64,000 nt of DNA. It comes from Eledone cirrhosa. Lineage: Eukaryota. This document shows positions 1 to 64,000 of the stretch, in pieces. Positions within the stretch are counted from its first letter, which is position 1. Each line of letters begins with the position of its first letter. The notes under the pieces are model-generated. The model worked only from the letters and a program-made list of their open reading frames with translations, was not told the origin of the DNA and made no database searches. A program made the translations under genes and the position numbers. The DNA lies in contig OZ024749.1 in assembly GCA_964016885.1 (NCBI GenBank), positions 55,366,001 to 55,430,000 on the forward strand, given 5' to 3'.

Positions 1-229
1 TGGGTACCTAGGTTTAGATAAAGAAATAATAATAATGATAATAATAATAATAACTGCCTTAGGTGTCAGGAAGACACTTGGCAAGAAATGGAAACAAAAC
101 TGAAGAGGAAAAACAACAACAACAATCAAAGAGAGAACTAAAAGAAAAGCACAAAAGACAAAAATAGGGGGGAAGGGGTTGTGCTGATTTAGGGTAGGTG
201 GAGACAAATGGAAATACATAATAATAACA

Positions 230-440
230 GTTTCTTATATAGGCACAAGGCCAGCAATTTGAAGGAGAAGGGGAAGGTTGATTAAATCGATCCCTCAGTG
301 CATTACTGGTACTTTATTTTATCGACGCCCAAAAGTATGAAAGGTAAAACTAACCGTGGCGAGATTTGAACTCAGAATGTAAAGGGCTATGACTCTGTGC
401 TACGAAGCATTGTGTCTGACGCTCTACTGATACTGCCCAA
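230..440 (-). mobile_element. tRNA-derived SINE with Nin/Deu-like core (representative of a family with about 18 copies or fragments in the window)
   Basis: GGCACAAGGCCAGCAATTT...GGTACTTTATTTTATCGAC...ATGAAAGG...GATTTGAACTCAG. Recurs near 462, 695, 10535-11045 (x3), 15675, 27850-28150 (x2), 34270, 41490, 45385, 49110, 49755 and 63240, and inverted near 12590, 17400 and 23040. Confidence 0.8.
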
Positions 441-746
441 TAATAATAATAATAATAATAATGGTTTCTGATTTTGGCACAAGGCCAGCAATTTTGGGGG
501 AGGGGAAAGTCAATTAAATCGACCCCATTACTCTATTACACTATTATGTGTTCTATCCAACAGGCTGTGGCCATGCTGGGGCACTGCCATTGTAAAAACA
601 TAGGTGGCTCTGAAGTAGCAGAGCAATGCCTATATATGTGAGAAAGATCATATGATCTCTCTCAGGGGTGTTATAACGGTCTCTCTTGGCAACACGGGTA
701 CTTTATTTTATTGACAAGCAACGTTGGCAGGATTTGAACTCAGAAC

Positions 747-1078
747 CTAAAGAGATATAACTATAGGCCATAAAGATATAACTATAGGCCGTAAAGATAT
801 AACTATAGGCCGTAAAGATATAACTATAGGCCGTAAAGATATAACTATAGGCCGTAAAGATATAACTATAGGACGTAAAGATATAACTATAGGCCGTAAA
901 GATATAACTATAGGCCGTAAAGATATAATATAGGCCGTAAAGATATAACTATAGGCCGTAAAGATAACTATTGGCTGTAAAGATATAACTATAGGCCGTA
1001 AAGATATAACTATAGGCCGTAAAGATATAACTATAGGCCGTAAAGATATAACTATAGGCCGTAAAGATATAACTATAT
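747..1078. repeat. minisatellite, 21-bp unit TAAAGATATAACTATAGGCCG, about 16 copies, inside a SINE
   Basis: Direct tandem repeat; SINE sequence on both sides (GATTTGAACTCAGAA ... TGTCCGACGCTCTACTGA). Confidence 0.95.
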
Positions 1079-1899
1079 TGTCCGACGCTCTACTGACTGT
1101 GCCAATCCACCTTTTTAATAACAATAATAATAATAAAAGTAAGAAGAAGAAACAAAGAAAAAAAAGTTTACAAATTAAAACAAAAAAAAAAAATAGAAAA
1201 ATTGGAGGCACAAGCATGGCTCTGGGGTTAAAAAGTCCCACTTTGCAATCACATAATTCTGGATTCAATACCACCAGGTAGCAGTTTAAGTGTCTCCTAC
1301 CACTTAGGTTGGCCACTAATTTCTAAGAGGAATTTGGTGGGCAGAAACTATGCAGAAATCATGTATGTTCGTGTGCATGTGTATGTATGTTTGTGTGTGT
1401 GTGTGTCTACCTCTAGCTGACATATAACAGCAAAAAAACAAACTGAAAAACATGATTGCTTCTATGAATGAAGGCCCTTGAGAGATTTGTTCTGCCTTGA
1501 GTTAGATATACTCCCAGCCATCAGAACTACAATTAACTAATGATTGAATCATTGTAAACCTACAACTAACAGAGCTATTGTTCAGAAACTGAGACATAAT
1601 ATAGAAATCAATCAATATGTTTATAGAGTTGAAGTATAGTTGTGTGTTTATGTAGTACAGATATGTGGCCTAATGGTGAGGGTGTCTGGCTGTTCTAAAC
1701 TACAATAGATAGGAGACTTTGACAAAATTAGATGTGTGTAAATAGCTGAAGAAACTCTTTGAAGAAACCCCACCACAGGAAGTGTTTCAGTAATTAACCT
1801 CTTATTGGCAGCTTCTTTTTCCATCTCTAAGGGTCCTCACCCTATTTTATAGCATCTCTGTGTATGAGCACACCACTCTTTATATTAACTTTACCCCTC

Positions 1900-2270
1900 C
1901 CAGCATTTTGTAAAAGTCCAGATCAGCTACATAATATGTTTGTATAATTTTTTTTATGTCAAATGCTACACAATGTCTTTTTAGTCACTTATCCACCCTG
2001 AACAAACCTATAATGGAAGTTATTCTAAACAAAATCATCCCATTTTTTTTAAAGAGTACATCTAAACCTACATTATTTAAAGTACTCATTTTTTTACTTA
2101 AGATGGTAGGATATGATTTGAGGGAGACTTGGTTATTGTTTTTAGCAGAATAAGTAACTACATAGGGGGTTTGTTGATTAGAAAAATCTTCACAGAATAC
2201 CAAGGATTGAATGTGGGGGGAATTTACACAACTTGATGTATCTATTTTTATAGCAAAAACCACTCAACTG
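1900..2270 (-). mobile_element. degenerate Penelope-like retroelement RT remnant
   Basis: Minus strand reads VAFDIKK/LYKHI across a frameshift, resembling the PLE RT motif FDIxxLYxxI; many stops. Confidence 0.4.
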
Positions 2271-2999
2271 CGAAGTGGCGTTCATTCCTTATTCTTCAAC
2301 TAGATATAACTTGAGACAAACAGGAAACAGGGTCTAGTAAACTAATAAGATTGGGGTGAGAGAAGGGTATAAATCCCAACAGATATAACAAGGTTGGAAC
2401 TTATGACTATGTGGTCAGGAGTCTACTGAGAGCTAAGTGGTTAGGAAGACAACAACACCAAGCTGCTGAGTGACCCAGTGACTGGACACAAAAATCACTG
2501 ACCGTTTCAGCCGGCTGCTCTGAAATCTATCAACTCAGCCATTCATGCTATCTCTCAATACAGGGAAAGGAAAATGAAATATCTCACTTTTCAGGTAGGG
2601 TTCAACAATTCCTCGATTTTGAAGATAAGGAGACAACGGACTGGATATGAGGCTGGAATTGCTATTTCTGGACATGCCTAGTGCAAAACATAGGAAGGGC
2701 AAATTATTTTAGACACTCATGACACGCATTTAAAAATACCCATTAAAAAATGAGAAGTAAAAAAAAACAACAAAACAACAGCATAACAAACAATACATAC
2801 AAACAAAAATTGTAACTTGAAGAAGAAAGAGTAAGTAGGGACAAAATATGAAGGGGAAAGTGTGTGTATGATTAAAATATATCTAGAAATGCATTCAAAC
2901 GCAGAATTCTAAATTAATGCTCAATAAAGTTTAGAGTTTTTAGATTATATAGACAAAATATATGCAAAACAGTTTGCGCATATATATATATATATATAT

Positions 3000-3340
3000 A
3001 TGATGGCTGCCCCCTCGTTATCGAGTATGGCCATTGCATGATATACCATTATTAGTAATTATTAATTAATTCCATCGTGCAATGCCTGTGCGCAAAGATT
3101 TTTTAAAGTGAAGAAAGACTGTGCACTGAGCCAATCCCACTCTCTGAGCGACAGTAACTATAACCCGAAAAGAAGAAAAGATCAACATCATCGGTAACTA
3201 CAGAGCCGCAGGTTTTATGTCGGAGTTATCCCAGTTTTCTGAGTTGCCTTCTCCTAGAAGAATGCCCTGACAAAGGCTAGGGGTACTTCACTCCCAGTGG
3301 TTTAACCGAATGATCGGGTATCCAGCCCGACTATTTCTAT
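3000..3340. mobile_element. dispersed repeat (possibly RTE-LINE-related); second, truncated copy at about 16060-16292
   Basis: The two copies are closely similar over about 230 bp (TGATGGCTGCCCCCTC...GTCGGAGTTATC); both inserted in (TA)n. Confidence 0.65.
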
Positions 3341-3355
3341 GTCCCCGCGAATATA

Positions 3356-3457
<102 letters not shown>

Positions 3458-3841
3458 TTCTACTGGGACATGTATTTCTGTAAATAATTACATATATACA
3501 GTTGTCTATATAGTTATATTTTATTCCTAAATTAACACTGACAGAGACAAAGACACTACACCAATACAGGACCCCACCAAGGGGTTCCCTCCTACCCACC
3601 CATAAAAAGGACAAATAATTGGATCAAAAGGAAAGTAATGATTACAGTAAAGAAAAATTGTGAGTAAATTAAAAGTGAAATATGAAGAACTAAGTAAATA
3701 TATGAGATATAACAAAACTAAAATATCTCTTTACAGAAATTATATGTATATGATAAATATATACACATACACACATATATACACATTCAAACATATATAG
3801 ACACACACACATATATACACACACACAAACATATATATACA

Positions 3842-3878
<37 letters not shown>

Positions 3879-4100
3879 ATGTATGCTACAATATACACGT
3901 GATCTACATTCACCAGGGTCTTATATCCGAAAAGACAAAAACAGAAGATACACAAATCACATTCTTAAAATCAAGAGATTGTTATGTGTGTACATATACA
4001 CGCACAAATGCACACACACACGCAGACAAACACACACACAGACAAACACACACGTCGCAATCTCGCACAAATATTAAAAATTAAAAGGGTTACTACTCAC

Positions 4101-4120
4101 ATACGAGGAAAGTTAATCAC
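4101..4120 (-). CDS. candidate 20-nt stop-containing microexon (phase-1 entry reads C-D-stop)
   Basis: TACTAAG..TCTGCC..AAAAG|GTGATTAACTTTCCTCGTAT|GTGAGT; good donor, weak acceptor with no pyrimidine tract; lies beyond the assembly gap. Confidence 0.25.
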
Positions 4121-4186
4121 CTTTTAATAGATATGGCAGATTCTTAGTATTAAACATCCAGGGCATATGATGAATGTATGCCTATT

Positions 4187-4230
<44 letters not shown>

Positions 4231-6159
4231 ACTGGTGCTTTCAGAGAACACCACCAAATATCAGCCCAGAAGATATTAATGAATCGAAACAACAGAAGCA
4301 AGCTTTATTTCCTCTTTATGTTTAACTTCTAGCTGTCTGATGGGGTTATAGCTGTTGCATAACACTTAGCACCGAAATATATATAACAGTGACTATGAAT
4401 AAATGAAGTGAATTATAACCTGTTGACTTGTACTATATATATATATATATATCATCATCATCATCATCATCATCATTAGCACCATTGCTGTTATAATGTC
4501 AGCTTTCTGTATTAGCAAAGGTTGGATGGGTCTATATAGACCAAATCAGTACTGAAATGGGGTTACTGACTTCCCAGACAGGCTTTTTTAATAGGGCTGA
4601 GGCGGGGTAGGATTTAATGGGGGTGGGATAGGATGGAGGTGAGTAATGAATTTCTATTTTTTTTTTTATTGCTAAGTATTTTGTGTTAGCAATCACCATC
4701 GGTACTTTGGGAGGGAAGGGAAACATATGTATACACACATATATATATATATATATTCTAGGGTTATCAAATATTGATGATAATGTTACTACCATTAGAT
4801 AGTAGGAGATGGGATAACAAGAAGGGAGGGGGAAGGAAGAAGCTCAAAGAAGAAGAAAAAGAATTGAAGAAGGGAAGTAGGAAAAACTAGAGGAAGAAAA
4901 TAAATAGACGAAAATCAAAGAAAGAATGAGAAAGAGAAGAATTATTTTTAAAGCAGATAAAAAGAAAAAAGAGGTGTAGATAATGTAGAATTAAATTAGA
5001 GAGTAGAGAGGCAAATAGGAGTATAGAGTACAACATTGGAATATTTACTTTTAAGTTCTAATGAAAACAACCATTCAATGCAAAGGGAGGGGGATAAAAA
5101 ACTTGGAAGCAATTTTTATAATACAGGCAACAAGGTGGAATGGAAGGGAGTGGATAGGAAGGAACAGTTAAGTGTTGTTGTTGTAAAGAAGTAAGTATGT
5201 GTGGGAGGGGGATGGGCGTGGAACAGGGAGAAAGGAAGGTAGGAAAGCATAAATTGTCTTCGATGACACACAAATACATATATATGTATATATATATATA
5301 TATATATAGAGACACATAAGTATGTGTATGTGTGTATCAGATTTAGAATAGGTGCACAACATCCTTACATGTTGCAAAAGGCAGTTAAAAGGGTTGGTGT
5401 CAGGAAGTGCAACCAGCCATAAAAAGGGTCGCATGATGAGTATAAAGTATGTGATGGGGGTCCTTGGAAAGCTTACTCCTGCTTTAGCAGAGAGAAAATG
5501 GCCTTAACATGCTTCTTGTTTTTGCTGTTGTAAATACATACATCATCATCATCATCATCATATCTCCATTAGCCATTCCTGCTAATGAAAGCCTGTGGCT
5601 TAGTGGTTAGAGAATTGGATTCACAATTGTGAGGTTGTCAATTCAATTTCAAGACCAGGCGATGCATTATGTTCTTGAGCAAGACACTTTATATCATGTA
5701 GTTCTTTCTACCAGGAATTGCGACTGGCAGGTAGATAGTCTCTGCAATGAAAAGACTAATGGAAACATTGTTTCCTTGGTCCAATTTGATAAGATCCACC
5801 TCATTTGGTAAGTAAATGAGGTCTGAGATCATCATTCCATTTTTTTTATTCATCCATGCTGGCTTGGGCTGCCATGTTCTGAAACTAGACAGATCTAAGG
5901 ACCATGCCATACTTATTATCATACACTTTGGTATGGTTTTAATGGCCAAACTCTTCCCATCGCCAAACACTTTACAAAATGCATCCAGTACACTTTGTAA
6001 AGTGGTACACTCACACATATGTATGGATACGTATATGTGTATGTATGTGTGTGTGTGTGTGTGTAAATATATATATATATGTATATATATAAGTGAATGT
6101 ATGTGAGTGTATTTGTGTATACATACAAATACACCTGTATGTATAAATATGTGTGTATT

Positions 6160-6196
<37 letters not shown>

Positions 6197-6658
6197 TTGA
6201 ATGTACATGTGTATTTGTGTATATACATATATACACAAATACATTATGTATACATATACATAATGTATACATATAAATACGTCTGCATGTAAATATGTAC
6301 ATGTGTATATGTGCATGTGTGTATAGAACAACTAAATCAGTGAATAAACCAAACATGAAGGGAGGGGAGTGGCTTGTGCATAACAGTTGTGAGCAGCCAT
6401 GACAGAAATGCATGTAGGTTGAAATCAGTTTTAAGATAATAGCATTGAAACATACGCATATACATACATATATACACACAAATATATATATTCATATACA
6501 CGCTTTCTCACACACATACACACACATATATATGTGCACGCTCATACACACACACACACATAGAAATATATGCACATGCCTTTACACGCACTCTCTCTCA
6601 CAGACACACACACATATGCATACACAAACAAGATATACATACATATCTATATACACAA

Positions 6659-6697
<39 letters not shown>

Positions 6698-6967
6698 TTT
6701 GTAAAGTTTGTCTCAAGCCAGGAGGGTGATCAGGCCAGTGTTCATCCTGGTTTTGTGGCATGAAGTAACTGAGAGTACAAGACTACAAGGAGGACAGGAC
6801 ACCAGTCCAGCACAGTGTTAAACCCCCCAGATATTGCTGGTACTCATTTTCAGCTGAGTATAGTGGAGCAACGTGAAATGAAGAGTTTTGCTCAAGAACA
6901 CAACACGCAACCCAGGAATCGAACCCATGACATTATGATTTTAAGTTCAACACACTTACCACTAGGC

Positions 6968-6999
<32 letters not shown>

Positions 7000-7006
7000 C
7001 ACATAG

Positions 7007-7041
<35 letters not shown>

Positions 7042-7619
7042 TTCATACAAACATTTAATGAGATATAGTGCACCTGAGCACTATACATAATAATTTTCAT
7101 TTCATTATATATATAAACGTAGATACTCATAAATGCATATATAAATACATACATACATAACACACACATATACAATCATACACATACATACATACACATG
7201 CATATTCAGTCATACACACTTACATACATACACAGACTGCATCAAAGATATGAAAATAGAACACAAAGCGTTTTATGATGAGGCTTAACATATATATATA
7301 TATATATATAATAAATATACACATGTTTATATAGTTAGGGCAATTAGAATGGCAGAATTGGCATCAGGCAAACAGGTAACAGAAGCAATTGGACAGAAAA
7401 TGGCATGTCTCAGGTAGATTTGTTAATCTGTGAGTTCAGATTTTTCTCAGATTTATTTCATTTTTTTTTTTAGAATTTAAATTTAATTGTAAGGTTAAGC
7501 AGTGGCTGGTGATTTCTAACATAATTAAAAGTAGTAATAATAATAATAATTGTAATAACAGGTTATCAACCATGTTTGTATCAATGTGTGTGATATTTAT
7601 ATTTTTACATACACACTTA

Positions 7620-7663
<44 letters not shown>

Positions 7664-8128
7664 CAAGTACATATACATACATACACACTTATAACTATAT
7701 ATATATATATACAAGTACATATACATACATACATACACACTCATATCATCATCGTTTTTACGTCTGTTTTTCTAAGCTAGCACGGTGAATATATATATAT
7801 ATAATACTAATATATATAACATTAATAATATATATATATCAATGAGCAGGAATGAAGTATCAATAAAGCATCATCATGTTTATTCACATGTGACGCGTAT
7901 TTTGTGATCGATCACCTCATGGTACGATCAGTATTGATTACGTCCAACTCTGGAATCGATAGCTCATCAGATAGCTCTTTATTATTAATAGTTAAAATTG
8001 TGCTTCTTAAGGATATACGCACAAGTCATACATATACACTAACTCACTTATATACATGCACATATGTATTATCCTGTATACACACACTCATTTGTCTAGT
8101 TTTTGCGATTCAAAATTCAATGTGCTCA

Positions 8129-8528
8129 ATATACACCAGTCTTAAAGATGTATTGAGCCTGGTAATATCTATATACACCAGTCTTAAAGATGTATTGAGC
8201 CTGGTAATATCTATATACACCAGTCTTAAAGATGTATTGAGCCTGGTAATATCTATATACACCAGTCTTAAAGATGTATTGAGCCTGGTAATATCTATAT
8301 ACACCAGTCTTAAAGATGTATTGAGCCTGGTAATATCTATATACACCAGTCTTAAAGATGTATTGAGTCTGGTAATATCTATATACACCAGTCTTAAAGA
8401 TGTATTGAGCCTGGTAATATCTATATACACCAGTCTTAAAGATGTATTGAGCCTGGTAATATCTATATACACCAGTCTTAAAGATGTATTGAGTCTGGTA
8501 ATATCTATATACACCAGTCTTAAAGATG
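8129..8528. repeat. minisatellite, 42-bp unit, about 9.5 copies
   Basis: ATATACACCAGTCTTAAAGATGTATTGAGCCTGGTAATATCT in tandem. Confidence 0.95.
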
Positions 8529-8548
8529 AGTTGAACATTGAATAATAA

Positions 8549-8728
8549 TGTGTTGGTAGCTCAGATTATTTCCTCATACCTAAAGGTTTCGTGCAGCTGA
8601 AGTTTGTCAAATGGACTCAGTCTTCAGAGAGTTTGATATAATCATTTCAGACACATGAATATGTTTAGACTTATGTCAACTGCAAGAAATCTTTAGGTAT
8701 GAGGAAATAATTTGGCCTATCAATACAC
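8549..8728. repeat. imperfect inverted repeat, arms about 60 bp
   Basis: TTATTTCCTCATACCTAAAGGTTTCGTGCAGCTGA pairs with TCAACTGCAAGAAATCTTTAGGTATGAGGAAATAA. Confidence 0.85.
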
Positions 8729-10034
8729 AATTATATTTACATATATTAATGGCATAAAGGTATGACTGTAGGCTCAGTGGTTTCAGCATGCAACCTCCCC
8801 AAGTTTCATCAGAGATATTTCCTGAAGAAGCCTGCAGAGGTCACAAGCTGAACTTACAGAGCTTGTGGTCAAACCTTTACTACATTAATATATCCACTCT
8901 GTATTTCATCATGCATTGAGTACTATTACAATTTGTAGTCTTTCTGGTTTTTGCACCACAGACACTCTGTATATATTTATATATATATATTCATTTACTA
9001 TGACTAAATAGCGAGTCCTGTTAGACAGGAGTTTCACCAGCACACTCACAGGATCATCAGCCAAGACTGTATTGTCTGATCATCCTGTATGTAGGCAGGT
9101 GAAACTCCAGAGTAAAAGACGCACTACTTAGCAATAATAAAATGAATATTAAACTCTACTTTGGTAAGGTGTACTCTTTTCTCTCATCCATCAACTACAT
9201 ATACGGATATATAAATATATGTATATATACATACACATTTATATATAGGTGTGTATGAAGCACACACAAACATACATTCATGGCTGCATGCCCGTTTCAA
9301 GATAAAAAAAAGGGGGTTACAAGAAGCTGTAGCAATGCATAGAAACTGTGAGCAATGTATGTTTTATAAAGGCCAAGTTGCCAAGCTAGGAGTAGTAGTA
9401 GTAGTAGCAGTAGTAATGGTAGCAGTAGTAGTAATAGTAGTTGTAGTAGCACGTGTGGGAACAAAAAATACTTTTGGTATAAGTGTGTGTGTGTGAATAT
9501 GTGTGAGCATGTGTGTATGAGTGTGTTTTGTTCTTTTTTTTTTAAAGTTTTATTTTGAATATGCACTTGCCAAAAGCTGTAACACCACTCCTACTACTAC
9601 CACTACTACTATTACTACTATTACTACTACTACAACCACAGCTGCAAACACTGAAACCAGCACTGTTATCATCACCAGCATCATCACACCACCAATACCA
9701 TCACCATCACCAGTAACAGTACCACCACCACCACCACCACCACCACAACCATGTCTGCTCCAACATAACCACCACGAGAACCACCACCACCACCACCACC
9801 ACTGCTGTGACATGTGATTTGCCCACCATTGCCGATGGCTGGCTGGCAATGACATGGTGAGCCCGTCTCTCTGTCTCTGTGCCTGATTTGCCTTGTCTGT
9901 CTGTCTGCCTGCCTGTGTGCCTGTCTGCCTGTTTGACTGCCTGTCTGTCTGCCTGCCTCATGACTGGGTACTGCTAGGCTGATGTAGGCCACCGGGTCCA
10001 TCCGTTTGGACTATGAGCCAGCTGGGCAGATGTG

Positions 10035-10234
10035 NNNNNNNNNNNNNNNNNNNNNNNNNNNNNNNNNNNNNNNNNNNNNNNNNNNNNNNNNNNNNNNNNN
10101 NNNNNNNNNNNNNNNNNNNNNNNNNNNNNNNNNNNNNNNNNNNNNNNNNNNNNNNNNNNNNNNNNNNNNNNNNNNNNNNNNNNNNNNNNNNNNNNNNNNN
10201 NNNNNNNNNNNNNNNNNNNNNNNNNNNNNNNNNN
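10035..10234. other. assembly gap (200 N)
   Basis: Run of 200 N. Confidence 0.99.
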
Positions 10235-10534
10235 ACCCCCCCACACTGCATAGTATTGTACTGTCTTTAATGTTTCCTTAACGTGAGCCCTGTGAATAAT
10301 AATGATAATAATAGTAGTAGTATTAGTAGTAATAATAATAGTAGTAGTAGTAGTAGTAATAATAATAATAGTAGTAGTAGTAGTAGTAGTAATAATAATG
10401 ATAATAGTAGTAATAATAATAATGATAGTAGTAGTAGTAATAACGGTTCCTTTATTGGCCACTAGGGCCCAAATATAGGAGACAATGGTGGTTAATAATG
10501 ATGGTGATGATGATGATAGTAGTAATAATAATAA

Positions 10535-11045
10535 TTGTTTCTACTTTAGGCACAAGGCCAGCAATTACCCAGTACATTACTGGTACTTTATTTTATCGAC
10601 CCCGTAAGGATGAAAGGCAAAGTTAACCTCGGCGGGATTTGAACTCAGTAATAATGGTTTCTGATTTAGGCACAAGGCCAACAATCTGGGGGGGGGGGGG
10701 GTGATTAAATAGATCCCAGTGTGTGACTGGTACTTTATTTTATCACCCTTCGAAGGATAACAAAGCTAACCTCAGCAGGATTTCAACTGAGAATATAAAG
10801 GGATGTAACTCTATGCCACAAAGCCTGTTGTCCGACGCTCTACTGATACTGCCAAATCAATGCCCTTAATGATGATAATAATGATAACAATAATAATTAT
10901 TTCTACTATAGGCACAAGGCCAGCAATTTGAAGGAGAGGGGAAAGTCGATTAAATCGACCCCAGTGCATTACTGGTACTTTATTTTATTGAGCCCTTAAG
11001 GATGAAAAGCAAAGCTAACCTCGGTGGGATTAGAACTGAGAACTC
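10535..11045 (-). mobile_element. three tandem copies of the Nin/Deu-core SINE
   Basis: Three successive GGCACAAGGCC...GGTACTTTATTTTAT...GAAAGGCAAAG-like units separated by (AAT)n tails. Confidence 0.8.
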
Positions 11046-11651
11046 TCCCTCAAATCACACAGCATACCATTTTAGAAGATGGACATGTTGGATAATGTAG
11101 TACTAGAGTCCCTGCATATAGGAAGGGATGGTCACAGTTGGAATACTTTTGACCATAGGTTTACATGATTACGGCTTACCTAGGGCTAAACAACAACAAT
11201 GCATCATTAATACTGACTTTTGGATAATGATTTGAAAAAATATACAAAAACAATGCAAAACCCACACACAAGGATATATGAACACACACACACAAGGATA
11301 TATGAACACACACACACACGGATACACATACATGTACAGCCACATAAAAACACATGGTTACACACACACATATAGCCATCACAAACACATACATACACAG
11401 CTACACAGACAAGATTATATAACTAACTCCAGTTAGACAACCTCTCTAGAGCTGCTGGCACAAATAATGCACCCAGTCCATGCTGCAGCAAAGGCACCCA
11501 GTCAGAACAAAGTTATGGAGAACATAATATGAAACCTCACTATATATATACACTTTCAATATATACACTCTGTCCTCTCTTAGGATCTATCTCACTATTC
11601 TAGCTTGGCCGTACAAAGTTCAGGAGCACCTTTCCTCTCAACCGTAGTATT

Positions 11652-12062
11652 AACTAGCCAACAAGCCACATTGCCAACTAGCCACATTGCCAACAAGCCA
11701 CATTGCCAACTAGCCACATTGCCAACTAGCCACTTAGCCACATAGCCAACTAGCCACATTGCCAACTAGCCAACAAGCCACACTGGTAACTCGCCACATA
11801 GCCAACTAGCCACATTGCCAACTAGCCACTTAGCCACATAGCCAACTAGCCACATTGCCAACTAGCCAACAAGCCACACTGGTAACTCGCCACATAGCCA
11901 ACTAGCCACATTGCCAACTAGCCACTTAGCCACATAGCCAACTAGCCACATTGCCAACTAGCCAACAAGCCACACTGGTAACTCGCCACATAGCCAACTA
12001 GCCACATTGCCAACTAGCCAACAAGCCACACTGGTAACTCGCCACATTGGCAACTAGCCATA
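11652..12062. repeat. compound minisatellite (GCCAACTAGCCACATT-type subunits with higher-order repetition)
   Basis: Tandem short units, with variant blocks recurring. Confidence 0.9.
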
Positions 12063-12810
12063 TAACAAAATAGAAGTTAAAAAAAAAAACAATTTAAAAA
12101 AAGAAGTTATCTGGTCTTCATCTGTGACAATGGAAGAGAATTTGTTGAAGGTGATTAACATCTAATTAATCAGATGTGGCAGCAGCTAATGAAATCAACC
12201 AACTATAAGACTGATATGCTGTGTAGGGAGACTTTACATGGCCAGGCTTGTGACCTACTAGAAACAGCAGCAAAAATTTCTTTCAAATCATATCATCTAT
12301 ACAATCTTTGAAAAAATAAATAAAATAAAATAAGGGATGTATGCATTGTATATAAGATAGTCCTAGATACGCAAAGCCTGAAATTACCAAAAAAAATGGG
12401 ATAATGATAGCTGAAATGCTGGGAATGGCAGACAAATTTCCCTGAAATCACACTATATCATCTTAAAAGAAAAGAATAAAAGCCACTTGATAATGTATTT
12501 AGAGATAAACCATAATGTGTTATAGGTCTGGTTGATCAAGGATGACCTAGGGCTAAACAACAACAGCACTAAATTAATCTTAATGTTAGCATGTTGGATT
12601 GGCAGGATTGGCAGAGCGTCAGATAACATGCTTTGTGGCACAGAGTTGTGTCTCCCTAAGTTCAAACCCTGCTGAGGTTAGCTTTGCCTTTCATCCTCAC
12701 AGGATCAATAAAATACAATACCAGTAATGCACTGGCGTTGATTTAATCAATTTGCCATAGCCCGCACCAAAAAAAAACAAGAAAATAAAATAAATAAATA
12801 AATTATTGGT

Positions 12811-14065
12811 CAGTCACCAAATGGGGAAGACAGTCATTATCAGGCTACAGCTGCCATATTAGATAGTTTCTACAACAGACCACAACAGTCACCAAATGGG
12901 GAAGACAGACATTATCAGGCTACAGCTGCCATATTAGATAGTTTCTACAACAGACCACAATAGTCACCAAATGGGGAAGACAGTCATTATGAGGCTACAG
13001 CTGCCATATTAGATAGTTTCTATGACAGACCACAACAGTCACCAAATGGGGGAGACAGACATTATCAAGCTACAGCTGTCATATTATGTAGTTTCTACAA
13101 CAGACCACAACAGTCACCAAATGGGGAAGACAGTCATTATCAGGCTACAGCTGTCATATTATGTAGTTTCTACAACAGACCACAACAGTCACCAAATGGG
13201 GAGACAGACATTATCAAGCTACAGCTGTCATATTATGTAGTTTCTACAACAGATCACAAGTCACCAAATGGGGAAGACAGTCATTATCAGGCTACAGCTG
13301 CCATATTAGATAGTTTCTATGACAGACCACAACAGTCACCAAATGGGGAAGACAGTCATTATCAGGCTACAGCTGTCATATTATGTAGTTTCTACAACAG
13401 ACCACAAGTCACCAAATGGGGAAGACAGTCATTATCAGGCTACAGCTGCCATATTAGATAGTTTCTATGACAGACCACAACAGTCACCAAATGGGGAAGA
13501 CAGTCATTATCAGGCTACGGCTGTCATATTATGTAGTTTCTACAACAGACCACAACAGTCACCAAATGGGGGAGACAGACATTATCAGGCTACAGCTGCC
13601 ATATTAGATAGTTTCTATGACAGACCACAACAGTCACCAAATGGGGAAGACAGTCATTATCAGGCTACAGCTGTCATATTATGTAGTTTCTACAACAGAC
13701 CACAAGTCACCAAATGGGGAAGACAGTCATTATCAGGCTACAGCTGTCATATTATGTAGTTTCTACAACAGACCACAACAGTCACCAAATGGGGAAGACA
13801 GTCATTATCAGGCGACAGCTGCCATATTATATAGTTTCTACAACAGACCACAACAGTCACCAAATGGGGAAGACAGTCATTATCAGGCTACAGCTGTCAT
13901 ATTATGTAGTTTCTACAACAGACCACAACAGTCACCAAATGGGGGAGACAGACATTATCAGGCTACAGCTTCCATATTAGATAGTTTGTATGACAGACCA
14001 CAACAGTCACCAAATGGGGAAGACAGTCATTATCAGGCTACAGCTGTCATATTATGTAGTTTCTA
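12811..14065. repeat. minisatellite, 75-bp unit, about 17 copies
   Basis: CAGTCACCAAATGGGGAAGACAGTCATTATCAGGCTACAGCTG... in tandem with interleaved variants. Confidence 0.95.
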
Positions 14066-14607
14066 TATATTAAAGCCAATGAACTATCTAAGATACTTCT
14101 TACAAACAGTCTGATCTGATAGCAAGTAATTGTAGTAGTTAGTAAGAAACTCTAAGGAGAGCTGGCCAGCAAAAGGTCTTAAGAGAAGAAACCCCCTTCA
14201 TGCAAGTGTTTTGGCCCTTGTCAAACAAAGTATTAACTCGAAAGTAAGTACAGTAACTAAACACAACTATTTGTTACTAATTAGGAATTTAGTCAATAAT
14301 TAGTTAGCAGACAAATAGTGACTAAAATCACAAACACCAAATTTACAATGTCGAGTTGATATGAGGATTATGAAAACCAAAGAATTATTATTGTTTCAAA
14401 ATATTATGGTATGACATGGTATGATATGTTTATGGTATGGCACGGAATGATATGAAATATCATGGAATGGTATGATAATAGACAGCCAGTGCTATAGATT
14501 TTTTTGTACATTGCAGAAAAGAAATTTTATAAAATTCATAATTTTTCCTATTTTATATATATATATATACATACACATATAAATAAATATATACATACAT
14601 ATATAAG

Positions 14608-14641
<34 letters not shown>

Positions 14642-15460
14642 AATATATCTATGCACACACACACACATAGGGAACACGTGCAAAAAACACACACACACAC
14701 TATATAGATACATACACACGTTTATTTTCATTTTTTAAACTAAGATATGAAAATGAATAAAACAAAAAATTTTAATTAAAAGAAGAAGAAAAAATGAAAG
14801 AAAGAAGAGAAGAAAATTAAAGAAAAGAAAATATGAAAAAATTGTCATAATATGAAAATGGGGTGGGGGAGAATTGAGGAAGAAAAACAAAAAAGACAAC
14901 ATTGATAAATAGATAGATTGAAAAAAAATAAAGGTGGGGAGAAAATTTACCCCCAATCCCTCTCATCCATCTCATACCTACCACAACCCCCTACAGTAAA
15001 TAAATGATGGGGTGGGAGTGGAGAGAGAGAAGTGACCCCCTCCTCTCCCGAGAGATGACACAACAATTACAACATCGATTACAAACAACCATAACAACAA
15101 TAACAATGACAATAAAAACAAACAAAATTTTTAATTTGGTGGTAAATAAAAAAAAATAAGGGTTAGGGAATTGCAAAGGTGTAGGGGTTGTTATTTTTTA
15201 TTTATTTTTTTGTTGTTTTTAGGAGGGGGAAGGGGAAAAAACCCTAAAAAATAAGGGTTAGGGAATTGCAAAGAAGTAGGGGTTGTTACTTTTTTTTGAA
15301 GATTTTTTTAGGAGGGAAATGGAAAAAATCCCTAAAAAGTAAGGGTTAAGGTGCAAAGAAGTAGGGGCTATTTTTTTACTTTTTTTTTGTTTTTTTGGAA
15401 GGGGTGGGGGAAAAAAGTAAAATAATAAAGGTAAGGAGTTAATAAGAGAAGATTACTTAC

Positions 15461-15496
15461 AAGTGAAATAAGGTTCATTCAGCTTAGTTGAAGAAT
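15461..15496 (-). CDS. mbl: 36-nt microexon (Y)SSTKLNEPYFT, phase 1/1
   Basis: CCCTTTCCTTCTAATCCACAG|ATTC...ACTT|GTAAGT; differs from the 42-nt copy by synonymous changes and one 6-nt indel. Confidence 0.8.
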
Positions 15497-16292
15497 CTGT
15501 GGATTAGAAGGAAAGGGACAAACATATAGTGAGTGAGTAAACAACAACTGCAACAATAATGCAGTGTAATGTTATAAAACAAACCAACAAAAACCCAAAA
15601 CATAAAACTATGTGAGGTGAGGGTGGGGTGAACCAGACAGTTTTTGTATGATTAGAAATGTTAGTAATTGTAATATTGGTACAAGACCAACAACTTGCAA
15701 GGTGAAGGGGGTAAAGTCAATTATATCAACCCAGTTTATTCCTGGTACTTTATTTTATCAACCCCGAGCTTGGCTTTAATAAAGCATATATAAATCTCTA
15801 CTACAATGTTGAGTACTTTCATTACTATATATATATACATATATAGTAATAATAATAAATGTGAAGACTAAAATCCAAAGAGGGCTCGATAAGGATAAAT
15901 ATATATCAAATATATAAGAACCCTAGAGCAAATACTTATCAAAATAACAGATTAAAGTTTAGGCAAAGAATCGCTGCTTTCACCCTTAATGGGATCTTCT
16001 TCATTTGTGAGTGAATGTTATGAATGCATTTACATATCTATTTATATATATATATATACATGATGGCTGCCCCCTCATTATCGAGTATGGCCATTGCACG
16101 ATATAACATTAATAATAATTATCAATTAATGCTATCGTGCAATGCCTGTGCATGAAGATTCTTTTTAAAGTGAGGAAAGACAGTGCACTAAGCCAATCCC
16201 ACTCTCTGATAGAGACAGTAGCTATAACCCGAAAAGAAGAAAAGATCAACATAATCGGTAACTACTGAGCTGTAGATTTTGTGTCGGAGTTA

Positions 16293-16340
<48 letters not shown>

Positions 16341-16376
16341 CACACACACACCTGGACACCTAGTAGCTTACTTTAA

Positions 16377-16591
16377 CCCTTTAGCATTTACATTACTCTA
16401 TATATATTATTGTATTTTTGTAGTAAAGACTTTACCTTACATAAAATCTCACATAATATCAAATCTATGACATTTTGATATTTATTTTGAGAAAATTACC
16501 TTAACATCAGTATGAGTGGCCAGTTACAGCCAGTTTGAAGAGAAAGGTGAGAAAACTTTGGCCGGATATGACCGGTTTAAATGCTAAAGGG
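16377..16591. mobile_element. piggyBac-type MITE, copy 1
   Basis: TTAA|CCCTTTAGCATTTA ... TAAATGCTAAAGGG terminal inverted repeats; right TSD degenerate. Confidence 0.8.
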
Positions 16592-16841
16592 TCCACCCCA
16601 AGATTCATATGTTAGTATAGTCTATTGTCAGGTTTCTTATCATTCATGCGGTGCTGCTTTTGTTTTTAGTCAATGTTTATTTTACTATGGTTGGTGTTGT
16701 TCTACACCGCTACACCATTCACTAATTCTTTTGCTTGTTTAGATTGCCTGTCTAGATTCCAGATGCCTATACTCTACTAATGTATTGAGTACCTTTGTTA
16801 ACTGTGCTCACCTCCCAATATACAACAGGAATCCACCTCTA

Positions 16842-16899
<58 letters not shown>

Positions 16900-16956
16900 C
16901 ACACATATATGAGAGAGGGGGAGAGAAAGAAATAGATATGGATGGATGCATGTTAG

Positions 16957-16991
<35 letters not shown>

Positions 16992-17751
16992 ATATGTATA
17001 TTGGTTATGCATGCTTGGTTAAATACAAATAGATGTGCAAAGAAGATGTCTATTATCCAGTTTAATGTTGAATCATTCATACTTTTGTAATGAGCTGTCT
17101 GGGTAATAGATAAGAAAGATGATAAAAATAGAATGAAAGAGGAAGAGGGAAAAGAGAGGGAGAGAGAGGAAGAGAAGGGAAAAGAGAGCGAGAGAGAGAA
17201 AGAGGAGGGAAAAGAGAGGGAGAGAGAGGAAGAGAAGGGAAAAGAGAGCGAGAGAGAGAAAGAGGAGGGAAAAGAGAGAGAGAAAGAGGAGGGAAAAGAG
17301 AGGGAGAGAGAGAGGTGTATAATTTTTTGTTTGTATTTTTTTCAACTGAAATGACAAAGATATGACTGGTTGGCTTAGTTTTAAGCTATTAACTATAATA
17401 GGTGGCAGATTGGCAGAACTGTTAGAACAGATAGAAGGCTGTGTGGCATTCATTCCAACCTTCTGCTCTCTGAGTTCAAATCCAGCCAAGGTCAACTTTG
17501 TTTTTTATGTATTTAAAGTCAAGAAAAATAAATACCAGTTAAGTACTGGAGTCAATTCTTTTATATCTCTCACTCTTTCTATCCTTCTGTGGAAGAAATC
17601 TGCCGTATTCAGACGTGGGGAGAGGAAATGGGCTCCGCTAGGTTTATAAAATGCCCTAGAAATACTATTTGTCAATGTGGCACCCCTACAATTTCATCAG
17701 GAGTTACGGTGGCCGTCTCAGAAGATAGCTACAGGACCATAAATACATTAA

Positions 17752-17971
17752 CCCTTTAGTATTTACATTAGTCTATATATACTATTATATTTACTATTGT
17801 ATTTTCCATGTAAAGGCTTTACCTCACATAATATTGAATCTATGAGATTTTGATATTATTTATTTTGAGAAAAATACCCTAATATTAGTACGAGTAGCCA
17901 GTTACAGCCGGTTTGAACACAAAAAGGTGAGAGAATTCTGGCCGGATATGGCTGGTTTAAATGCTGAAGGG
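17752..17971. mobile_element. piggyBac-type MITE, copy 2
   Basis: CCC...GGG TIRs with TTAA on both sides; same internal sequence as the other copies. Confidence 0.85.
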
Positions 17972-18989
17972 TTAACTATAAACCAAGTTAAATTATAAAT
18001 AAGTTAGTCAGCATCAAGCTACTCTCACAAATTATGTAATATGACGTTGGTAACAATGTAATGTTAATAGTGTAAAGCTAGTGCTGTTAATGTCTGTGTG
18101 TGTGTGAGAGAGTATGTATGTGACTGTGTGTGTAAGAGGGAGTGAGTGTGAGAGACAGTGTGTGTGTGTTTGTGTGATGGTGTGTATGAATGTGTGATGG
18201 TGTGTATGAATGTGTGTGTGTATTATATTCAGTTCACTGGGACTTCACGTGTGAAGGGATATATGTGTGTAATATACATATTCGGTTCACTGGTACTGTG
18301 AGTGTGAAATGTGTGTGTGTGTGTGAGTGTGTGACTGTGATGTGTGTGTGAACGTGTGAATGTGTGTGTGTGAGTATGTGAATGTGTGTGTGTGTGTGTG
18401 TGAGCATGTGAATGTGTGTGTGAGTGTGTGAATGTGAGATGTGTGTGTGTGAGCGTGTGAATGTGTGTGTGTGTGAGCATGTGAATGTGTGTGTGAGTGT
18501 GTGAATGTGAGATGTGTGTGTGTGAGCATGTGAATGTGTGTGTGTGTGAGCATGTGAATGTGTGTGTGAGTGTGTGAATGTGAGATGTGTGTGTGTGAGC
18601 GTGTGAATGAGTGTCAGTGTCAGATAGTGTGTGTATTATATATATTTGGTTGACTGGGGACTTATTCAACTATCAGTTTGAGGTTATTTATAAATATATA
18701 TTTTAACACCACACACACACACACATAAATATATATTTTAACACCACACACACACACACATAAATATATATTTTAACACCACACACACGCACACAAATAC
18801 ATATTTTAACACCACACACGCACACATAAATATATATTTTAACACCACACACACACACATAAATACATATTATTTGTTTACAGGTTTCAGTCATTGCACT
18901 GCGGTTATACTGCGGCATATACATACAAATTTAATATTGGTCATGCTTGTGTTTTTTTGCAAAAATAATAAAAATAAATATATAGACAC

Positions 18990-20070
18990 CATCCCCCACA
19001 CCACCCAGCCTAACACTCCACACCACCTCTAACACACCTCAAGATGTATGAAAACACACCACCCAACCTTCTCTAACACCGCTCCAGATGTATGTATACA
19101 CACCACCCAGCCTCCTCTAACATACCTCCAGATGTATATAGACACTCCACACCACCTCTAACACACCTCAAGATGTACGAAAACACACCACCCAACCTTC
19201 TCTAACGCCGCTCCAGATGTATGTATACACACCACTCAGCCTCCTCTAACACAGCTCCAGATGTGTGTATACACACCACCCAACCTTTTCTAACACACCT
19301 CCAGATGTATGTATACACACCACCCAACCTCCTCTAATACACCTCCAGATGTATGTATACACACCACCCAACCTCCTCTAACACACCACCAGATGTATGT
19401 ACACAGACCACCCAACCTCCTCTAACACACCTCCAGATGTATGTACACACACCACCCAATCTCCTCTAACACACCTCCAGATGTATGTACACACACCACC
19501 CAATCTCCTCTAACACACCTCCAGATGTATGTACACACACCACCCAATCTCCTCTAACACACCTCCAGATGTATGTACACACACCACCCAATCTCCTCTA
19601 ACACACCTCCAGATGTATGTACACACACCACCCAATCTCCTCTAACACACCTCCAGATGTATGTACACACACCACCCAATCTCCTCTAACACACCTCCAG
19701 ATGTATGTACACACACCACCCAACCTCCTCTAACACACCTCCAGATGTATGTACACACACACCACCCAACCTCCTCTAACACACCTCCAGATGTATGTAC
19801 ACACACCACCCAATCTCCTCTAACACACCTCCAGATGTATGTACACACACCACCCAATCTCCTCTAACACACCTCCAGATGTATGTACACACACCACCCA
19901 ACCTCCTCTAACACACCTCCAGATGTATGTACACACACCACCCAATCTCCTCTAACACACCTCCAGATGTATGTACACACACCACCCAACCTCCACTAAC
20001 ACACCTCCAGATGTATGTACACACACCACCCAACCTCCTCTAACACACCTCCAGATGTATGTACACACAA
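18990..20070. repeat. minisatellite, 44-bp unit, about 24 copies
   Basis: ACACACCACCCAATCTCCTCTAACACACCTCCAGATGTATGTAC in tandem, more diverged at the left end. Confidence 0.95.
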
Positions 20071-20212
20071 CGAAATACATGTCAGGACAGTATTGAGAAT
20101 CATAACATTGAAGAGTAACAGAGAGGGAAAGATAGAGGACTGGGGTTGTGGTGGGAGGGATGGATAGAGAGGGAGGGGTTGTGGTGGGAGGGATGGAGAG
20201 AGAGGAGGATGG

Positions 20213-20246
<34 letters not shown>

Positions 20247-20740
20247 GGAGAGGGAGAGAGAGAGGGGGGGGAACTGGGAGAGTATAAGAGAAAGACAGAT
20301 AGAGAGAGAGAGACTGAGGTAAACATGAAACATAATAAAGCTACCACCAACGCCACAACAACAACAACAGCATGTAAACCATTATTAAGGAACATAATGG
20401 TGGGGGAGAGGAATATGTGTCAGGAACAATACAATTCTAACATTACTTTGGGGGGTTAAAAATAATTTGTAAACAATTATTACAGTTATTGCTATTGTGG
20501 TGGAGTTATTGTTGTGGTGGTGGTGTGGTGGAGATGTTGTGCTGGTGTTGTGGTTGTATTGTGGTATTGTAGTTTGTGAGGTGGTGGTGATAGTGTTGTT
20601 GTTGTGGTAGTCTGGTGTATGTTTGAGCCAAACCTCGCAGAAACCATTTGATCTGAGAGAAATTGCAGCCTAAATCTACCACAAATACTTACTACCCCAT
20701 TGTCTTTTTTTTTAGAAATATTTAAAATATATGGAATTAA

Positions 20741-21586
20741 CCCTTTGCCATTTAAATTACTCTATATATACTATTGTATTTTCACAGTAAAGGCTTTACC
20801 ACACATAACATTTACATTACTCTATATATACTATTGTATTTTCACAGTAAAGGCTTTACCTCACATAACATTTACATTACTCTATATATACTATTGTATT
20901 TTCACAGTAAAGGCTTTACCTCACATAACATTTACATTACTCTATATATACTATTGTATTTTCACAGTAAAGGCTTTACCTCACATAACATTTACATTAC
21001 TCTATATATACTATTGTATTTTCACAGTAAAGGCTTTACCTCACATACCATTTACATTACTCTATATATACTATTGTATTTTCACAGTAAAGGCTTTACC
21101 TCACATAACATTTACATTACTCTATATATACTATTGTATTTTCACAGTAAAGGCTTTACCTCACATAACATTTACATTACTCTATATATACTATTGTATT
21201 TTCACAGTAAAGGCTTTACCTCACATAACATTTACATTATATATACTATTGTATTTTCACAGTAAAGGCTTTACCACACATAACATTTACATTACTCTAT
21301 ATATACTATTGTATTTTCACAGTAAAGGCTTTACCTCACATACCATTTACATTACTCTATATATACTATTGTATTTTCACAGTAAAGGCTTTACCTCACA
21401 TAACATTTACATTATATATACTATTGTATTTTCATAGTAAAGGCTTTATCTCACATAATATCGAATCTATGACATTTTGAAATTATTTATTTTGAGAACA
21501 ATACCTTAACATGAATATGAGTGGCCAGTTACAGCCGGTTTAAACAGAAAGAGGTGAGAGATACGGCTGGTTTAAATGCTAAAGGG
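20741..21586. mobile_element. piggyBac-type MITE, copy 3, with an internal 60-bp segment amplified about 12 times
   Basis: TTAA TSDs and TIRs retained; tandem CATTTACATTACTCTATATATACTATTGTATTTTCACAGTAAAGGCTTTACCTCACATAA. Confidence 0.88.
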
Positions 21587-22628
21587 TTAATACAGCTGAT
21601 ATGTCAGAGAAGAAGACATGATGGTGACAGCTAGAGAGGTGATTGAATAATACATAATACAGGGAAATATTTCTCTTCAGTATTGATGTCGATGGTGGTG
21701 ATGATGATCATCATTATTATCATCATTCAATGTCCATTTACCCATGCTAGCATGGGTTAGATAGGTTGTCACATTACGAGAGAGACCATGTCTTGCTCAT
21801 ACAGATCTCTATTTTGGCTTGGTTTCTATGGCTAGATGCCCTTCCTAACACCATGTTACAGTATGGAGGTGATGATGATAAGTGCTAGAGGTATGTGTGT
21901 GCCCATGGGTCTTAAGTCTGTGTTAGTGTGTGTGATGATGTGCAAGCATGTGTATGTAATGCTGTTTAATGTATGTGAATATGTTTTTGCCCTTATACAT
22001 ACTCCATGTGTGTTTATGTATATATGCGCATATGTATGCATTCATATAATTTTCTACATGCACACACATGCATGTATGCATGTGTGTATAAACAAAATAT
22101 ACATTACTATCTGTATACATATGCACACACACACACACACAACAGTGTGTGTGGCTGGATGGATGAATGCATATGTGAATGAATGGATATGTATGTGCAT
22201 GTGTGTGTGTTATGTGTGTATGTGTATATGTTATGAAAGTGTACGTATGTGTGTATATGTGTGCATGTGTTTTATGTGAATGCATATGTATATATACAAC
22301 ACAGCACAAATGTTACTAGAGATAGAGAGAGAGGGAGAGAGAGAGCAGGGGTGTGAGGGGGAAGAACTGGGGGGAAGGGTAGAGAGGATGAGTTCTTGGC
22401 TGATGCCAATAAATAACTCGGCAACTGATGCAGTGAGCAGGAAATTGCAAAATTTATGGTTCAAATTCATCACCGATATACAATTTAGTACAGAAATAAG
22501 TCACAATTACCCCCGCTTTCGGGCTTTCTCTTTTTCCTTCATATTCTTTATTATTTTCTTCCCCCCCCCCCCCCCCCTTCACCCTTTTTATTTTCATATT
22601 TTGTTTGTAACTTTTGTATTTTTATTTA

Positions 22629-22682
<54 letters not shown>

Positions 22683-22745
22683 TATATATAGAGAGAGAGA
22701 GAAAGAGAGATATACACATATATATATATATATATATACATATAT

Positions 22746-22791
<46 letters not shown>

Positions 22792-23786
22792 CTTTCTTTC
22801 TTCTCCTAGCTGCCCTCTCTATTATTGTTGTACCCTGATCTTCTTCCTTGTCTGAATCACCCAGCCACCCTACTACACCCCCTCATGTCATTTACTACTA
22901 CTACTACTACTACTACTACCTGGCTGGTGGATTGGCAATAATAATAATAATGAAATTCTTGTGTAGTGCTCAGGTGCACTACAACTCATCAAAGGTGTAT
23001 GTATAGTACATAGAATGATGTGCAAATGTCAGGTGGAACATCGGACAACATGCTTTGTGGCACAGAGTTACGGCCCTTTGCGTTCTGATTTCAAATCCCA
23101 CTGAGGTCAGATTTGCCTTTCATCCATACGGTGTTTATAAAATAAAGTACCAGTAATACTCTGGGTCTGATTTAATCAACTTTCCCCTCCAACCTACCAA
23201 AACACTTGGTCTTGCGCCTTAATCAGAAACCATTAGATATATGTTTTTAATGTGGTTTTTTAGTGGTTTTTATGGTTTAGTATTTTTTGTCAGACTGACG
23301 TAAAGTTTAGTCAGGGTTTATCTTTTGTCATATAATATGGAGAAAAACTGCTGTAACTTGGGCAAATAAGAAAACAACATAAACTGAGATATACCTGTAT
23401 ATGTTAGTAAACCATGAGGAGAAGCAGAGACTATACACAGTACACATATAATATATTGGGGAAGTAGAAACAAGGGAAGAAAGAAGTACTCAATACGTGA
23501 AGTAAAGTGTATTTTTTGTTTGTTTTGTTTTTTGGTTGGAAACTGATAATTCCATCTGACAATACTTAGAAGTTTTTACTAAAACAAAAGTATGAAGCAA
23601 ACCACATATACACACAGTCTAGTATTTTAGCTATATATACATACACACTGAAACATACTTTCACACACACACAAACACAGGCAAAGCTAACAAAGGAGCA
23701 TTTACATGGCTGATCGGCATGCTAGAAGCAACAACACAAATCTCCTTTTTATCACACCCTGTCATCTTAGAATATATATATATATA

Positions 23787-23911
23787 TAGCATGGGTTAGA
23801 CGGGTTGCCCTGTTGTGGGCAGTGCCCGGTCGGCTGACCATGTCTTGCTCATACAGGAATTGTATATATATATATATACACATACATATACACAGTTCCT
23901 GTACATATATG

Positions 23912-23964
<53 letters not shown>

Positions 23965-24037
23965 TTCCTGTATGAGCAAGACATGGTCAGCCGACTGGGC
24001 ACTGCCCACAACAGGGCAACCAATCTAACCCATGCTA
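23787..24037. repeat. near-perfect inverted repeat, arms about 85 bp, (TA)-rich spacer
   Basis: TAGCATGGGTTAGACGGGTTGCCCTGTTGTGGGCAGTGCCCGGTCGGCTGACCATGTCTTGCTCATACAGGAA and its reverse complement at about 23962-24037. Confidence 0.95.
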
Positions 24038-24273
24038 GCGTGGAAGAATGGACGTAAAATGGTGATGGTGATGATGATGATATATATATATTACTCTTTT
24101 ACCTGTCCCAGCCATCCGGCTGAGGCCATGCTGGAGCTATATATATATAAAGGATAATGTGATTCTAAATACAATGACTGGGCGGAGAGGCAAGATGTTC
24201 TTTCATAACGTTTGCTCAACAACAACAACAGCAACAACAAAGCAATATTTATGATATACAAAAAGTAACTTAC

Positions 24274-24315
24274 AAGTAAAATAAGGTTGAATTTCATTCA
24301 GTTTTGTAGATGAAT
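24274..24315 (-). CDS. mbl: 42-nt microexon (Y)SSTKLNEIQPYFT, phase 1/1
   Basis: CTTTTCTTTTTCTTAATACAG|ATTC...ACTT|GTAAGT; in frame with the upstream phase-1 donor; paralogous to 15461-15496. Confidence 0.8.
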
Positions 24316-24957
24316 CTGTATTAAGAAAAAGAAAAGTGAAATGAATTTAAATATATGAGCATCCTAAATACAGAAAATGACTGTAATAACTGTCTATCAC
24401 TATAAATAATAGTTGATAAAATATTCTTAGAGATGGGGAAAAAATAAAAGGTTCATGGAAGTTCCTACTGGGAAATAAACCTCATATCTCTTGAATTTCA
24501 TCATTTTTAACTATACAAGGACTTGCACTTATAATATATATATATTAACAGGTTCATGCACGTGTTACTTTCACTTGTGAATAACTTTTAGCTGTTTAAG
24601 TGTGAAGTTCCTGGCTGTTTTATAACCTCTACACTGGATTCCTGGATCAAATTTCTAAAAAGAAATTTGATCCAACTTTTAAAAAAAAATCTGCTTCTTA
24701 CTAATAAAACTGTTTTCTGAATTTTTTAAACACAATATATTGGAAGGATTTTTGCAAAGCTACATACATACTTCCTCTGATCATATATGATAGAATGTTT
24801 TTAGGTAAATATTCACACTTTGAAATAAACAGATTTGGAATATTATAGAAACAAGGTGTAAGTTTCAGGTAGCTTGGTATTAAAAGGGTTACCAAAACAA
24901 CAAAAAAAAAATAATAAATATCAAATATAAAACAAAGAAGAAAAAACAGATACTTAC

Positions 24958-25099
24958 ATGTTACTGGTAAGTATGGTTGTTGAAGTTGCATTGCAAGTGC
25001 CTGCTGGTAGGTCACGTTGCCAGGTTGATAGACTGGGACACCACTTTTACTGTCTGCCACAGCTACACGTTTGGCGTATGGTGCACCGGTAAGACCACC
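24958..25099 (-). CDS. mbl: muscleblind C-terminal exon GGLTGAPYAKRVAVADSKSGVPVYQPGNVTYQQALAMQLQQPYLPVT (142 nt, phase 0/1)
   Basis: Acceptor TTTCCTCTTGTTGGCACTAG|GGT; donor ACAT|GTAAGT. Similar to invertebrate Mbl KR..A.KSG.PVYQP and vertebrate YQQALANMQLQQ. Confidence 0.93.
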
Positions 25100-25637
25100 C
25101 TAGTGCCAACAAGAGGAAATATCGAATTAAACTTGAAAATTGGTTTTCGTTATTTAAGAGAATACGACAAAAATATTAAAATATTTTATATAAATATTCT
25201 TTTCGTTTTTTTTTTTTTTTTAAATATAAATAAGGAAAGCAGAAATTATATAGGAGGAAGGAAAGAAATAGAAAATAGAAAATAAATTTTTAGAAAAAAA
25301 ATAATAAATAAAATCGTCTGGGAGACATTTAAAAAAAAATCTAAAAACAAAATCTGTTTTTTTTTACTCTTATACTTTATTTTTCATTTTATTTTAAGTA
25401 TTTTTAATGCTTTATTTATAAACTTAATTACTTTTTTTGAAGGACATTGTGGAAAAGAATTAAAGTTTCAAAAGAAAAAAGATTTAAAAAAAAAAATGAA
25501 AAATGAAACCCATATAAGACAAATTTGAAATGTCAGTAAACTAATTGCGTGACTTTGTTTTATATATAGTTAGAGATATTTTATTTGAAAGCAGTTTTGA
25601 ATGAACCGTGAAGATGATGAATAAATGATTATTAAGT

Positions 25638-26050
25638 TGAACTTGTTTCAAATGTGACTTGATCTGAGATCAGGATGAAGTTGTTTCAAATGTGACTTGA
25701 TCTGAGGTTAGGATGAACTTGTTTCAAATGTGACTTGATCTGAGATCAGGATGAAGTTGTTTCAAAAGTGACTTGATCAGGGATGAAGATGAACTTGTGT
25801 CAAAAGTGATATGATGAGACCAGGATGAACATGTTTCAAATGTGATATGATCTGAGATTAGGATGACCATGTTTCAAAAGTAAAATGATCTGAGACCAGG
25901 ATGAACTTGTTTCAAATGTGACTTGATCTGAGGTTAGGATGAACTTGTTTCAAATGTGACTTGATCTGAGATCAGAATGAACTTGTTTCAAAAGTGATAT
26001 GATCCAGGATCAAGACGAACTTGCTTCAAAAGTGACTTGATCTAGATCAG
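25638..26050. repeat. degenerate minisatellite, about 38-bp unit, about 11 copies
   Basis: GAACTTGTTTCAAATGTGACTTGATCTGAGATCAGGAT in tandem. Confidence 0.9.
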
Positions 26051-26565
26051 AATATGTTGAAACATGAATTGATTTCAACACTGAAGGAAGATCTTCATCA
26101 AAACAATTTAAAACACGTATATACTATTATATTCACTTTCATTTTGTGTCTGTGTATGTGATAATATTTATATACTATAGTTAAATATCTTTGTTGTACA
26201 TCGATGTAATACTTCTATCTTTTAAATACAAGATACTCAATAATAAATAATAATATAATTATAATTACAAAATAAAGCATAAATAAATACAACTGTATAC
26301 ATGTTTGTTTCAAATTGTCATCACCACCCTTCCATGGAATAATTGCTTATACATATAAATATATTTATATATATATATATATAATTAGAAAAAAAAAATG
26401 TCCAGCCCAACTTCCCTGCCCCAGTCCCCCACCCTTCATTCCACTAAATGTTTCTCTGGTACCATGTGTGATGTGTGATGTGTTTTTTTCTTTTTAAAAA
26501 ACCAGATTTAATATATGATAAACCTGCTGGAAAAAAAACTATGCATGTGTGTGTGAGTCTATGTG

Positions 26566-26670
<105 letters not shown>

Positions 26671-27083
26671 GTGTGCGTGCGAGTATATGTGTGTGTGAGT
26701 GTTTCTGCAATGCATGGGAAAACAATGAAAAGAAAAATGGATACTATAAGAAATAAAATGGTTAGTAAAGAATTATGAAGTTTTGAAATGCAGTGTTAGG
26801 GAAGAGTTAAATGAGATGCTGAAGAGGTAAAATTACAGCAAGTAGGGCTTAGTATTCACAGCTGAAGCTCATTGTTGATATATACATAATATATATTAAG
26901 TGTTTCTCTAGGAAAGGTAAAGGAAAGGAGAGTGCTCTATGTAGGCTACAGAGCTTTTTAGTTATGTAATAAACAACATAAGACAATTATTTCTGACGAA
27001 CGATTTCAGACGTCTGTGTCAAGCTCATCTGTCTTCGTGAAACCTTTGGTAAATGAAATAATTGTCTTATGTTGTTTATTACA

Positions 27084-27127
<44 letters not shown>

Positions 27128-28584
27128 AAATGGAGAGAGAGAGGGAGGGAGGGAGGGAGGGAGGGAGAGTTGAATGTCTAAAGATAGAACTGACTTTATC
27201 AACAGTGGAGTTAGGTCAATAACACTTGAGTCGAGCCAGGGCAGTCACAAGTGATCTGACTGAGCCTAGGAAGTCACGCATGAGTGAACCTAGAGTAGAC
27301 AGACACAGGTGATTGGACCCAGGGACGTGACACATGAGTGAACCTAGAGAAGACACATGATTGGAGCCAAGTCAGTCACACATCAGTGGAACTAGAACAG
27401 ACACAGTTGATTCATGAGCTGTCAGGCTATCAGAACCAAGGCAGTCACACCCTAGTAGAATGGGGAAAGGTGAACATGAAATGATAATGATGAGGGATGG
27501 GGAGGGCAAAAGGAGGAAAGAAAGAAAGAATGACTGCAATAATGTTGAGTTAAGGTTAGTTAAATTAATAATTAGCAGGTCAAGCAGACTGAGGCTGAAA
27601 ATATTTTGAATCTGTGGAATTAGTAAATGACAACAGCATCTAGCATGAAAATAATAACAAGAAATGAAATAAATTCATTAAAATTCAAAATCCAATCGGG
27701 CTTACTACCAGGTCTCAGCAGGATCACCCATGACTATAAATGATATGATAGGAGATGATTTCACTATTAAAATAACTGATGATAAAGAGTTTGTAGATAT
27801 GTGTGTGTGTGTGTGTCCCAAGAGAATATTGGGATAGGAACTCAAAATAATAGTTTCTGATTTAGGCACAAGGCCAACAATTTTTGGGGGAGGGAAAACG
27901 TCAGTTAAATCAACCCCAGTGTATTAATGTTACTTTATTTGATTGACTCTGTTAGGATGAAAGGCAAAGCTAACCTTGGTGGGGTTTGAACTCACTGATC
28001 TAAAATTAATAATAGTTTCTGATTTAGGGACAAGGCTAACAATTTTAGGGAAGGGGAAAGTCAGTGTATTACTGGTACTTTATTTTATCGACCCCCTAAG
28101 TATTTTAGGCAAAGCTAATCTTGGTAGGATTTGAACTCAGAATGTAAATACTAAATAATGTAATGTGTTTTTAGTGCCATGCAGTAGGCAAAACATCTCA
28201 AGCATCCTACAAATAAAAACAATAATTACAATACATTCTAGTGGCAGTAAGTAAACTAGTTCTCACTAGCTTAAAGCAGATCATGCAAACAGGTGCTGTG
28301 CAGAGGTACTGCCCAGCATTGCAAACAACAAGAGGAACACTATATGGATAAACGAGGGCTTTAGAGATTTGTTAGTGTGCATTAGTGTACAGCATTGGTT
28401 CTCAGTATCCTCTCATAGAGCACAGCCTGCGTTAGGCCAGCAAATTATCTGATATATAAGAGAAAGTATTCATAGATTAATGTCTAGAAAACTGGGATGG
28501 AATGAGTTAGTTAGAGCACAGTAGTGAGATAGAACTTCCAAAGAGACAATGACAACAATAATGGTGGCAGTGCTTACACTATAC

Positions 28585-28623
<39 letters not shown>

Positions 28624-29600
28624 GGGCTTTTGAGAGTTATTTTCGGGAGTGAAAATGGGAAAACTACCCTCCAGTATATGCAAACTGGTTTCTGAAATTA
28701 AAAGGAGTTTTGAGGTCCAGATACTATGCATGACTCCCCCCACTACTTCTTCATAGGTCCTGTATATGTGTGTATGTATGTGTCGAAGTATGTATGAGTA
28801 ATTTCTTGTTTGAATGAGAGGGTATAATGTCACCTTAAAAAGTCACAGGTGACAGCTACAATGTCCACCAAACAACAGATAGGTGAGAGGAAGCACAGTA
28901 TTGCTGAGTGAAGGAATTACAAATGGTGAAATGTCACACTAACAGGTCAAAGGTGAGAGGTGATATGATGTCACACCAACAGGTGAGAGGTGAAAGGTAA
29001 TGTGATGTCACACTAAAAACAAACAGATCGAATGTGAGAAGTGAAGGGTGATATGATGTCACATACAAACTGTAAATGGATTCACTGGTTGATAGAGAAA
29101 TACACTAACTTAACAGGACACAATTCCTAATAACCAGTAATTACCAGTGCATATGGCAAATACACCCTACATTGCCGGGCCTCAATCTATCTTGTTCTAA
29201 GTAAATATTGCTGGATGAGAACAACTGTAGCCTCCTATTTACAATGAGCAACTCAGTTTCTGTCATGGACACGATATAGACAGAATAATTGCTTGTTTTC
29301 ATAGGTCTGGCATAAATATCTAAAAATTATGCCATAATACTAACTCTTGTCATAGACATTCAAATACAGAGAGTAGCAGAATCACTAAAATCTAAAATTC
29401 TACTAAATTACTTATTATTCTTGTAAACATTCAAATATAAAATATGTCTATATAAATATTCTACGATGAATTGTTGTTGCAGGTCTTCAAAAACTGGCCT
29501 AAATTCTACCATATTTTTGCAGACAATGGAGAAATACCTTTTCCGCTTCTATGACAACCCGTCTAACCCATGCTAGCGTGGAAGAACGGACGTAAAACGG

Positions 29601-29633
<33 letters not shown>

Positions 29634-30648
29634 TATGGTAAAGTTGGTAAAAACTAAAGAAACAGGAAATGAATAAAGCTTAGCGATTGCAGTGGAAAAT
29701 TGGGGTCAGTTGCCTGAGTCCCATATTGTCGGAACTGTGCGAATTTAAACAAAGGCACAGTAAATAGTGTGCCATATATGAATATATACACATGCACATT
29801 ATACATAGTATATACACATATATATATATATATACACACACACACATATATATATATGTGTGTGGGTGTATATATATATATACACATATGTATATTATAT
29901 ATTTCAAGTTTTGTGAAATACTTCATCGATGTGAAAAAAAAAAGGAGGGTTGGTTGTTTCTATAGATGAGATGACACGGACTACACACAGTGCAAAATAA
30001 TAATAAATTAACAATATTGATGACAATAATGATAATAATAATGATAAATGAGGAAAAAAGCCCAGTAATAATGATAATGAAAGTGCTTTCCTGTTTCAAA
30101 CCAAAGTACCAAATAGTTTACTAACATTTCAATTAAAAAGGGGAAGAAAAAAAAAAATTCTCAAAAATAGAATGAGAAAAGTGGGGGTAATTAAAAAGAA
30201 ATGGGAGAGAAAGAAGTTAAAATTAAAACATTCCCCCCACCCCGGAAAAAAAAAGAAAAAGGGAAATAAAAAGAATATACAAAGAAAAAAAAACAATAAA
30301 TATCATGCTTAATTTGTCACCCAGACGATTAAAAAATAATTTAATTAAAAAAGTATTTAATTTAAAAATAATAAAGAGAGAGAGAGAGAGGAAGAAAGAA
30401 TACAGCAGAAGAGAATAATAGCAAAAGAATTTAGAATTAAAAAAAAATATATATATATATATATTATATTGTATTAAATTATGTATTATACTTAGAAATT
30501 ATATTGTTATTGGGGAGGGGGGGGGGGGCGACTAGTCAGATTATAAATTTACATTAAAATATGATTTAAGGTGTTTATAAATTAGGTTTAAATTAGTTGG
30601 CTCTGTATATATACACATGCGCACGCACACACATACACACACACACAC

Positions 30649-30693
<45 letters not shown>

Positions 30694-30703
30694 CACATAT
30701 ATA

Positions 30704-30774
<71 letters not shown>

Positions 30775-31168
30775 ATATATATATATATATATAGCAAACA
30801 TACATCCGTATTTCATATATATGTTGGGGAGAGGAAAGAAATTAAACAGGGAATCAGTGTAAATATTTAAGTGTTGTGGTTCCTCCATTAAGTTTCAGAC
30901 TTTAGTATATGTATGTATGTATGTATAAATATATATATATATATATTTCTCCTTAATATTAATTAGCAAAATAAAAGAGGAAAAAATAAAAGAATAGTAA
31001 TAACATAATGCAGAAGCAGTTTATGTATATGTATATATATATATATATTAGTGTGTGTATGTATGTATATATGTATATATATATATATATATATGTATAC
31101 ATACATATGTATATATACATATGTATACATATGTATATATACATATGTATACATACATATGTATACAC

Positions 31169-31199
<31 letters not shown>

Positions 31200-31471
31200 C
31201 ATATATATACATTATATATATATAGATGTATGTATATATACATATGTATACATATATGTATATATATGCATATATACATATATATATATATGTATATATA
31301 TATATACATGTATATATATACACTCATACATACACACACACAAAGGATAATAGGATAATCGATTGGTTTGGTTAATTTATCAAAGTGAAGAAAATAAAAA
31401 TAAACTGAAGAAAAGTAGTATAAAGAATTATATCTAGAAATTCAAGTTGCATACGCAATAAATATATATAT

Positions 31472-31503
<32 letters not shown>

Positions 31504-31902
31504 GTGTGTATATATATATACATATATTTGGACGTAGCATTTACAAGTGCTTTATAAAAAAAGATAAATATAATTATAGTTATAACATATATAATATTAA
31601 AAGTATGTTATTTATATATATATATGTGCCCTAGATAGATTTGTATAAGAAATTACAGCTTTTTCACTAAAAGTTTCTTTGCAAAATCACATGACAAATT
31701 AAAAGTGAAAGTAGAAATCGTAGAGGCGTGAGTTTTAAGAATTGGCAGAAAAATGGCCAGTTAGGCATTCAAGGAAGAATTCTCATGCAAAGTGTGATAA
31801 AAGAGGTCCACGGTGTGAGGATTGCACACACATATATACATATTCATATATATTGTTATATATATATATTTACAGATATATATATATATATATAAAAATA
31901 TA

Positions 31903-31945
<43 letters not shown>

Positions 31946-32002
31946 ATATATATATATGAGATATACACATATATAATATATATATATATATGAGATATAC
32001 AC

Positions 32003-32033
<31 letters not shown>

Positions 32034-32071
32034 GAGATATACACATATATGTATACTATATATCTATATAC

Positions 32072-32115
<44 letters not shown>

Positions 32116-32212
32116 GAGATATACACATATATGTATACTATATATATATACAAATATATATATACATATATATATATATTTATATATATAAGATATACAC
32201 ATATGTATACTA

Positions 32213-32265
<53 letters not shown>

Positions 32266-32467
32266 TATATATACAAATATATATGTGTGTGTTGAAACGT
32301 AAAAGGAAACTCTAGACTGCTAAGTAAAGCATATTGAAGGCTAGTTTTCATTATTATTATTATTATTTGTCATGTGACTGTGCAAGTAATTGTATTTTTT
32401 ATATAATATATATAAAAAAAAAAGAAGCAGACTACAGCAACATGCAAAGCATGATGGGATATAGTAC

Positions 32468-32536
32468 CAGAGTAACGAGATCGTCTGCAGGGTCACGAGG
32501 TCGCTTCTTGCCCGTCAAGACCTCAACCACTTGCGG
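32468..32536 (-). CDS. mbl: muscleblind 69-nt cassette exon with NLS (PQVVEVLTGKKRPRDPADDLVTL), equivalent of vertebrate MBNL1 exon 5
   Basis: TAATTAG|CCG...CTG|GTACTA; 23 codons, no stop, phase 0/0 compatible with both neighbours; KKRP basic motif; lies between the ZnF3/4 exon and the KR..YQQAL exon; YGCY-rich flanks. Confidence 0.88.
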
Positions 32537-32735
32537 CTAATTAGTATGCAGAGCACATGATGGCAGTTTGGCCAATGAAATGGCAGCATGGCAGGGATGG
32601 CAGCACATGACAACAGCAAGCAGCAAGGCATGATGGGTGATGAAAATAAAAGAAAAGCACCATTGGTAAAAACGTTTCAACCAACATGCATGAAAAAAAA
32701 AAATAAATAAAAACCATTATTTTTATACCAGAAAG
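32537..32735 (-). promoter_or_regulatory. intronic splicing-regulatory element upstream of the NLS exon: YGCY cluster in an AG-exclusion zone
   Basis: 12 YGCY motifs counted in 32541-32660; no AG on the sense strand for about 200 nt before the acceptor; UGCAUG at 32685-32690; U-rich tracts are distal rather than next to the 3' splice site. Confidence 0.8.
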
Positions 32736-32813
32736 CTATGACATCATGCCTTTTTCTTTTGTAGGTTTTTTTTTTGTAAATATTTTCTGTTTTGTGACTC
32801 TTTTGAAAGAGAG

Positions 32814-32848
<35 letters not shown>

Positions 32849-32863
32849 CAGAAAGAGAGAGAG

Positions 32864-32898
<35 letters not shown>

Positions 32899-32927
32899 TA
32901 GGTGAGGAAAAAACACCCACACAAACA

Positions 32928-32967
<40 letters not shown>

Positions 32968-33063
32968 TGCACATCCACACGTATGTAAATTTCATCAAAT
33001 ACATAGAGGGGTACACAGGACAGACAGGTAACTGGGCAGTGACAGAGAGAGGGAGAGAAAGAG

Positions 33064-33108
<45 letters not shown>

Positions 33109-33247
33109 AAGAAAGAAAAAGACTAACAGCAACAGAGGAAACAAAAATTTTTCTTATTGCTTTTAAAACAAGTCTCTCACCACACACATATATACACAGG
33201 TGTGGTTCCATTTATTACTATACATACATATCTATATGCATATATAT

Positions 33248-33280
<33 letters not shown>

Positions 33281-33902
33281 GCAGTCAGTATGCATTGTAC
33301 CAAGACAAAGATTGATAATAAGCAAAATAAAAAATAAAAAATAATATAACGCTACCTAACTGCCTAGAAGAGAGGAGACCGCGAAGGTTGGTCTAACTCC
33401 TTAACAATGAACAAACTAACCCAAATGCAGGATGGAAAATCATTGGTAACAACAAAACTGTGTTGACGATAACTATACTATAATATTCCACTCTGTATAT
33501 TGGACAGAACGCTCTGTTTCCTTTATATATTCTATAGAATCATTGCCAAGTTGCCAAATCTGTTAAACCTTTATAGAATAGATCTTGTTTAGTCACAGAT
33601 AAATATAGGTTGAAAATATCTATGATCCAAATATTCAAATGATGACTAGACATGTCTTTATTTCCAACATAATCTGTTGGTATTTATGTCAGGTTTTGAA
33701 AGATAATAGTTTGATTTGTAACTAGTAGATAATATTAGCAATTAAAAGACCAATAGAAAACATAGTTTCCTTGGTTAGATTTGAAGAGAGAATTGACTGG
33801 TGAGATAAAAAGTATGTATACCGTAAGATTCAAAACATTGAATGATTCCAGAATACAAACATTGATGGTATGCCCAAGATTTTGTATTCATGGATGTGTG
33901 AA

Positions 33903-33941
<39 letters not shown>

Positions 33942-36199
33942 ATGTTTCAAAGCACCCAGCCAGTATCTGGAAGATATGGGTTTGATTCCTCACAGCAGCC
34001 AATGGAAACTTTTTTTTCCACCTTTAAAAGTCTTCACTCTACTTTATAAACTATTCTATGTGTGTATATATATATATATATTAATTAAACATAAGGTGAA
34101 AGATTTCTACACAGGTAACTAAACAAAATAATACAGAAACTTGCTAAATCCACCAAAAACTAGGCCATATGTTCAGTTATTCTGAATAATGGGTGTTCAT
34201 ATTAATCTTTGATAACCTTAATTAGTGATAATCTTAATTATTGATAATATTATTAATTCATAATCTTAATTGTTTCTACTTTTGGCACAAGGCCAGCAAT
34301 TATCCCAGTGTATTACTGGTACTTTATTTTATCGACCCCGTAAGGATGAAAGGCAAAGTTAACCTCAGCGGGATTTAATTCATAATCTTAATGATTGAAT
34401 AATGTAATTATTGACCTATCTCACAAAATGATGTGAAATGTGAATTAGATTCTCTTCTTTCAATTATTATTTGTATTACTATTATTTATATGATTGGTGG
34501 AATTCTATTGGACGAGGGGGTAGAGGGAGTTAAGAAGAAAATCTGAAAGAATGAAAAGAATGAAAAAGGAATGAAAAATCTTCAGAAGAAAAAAATATGT
34601 ACTAAGAACAAAAAAAAAAAAAGAAGTGAAAAAGAATATTTTTTTTAAAAATCAAAGTGACGAAGAGAAACGAAATAGTTTCGAGATCAAAGAATTGATA
34701 GATAAATGGATATATATATATATAGGTAGATAGATAGATAAATTGATGGATAGATAGATAGGTAGAATGATAGCTAGATAAATAGATAGATATAGGTAGA
34801 TAGATAGATAGGTTGATTGATAGATATTATCAAAACAAAGATTGATTTTTTTTTTTTTTTTGAGATGTTGGTCAAGAATGTGTGAAGAGTTCTGCTAGAA
34901 TGGTAAAGACGTGATTGGTCATGAGTAAGCTGTGGGCAGGGATGTTTAAAGATTGGTGCTGCAAAGTCAGGAATGAGCAGTGGAAGCCAAGGATCTTGTC
35001 AACACAACAAACAAACAAAAACAGAAAGAAAGAAATGGTGGAGAGAGGGTGGGGATGGAGCCAGGAATGAAGGAAAGAAGGAAGGGAAAGAAAGGAAAAG
35101 AAGGGAAGAAAGACAGGGATGTTGAAAGAGTGGAGTGAAGTGGTGACTGAGTGAGTGAGTTGCATGACTATTAAATAAATAAATGCCAGTAATAAAGTGA
35201 GAGAGAGGAATAGAGGAGAGAAAGAGAGGAGAGGGAAGAGAGAGAGGAAGAGATGAAGAGATGAAGAAAAGTAGTGCCACCATAGTAAACAATCACCACC
35301 TCACCCACCCCCACCAAAAAATTTTATTTTTTAAAAATGATAATGAAATAAAATAAAACGATGTTGAAAGGCGAAAAAAGTGAAGAAGAAGAAAAACAAC
35401 AGTGAAAAAGAAGGTGAAGAAGAAGAAGAAAATGAAGAAGGAGTGAATGGGTGTCGGTTTTGAGCAGGAGGTGTTAGTGCCAAAGGCAGAAGACACGTGA
35501 GAACTAAACTCTGGAAAAGTAAGGGCATAGTTATATATATGAGAGAGAAAAAAAAAATTTAAATTAATGAAAGTAAAAAATAGTGTGGCGGAAGCTACAA
35601 GACTACGAAATGGCAATTTTTAAGAGGACATGGAATCAGCAAAAAGTTGGACACAAAGCAAGAATTTAGGCGCGAAAAAATGTGCTCAGACTCAGTCCTA
35701 AGTTGTTATGATGCATCAATGACATATAATATTGGAATAACAGAAAAAAAACAAAAAAAACAAAAAACACCCAGAAACACCCCCCCCCCCCCGTAATAAT
35801 AAAAAAAAAAAGTGAATTGTTGTTGTTATTGTTGCTGTTGCTGCTGCCGTTGAAACTGATGATGGTGATGATGATGGTATTATAGTGATATTATTCACAT
35901 ATTTCAGATTTTACATGTTTTCTTCACATTTATTAAATATTTATAAAATTATCTTACCAACCATTTGTGTTTGTTTTATTTAAAAAAAAAAAAAAACGAA
36001 TTGCTAAATATATATACATATATATAACCATATATATAGATATATAGACATATATATGAATGTATATATATATATATACACACACACACATATATATATA
36101 TACACACACACACATATATATATATACACACACACATATATATATACACATATATATATATATATACACACACACATATATATATATATATATACACAC

Positions 36200-36230
<31 letters not shown>

Positions 36231-36260
36231 TATATATATATTCACACACATATATATATG

Positions 36261-36292
<32 letters not shown>

Positions 36293-37945
36293 TACATATA
36301 TATGTATAAAGATACACAGAGAGAGACATAGGAAAAGAGAAAAATAAAAACTAATTCAAAACAATCTTTTAAAAAGAGATATGAAATAAAAAAACTGATA
36401 ACATACAAACATATTCAGACACACATCAATATATATATATAGTGTGTGTTTATATATATACATACACACATTCATACATGCATGTGTATGTATGTATATA
36501 TATATATATATTAATGTATATGAATATAGATATATAAATATATATTTAATGTCTAAGTAGTGAGTAATGAAACACTACTCGGCTATTAAATGAATATTTC
36601 AACTCTACTTTTGTATTGAGTACTTTTTCTCACATACATAAATACATACACGCATACACATGAGTATATTCACATCCATCAATAATACACACACACATAT
36701 ATATAAGAACATACATACACACATATATATAGGAACATACACACACACATTTATTGCTAAAAGGACTCAATACATGGGGCATAGTAAAATTTTATTTATA
36801 GAGATTGACTGTCACTTCAAGCTTCACCTGACACCTGGCTCATTCATGCTGATTGATTAAACCAGAAAACAGGTGAAATTTGTAATTATAATCAACCACA
36901 ATATATATATATATATATACTCACACATATAAACGCATCTACAGACGTGTATGCATGTATGTAGGTGTCCATATGATAAAATAAAAACCATCAAAATGAC
37001 AGCAATAAGAAATCTGTGTGGAAAGCTGACCAAAAGAAAGACAAAGTCTCTAAGGAGCTGACAAATCACAAGACAGACGCCTTTTATGATTTGAAATATT
37101 CACAAAACGGCAATTTAAACCTTTATGATATGGTGTGTAAAAAAAACAACCCCTCAAAAATATTGAAACCAGCATGGCCTGGGCTCTATTCTAAAATAAA
37201 GGATATATATCCTTTATATATATATTATTTATCTATGTTCATACAAAAGCCCTACCTAAGGTTTCAAGGCTGAATATTGACCATATCTCTAGATTGTAAG
37301 AGGGATCAAAATTGTGGCCTATTTCTTCAGGTGTAACTTTATGCCACAAAGCATGTTGTTTGACGCCCAACTGATTAATGCTAATACACCGACCTAGAAG
37401 TAGTAGTAACAATAATAATAATCTTTCAAATATTATTTGTTGGAAGACTAAAATGTTCAGTGTCTTCAAATACTAAAAATAAATATTGCATATATATATA
37501 TATCATCATCGTTTAACGTCTATCTTCCACGCTAGCATGGAGATAAAGATATGTATGTATGTATGTATGTATGTATGCATGCATGCATGCATGCATGCAT
37601 GCATGTATGTATGCATGCGTGAGTTAATAATTTAGGTAGCCACCATGTTAGAGTGAAAACAAATTTTGTTCATATGTGCGTGAGTGTCTCTGTGTCTTCC
37701 CCCATTTTAATATTTGCAACAATTTTCAATCTAAATTAGAACATGAAAATATAAAATGAGACAAACCAAAGATTATTTAATTTGATAATCAGAGATTTTT
37801 TCAGGAGGTCTGTCTGGAGTTGATATTTTTCCTGTTCATTTATAAATTCATTTTTAAAATGAACAACAACAATACTATCAGTGATAATGCAACTGTCATT
37901 GTTGTTATTGTTGTTGTTAATACTGTATTTTACGAAATAACTTTA

Positions 37946-37985
<40 letters not shown>

Positions 37986-38287
37986 ATGTTAATATATATA
38001 GGTGTCAGTAAACAACCAACATATACTCAATATATATATATATATATTGATAGATTAATTTTTATAGTTTTCCCTTTACTCTCTGTCTATCTGATTGTTT
38101 GTCTATTGTGTTTTTACTTTCATACTTTTCTTTCTCTTTCTCTCTCTACATATATATAGATAGATATATAGATAGATATAATATATATAGATACACACAT
38201 TCGCATGTAGACATGTTTGTTTGCATACAATTATAAGTATATACATAATTATATACAGACACACACACATATATATATATATATATG

Positions 38288-38353
<66 letters not shown>

Positions 38354-38379
38354 TATACATATATATGATATATATATTG

Positions 38380-38715
38380 AAGGCACATGGCTTAGTGGTT
38401 AGAGCATTGGCCTTGCAATCGAAAGGTTGGAGTTCAATTCTCAGACCGGGTGATGTGTTGTTTCCTTGAGCAAGACACTTTATTTCACATTGCTCCAGTT
38501 TACTCAGCTGTAGAAATGAGATGATAGGGACTGGGATCCCTATCATTCCACTGCAAAGTGGTCGTGGAGGTGCCACGGCAAAAACCACCCAGCACTCACT
38601 GTAAATGAGGTTGGTGTTAGGAAGGGCATCCAGCTGTAGAAATCAAGCCAGAATCAGTTCCCGTCCCACCCTTGTAAGCAGGGAAAAGTGGACGTAAAAT
38701 GATGTTGATGATGAT
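38380..38715 (+). mobile_element. near-full-length tRNA-head SINE with CORE-like centre and (TGA)n tail
   Basis: A box TGGCTTAGTGG, B box GAGTTCAATTCT, core TCCTTGAGCAAGACACTTTATTTCAC, tail GGAAGGGCATCCAGCTGTAGAAA...GGACGTAAAATGATG; related pieces near 5592, 6725-6965 (inverted) and 62030. Confidence 0.8.
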
Positions 38716-38929
38716 ACATACACATATATAAACTCGATGTTTCCTGAAGCAGCAATAACATCAGCTTGCTTCAGGAAACTCAGAGTACCTACGAAAGTAT
38801 ATACCAGTTCGCTAGGTATCTTATATAATACATAGCTTCCTGAGTGATGTCAGGGAGAAACCAGAGTTCAAGAAGGTACTCAATACAGAACTAAAACTGT
38901 TTCATTTGTATGAAATCATCAGGAATATA

Positions 38930-39200
38930 TATATATGGTGAAGAGGTAGAATATCAATAGGTTTGCATCAACCACCAACAGATACAGGACGTAGTATTTT
39001 ATTCCAAGAACTCGGTGTTGTTTCCCACTTCCTCCTTGCCATTTTCTAATTCCTTCTGATATATTTAATATACAAGAAGTTAAGATGAGGTTCCTTAAAA
39101 TGTCTTTAAACCAGAATTGATAGTCTTGTTGAAGAAAATATTATTTAGGAGGGCAGAGGTTATTGTAAAAAGAAACTTTTCTTAAAATTCTCAATAACAT
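38930..39200 (-). mobile_element. degenerate Penelope-like RT remnant
   Basis: Minus strand reads KILRPVSVG..CKP, resembling the PLE LRPIVS motif; adjacent to a hairpin element at 38739-38790. Confidence 0.35.
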
Positions 39201-39245
39201 ATCACCCTTTCACACACTCATATATATATATACACACACACACTC

Positions 39246-39286
<41 letters not shown>

Positions 39287-39368
39287 TGTACACACACATA
39301 TATATACATATATACACACACACACATTTATATATATATATACACACACACATATATATATATATATA

Positions 39369-39414
<46 letters not shown>

Positions 39415-39692
39415 TTCTCATATGCATACAGACATGAAAGCACTTTCTTTCCCTTTTCGGCATATACACAGACACATAAATGTGCCTGAATGTATATATA
39501 TATATATATATATATGTTTAGTATAAGTTATACATGTATGTTGTGTAGAGGATGGGGTGGGGCTGAACAGACGCAGATTAAAGTTTGTGTAGAAAGATTC
39601 AGGCAAGATGTCGTAGAGCGCTTGCGAAAAAAAAAAAAAAAGAAAGCCAAAGGCTACTAATATCAGTTTGCAATATTATATACACACACGAT

Positions 39693-39733
<41 letters not shown>

Positions 39734-40869
39734 ATAGATAGGTATATACACAAAAATACATGTGTTGGTATGCATATACATATAAACATATCTATGTAAA
39801 CATACAACTATATATATATATATGTGTGTGTGAGTGTGTGTATATATATAATGTGTGTATATGTATATGTGAGAACTATAGGAGAATGCTAGGAGTGACA
39901 GCAGCCATGTGGAGCAACAAAGGGGGGTAGCAAGCATACATATGCTAATATATATATATATATATATATAGTAATATCATTGATGCAGCCAAAAGCACAA
40001 GATTACATAGATAGATATAAAGAAATACAGAATGTTATATTATTTGGTCGACCACCCTTTTTCTACCCCTTCTAGCTACATGAATACATATTACAGAAAT
40101 ATATACACACACACACACATACATTTGTGTGTGTGTGTGTGTGTGTATATTTGTGCATCTGTGTATGTGTGTGGGAATATATTTTAGTCTGTGTAATTTT
40201 GTTAGCTAACCACTCCCAGCCCAACCTAAATAAAGCAATGAAAGCAATGATGATGATGATGATGATGATTAAGATGACGATAATTATGATACCAATAAAA
40301 GTAATAATTGTCCTAGTAGTAGTTATAATAATAATAACAGTAGGAGTAATAATAATAATGACAACAATAATAATAATAATAGTAGGAATAATAATAATAA
40401 TAATAATAGGAGTAGTAATAATCATAATGGTAATATCAACGTAATATGCTTAATGAAATCCAGGCAGGTTATTCAGCAAATGGTGCACGATTATCCACGT
40501 GTTGCAAACGAGCAAGCAGCTGTGCAGCAAGACTTAACATACAAGGTTAGATTACAAGTTGGTCATTTGTTGCATAAAAAAATAACGAAAAAAACATGAC
40601 CTATTTATTGTATTTTTTTAAATATATATATAATATCTTCCTACCCGACTTTGTCTTCCACCATCACCATTTAATACATGCAATACCACCCCACCATCTA
40701 TGAATACAACCCCAGTTTTCCAACCATCCCCTTCTCGATGCCACAATGCAACCCTAAAAAGTCTTTACAATGTTGAGTTTGTTTGTTGTCTTCTCCACAG
40801 ACACGTGGGGTGTTTAGTGAAATATAGAGTTAGTAGTATTATTTATTCACAATGAGCTGGTATGAGTGT

Positions 40870-41425
40870 GCTGCTACTGCTGTTGTTATTGAGCCATGGA
40901 TCAGTCTCTCACGCTGCTACTGCTGTTGTTATTGAGCCATGGATCAGTCTCTCACGCTGCTACTGCTGTTGTTATTGAGCCAGGGATCAGTCTCTCACGC
41001 TGCCACTGCTGTTGTTATTGAGCCATGGATCAGTCTCACGCTGCTACTGCTGTTGTTATTGAGCCATGGATCAGTCTCTCACGCTGCTACTGCTGTTGTT
41101 ATTGAGCCATGGATCAGTCTCTCACGCTGCTACTGCTGTTGTTATTGAGCCATGGATCAGTCTCTCACGCTGCTACTGCTGTTGTTATTGAGCCATGGAT
41201 CAGTCTCTCACGCTGCTACTGCTGTTGTTATTGAGCCATGGATCAGTCTCTCACGCTGCTACTGCTGTTGTTATTGAGCCATGGATCAGTCTCTCACGCT
41301 GCTACTGCTGTTGTTATTGAGCCATGGATCAGTCTCTCACGCTGCTACTGCTGTTGTTATTGAGCCAGGGATCAGTCTCTCACGCTGCTACTACTGTTGT
41401 TATTGAGCCAGGGATTAGTCTCTCA
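40870..41425. repeat. minisatellite, 43-bp unit, about 13 copies
   Basis: GCTGCTACTGCTGTTGTTATTGAGCCATGGATCAGTCTCTCAC in tandem. Confidence 0.95.
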
Positions 41426-43138
41426 TATGATCAAAGGTGTATTAATCATGGCCATCCAATCTTATCAAATATCAGAAGCATGAGAAACAAAGTTGACCAT
41501 GGCAGGATTTGAACTCAGAACATAAAGAGCAAAGATAATTTCACATACAGGCAGAAAGCTACAGAATATTTTGTGGGTGTGTCAAATTAATCCACCCTGG
41601 GTAGCAAGTATAAACAATTCACCCCCACCCCAGTATTTTACTGGTATTTTGTTGACCTCAGAATGATGAAAAGCAAATTTAAAGTCAGCAGGATTTGACT
41701 AGAGAACTGTTGTAACTATAACAACCAAGAAGAGGATACCAATCCGAATATACACCAGTTAGTTATAGTAGTGGCTGTTTAGCCCCAAGGTAGCCAGCTT
41801 ATAATATCAGGCAATCCAATCACGACCAACCTATTTAAATTATGCATGCAAGACAACCACCATCCAATATGTTGTTCCTTTTTTTCAGAGTGAAATTTGA
41901 AGGAGATTTAACTTATTTTTATCAGGTCAAGTAATCCAACCACATTAGATTCCTCGGTAGTAGTAGCATCAGTATTACCATTAGTTATCTATAGAACTTA
42001 TTTGCCAGGAGTTGCTACCAGTAGACAGTTCCAGCAATTGGAAAGACCAATGGAAACATTGTTTCCTTGGTCCAATCTGACAAGTTCCACCCCACTTGGT
42101 AAGCAAATGAAGTTAATCTTGTTGATTCAGATCATGTGATCTATAGAACAATAAATTCCATCAACACTTCCATAGGTCAAGAAATATATATTTTGGTATT
42201 TTGGTATTTTTTCCTGGCTAAATTAATAACACATCTACACACATGTTTAAACACACACACACACCCACACCAATAAAACAAAATAAAGAAAAATTCGAAA
42301 AAAACTACAAATAAAAGAAATGACTCTTGTATAATCCACACCCACCCTCCCGGCCTACCACAAAATCTATGAAAAGAAAAGGAAAAGAAAAGTAAAAAAA
42401 ACAACGAAAGAAGTAATACAACTAATACTACAACTAAATCAACTGCAACAACAAGAACAATAACTAAAACCCTCCTAGAAAGAAATAGTTTTTTAGTTGT
42501 TCAATTCTATCAGCAGCTATTTTCAACTTTAATATAACAGGAAACACGTAATTAAAAGGAAAACATATTTTTATGGCAAGCAGCTCATTTAAAAAGGTAA
42601 AAAATAAAGAATGACAGGAAAGAAAACACATACACACAAAAAAATAACAAAAAAAAACAAACTAGATGTTATTTATAGAGGATAACTCAATTGGAGCACT
42701 TTGGCTATTTTCACGAATATTTTCACAGAAATGAATAAGAAATAAATAAATAAGGAAATAAAAACTATATAAACAAAAATAAAATAAACGATTCAAAATT
42801 TAAAATGAAAAAAAAAAAAAGATGGAAAAGAAAAACGATGAAATAGAAAAATACACAAGAAGAAAACCTTATTTAGTTTTAGATAGAAATAAAACCTAAG
42901 CGAACATTAAATTGATTTTCATTCTTCATGAAGAGTGACTACATTTGAAAAATGTAATGGATGATAATGATGGTGATGGTGGTGATGGAGGTGATGATGG
43001 CGGATATATACTAGTCTTCCTTCAGGGTAATTATTTTTCGAAATACACACAACTTTCAGAAGAATTAATTTCAATCTATAATTGCTTAACTACTGTACCA
43101 GATTTCAAAATGAAAAAAAAAAAAAAAAATCTACATAT

Positions 43139-43208
<70 letters not shown>

Positions 43209-43276
43209 GTAACCTATAAATTTGAAAATAACAACAACACCAAGAAGAACAACGATAATTGCTAAAACCACACACA

Positions 43277-43314
<38 letters not shown>

Positions 43315-45659
43315 TCATCATTTTACGTCCGCTTTTCCATGCTTGCAAGGGTGGGACATATATATGTATATATAACAATCATCATTTTGCTTTCCATGCT
43401 TGAATGGATTGTTGGATGGGTGTTAATGGACGAATCAGTTCTTAATCAGGGTGACGACATGAGGTTTGTTATGTTCCAAACTTTGACATGGTTTCTATAG
43501 CTGGATGTCTGCCTTAGAACCAACCATTTTACAGAATATACTGGCTGCATATAATCAGACAAGTTGTTAAGTCCTCAACAAGATTTAAGAGTCTCCTCTA
43601 CTCTATATTCCAATCAAGGGCCTTTCTCATTCCTGTTGGAGGAACCTCTCCCTAGTTGACTTCTGTTTTTGTTTTGCTCATGTTTTCAGAGGTGTAGCTA
43701 TACTATCCATGCTTGGTTAACAGCAGGTTGATGAGGCTATTTAACCCATAATTGTGGTGGATGGCCACTCTAAGGAGCTCATCTGCCCCTTTAACAATTC
43801 TTGTTTTTTGTTCCACTTATCCTCCTCACCAGGCTTGTAACATATTGTCACCGCTCGATTACACAGGGCAGGATTATCTATTAAGCAAAACAAGCACATG
43901 CTTAGGGTATCACGATATAATGGGCACCATTTTATTTAAATTAAATATATTTGTCATACCCCGCAAAACTTCTTTGACTCTATATAGGGGAGAGGGGGCA
44001 CCATAATCTTTTATATGCTTTTATACTAGCACCTACAGAGATTGTCATATCTTCGACAAAATTAAAGAAATAGACTGGTGGCTTATAAAAAAAAAGAAAG
44101 TAAAAATGTTGGATAGGGAGATCAGCAGGGAAGTAGCATAAAGCAGCGTTGCAGGATACCAATAGTGGGTTATTATGGTGTGAGTGATGGGGGAAATACA
44201 GGGATGAGAGAGTGGTAGATGTCATGAAGTGAGTGATAGAGGTTACACAGGGATGAGAGAATGGTAGATATCAGCTGAGAGTGATGGCGGTTACACAGGG
44301 ATGAAGGAGTGGTAGCTATCATGATGTCAGTAATGGAGGTTACACATGGATGACAGAGTGGTAGATATCAGCTGAAAGTCGCTGGTCACAGCTGATCGAT
44401 CGTATGGTGTGAGTGATGGGGGTGACACAGAAGAGAGAGTGGGGCAAGTTAACTGAGTATTTCTATTAAACAGGAATACCAATAGAGATGAAGGGATAGG
44501 AAGTAGATAATGTCAATATGGAGAAAGACAGCGATATGGATATGGTCAAAACCAATGTGAGGGTGAGAGAAAGATGATGATGACGATGATGTATCGGTTT
44601 GTATCCATATAACTACACACATACATGAATACAATTATCTACTGCTTTCTCCACACATGCCCACTTTTTCCAATTATTGAATATAAAGTTACTACAAATA
44701 AGACCATTATTGCTCCAATCAGTCCACAAAACACCCTAAACCGAACGCTAACCTGCACTCATGACTCCAGTTGAGTGAAACCACGACCCACTCACCAAAT
44801 TCGACAAACTGAATGCGGACTACCCACCTTCCCAAAAATGTAAAGCATAACCCTAACTAGTATCATCATGTGGCAGAAGAGGCAATCTCCCCATCCCTGA
44901 CCATCGGAGAAATAAATAAATAAGTGGTATCAATGATGATGGCAGAAGATGTTTTATATATATATATATATATATATCAATTATTATCCCTGAAAATCTA
45001 AATGTAAAGTAAAAGTGTACGCAGGAGATGACCAACCAATTCAGTGATATGAAGAATACATTTGCAGAAGAGGAACAATAACAGTTACAGCCAGCAAGAC
45101 CGTGCAAGTAAACATTACTGATGATGATGGTGATGATGATGGTTTCTAAGATTGGCCCCAAAAGTCATACATTTCAAGAAAATGTTACCAAGAGTCATAT
45201 GAATTGATCCCCTGCTCCACCTGTCATCCCATGGTACTATATCAAACCCGACCCCACCTCAGCAAGGATCAACGATAGAGTTGGACCAACCTCCTGTCCA
45301 AATTCCCCGCCACTGTTCCGGTTGTGCCATCACCCAACTCCCTATTGATAATAATAATAATGATGATGAAGAAAATAATAATAATGGTTTCTGATATAGG
45401 CAAAAGGCCAGCAAAGTTGGGAGAGGAGAAAGTCGATTAAATCAACCCCAGTGCATTACTGGTACTTTATTTATCGACCCCGTAAGGATGAATGGCAAAG
45501 CTAACCTTAATAATAGTAATAATAGTGGAAGAAGTAGTGGTGGTGGTTTTATTCAAACCAACTTTCTAAATAGATCAATAATTAAAAATAATTCAATATT
45601 AAGATAAGTGGAGTTATATAGTATGTAACAAAAAATAACGATAATTAAATAAATAACGA

Positions 45660-45982
45660 TGCAACCCCAACTAGAAATCAGTGCAAGCAGAGGTAGTAGT
45701 AGTAGTAATAATAATAATAGTAATAATAATAGATCAAAACATACACATAGTGAGAACAAGGTGCGATGTGGGGGAGGGGAGAGAAACGGGCAGAGCAGCA
45801 GCATTGCAATAGCTGGACAGCAAACGTTAACACGGATGTATGAAAACAAAAGTTGTGTGATGGCGGTAAAGGGTGGACGGGTGGGCGGGGAGCATGAGCA
45901 GGCAACAGGACAGAAAAGCGATGAAAAGAAATTTTTTTAAAATTTTAATTTTTGCACGATTGTCAAGCAGTGTCCGCCCTAC
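45660..45982 (-). promoter_or_regulatory. YGCY-rich intronic island just downstream of the ZnF3/4 exon
   Basis: About 13 YGCY motifs in about 300 nt of locally GC-rich unique sequence. Confidence 0.55.
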
Positions 45983-46225
45983 CAGAGCTCGAGTCGGTGC
46001 AGCAGCAGCTGCAGCCCGTTGTTGCACGGCTTTAATCTGCGCCTGCAGGTGAAGTGGAGGGTGAAAATATTTGCACGAGTCCCGTGTACACTTTCCCTTC
46101 ATGTAATCCATACATACTGTTACCGTGTTGTCGGAAGGGTCAACTGTTACATTTTCAGGTGGGTGTGCATAGCGACAGTCATTAGGCTGTCGCGTGCAAG
46201 TACATCTTTGAAATTCACGACATAC
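45983..46225 (-). CDS. mbl: muscleblind-like exon encoding the tandem CCCH zinc-finger pair ZnF3/ZnF4 plus Ala-rich linker (243 nt, phase 0/0)
   Basis: Translates [22 protein letters not shown]...[50 protein letters not shown], matching MBNL ZnF3/4 (VCRE..QR..C.R...DCR.AHP; [28 protein letters not shown]). Acceptor TTTCTTTCCGTCTCTTTCAG|GTA; donor CTG|GTAGGG. Confidence 0.97.
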
Positions 46226-46509
46226 CTGAAAGAGACGGAAAGAAATAGCAAAAGGCAAAAAAAAAATTGTAAAAAAAAAAAGAAAAACCCATATTTTTTC
46301 TTTTTTCTTTTTCTATTCTTAAAATGTTAGTGACCAGTAAGAGACGGTTGTAGATTGTTTCAGGGGTGAACTGAGGTGATTCCATTCTGTTTGAGTGAGT
46401 TAATATGTGATCTCCAGTGAGAGTGTGATGTGATGCCGTTCAAACGAGTCTTTTACAAGAAGAATTTCACATGTAGACCAGCATGCTGTGTATACAACTC
46501 ATAGTTTAA

Positions 46510-46717
46510 CCCTTTAGCAATTACATTACTCCATATTTACTATTATATTTCCATGGTAAAGGCTTTATCTCACATAATATCGAATCTATGAGATTTTGAT
46601 ATAATTTATTTTGAGAACAATACCTTAACATGAGTATGAGTGACCTGTTACGGTCGGTTTGAAGAGAAAGAGGTGAGGGAATTCTGGCCGGATACGGCCG
46701 GTTTAAATGCTAAAGGG
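46510..46717. mobile_element. piggyBac-type MITE, copy 4
   Basis: TTAA|CCCTTTAGCA ... TGCTAAAGGG|TTAA. Confidence 0.88.
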
Positions 46718-47825
46718 TTAAACAAAATATTCCACAGGGAGTCGTGAATGTGTTGAAGTGTGATTTGAACATGTCGTATCCATGGAGGTCTAGAGTGTAT
46801 GTATCATGTGGTATAATATTGTATAAAACAGAAGTGTGTGTGTGTGTTTTATACATTAACCAGACTATTCACATGGAGTGATGGGATGTTGAGCCATGGT
46901 TTGAGCATGTTGCCTCCATGTAATCTTGAGAGTACGCGTGGTATGCTACGATATATTGTATAGATAAGAGAGATGCAGTGTGTTTCATACATAAACCAGA
47001 ATACTCCCGCAGAGTCAAGGTGTGTTGTAGGGATTTTGGTAAGTTTTGGTCATGTAACCTAAAGTTTATCCTTTGGTTCAACATGAAGAACTCCACATGT
47101 AGGTTTGATGTGAACACATTTAAAGAAATTCTCATGGTGGTTGCAGAAGCGTACCATGTCACTTGAAGTGTGATCTGATGCAAGAGATTGGTGTAAGTTT
47201 CGAGATAGAGATCAGTCTAGAATTATAAAGAAATGTATATATTGATCAGAGACCAAGACTTTTCAATACGGAGGCGAGAATATTAAAATTGAGTTCAGAA
47301 AGTAAGGCAGGATTTGAGTAGATGTTTTGTTATGTACAGCCCACAAGATAAGTCATAATGTGAATAAAATTCACAATCGAAAATGATCTGTGAACATTTC
47401 ACCATGTATTTTGAAGACTGATGTGTAGTATGATGTGGAGAAAAATGACACGGAGATCAGTGAATAGAATCTGGAGTCTGTGGTGTGTGGTTTAAGTGAA
47501 TTAAAATAGTTTGAAAGTTGTCTGATGCTGTGATTGGCATGAAAGGCTTGATGATGTGATGTTGTATGGAGGGGTTCACATGTTCTCATGTAGACCATAC
47601 ACAGCATGTAGTAAGTTTGAAGAAAATATGGTTTTTGTTAAAAATTCCATAGCTACTCTTCAAAGATTTATATCCCAGAAGATTAAAAGCAGCAGTTGGA
47701 GCTTAATGAAACAAAAAGCAATGAAGCATTAATTAACAACAAAGAGAACTTCAACAAAATACATAGCTTGGCTAGTGGAAGATTTGCACCAGATTTAAAG
47801 GACAAAGCAGTTGCTGCATGACTAG

Positions 47826-48138
47826 TAGCTACACAGATGCCAGAGCAGGGTTGGAGCTGTGGAAAATTAGGACAGCTACACAGATGCCAGAGCAGGGTTG
47901 GAGCTGTGGAAAATTAGGACAGCTACATAGATGCCAGAGCAGGGTTGGAGCTGTGGAAAATTAGGACAGCTACACAGATGCCAGAGCAGGGTTGGAGCTG
48001 TGGAAAATTAGGACAGCTACATAGATGCCAGAGCAGGGTTGGAGCTGTGGAAAATTAGATTAGGACAGCTACATAGATGCCAGAGTAGGGTAAGAGCTGT
48101 GGAAAATTAGGACAGCTACATAGATGCCGCAGCAGGGT
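47826..48138. repeat. minisatellite, 47-bp unit, 6-7 copies
   Basis: GACAGCTACACAGATGCCAGAGCAGGGTTGGAGCTGTGGAAAATTAG in tandem. Confidence 0.95.
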
Positions 48139-49271
48139 CTCTTGACCAATGACTAAAGTAGGACAACTTAAATGGACACAATGGTAATAATGGTGGAAGA
48201 GGAGGTAGCAATGATGATGGTACTAATTATTCTAATGGCAATGGTGTCATCTGTGATGATGGCAGTTCATAGCAGTCGCAATAATTAAATAAAGGGAAAT
48301 AAATTAGCAAAACCTTTAGATTCCTCCGGCCCATTTGTGTGGTCAGTGGCCTCACTTGAATAGCAATCTGGACAGTTTGTTTCTGACAGGACCCACTGGA
48401 AAGAATGTTTGAGGACTCTACACCCCTCCCAGGAATAAGTAAGCAAAGAAGATGAAGAAGAAGACAACACATTATAGTCTCTGAAGGATTTTGCATAATA
48501 GCTTCTAAATTTAGTTTCAATTTGTGACATAAGGCTGACTATCAACATCTGTCCCTTCACACACATCATAAATTACATGGCACCACCCCTAAAAATGTTT
48601 GCACAAGTTAAAGGTACTTCATTGAGTGAATGTAATAATAAAACAGATTTTTTTTAAAAAAAAAAGGTATTGTTGATGTAGAAGATATAGTAGTAGTAAA
48701 ATTGTTGTGAAAATGATGACAATGACGATGGCGATGGCGATGGCGATGATGATGATGATGATGATCTTTGATGAGTGATGAAAATTGAGAAGATAGGTGA
48801 AGAAGATGACGATAATGAAAGTTTTATAAACATTCATAATTCACACACACACAAAAACAAATCAAGACTTGAGTTTTTTCCCCTTACTGAATTTTGTTGA
48901 TTGACCGTCAAAAGAGAAAAAGAGGAATGGAGAAGATATCACCCTAACCACTAAGCTACTGTCCTTCACCTGAGCTTTTTATCCTTTGAGAACCAACAAA
49001 ATAAACTACCAATCTACCAATTGGAATTAATAGAACTGACTAATAGAACTATTTCTTATGGCCTAATGGTTAGGATGTTTGACGTAGGATTGTAATGTTG
49101 TCGGTTTCATTCCTGGTACTTTATTTTATTGACCGCCGTAAGGATGAAAGCAAAGCTAACCTCAGTGGAATTTGAACTCAGACCACCCTTTATTATAATA
49201 ATAATATTAACAGCAACAACACTACAATGAAAGCAGGGTCTTTGAATTTGCTGCCATTAATGTCTTAATTC

Positions 49272-49444
49272 TATGTAAAGTTTTCTATTTCTATGTTCTA
49301 TAACACATTTATGGAGGAGCTGGTGGTGGTGGTATGGTGGTATGGTGGTGGTGATGATGGTGGTAATGTGATAGTATATTCCTAGCAACTATAAACTTAT
49401 GTTAAGACACCATTGACAGTTAGAGGTGTCAATTGTCCTTCTAC
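49272..49444 (+). repeat. about 170-bp direct duplication; second copy at about 52487-52650
   Basis: TGTAAAGTTTTCTATTTCTATGTTCTATAACACATTTATGGAGGAGCTGG...AGAGGTGTCAAT nearly identical at both sites. Confidence 0.85.
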
Positions 49445-50405
49445 TAACAAACATCACATTCCATTAAAAATGTTATTTAAAAAACAAAAATGTCTAAATG
49501 AAATTCAACATTTAAATAATGTCTCATTTAAGAGACAAAACTAAATATAAAATAAATAAATAAAATAAATAAAATAAATTAGATAAATAAATAAAATAAA
49601 TTAGATAAATAAATAAAATAAATAAATAAGAAAAAGGTGAGGCTAGAAATGAAGAATGAAATCATAGCAATTAAGAAGCTAGGAAGGTGTTTTTATATAG
49701 AGAGAAGACAAGAGAAAGAGGTGTATATATATATATATGAGTGTACCTTATGAATTACTGGCACAAGACCAACAATTTGGTGAAGGTGGGGGAGTCGATT
49801 AAATTGAGCCCCAGTACGTTACTGGTACTTTATTTTATCGATCCTCTGTAAGGATGAAAGGCAAAGCTAATTTCGGAGGGATTTGTACTCAGAAAGGGAC
49901 GTAATTATATGCCACAAAGCATGTTGTTGGATGCTCTGCCGATTACTGTTAAGCTACCACACTACAACAATGATAACAATGTCAACAACAATAATGACAA
50001 TTATTATTATTATTATTTTGTTTTTGAAGAAATGGTTGTTGCCTGATGCTGGCAACAAGCATCTCTAAGACTTGAAACTGCTTAAGATTGGCCTTAATGT
50101 GTCTTACACACAGGAAATGTAGAGTTTAAAAGGAAAACAAATCTAAAATATAATAATAATAATAAATACATAGTGAAGTTAAATAATATATAAAATTTAA
50201 AACAAAATAGCTTTGATAGGTGAATGAAGATAATCATTATAGATGAAATGTAGATGATGGTGGTGGTGGTGATGATAATGATGATGATGATGATGGCGAC
50301 AATTTTGATGAGGTATTGACAAAAATAATTATAATATAAACCTCTACGAATTAAATGAACGTGTGTTTAAATATATAGCTTTCCTATAGCATTTATGTGG
50401 TTGAC

Positions 50406-50437
<32 letters not shown>

Positions 50438-52337
50438 ATGCACGCACTGACATATATATATATATATATACACACATACATGCACACACTGACATATATA
50501 TATATATATATACACACATACATGCACACACTGACATATATATACACACATACATCATACATGCACACACTCAGAAAACAACACACATACATACACAATC
50601 ACACATATACACATACACTTATTAAGAATACTCAACGGATCCATCAGGAGCTACAGGTCTATTTATATGTATATACATTCCATTGAGGGGTTTATAGAGA
50701 ACATGTATTTACTTGGGATGAAAACCAGTCTCCAAAAGACATTTACCATAAGGAACAACTTTCTGAACTGAGTTAATGATACAAAGAAAAGGTATCTGCT
50801 GAGATCAAAAATAGAACCTTATCCCATCCCACCACACTCGACATATTCTTGAAGATATCCGAGTAAAGGACATCTTGACAGAAGACAATACAAGGTAGCA
50901 CTTTTAGCATGAAACAAATCTACTATGAAATGGTAAAAGAATGGATCTGCTTATAGAAGTTACCAGAGGACAGCAAACATTTTGAAGTGTGATTAAGGAA
51001 AGGAAAATTTGTTAGTAAGAATCAAATCCAGTTTGGTGACAATAAGACAATGACATAACCGTATGAAGAACAATTTATATTCCTTAAGACAAGCTAACCA
51101 CATAGATTCTTTTTAGATGTGAAGGTGAAGATTTTTAAGGCAAGATGGTATTTTAAGATGAGGAGATAGGATAGATAAATTTTAAAATGAAATGCTATGA
51201 TAGAGGAGGTTTTTAAGCTAAGATACTATCCTAAAAAGAGCTTTTAAATTGTGGGATGCAGCATGATAGGAAACAAAGGGATTTTATTTTAGGAAAGTTG
51301 GTGTCAAAGACAATCTTTTTGGTGAAAAGAATTTCTTCTTAGTTTATATAGTGTGAAGTTGAGATTTCTAAAGACAGGATGGGAGGAAGAAGCATGTCTT
51401 TAAGACAAGCTCATGGAAAAGTTCTTACTATAGATATCATTTAACAAGAAAAATATCTTTTTGAAGGACAGTAGAGAAAAAATATGGCAGAAAAACACTG
51501 TTTTATGAAGACTGCCAAACAAAATAGATAGCTTTTAGCTTTTCTTTTGTGTTTGAAAAGAAAAAAGAATTGCAGAGAATATCACATAGCAAGCATGATC
51601 TTCAGAAGAGGAATGGTGAAAATGTGTGTTTGTATATATATATACACACATACATACAGAGAAAAGAGTAACAGTGAGAGGAGAAAGAGAGGGGAAGTAC
51701 AAGAAATGGCAGACATGTTAAGAAGTAATTTTCACCATCTTTCTACTATATTGTTCACAAAATGGAGAGATGAAGAAAGACAGCGAAACAGAAAGGAATA
51801 CAAAAAATACAACACAAAAAGTATTTTAAAAACAAACAACGAATACCAAAACCCAAAGAAAAAGGTAATTACTGTGACCAATGGGTGTAGATTGAACTGT
51901 TTTACTGAGAGTGGAATAAATGAGATCTTTAACCATAGGTGAATTGAGGTGAGTATGAAGAGAGATCAAGCACTGAACTAATATGGATTCACTGATGCAT
52001 ACAGTCTCACACTCATAGATTCATGCATACATACACACAGATTCATGCATGCAGACACATACAGCACACTGAAACACACATACACATCATGCGTATACAA
52101 ATACACAATACTACATTTACTATAAACACAATATTCATAAATAGATGTTCACTATATGTATATAAAGACACACAAACATACATATATGTGTGTCTATTTT
52201 TATATATATATATCCTGTTGTAGTTGACAGATGAGAGAAAATAAAGTACTCAATACCGAAGTAGAGTGTTTAAATATGATGACCGTGTGTGTCAAGACTC
52301 ACGATTTAGCCATAATGAATGAATATGCCTTTTTAAT

Positions 52338-52382
<45 letters not shown>

Positions 52383-52696
52383 GCACATATATGATGATAA
52401 TTTGGCTTCTCAGCAACATGAAACTCGGAGTAACAACTTAAAGACCTTCAGCTTACAATTAATTGTGTGTATAAATAAATTTAGGTGTGTAAAGTTTTCT
52501 ATTTCTATGTTCTATAACACATTTATGGAGGAGCTGGTGGTGGTGATATGGTGGTGGTGGTGGTGGTGATGATTTGATAGTTATATTCCTAGCAACTATA
52601 AACTTATGTTAAGACACCATTGACAGCTAGAGGTGTCAATCGTCCTTCTACACACATATATCTATCTCTATATATACATACACTTCCTCCACCTTT

Positions 52697-52736
<40 letters not shown>

Positions 52737-54720
52737 CAACAACAATAACAGCACCAACAAGAATAAAACTTCTCAAATTGAAAACCTCAGAAAGTTGTAA
52801 CAGAAATGAGATATTCTTCACAAGGAACTTTCTAGATAGAAACCGAACAAAAAACAAAAGTATAAATAAATCAAAAGGTAAATCTTGCATACCATCATGA
52901 TGTAAACCGGCCATAGAAATACGTATTATGTAATTGTGTAACATTAAAGGAATATATTGGAATCTGACCATCTATTTTCATTGAGGCATATATATATATA
53001 TATATATGAAGGAAGTTATATAAACCTGACTGTGTACATGTACACACACATATATATATACTTATACATGTACACACTCTGCAATAGTGGTGGTGGTGGT
53101 GGTAGAGGTGGTAGTAGTGGTGGTAGTAATAGCAATGGTGATGGTGGTTATGGTTGTAGTAATAGTAGTAGTGGTGGTGGTGGTGGTGGTAGCGGTGGTG
53201 CTGGTGGTGGTAATGCCAGAGGTGTCAGTCTAGGGTTGCACCCTGCCACCCAACATTTGAATTGTTTCCTATTTGTCTTCATACCCCTATAGTGCAAGCT
53301 ACACTGTCTTACCCACCCAGCTCATCTGACAGACCCTTAGCTTTCTGTTCTTCACACTACTCCCACTTCTACTCTACATAACAGAGAGAGAGAGGGAGGA
53401 AGTGCACCTCCTCCAACACACCCCAGGGAGTGCTGTACCCAGCTTCTCAAGACAAGTCTTTCACACCTTTCCCAGTTTTCTCAGCACCACTGCCATCCAT
53501 CAGCTGCCACCCCCTTCTACCACTCATCTACCCCACCTACTTGAGACAGCTAGATTGCCAAGTTCAACATACAATATATATTGGGGCTGTCTGTCTCCTT
53601 AAGCCTCTGCACCTCCTCCTCCTCCTCTTACTCCTCCATCCCCTCCATCAACATTAACAGCCAGGCAACTACCACCATAATCAGTACTACCATCAACACC
53701 ATCACAACCACTACCATAAACCACCACCAGTCCCATAAGCATGACCACTACCACTACCACCACCACCACCACCATCACAACCTCCACCACCACCACCACC
53801 ATCACAACCTCCACCACCACCATTACTGAAACTATCACAACCACTGCAACCACCACCATCACTACTACTACTACCACCACCACCACCACCACTATGACCA
53901 CCACTGGCTATACCATCAACAACATACCCTTCCCAGTCCCCCTTCTGCCCTCACTAGGACAGCTACACACTACAGTGAGATAAGCCAATCATCCTGCTGT
54001 TCCAACTCCACCCCCTCTCTTGCCCACTCTTATAAAGGACACCCAACCCTGACATCTTTGCTACTAACACAGACAGACACACACAGGGACATATATACAT
54101 ACAAACAGATACATAGACACACAGACATACACACTTACACAGGGACATATATACATACAAACACAGATACATACAGAGACATACATATACAAACACAGGG
54201 ACATACATAGACATACATAATACACACATGCTAGCAGATAGACATTAAATGATGATGATGATGACACAAATATATGCTTACACAATCACGCACACTTACA
54301 TATATATACACACAAACATACATGAACACACATACCTCCCAAAAAGCTCCAATTCCTTCTGGGCACAATCCTCTTCTCCCCCACTTACACACATACTTCT
54401 ACCAACCTCATTAGATATCCCACTACCACCACTCCCACCACCACCTTTATTACCACACCACCGCCACAACTACCACCACAATATAAGCACAGCCCCTCCT
54501 CCCTCCAAACACTCCAAGATCCTCCACCTCTCTGTCCACCACCACCAGCCCCACCACTACACATGGAGCATGTTCATTAATCCCTCTGTCACCCATCACC
54601 ACTATCACCACTACCACCACCACCACCACTTTTCACTTCAGCCTCAACATCATTACATAAAACAGGAAGTGGAAATCTTCACAACATAACACCTAATACA
54701 ATGAAACTAAATGAGACAAA

Positions 54721-55078
54721 ACCAGACTAAACCTGTCGAGTTAGACCAGACTAAACTAGTCGAGTTAGACCAGACTAAACTAGTCGAGTTAGACCAGACT
54801 AAACTAGTCGAGTTAGACCAGACTAAACTAGTCGAGTTAGACCAGACTAAACTAGTCGAGTTAGACCAGACTAAACTATTCGAGTTAGACCAGACTAAAC
54901 TAGTCGAGTTAGACCAGACTAAACCAGGTAAGGTAGACAAGACTAAACCAGATGAGTTAGACAAGACTAAACCAGATAAGTTAGACAAGACTAAACCAGA
55001 TGAGTTAGACAAGACTAAACCAGATGAGTTAGACAAGACTAAACCAGATGACTAAACCAGATGAGTTAGACCAGACTG
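54721..55078. repeat. minisatellite, 24-bp unit, about 15 copies in two variant blocks
   Basis: ACCAGACTAAACTAGTCGAGTTAG followed by ACAAGACTAAACCAGATGAGTTAG. Confidence 0.95.
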
Positions 55079-55391
55079 AACCAAACTAAACTAAACTAGA
55101 TTGTATGATGTGTGTGTCTATCTATCTGTCTCTATGCATGTGTGTGTATGTGTGTGTGTGTGTCTGTGTATCTGTCTCTAAGTATGTTTATATACACACA
55201 TCTGTGTGTATATATACACACCAGAGGCATAAGTAGGGTATGCTAAGTGCCATAGGTGCCACTTGAACTAAAACACTTTCTATTAAAGTCAGATAAGTTG
55301 TTGGAGATTGAAAAAAGAAACCTTTCTTTATACCTACTCTGCTTCTTCTCATGCATAGAGTACTCTCCTGTTTTGTGGTCTCACACCACAG

Positions 55392-55432
<41 letters not shown>

Positions 55433-55614
55433 TACATACATACATACACATATATATACTCATTCCTATGACTAGGTGACAAAGAATTTAAAGTATGTAT
55501 ATTATGAATTAATGACAGAGACAGTTATATAAACAATATAGAAACAACTATCAAAAAATGAAAGGTTCTTTTGTCCTTTTTCCAATCTCAAATTAGTACA
55601 TACGGATGTATTTA

Positions 55615-60025
<4,411 letters not shown>

Positions 60026-62716
60026 AGAGAGAGAGAGAGATGTATGTATGTGTGTATATAAAAGATAACTTATGAATACTGAGTATATTATTCTGTCTAG
60101 CAACCAGAATGTCGCAACTGGTATCAACAATGGAAAGACCAATGGAAACATTGTTTCCTTGGCCCAATTTGATGTATTCCACCCCCACATCTCGATAAGC
60201 GTATATTACTAGTCTTCACAGCTCTGGACTCACATGATTCCTACAAGTCTTGATACACAGACATTCATACACAAACATATGTACATGAGTATATATAGAT
60301 GAGATTTTGGCTTTACCTGATTAACAACTGTGAAGAAGAGATCAGGCTGGTGTCAGGTCTATAGCATTAACATAGATCCTGAGCCTCACATTTGTGAAAC
60401 AGTTGTTACTATCTAGAATTAATAAAGACCTTAATATGAAACCTCGCTTTCTTTTCAATATATATATAACCTGAGTACATTTATGAACAACTAGAAATTA
60501 TATACAAATGTGTAATATAATATACACTCACACACAAAATATATCACTATAAAAGACAACAAAGTGAAATTGAAGTGGAATATCTTTCTCTTGGGGATAG
60601 AAAGCAGTTCACATTCCATATACTTCCCACATAATTTTTTTCTTTATTTTTTTTTCATTTTGGTAATATTAGTAGTAGTAGTAGTATTTACTCAGATAAT
60701 AGTAATAGTACGTACGTACTCGGGGTTAAATAGATATGATTGAACAGAGTGATAGATATAGTGAGAGAGAGAGAGATTATGAAAGACAGATATATCGAGA
60801 GAGAGAGTGAGAAAGAAAGATAGAGGGAGAGATACTATGAAAGACAGATTATCAAAAGAGAGAAAGAGAGAGAGAGAGAAAGATAGAAAGTATGAAATAA
60901 ATCGAGAGAGAGAGAGAGAGGGGTGAGAGTCAATTGAAGAATTGTAAACAGACTTAAGAAATTTCACATGAAAAGGAAGACAGAAAGAAAGAAAAGTTGG
61001 CAAATAATTCACACATTTAAATAAAGTATGGCAAAAAATTAATAATAAGAATAATAATTATTAATAATAATAATAATAATTAATAAGAATAATAATTGAT
61101 AAGAATAATAATAGCAGTACTACTAATAATGATGATAATTAGACTATAAGACTATTGAATAAGAAGAAAAAGGAGGAGGAGAAAAAATGAAGAACCGTAA
61201 AAGAAATTTGAAGAAAATAAAGTGCTTAAATAAAAAATTTGTTGAAAAAAATGTTTTTGTTTGGTTTAAAAGAAAAAAAAATATGTTCAACAATAACAAA
61301 CAACAACAACAACAACAAAACACATTCTAAGTTTTTAAGGCACTGCTTGTCATAGCATTTCTGGTTACAGTAACAATAATAATGCTAATAATAATGGTTT
61401 AATAATAATAATATTGATAATAATAATAAACAAGTAACGATACTAATATTTATATTGTAAATAATAAAAATACTATAATAATGAATAAAATAACAAAATA
61501 TTGTAAATAATATATATATAAAAAAACTTAGAGGTGTACGTTTGTATGTGTTTATGTGTGTATACCTGTGTGTGTGAGCATCTGTGTGTTTCTATACAAT
61601 GTGTGCTTGTGTGTGTGTATATGTGTGTGTTTATGTATGTGAGTGAGTGGGTATTTTTATGCCCCTCTGTGTGTGTATGCATCTGTGTGTTTTTGATATG
61701 TGCTTGTGTGTATAGATGAAGATATATATATGTGCGTGTTTGTTAGAAAAAAAAGCCACATTAAAACTTTCATGACAATATTTCTAATGAAATGTATCTT
61801 AATTAATTTGAAAACTAATGAAGAATTTGGAAGGATTTTAAGGAAAGCAGCCAAACTGTTCTCAATAGCAAACTGTTGTTTGGAACACAGCCTAATCAAA
61901 ATGTTTCATAAACCAAAGTATAAGAGGTTCAAATATGAATGGGAGTATTTCAATAAAGATAATTTGCTACCAAAGAATCTGTGGAGTTCTCAAGCAGGTT
62001 GATATTATAAGGATTATATGAAACTAGGTGTGTGACTTAGTGGTTAGAGAATTGGATTCTCAATCGTGAGGTTGCAAGTTACATAGATTCCCGTTACTAT
62101 TTCTAATAGGAAATGTAACTAGTAGATAGTAACAGCAATGGAAAGACCAATGGAAACATTGTTTCTTTGGTCCGATTTGACAAGTTCCACTCCACTTGGT
62201 AAGCAAATAAGGTCTGGGATCTGGTCAATTGTTAAGAGAGAGAAAGTGGTAGTATCTGGCTTAGACAGGTTTTCTAGAAAGTCTTAAAGCAAATGACCTC
62301 CTTCTTGAAAAGATATGTCCTTATGAGCCCCTAAAACAGCAGCAAGCCTGCCTTTGTCATCATCTTGTGTATCTTCATAATAACAATACAAATGGTTTCT
62401 AATTTAGGCACAAGGCCAGCAAATCACATCAAACTCAGTCCTTGGTGGGTCACTATTTTATTTCATGAGCATGAACACAAAGTTTGAGCTGAGAATGGCT
62501 CATAGCTTACTGGGTGTGGGTGAGTTTGCCTTAGTGTGAATAAACACACTCACAGACGTAGCTGGTATCTGTGAGATATGGATTCCTCATGGCAGCCAAT
62601 GGCAACTTCTTTTTCCATTTTTAAGGGTCTTCTACACCCTATTTTATAAGCTATTTTATAGCATCTCTGTACATGAGCATAACATTCTTTATATTATATT
62701 AAATACACACACATAC

Positions 62717-62756
<40 letters not shown>

Positions 62757-64000
62757 TTTTCATACATACTCACATATGAGTATGTATGCATGTGTATGTC
62801 TTTGTAGTATTTCAGAAGAACAAAGGATTAATCCCTGCAATGGAGCAGGTGTGTTACTTTGTTAAACCACATAAATAAATTAAAAAAACCGTCCATAAAA
62901 CCAAGGTAAGCACCTTAATCCATTGGCTTCAGATTTGACACACAATACCACACATACTTCCCATCCCTTCCACTCCAGTTTTATTAATTTGCTGCAGGGA
63001 TGATTACAAAATCCTCTTTTTGTGAGTCCTGATTGGAGAGTCAGTCTGTCTGTGTGTCTATCAGTTTATCTGTCTGGCTGATATACCCCAACCCTGCCTC
63101 AACTCTCATTCTATATTGTTGTTGTGTGGCCCAAGGCAGCCCATATCGAGTAAAAGCTAAGAACATCTAATATTTGCTCTCTTCTGTTGTAGTTATTATA
63201 GCATTACATCTCAATACCAGCTCATCTTTAGTATCAATAATTGTTTCTACTTCTGGCACAAGGCCAGCAATTACCCCAGTGCATTACTGGTACTTTATTT
63301 TATTGACCCTATAAGGATGATGAAAGGCAAAGTAAACCTCGGCGGGATTTGAACTCAGAATGTAAAGAGCCATAACTCTAAGTTGCAAAGCATGGTTTAG
63401 CTATAAACAGTTATGTTAACTATAACAACATACTCTGATAGCTAATAAAATCACTATTTACAACAATGAGTGTGTGATATGATATGTTTGTTTAACGACC
63501 TACACTAACTAATTAAGCTTTCTACATTTATTTGTGAGCTTCTGCATGTGCTTATATGTGTGTGTATGTATATATGTGGTGGATATATATATATATATAT
63601 ATATGTATAGATCAGAGTGTAAATACAGTGTCAATGTGTATATCAGTTTGTGTGTAAGTGTATGAGTGAGTGTGTGTGAATGTCTGTGTGTGTATCTTTA
63701 AAGAGAGATTATATGCTCTAACATCTTACACTAATAAACATATAAAGTAAGTAACAGCGACACCTATCTCTCATTATTGGATCGTTGTATGTCAACTGAC
63801 ATCTTTTGTGTCTCTTAATAACTGCAGCAATTTTTTTTTTTTTTTTGTTTAGTATTAAAAAGTTTAAAAAAAAAAAAAAATTTGCTATAGTACACCTTTT
63901 CTAAAACAAACTTCTTTGTATTTATATATATATTTTATTTTATATTTTTTGTAAGGAAAATCCAGTATGGGTGTAAAAAAAAGTTAATTAAACAATTAAA

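What the first reader, a model, noticed from the sequence alone, without database searches (positions are those of the whole stretch)
15461..24315. Duplicated C-terminal microexons (42 and 36 nt) with synonymous-only substitutions
Two microexons 8.8 kb apart encode YSSTKLNEIQPYFT and YSSTKLNEPYFT. All five substitutions are synonymous third-position changes (TCA/TCT, TCT/TCA, ACA/ACT, AAA/AAG, TTT/TTC), plus one in-frame 6-nt indel, while the flanking introns are unalignable beyond the splice sites. This points to an old duplication under purifying selection. Both are phase 1/1, so 0, 1 or 2 copies can be included, and they echo the end of the preceding exon (QPYLPVT), giving a tunable PY-motif repeat. 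They sit where vertebrate MBNL1 has its 36-nt exon 7 (implicated in dimerisation) but share no sequence with it. I do not know this module from other Mbl proteins.
Basis: partly seen in the sequence, partly recalled or inferred. Interest (0 to 1): 0.82.

Follow-up and report, generated by a model that had tools for sequence, protein, structure and literature searches.

The report
Twin tiny exons in cephalopod Muscleblind
In octopuses and their relatives the splicing regulator Muscleblind carries a duplicated tiny exon whose two copies are spliced in together in every transcript seen, adding a conserved aromatic-rich repeat to a tail predicted to be floppy, where it likely acts as a fixed sticky contact patch rather than an adjustable switch.

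Summary
On the minus strand of an octopod muscleblind gene, 24274-24315 (42 nt) and 15461-15496 (36 nt) are paralogous phase-1/1 exons with 5 synonymous and 0 replacement changes (P 0.0007-0.002). They occur only twice in the 3.0-Gb genome and are spliced. The tunable 0/1/2 reading is not supported: 26 of 26 cephalopod proteins and 6 of 6 laid runs carry both copies, although neighbouring exons vary. Contigs drop rare forms, so minor skipping is not excluded. The unit is absent from 303 other fetched proteins. It sits where vertebrate exon 7 sits but lacks its sequence and its dimer-forming cysteine, and it has no PPxY. Best reading: a near-constitutive aromatic repeat in a predicted disordered tail, likely mediating non-covalent contacts; a PY-NLS-like signal is the rival. 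The exons are already in RefSeq models; I found no paper on them, and this scan had not noted them on other DNA. Side finding: the downstream last exon reads in two frames and can encode a third zinc-finger pair.

The parts
45983..46225 (-). Muscleblind exon for the second tandem CCCH finger pair (ZnF3-4), 243 nt, phase 0/0, alternatively skipped
   Evidence: Pfam PF22628 E=2.3e-28; tblastn to octopus Mbl; boundaries read from the sequence printed; present in 11 of 26 cephalopod proteins
32468..32536 (-). 69-nt alternative exon with the first KR motif of the bipartite NLS (vertebrate exon 5 equivalent); 12 YGCY in the 300 nt upstream
   Evidence: present in 11 of 26 proteins; conserved autoregulated exon per PMC10773944
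24958..25099 (-). 'Exon 6' equivalent (second KR motif, Gln-rich), 142 nt, phase 0/1
   Evidence: aligns with the KR exon of lizard MBNL1
24274..24315 (-). Small exon A, 42 nt, phase 1/1, 14-residue unit
   Evidence: spliced to exon 6 across 642 nt in X12, X5, X6, X8
15461..15496 (-). Small exon B, 36 nt, phase 1/1, 12-residue paralogue lacking two codons
   Evidence: follows A as a 36-nt loose end in X12, X5, X6, X8; intron A-B 8,777 nt
9958..10034 (-). 3' part and stop codon of an alternative last coding exon; its 5' part lies in the N gap 10035-10234. Its junction codon with B is a Cys in the RefSeq models
   Evidence: tblastn of P0036, E=9e-6; sequence; 12 of 26 proteins use it
23787..24037 (.). 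Dispersed inverted-repeat element (104-nt arms, 93% complementary) in the intron after A; holds 3 of the 8 YGCY counted downstream of A, with a fourth at its edge
   Evidence: 2,180 first-look candidates, 40 scored, in the genome; motif map

Best explanation
A small exon that follows the second KR exon of cephalopod muscleblind was duplicated, both copies are spliced in together in every transcript seen, and their conserved peptide likely acts as a fixed, twice-repeated aromatic contact patch in a tail predicted to be disordered. Shown: the duplication, splicing of exon 6-A-B, silent-only divergence, co-inclusion in all sampled transcripts, and restriction to the cephalopod clade among fetched proteins. 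Inferred: the duplication is about as old as the split between octopods and the unnamed sister group (likely squids and cuttlefish); inclusion is near-constitutive; each copy supplies three aromatic residues (Tyr, Tyr, Phe), all kept when octopod copy B lost Ile-Gln. Predicted and untested: these residues would strengthen non-covalent Mbl-Mbl, Mbl-partner or Mbl-membrane contacts, which is the job of the vertebrate tail, reached here without a cysteine.
For: 5 silent and 0 replacement changes at pS 0.60, so the constraint is on protein and not nucleotides; gene conversion would also have levelled the silent sites. In another octopod, copy B differs at 2 of the 30 letters seen, both silent. 26 of 26 cephalopod proteins have two copies, one of them a partial protein cut inside copy 2. 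The first search used exon 6 alone, so it did not favour inclusion. Those 26 fall into 8 combinations of ZnF3-4, NLS exon and last exon. The X12 and X5 contigs are 221 nt = exon 6 + A + B, breaking at the alternative points on both sides but not inside; X6 and X8 also run unbroken through exon 6-A-B, in an uncut output; X1 and X2 carry two 42-nt copies followed by the last exon. Both exons have consensus GTAAGT donors and no UGC in the 30 nt upstream. AlphaFold gives pLDDT below 50 for residues 293-384 of P0032, which hold both units. Tails with the short ending hold 11 aromatic residues in 13 of 13 cephalopod proteins against a mean of 5.7 (range 4-9) in 67 others, though they are also longer (78 against 60 residues). 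The vertebrate tail self-associates and anchors to membranes (PMC13227107, PMC10256740). In human tandem-duplicated exons only 15.6% of disordered residues are kept between paralogues (PMC9741552); here 12 of 12 aligned residues are.
Against: No binding or localisation evidence exists for the unit; the function is analogy. Logan contigs drop rare variants, tissues are unknown, and the loose-end and piece tables were cut (52 and 113 rows not shown), so tissue-restricted skipping is not excluded. The 26 proteins are not independent: 12 are isoforms of one O. sinensis gene model, and the O. vulgaris and Argonauta models may be projected by homology. Non-aromatic residues (Ser, Ser, Thr, Lys, Leu, Asn, Glu) are equally conserved, which suits a specific linear motif better than generic stickers. 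Between lineages the units are no more conserved than chance allows given a 5-8% background (P 0.11-0.26). Selection rests on only five substitutions.
Confidence: 0.5

Rival explanations
1. Each unit is the C-terminal epitope of a PY-type nuclear import signal (Transportin ligand), duplicated for avidity, and gives cephalopod Mbl a second import route.
For: A reads K-x5-PY with Ile two residues before PY; B reads K-x3-PY, so the deletion stays within the R/H/K-x2-5-PY consensus (consensus and the -2 hydrophobic remark from PMC2408616). 0 of 67 non-cephalopod short tails have the pattern in their last 60 residues; shuffles of the unit give it 3.2% of the time, 1.1% with the hydrophobic residue. 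The region is predicted disordered. The Sinanodonta segment that ends in PYFT reads H-x5-PY with Leu at -2.
Against: The motif was found after looking at several, so the shuffle values are uncorrected. There is no adjacent N-terminal epitope: the nearest KR is about 40 residues upstream and each unit is net neutral. B has Asn at -2. A constant second import signal would undercut the skippable KR exon, which keeps 12 upstream YGCY as expected for the autoregulation described in PMC10773944.
Confidence: 0.2
2. One reading: A and B are cassette exons giving 0, 1 or 2 copies by tissue, and the copy number tunes Mbl activity.
For: Both are frame-symmetric. The same intron holds optional exons in scallop, limpet and vertebrate proteins, with skip forms fetched (P0052, P0320, P0304). 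There are 8 YGCY in the 300 nt after A (top 1.6% of windows). Contigs hide rare forms.
Against: 0 of 26 proteins and 0 of 6 runs show a 0- or 1-copy form. About half of the YGCY after A lie in or at the edge of a dispersed repeat, and B has none downstream. There is no UGC near either acceptor and both donors are consensus.
Confidence: 0.2
3. The units are a tolerated spacer kept by splicing signals or frame alone, with no specific peptide function.
For: They lie in a predicted disordered tail; one copy tolerated a two-residue deletion; conservation between lineages is not exceptional; all other animals sampled lack the unit.
Against: 60% of silent sites and 0% of replacement sites differ between the paralogues. 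The unnamed sister group keeps two amino-acid-identical copies in 11 of 11 proteins.
Confidence: 0.1

Closest known systems
Vertebrate MBNL1/2 exon 7 (36 bp)
   Same: Directly follows the second-KR exon (alignment of lizard MBNL1 P0271 and monitor MBNL2 P0264 with octopus); small and frame-preserving; lies in an unstructured tail. B has the same length (36 bp per PMC6238595).
   Different: No sequence similarity (P 1.0 and 0.85); single rather than duplicated; alternatively spliced; dimerises through a cysteine (PMC13227107) that the cephalopod units lack.
Tandem exon duplications with mutually exclusive splicing (PMC9741552)
   Same: Neighbouring homologous exons of equal phase, old and conserved.
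   Different: Here both copies are included together and encode the same residues, so there is no substitution isoform, only a repeat.
Lineage-specific inserts at the same intron in other protostome Mbl proteins (scallop, mussel, oyster, limpet, Sinanodonta)
   Same: Same site between exon 6 and the last exon. The scallop insert is a partial copy of exon 6 (0 of 3,000 shuffles reached its score). One Sinanodonta model has a 15-residue segment ending in PYFT (1 of 169 proteins; P 0.007 uncorrected).
   Different: Different sequences and single copies; skip forms exist for scallop and limpet. Local alignments of the unit to 7 such inserts and to its own exon 6 were not significant; global ones reached 0.009 (Mytilus) and 0.02 (scallop) among 16 uncorrected tests.
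RefSeq/GenBank models XP_036367039-54 (O. sinensis), XP_014777742 (O. bimaculoides), CAI9737080 (O. vulgaris), GAB1605565 (Argonauta hians)
   Same: Already contain both units in tandem.
   Different: Automatic annotation only; no paper on the repeat was found.

Membership tests
Muscleblind (Mbl/MBNL) gene | Tandem CCCH zinc fingers of the Mbl type | tested here: met
   PF22628 E=2.3e-28; 90-91% identity to the octopus Mbl finger exon
Muscleblind (Mbl/MBNL) gene | Two KR motifs on adjacent exons, the first alternative (PMC10773944) | tested here: met
   Exons 32468-32536 and 24958-25099; the first is in 11 of 26 proteins
Mutually exclusive tandem-duplicated exons | Adjacent homologous exons of the same phase | tested here: met
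Mutually exclusive tandem-duplicated exons | Only one copy per transcript | tested here: not met
   Both copies in 26 of 26 proteins and 6 of 6 runs
eMIC/SRRM-dependent neural microexons | UGC motif close to the 3' splice site (PMC8797185) | tested here: not met
   No TGC in the 30 nt upstream of A or B
eMIC/SRRM-dependent neural microexons | Weak 5' splice site (fly eMIC exons, PMC8797185) | tested here: not met
   Both donors are GTAAGT; judged by consensus, no scoring model was available
eMIC/SRRM-dependent neural microexons | Neuron-specific inclusion | not testable with these tools
   Only contigs of unknown tissue were served; no skip form was seen
Vertebrate MBNL exon 7 | Position directly after the second-KR exon | tested here: met
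   Protein alignment A2
Vertebrate MBNL exon 7 | Same intron phase in vertebrate DNA | not tested
   No vertebrate DNA was fetched; phase 1 is inferred from the proteins only
Vertebrate MBNL exon 7 | Sequence homology | tested here: not met
   Scores 7 and 8; shuffle P 1.0 and 0.85
Vertebrate MBNL exon 7 | Cysteine that forms the dimer disulfide | tested here: not met
   No Cys in the units or in the short tail; a Cys follows B only in the alternative last exon
Vertebrate MBNL exon 7 | Alternative inclusion | tested here: inconclusive
   No skip form seen, but contigs drop rare forms
PY-NLS (Transportin ligand) | C-terminal R/H/K-x2-5-PY | tested here: met
   Both units; consensus from PMC2408616
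PY-NLS (Transportin ligand) | Structural disorder | tested here: met
   Prediction only: pLDDT below 50 over residues 293-384
PY-NLS (Transportin ligand) | Nearby N-terminal hydrophobic or basic epitope | tested here: not met
   No match just upstream to the hydrophobic pattern (pattern recalled, not from a call); nearest KR about 40 residues away
PY-NLS (Transportin ligand) | Binds Transportin and directs import | not testable with these tools
   Needs a pull-down and a localisation assay
WW-domain ligand PY motif | PPxY or LPxY (definition recalled) | tested here: not met
   No match in the last 95 residues of P0032, P0006 or P0004
Dispersed repeat | Many genomic copies | tested here: not met
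   2 matches in 3.0 Gb, both in this gene

The most novel reading that the evidence does not exclude
Cephalopods evolved, at the site where vertebrates gained dimer-forming exon 7, an unrelated duplicated linear motif that does the same job without a cysteine (or is a doubled Transportin signal), and that is skipped in particular neurons or stages. Copy number would then tune Muscleblind multivalency just upstream of a three-way C-terminal switch, one branch of which uses a dual-frame exon to add a third zinc-finger pair.
Probability: 0.12. Interest if true: 0.62.

Novelty: new variant of a known kind. Interest (0 to 1): 0.33.

Why it matters
Muscleblind is a master splicing regulator and the protein sequestered in myotonic dystrophy; how its disordered tail drives self-association is still being worked out (PMC13227107). 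A 14-residue unit kept letter for letter in two copies, at the exon-7 position and without a cysteine, is a natural test of non-covalent tail contacts, and a lineage-specific change in a cephalopod RNA regulator. The dual-frame last exon with a third finger pair may deserve its own follow-up.

Tried and rejected
No holder was on record as RNA in the run search; run types are guesses, but the GT-AG joints show spliced molecules. Re-laying X1 and X2 at 93% likeness to read the letters of their two copies laid nothing on the exons; one search gave 5 and 1 differing letters in 46 for the first copy in X1 and X2, which I could not resolve, so silent divergence between copies is measured only in the window. 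A degenerate pattern scan of metagenome contigs found 0 stretches. A region search with the repeat returned only the same 11 cephalopod clusters among 46 candidates of 169-541 residues. The ESM Atlas gave only Muscleblind clusters, all under 0.9. Origin from exon 6 or from bivalve inserts: local tests not significant. A third copy was sought and not found. Among the 25 longest of 1,288 inverted repeats between 15000 and 25200, the ones printed were simple repeats or a dispersed element, and none suggested a docking structure. The YGCY cluster after A was discounted as evidence of autoregulation because about half of it is in or at the edge of that element. Tran et al. 2011 was not held and is known to me only through citing papers. 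In the tree Argonauta groups weakly (99/55) with the unnamed clade, so the branching inside cephalopods is not resolved; no Nautilus or named squid sequence was returned.
Full report
What the window is. The window is G000:C9:55366001-55430000. The exon at 24958-25099 (minus strand) matches muscleblind proteins named for Octopus bimaculoides, O. vulgaris, O. sinensis and Argonauta hians at 96-98%. The exon at 45983-46225 is a tandem CCCH finger pair (PF22628, E 2.3e-28). The order on the minus strand is: ZnF3-4 exon, 69-nt KR exon (32468-32536), exon 6, A (24274-24315), B (15461-15496), and an alternative last exon partly inside the N gap. The common last exon lies 37,881 nt beyond B, outside the window.

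The observation. A and B have the stated lengths, splice sites and phases. Across 36 aligned nt there are five changes, all silent, at 8.3 synonymous sites (pS 0.60, dS about 1.2; P 0.0007-0.0023 under neutrality). The 100-nt flanks do not align better than shuffles. A genome-wide degenerate pattern finds only these two places, and a relaxed scan of the window plus 24 kb downstream finds no third copy.

They are spliced, and spliced together. In X12, of the same organism code as the runs that hold the whole DNA stretch, one 221-nt contig is exon 6 + A + B with a 642-nt GT-AG joint; X5, from another organism, is the same. X6 and X8 repeat this and extend upstream into the exon before ZnF3-4, skipping two alternative exons. 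X1 and X2 carry two 42-nt copies followed by the common last exon. Six of the 12 listed runs were laid, and 6 of 6 show two copies. Of 329 proteins fetched, 26 carry the unit and all 26 carry it twice: 12 O. sinensis isoforms, one each for O. bimaculoides, O. vulgaris and Argonauta (partial, ending in copy 2), and 11 unnamed assembly products (10 Logan, 1 JGI) with two identical 14-residue copies. No protein with the cephalopod exon-6 signature lacks the unit. The same 26 vary in ZnF3-4, the KR exon and the last exon (8 combinations), so the data do reveal alternative splicing elsewhere. Limits: contigs drop rare variants, tissues are unknown, two tables were cut, and the named models are not independent.

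Age and range. In a tree of 18 proteins cut at the end of exon 6 so that the repeat plays no part, octopods and 7 of the 11 unnamed proteins form one clade (100/100), and those 7 form a subclade (99/96). That they are squids or cuttlefish is my inference. Exon 6 differs from X1 and X2 at 13 of 88 letters over about 23 silent sites, close to the A-B value, so the duplication is about as old as that split (roughly 270 million years, recalled). The 14+14 state of the sister group implies that octopod B lost two codons. None of the other 303 proteins has the unit; many join exon 6 directly to the last exon, and others carry unrelated inserts there. One hypothetical Sinanodonta protein has a 15-residue segment ending in PYFT at that place (1 of 169; P 0.007 uncorrected), a lead for an older origin. 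Across lineages, zero changes in 26 residues is not exceptional against the background (P 0.11-0.26); the evidence for selection is the paralogue comparison.

How it likely works. AlphaFold leaves residues 293-384 of the O. sinensis isoform P0032 below pLDDT 50. The two units add six aromatic residues; cephalopod short tails hold 11 against a mean of 5.7 in 67 others. The vertebrate tail mediates self-association and membrane anchoring (PMC13227107, PMC10256740), so I favour a fixed non-covalent contact patch. That step is analogy. The vertebrate exon-7 mechanism needs a cysteine, which the units lack. The position is equivalent but the sequence is unrelated. There is no PPxY or LPxY. Both units match R/H/K-x2-5-PY, the C-terminal half of a PY-NLS, but lack a nearby first epitope; this is the main rival. 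Features of neural eMIC microexons (UGC near the acceptor, weak donor; PMC8797185) are absent.

Side finding. The common last exon reads as the short conserved ending in one frame and as a fifth CCCH finger in another. A 116-nt phase-1/0 exon upstream would switch frames, and a further exon supplies the sixth finger. Matching third pairs occur in 30 of the 174 proteins held (queries: scallop, mussel, oysters, tick, sea spider, lobster), but in none of the 26 cephalopod ones, so expression in octopus is not shown. Drosophila MblF has a divergent second pair (PMC3315501) that may be the same thing; papers read describe one or two pairs.

Literature seen. PMC13227107: abstract, introduction, one results section, first part of the discussion. 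PMC10773944: abstract, results section 1, passages. PMC3315501: parts 1-2 of 6. PMC5041496: abstract and outline only. Passages only: PMC10256740, PMC2408616, PMC8797185, PMC9741552, PMC13044900, PMC6238595. Searches for prior description: muscleblind + octopus (2 papers, unrelated by listing), cephalopod + microexon (2), MBNL/cephalopod/squid (12 of 2,979 listed, one with all three terms, a review), third-finger-pair terms (7). None showed this repeat by listing. The library lacks most subscription papers, and I did not see supplementary figures S3-S4 of PMC10773944, whose alignments could include molluscs.

Verdict. The feature is real, selected and expressed, and is a new variant of a known kind: a tandem exon duplication kept as an additive repeat. 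The proposed tunable switch is unsupported by the transcripts available. Interest 0.33.

Noticed in passing
L005 1493-1579, L006 4124-4239, L005 about 327-440 (all minus; G000:C9, 12-24 kb beyond the window's low end): The common last exon is dual-frame: a short conserved ending in one frame, a fifth CCCH finger in another. A 116-nt phase-1/0 exon would switch frames and a further exon gives a sixth finger, so octopus Mbl can encode a third tandem finger pair like bivalve and arthropod proteins (30 of 174). It was not seen in any of the 26 cephalopod proteins.
   Followed up: partly
window 32537-32670 (minus): Dense YGCY cluster (12 in 300 nt; top 0.7% of windows) just upstream of the alternative KR exon, as expected for conserved Mbl autoregulation.
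   Followed up: partly
window about 45683-45982 (minus): 13 YGCY in the 300 nt downstream of the skippable ZnF3-4 exon, a possible autoregulated inclusion signal.
   Followed up: no
window 9958-10234: An alternative last exon partly lost in a 200-N assembly gap; it begins with a Cys junction codon and has a second Cys in O. sinensis models, so disulfide dimerisation could be isoform-specific through this exon and not through A or B.
   Followed up: partly
protein P0176 (Sinanodonta woodiana, KAL3846594.1): A 15-residue segment ending in PYFT right after exon 6, possibly a single-copy homologue of the unit; the model then seems to read the dual-frame exon in its third frame, so it may be faulty.
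   Followed up: partly
proteins P0016, P0065, P0095, P0177: Pteriomorph bivalves carry a longer insert at the same intron; in scallop it is a partial duplicate of exon 6 with short and long acceptor forms and a skip form.
   Followed up: partly
window 23787-24037: Inverted-repeat element with 104-nt arms around a TA tract, with thousands of genomic candidates.
   Followed up: partly
window 12811-14065, 19022-20069, 20749-21458, 25638-26050: Intronic minisatellites of period 75, 44, 60 and 38, ordinary for this genome.
   Followed up: no

Follow-up and report, generated by a model that had tools for sequence, protein, structure and literature searches.

Autoregulation of MBNL1 has been demonstrated in mammals (PMC7901844, PMC5082313), where the protein represses its own 54-nt exon, which completes a nuclear localization signal (NLS), and binds a 90-nt YGCY region that follows a branch point at -141 and precedes the acceptor (PMC7901844). 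The silencer in intron 4 is a 212-nt ultraconserved element (PMC7901844, PMC5082313), and its central YGCY motif mattered most in a human minigene (PMC5082313). In Caenorhabditis elegans, MBL-1 represses the equivalent exon, the isoforms localise differently, and FOX-1 acts as a co-regulator (PMC10773944). An exon with the KR motif has been reported across bilaterian phyla except for Ambulacraria, with conservation limited to the KR motif, and the exon, its alternative use across these phyla and the feedback are already known (PMC10773944). Thus, the initial annotation of the sequence studied here overstated the novelty of a bilaterian-age feedback switch; the mechanism is known, and what is surprising is the depth of letter conservation.

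We analyzed a 64,000-nt stretch of the Eledone cirrhosa genome (the window; G000:C9:55366001-55430000), whose features are collected in Table 1. Among solved structures, the best matches of the ZnF3/4 exon include Muscleblind-like protein 1 (E 2e-31), and the closest protein among the matches listed is from Octopus sinensis (93%). The same contig carries the earlier coding exons further upstream, and the end of the linker exon, at C9:55431306, is 1.3 kb beyond the window. The ZnF3/4 exon and the muscleblind exon after it are separated by a cassette exon that is flanked by AG and GT and encodes PQVVEVLTGKKRPRDPADDLVTL in frame 0, with stops in the other two frames. It had been annotated as a 69-nt frame-preserving exon encoding KKRP, which the open frame and the splicing of both ends in a relative confirm. 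Pig MBNL1 (P0072) contains the exon-5 peptide at the equivalent place. Position, phase, KR motif, and alternative use support the assigned homology of the cassette to MBNL1 exon 5 within a muscleblind gene and make the Eledone exon a genuine addition to the MBNL exon-5 family.

Table 1. Features of the muscleblind locus in the window (positions counted from its first letter; offsets with a minus sign are relative to the cassette acceptor and those with a plus sign to its donor)
Feature	Positions	Strand	Remarks
ZnF3/4 exon	45983..46225	minus	243 nt, phase 0, skipped in some transcripts
Second YGCY cluster	45783..45982	minus	12 YGCY in 200 nt; adjoins ZnF3/4 exon downstream; predicted inclusion enhancer
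Predicted distal branch region	32642..32691	minus	candidate adenosines -155, -141, -131; TGCATG at -154
Predicted intronic silencer	32537..32661	minus	12 YGCY and 11 YCAY in 125 nt; no AG
12-nt run	32612..32623	minus	-87..-76; part of mouse oligo as5 (15/20 oligo letters match)
5-nt run	32574-32570	minus	common with human primer; ahead of 15-nt run
15-nt run	32551..32565	minus	-29..-15; part of mouse oligo as7; YGCY, two YCAY, YGCY
7-nt run at acceptor	32538..32544	minus	common to mouse oligo as8 (11/14 intron letters match, one gap)
Cassette exon	32468..32536	minus	69 nt, phase 0; KKRP, first KR half of likely bipartite NLS
10-nt run at donor	32461..32470	minus	3 exon and 7 intron letters; identical to mouse oligo as10
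Downstream element	32429..32457	minus	two YCAY, 3 YGCY, TGCATG at +22
Next exon	24958..25099	minus	142 nt; second KR motif (KRVA)

Several further features of the gene were observed. Two short minus-strand exons, 24319-24272 and 15494-15444, encode a nearly identical peptide (SSTKLNE...PYFT) and apparently represent a tandem exon duplication, which is also seen in other cephalopod proteins. A CAGG/CAGA-type repeat is located at 9870-9960 (minus strand) after the stop of an alternative last exon, with an N gap just upstream; on the opposite strand it reads CCTG/TCTG, a repeat of an MBNL-binding type. The intron upstream of the ZnF3/4 exon contains a 4.4-kb, almost pure AT microsatellite array (55617-60025). 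In addition, many invertebrate Muscleblind isoforms (P0001, P0006-P0014, P0033, P0035, and others) contain further C-terminal CCCH fingers beyond ZnF1-4.

At the protein level, the motif KR-x-R-[DE]-x-x-[DE][DE] was detected in 36 of 120 homologues among the matches listed, the carriers being bivalves, gastropods, a scorpion, insects, a crustacean, amphioxus, hemichordates, and echinoderms, whereas divergent versions in flies, mosquitoes, and vertebrates are missed by this pattern. Isoform partners lacking the motif exist, and pairs with and without the exon were found within one species or genus for oyster, scallop, abalone, amphioxus, a hemichordate, and dipterans. Hemichordate and echinoderm Muscleblind proteins (P0019, P0024, P0023, P0034, and P0054) carry the cassette peptide, and have KK in place of KR as their next-exon motif, which may explain the exception made for Ambulacraria in PMC10773944.

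Read evidence for splicing came from four of the 24 listed runs, among which one was informative, namely RNA run X22; it derives from a relative (organism G) and not from the organism of the window, as 21/21 reads differ at position 32492. Its depth is about 20 over the cassette exon and near zero beside it. The predicted junction between the cassette end (32468) and the next exon (25099) is crossed by 20 X22 reads of this relative, and another 20 join the linker exon to 32536; the letters from which these reads enter are exactly those that close the linker exon, so the ZnF3/4 exon is skipped in them. The other predicted junction (45983>32536) was absent among the listed reads of the relative, in which at most about 2 of the approximately 22 reads at the cassette acceptor could come from ZnF3/4. 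With regard to other runs, contigs of run X1 gave no piece on the locus (a zero that can be false) and run X21 gave two intron reads. Positions 32427-32677 are also spanned by a contig of another organism (organism F; depth 3.4), which differs by a single substitution in the exon and a 1-nt gap. The letter missing from this contig, at 32565-32566, could give the human 3-nt spacing before the 15-nt run or may be an error of a single contig at that depth.

Although the exon had been called hidden, it is present in annotated proteins of relatives (P0161, P0149, and P0142). Among 26 cephalopod-like proteins, a search-biased and non-independent set, the cassette is present in 11 and absent in 15, and ZnF3/4 is likewise missing in 15; 10 records contain ZnF3/4 only (all models of one species), 10 the cassette only, five neither, and one both (P0149, a predicted gene model with an odd N-terminus). 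It is the protein records that provide evidence for cassette skipping, whereas the X22 reads show inclusion; in cephalopods the cassette is thus either included or skipped, and when included it places KKRP beside the second KR motif of the next exon. In other molluscs, both exons occur together in 11/15 Mytilus, 9/9 oyster, 12/15 Dreissena, and 6/10 abalone records among those listed, and the linker is joined to the cassette in 10 of 11 further matches. A pattern that may miss divergent forms did not detect the cassette peptide in the 18 records from two snails. One might suspect an artefact, either a pseudo-exon that is never spliced or an assembly contaminated with vertebrate DNA, considering that the RNA reads come from relatives and that the X1 contigs yielded nothing on the locus. 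However, reads splice both exon ends, which together with the cephalopod proteins carrying the exon largely refutes this explanation; moreover, the peptide is mollusc-like and not vertebrate-like, and the locus is colinear among the other exons of the gene on a 56.8-Mb contig. We consider such an artefact hardly credible.

The intron upstream of the cassette is unusual in several respects. The 12 YGCY motifs reported ahead of the exon were recovered at -123..-19, and such a number within 125 nt before an acceptor is unique among 2620 minus-strand AGs; the four other AGs with 10-11 upstream YGCY sit inside the same exon, and all remaining AGs have at most seven. The AG-free zone of about 200 nt was also confirmed (the nearest upstream AG is at -201; gaps of at least 199 nt represent 15 of 2624 on the minus strand). 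The YGCY cluster sits between the predicted branch region and the acceptor, with a U-rich tract at approximately -121..-106. The claim that a proximal pyrimidine tract is lacking is only moderately distinctive, as the pyrimidine fraction at -30..-4 is 0.63, compared with 0.67, 0.81, and 0.85 for three further acceptors in this gene (two of them read one base off). Downstream, the donor letters CTG/GTACTAT were found as annotated and are non-consensus, and the three YGCY and the UGCAUG past the donor are located at +17..+39 and +22, respectively.

The cluster adjoining the ZnF3/4 exon is the second-densest sense-strand YGCY cluster of the window, and outside it and the cassette element no GT is followed by more than 10 YGCY within 200 nt. 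Two plus-strand YGCY clusters, at 41121 (a 43-nt tandem repeat) and 9857 (a CAGG/CAGA-type repeat), were rejected as controls of another kind. A search of the Eledone genome with the element returned one match, the window itself, although such a search does not prove rarity. The only Rfam match had 21 bits against a gathering threshold of 50 and lay outside the element. The predicted fold of the element was not better than those of shuffled sequences (z -1.11; 28 of 200 shuffles fold equally well); a minimum-energy fold in which the 12-nt block pairs with the acceptor and the beginning of the exon was dropped for this reason.

For comparison with mammals, we used the letters of 17 antisense oligos that tile intron 4, exon 5, and intron 5 of mouse Mbnl1 (PMC7901844) and of four mutagenesis primers on the human silencer (PMC5082313). 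Their reverse complements were compared with the Eledone sequence by eye, as 20-mers with unseen gaps. All runs common to mouse and Eledone (Table 1) are colinear, lie on both sides of the same exon, and have the same orientation; 8 of 9 letters at 32450-32442 (+18..+26) also match oligo as11, and the shared donor is the one used by the 20 X22 reads of the relative. A match of 9/11 letters to oligo as4 at 32638-32628 was not counted because it overlaps the as5 alignment. The 7-nt run at the acceptor appears to hold a branch-point-like ACTAAT, which would be too close to the AG for normal use. The human intron and donor letters given in the initial annotation were borne out wherever the mouse oligos cover them, and its claim of nucleotide-level likeness stands for the intron and donor as a chain of short blocks but fails in the middle of the silencer. 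By eye, oligo as6, which contains the central YGCY that was most important in human minigenes, has no counterpart in the Eledone element, and the spacer between the two long runs (46 nt here vs 32 nt in human) does not align. A metagenome scan for the intron of other animals yielded four loci, all unrelated and none followed by the exon. The motif was not found in the available text of PMC2853123 or in four of the five supplements of PMC5082313, and matched synthetic constructs only in the supplement of PMC6158504.

Simulated pairs of 125-nt sequences with the composition of the element were searched for two exact runs in colinear order, one no shorter than 12 nt and the other no shorter than 15 nt; in these nulls the Eledone composition stands in for mouse, the thresholds were set after the match had been seen, and donor-side runs were left out. 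Such pairs arose in 9 of 361,122 simulations when 12 YGCY were placed at random, in 1 of 177,634 under a Markov 1 model, and in 162 of 147,699 under Markov 2. When both YGCY and YCAY units were kept, they arose in 138/461,880 and 27/350,187 simulations, of which 16 and 5, respectively, were in register. A Markov 3 model trained on the element gave 8,144/124,919 (6.5%), a result that shows the sequence to be of low complexity; this model reuses the same letters for both partners and thus overstates convergence. Since an early 9+9 null based on human primers alone was weak (1.9-16% across three nulls; 0.4-1.9% in a gapped test), the claim rests on the unmutated mouse oligos. From the match by eye and these proxy nulls, the likeness between the vertebrate and protostome introns appears to go beyond chance.

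It is conceivable that the exon is homologous and the likeness of the introns convergent, with pyrimidine-rich clusters of the same YGCY and YCAY words coming to share runs. The low complexity of this motif-built sequence, the 6.5% obtained with Markov 3, the spacer that cannot be aligned, and a comparison made between Eledone and mammals only are in line with such a scenario. However, the motif-aware nulls gave frequencies of 3e-4 or less (<4e-5 in register), the other YGCY cluster of the same gene has at most 8 nt in common with the element, and the shared donor letters and the 7-nt acceptor run hold neither YGCY nor YCAY. Convergence is therefore quite improbable, and common descent of the intron letters is, judging from the sequences compared, very probable.

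Our main reading, to which we assign a probability of roughly 0.8, is that the exon occupies the place and phase of MBNL1 exon 5, that the flanking intron likely derives from an ancestral silencer, and that Muscleblind would bind it, promote skipping, and shift the protein from nucleus to cytoplasm. Because the mammalian layout recurs in Eledone, with branch candidates and a TGCATG at the offsets given in Table 1, the same feedback may be expected by analogy. As suggested by mammals and C. elegans, the weak donor, long AG-free zone, and distal branch point would make the exon marginal, MBNL on the upstream YGCY would block it, and inclusion would complete a bipartite NLS.

The inherited element might instead have kept its oldest letters for another factor (of Nova type at YCAY, of QKI/SF1 type at the acceptor site, or Rbfox) or for a local structure, in which case MBNL feedback would be minor in cephalopods. 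Nova binds YCAY, and QKI/SF1 binds ACUAAY. None of 20,000 shuffles with the YGCY letters fixed reached the 11 YCAY of the 125-nt element (mean 2.75), and an 8-mer containing two YCAY occurs three times around the cassette exon, out of five copies on the whole minus strand of the window. The YCAY count is nevertheless less exceptional, as 42 of 2620 AGs have at least 11 upstream, and no signal in the window is stronger than the 12 YGCY. With human minigenes in HEK293 cells, neither deletion nor mutation of the first YGCY in the 15-nt run altered the MBNL dose response, and the motif that mattered most is the unshared central one (PMC5082313); since this run opens with a dispensable YGCY and holds two YCAY of the 11 in the element, a second reader such as Nova is plausible. 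FOX-1 co-regulates the worm exon (PMC10773944), whereas repression of a human exon 5 minigene is seen with all distant Muscleblind homologues (PMC5041496). Both readings could hold together, and we regard a minor role of MBNL as unlikely. Within the main reading, YCAY pairs and TGCATG could perhaps allow Nova-type and Rbfox-type proteins to tune the switch, a weaker suggestion than the feedback itself.

A simple model holds that MBNL binding downstream of an exon generally enhances its inclusion (PMC3315501). With a YGCY cluster directly past the ZnF3/4 exon, the two exons are predicted to respond in opposite ways: the same rise in MBNL that blocks the cassette would promote the ZnF3/4 exon, for which we see about even odds. 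Low MBNL would then yield a nuclear two-finger protein and high MBNL a more cytoplasmic four-finger protein. This prediction seems to fit the X22 reads and the cephalopod tally, and less so the bivalve models; coupling of ZnF3/4 and cassette, which draws on one run and on search-biased, non-independent protein sets while many bivalve and abalone models carry both exons, could equally hold or fail. More tentatively still, the locus may represent a composite RNA switch with letters kept since the mollusc-mammal ancestor, in which the oldest part, the YGCY-YCAY-YCAY-YGCY block together with the acceptor and donor letters, is read by a Nova/QKI-like factor, and the cephalopod feedback flips two exons in opposite directions (nuclear two-finger, cytoplasmic four-finger); we consider this full version rather doubtful.

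No report of vertebrate-protostome intron letters at this exon was found among the literature matches listed, with subscription papers outside their scope and figures S3/S8 of PMC10773944 possibly bearing on novelty. The intron element can probably be added to the few bilaterian conserved non-coding elements on record. Vertebrate-protostome non-coding matches are rare, one survey reporting 25 segments, one of them intronic (PMC10735318), and a splicing silencer among them would be unusual. It would also be the footprint of a disease-relevant element, as studies of myotonic dystrophy routinely use MBNL1 exon 5 to report MBNL activity (PMC5082313). Such ultraconserved elements tolerate minigene deletions, and the Eledone copy marks about 45 lasting letters and points to candidate second factors. 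Coupling of the two exons, if real, would mean that the feedback alters both protein location and RNA-binding valency.

Compared with known systems, the element resembles the 25 bilaterian conserved non-coding segments in being a short vertebrate-protostome match at the same place beside a homologous gene, but unlike them it adjoins a cassette exon that is coding and would function at the RNA level; MBNL and muscleblind are not mentioned in the main text of that survey (PMC10735318). In Drosophila mbl, the second finger pair is likewise a single exon and one- or two-pair isoforms exist, whereas neither coupling to an NLS exon nor a YGCY cluster at the second-pair exon is described in the available text (PMC3315501). 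Exon 7 of C. elegans mbl-1 is similarly an alternative exon with the first KR motif and a GCAUG site nearby; it adds 75 aa, unlike the 69-nt cassette, and it is repressed by its own protein, which for Eledone is predicted. The worm intron alignment covers five Caenorhabditis species only, with no cross-phylum intron match described in the available text (PMC10773944); in contrast to the conservation given there, we find the peptide in proteins of hemichordates and echinoderms, and the shared motif reaches as far as R-[DE]-x-x-[DE][DE]. With respect to mammalian MBNL1 exon 5, Eledone differs in exon size (69 vs 54 nt), acceptor (TAG vs AAG), a longer and unalignable silencer middle with five YGCY in place of a single key motif, the downstream TGCATG, and frequent skipping of the ZnF3/4 exon (in relatives). 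The two nevertheless share the place after the ZnF3/4 exon, a preserved frame, the first KR motif, a YGCY cluster before the acceptor, identical donor letters, and colinear runs.
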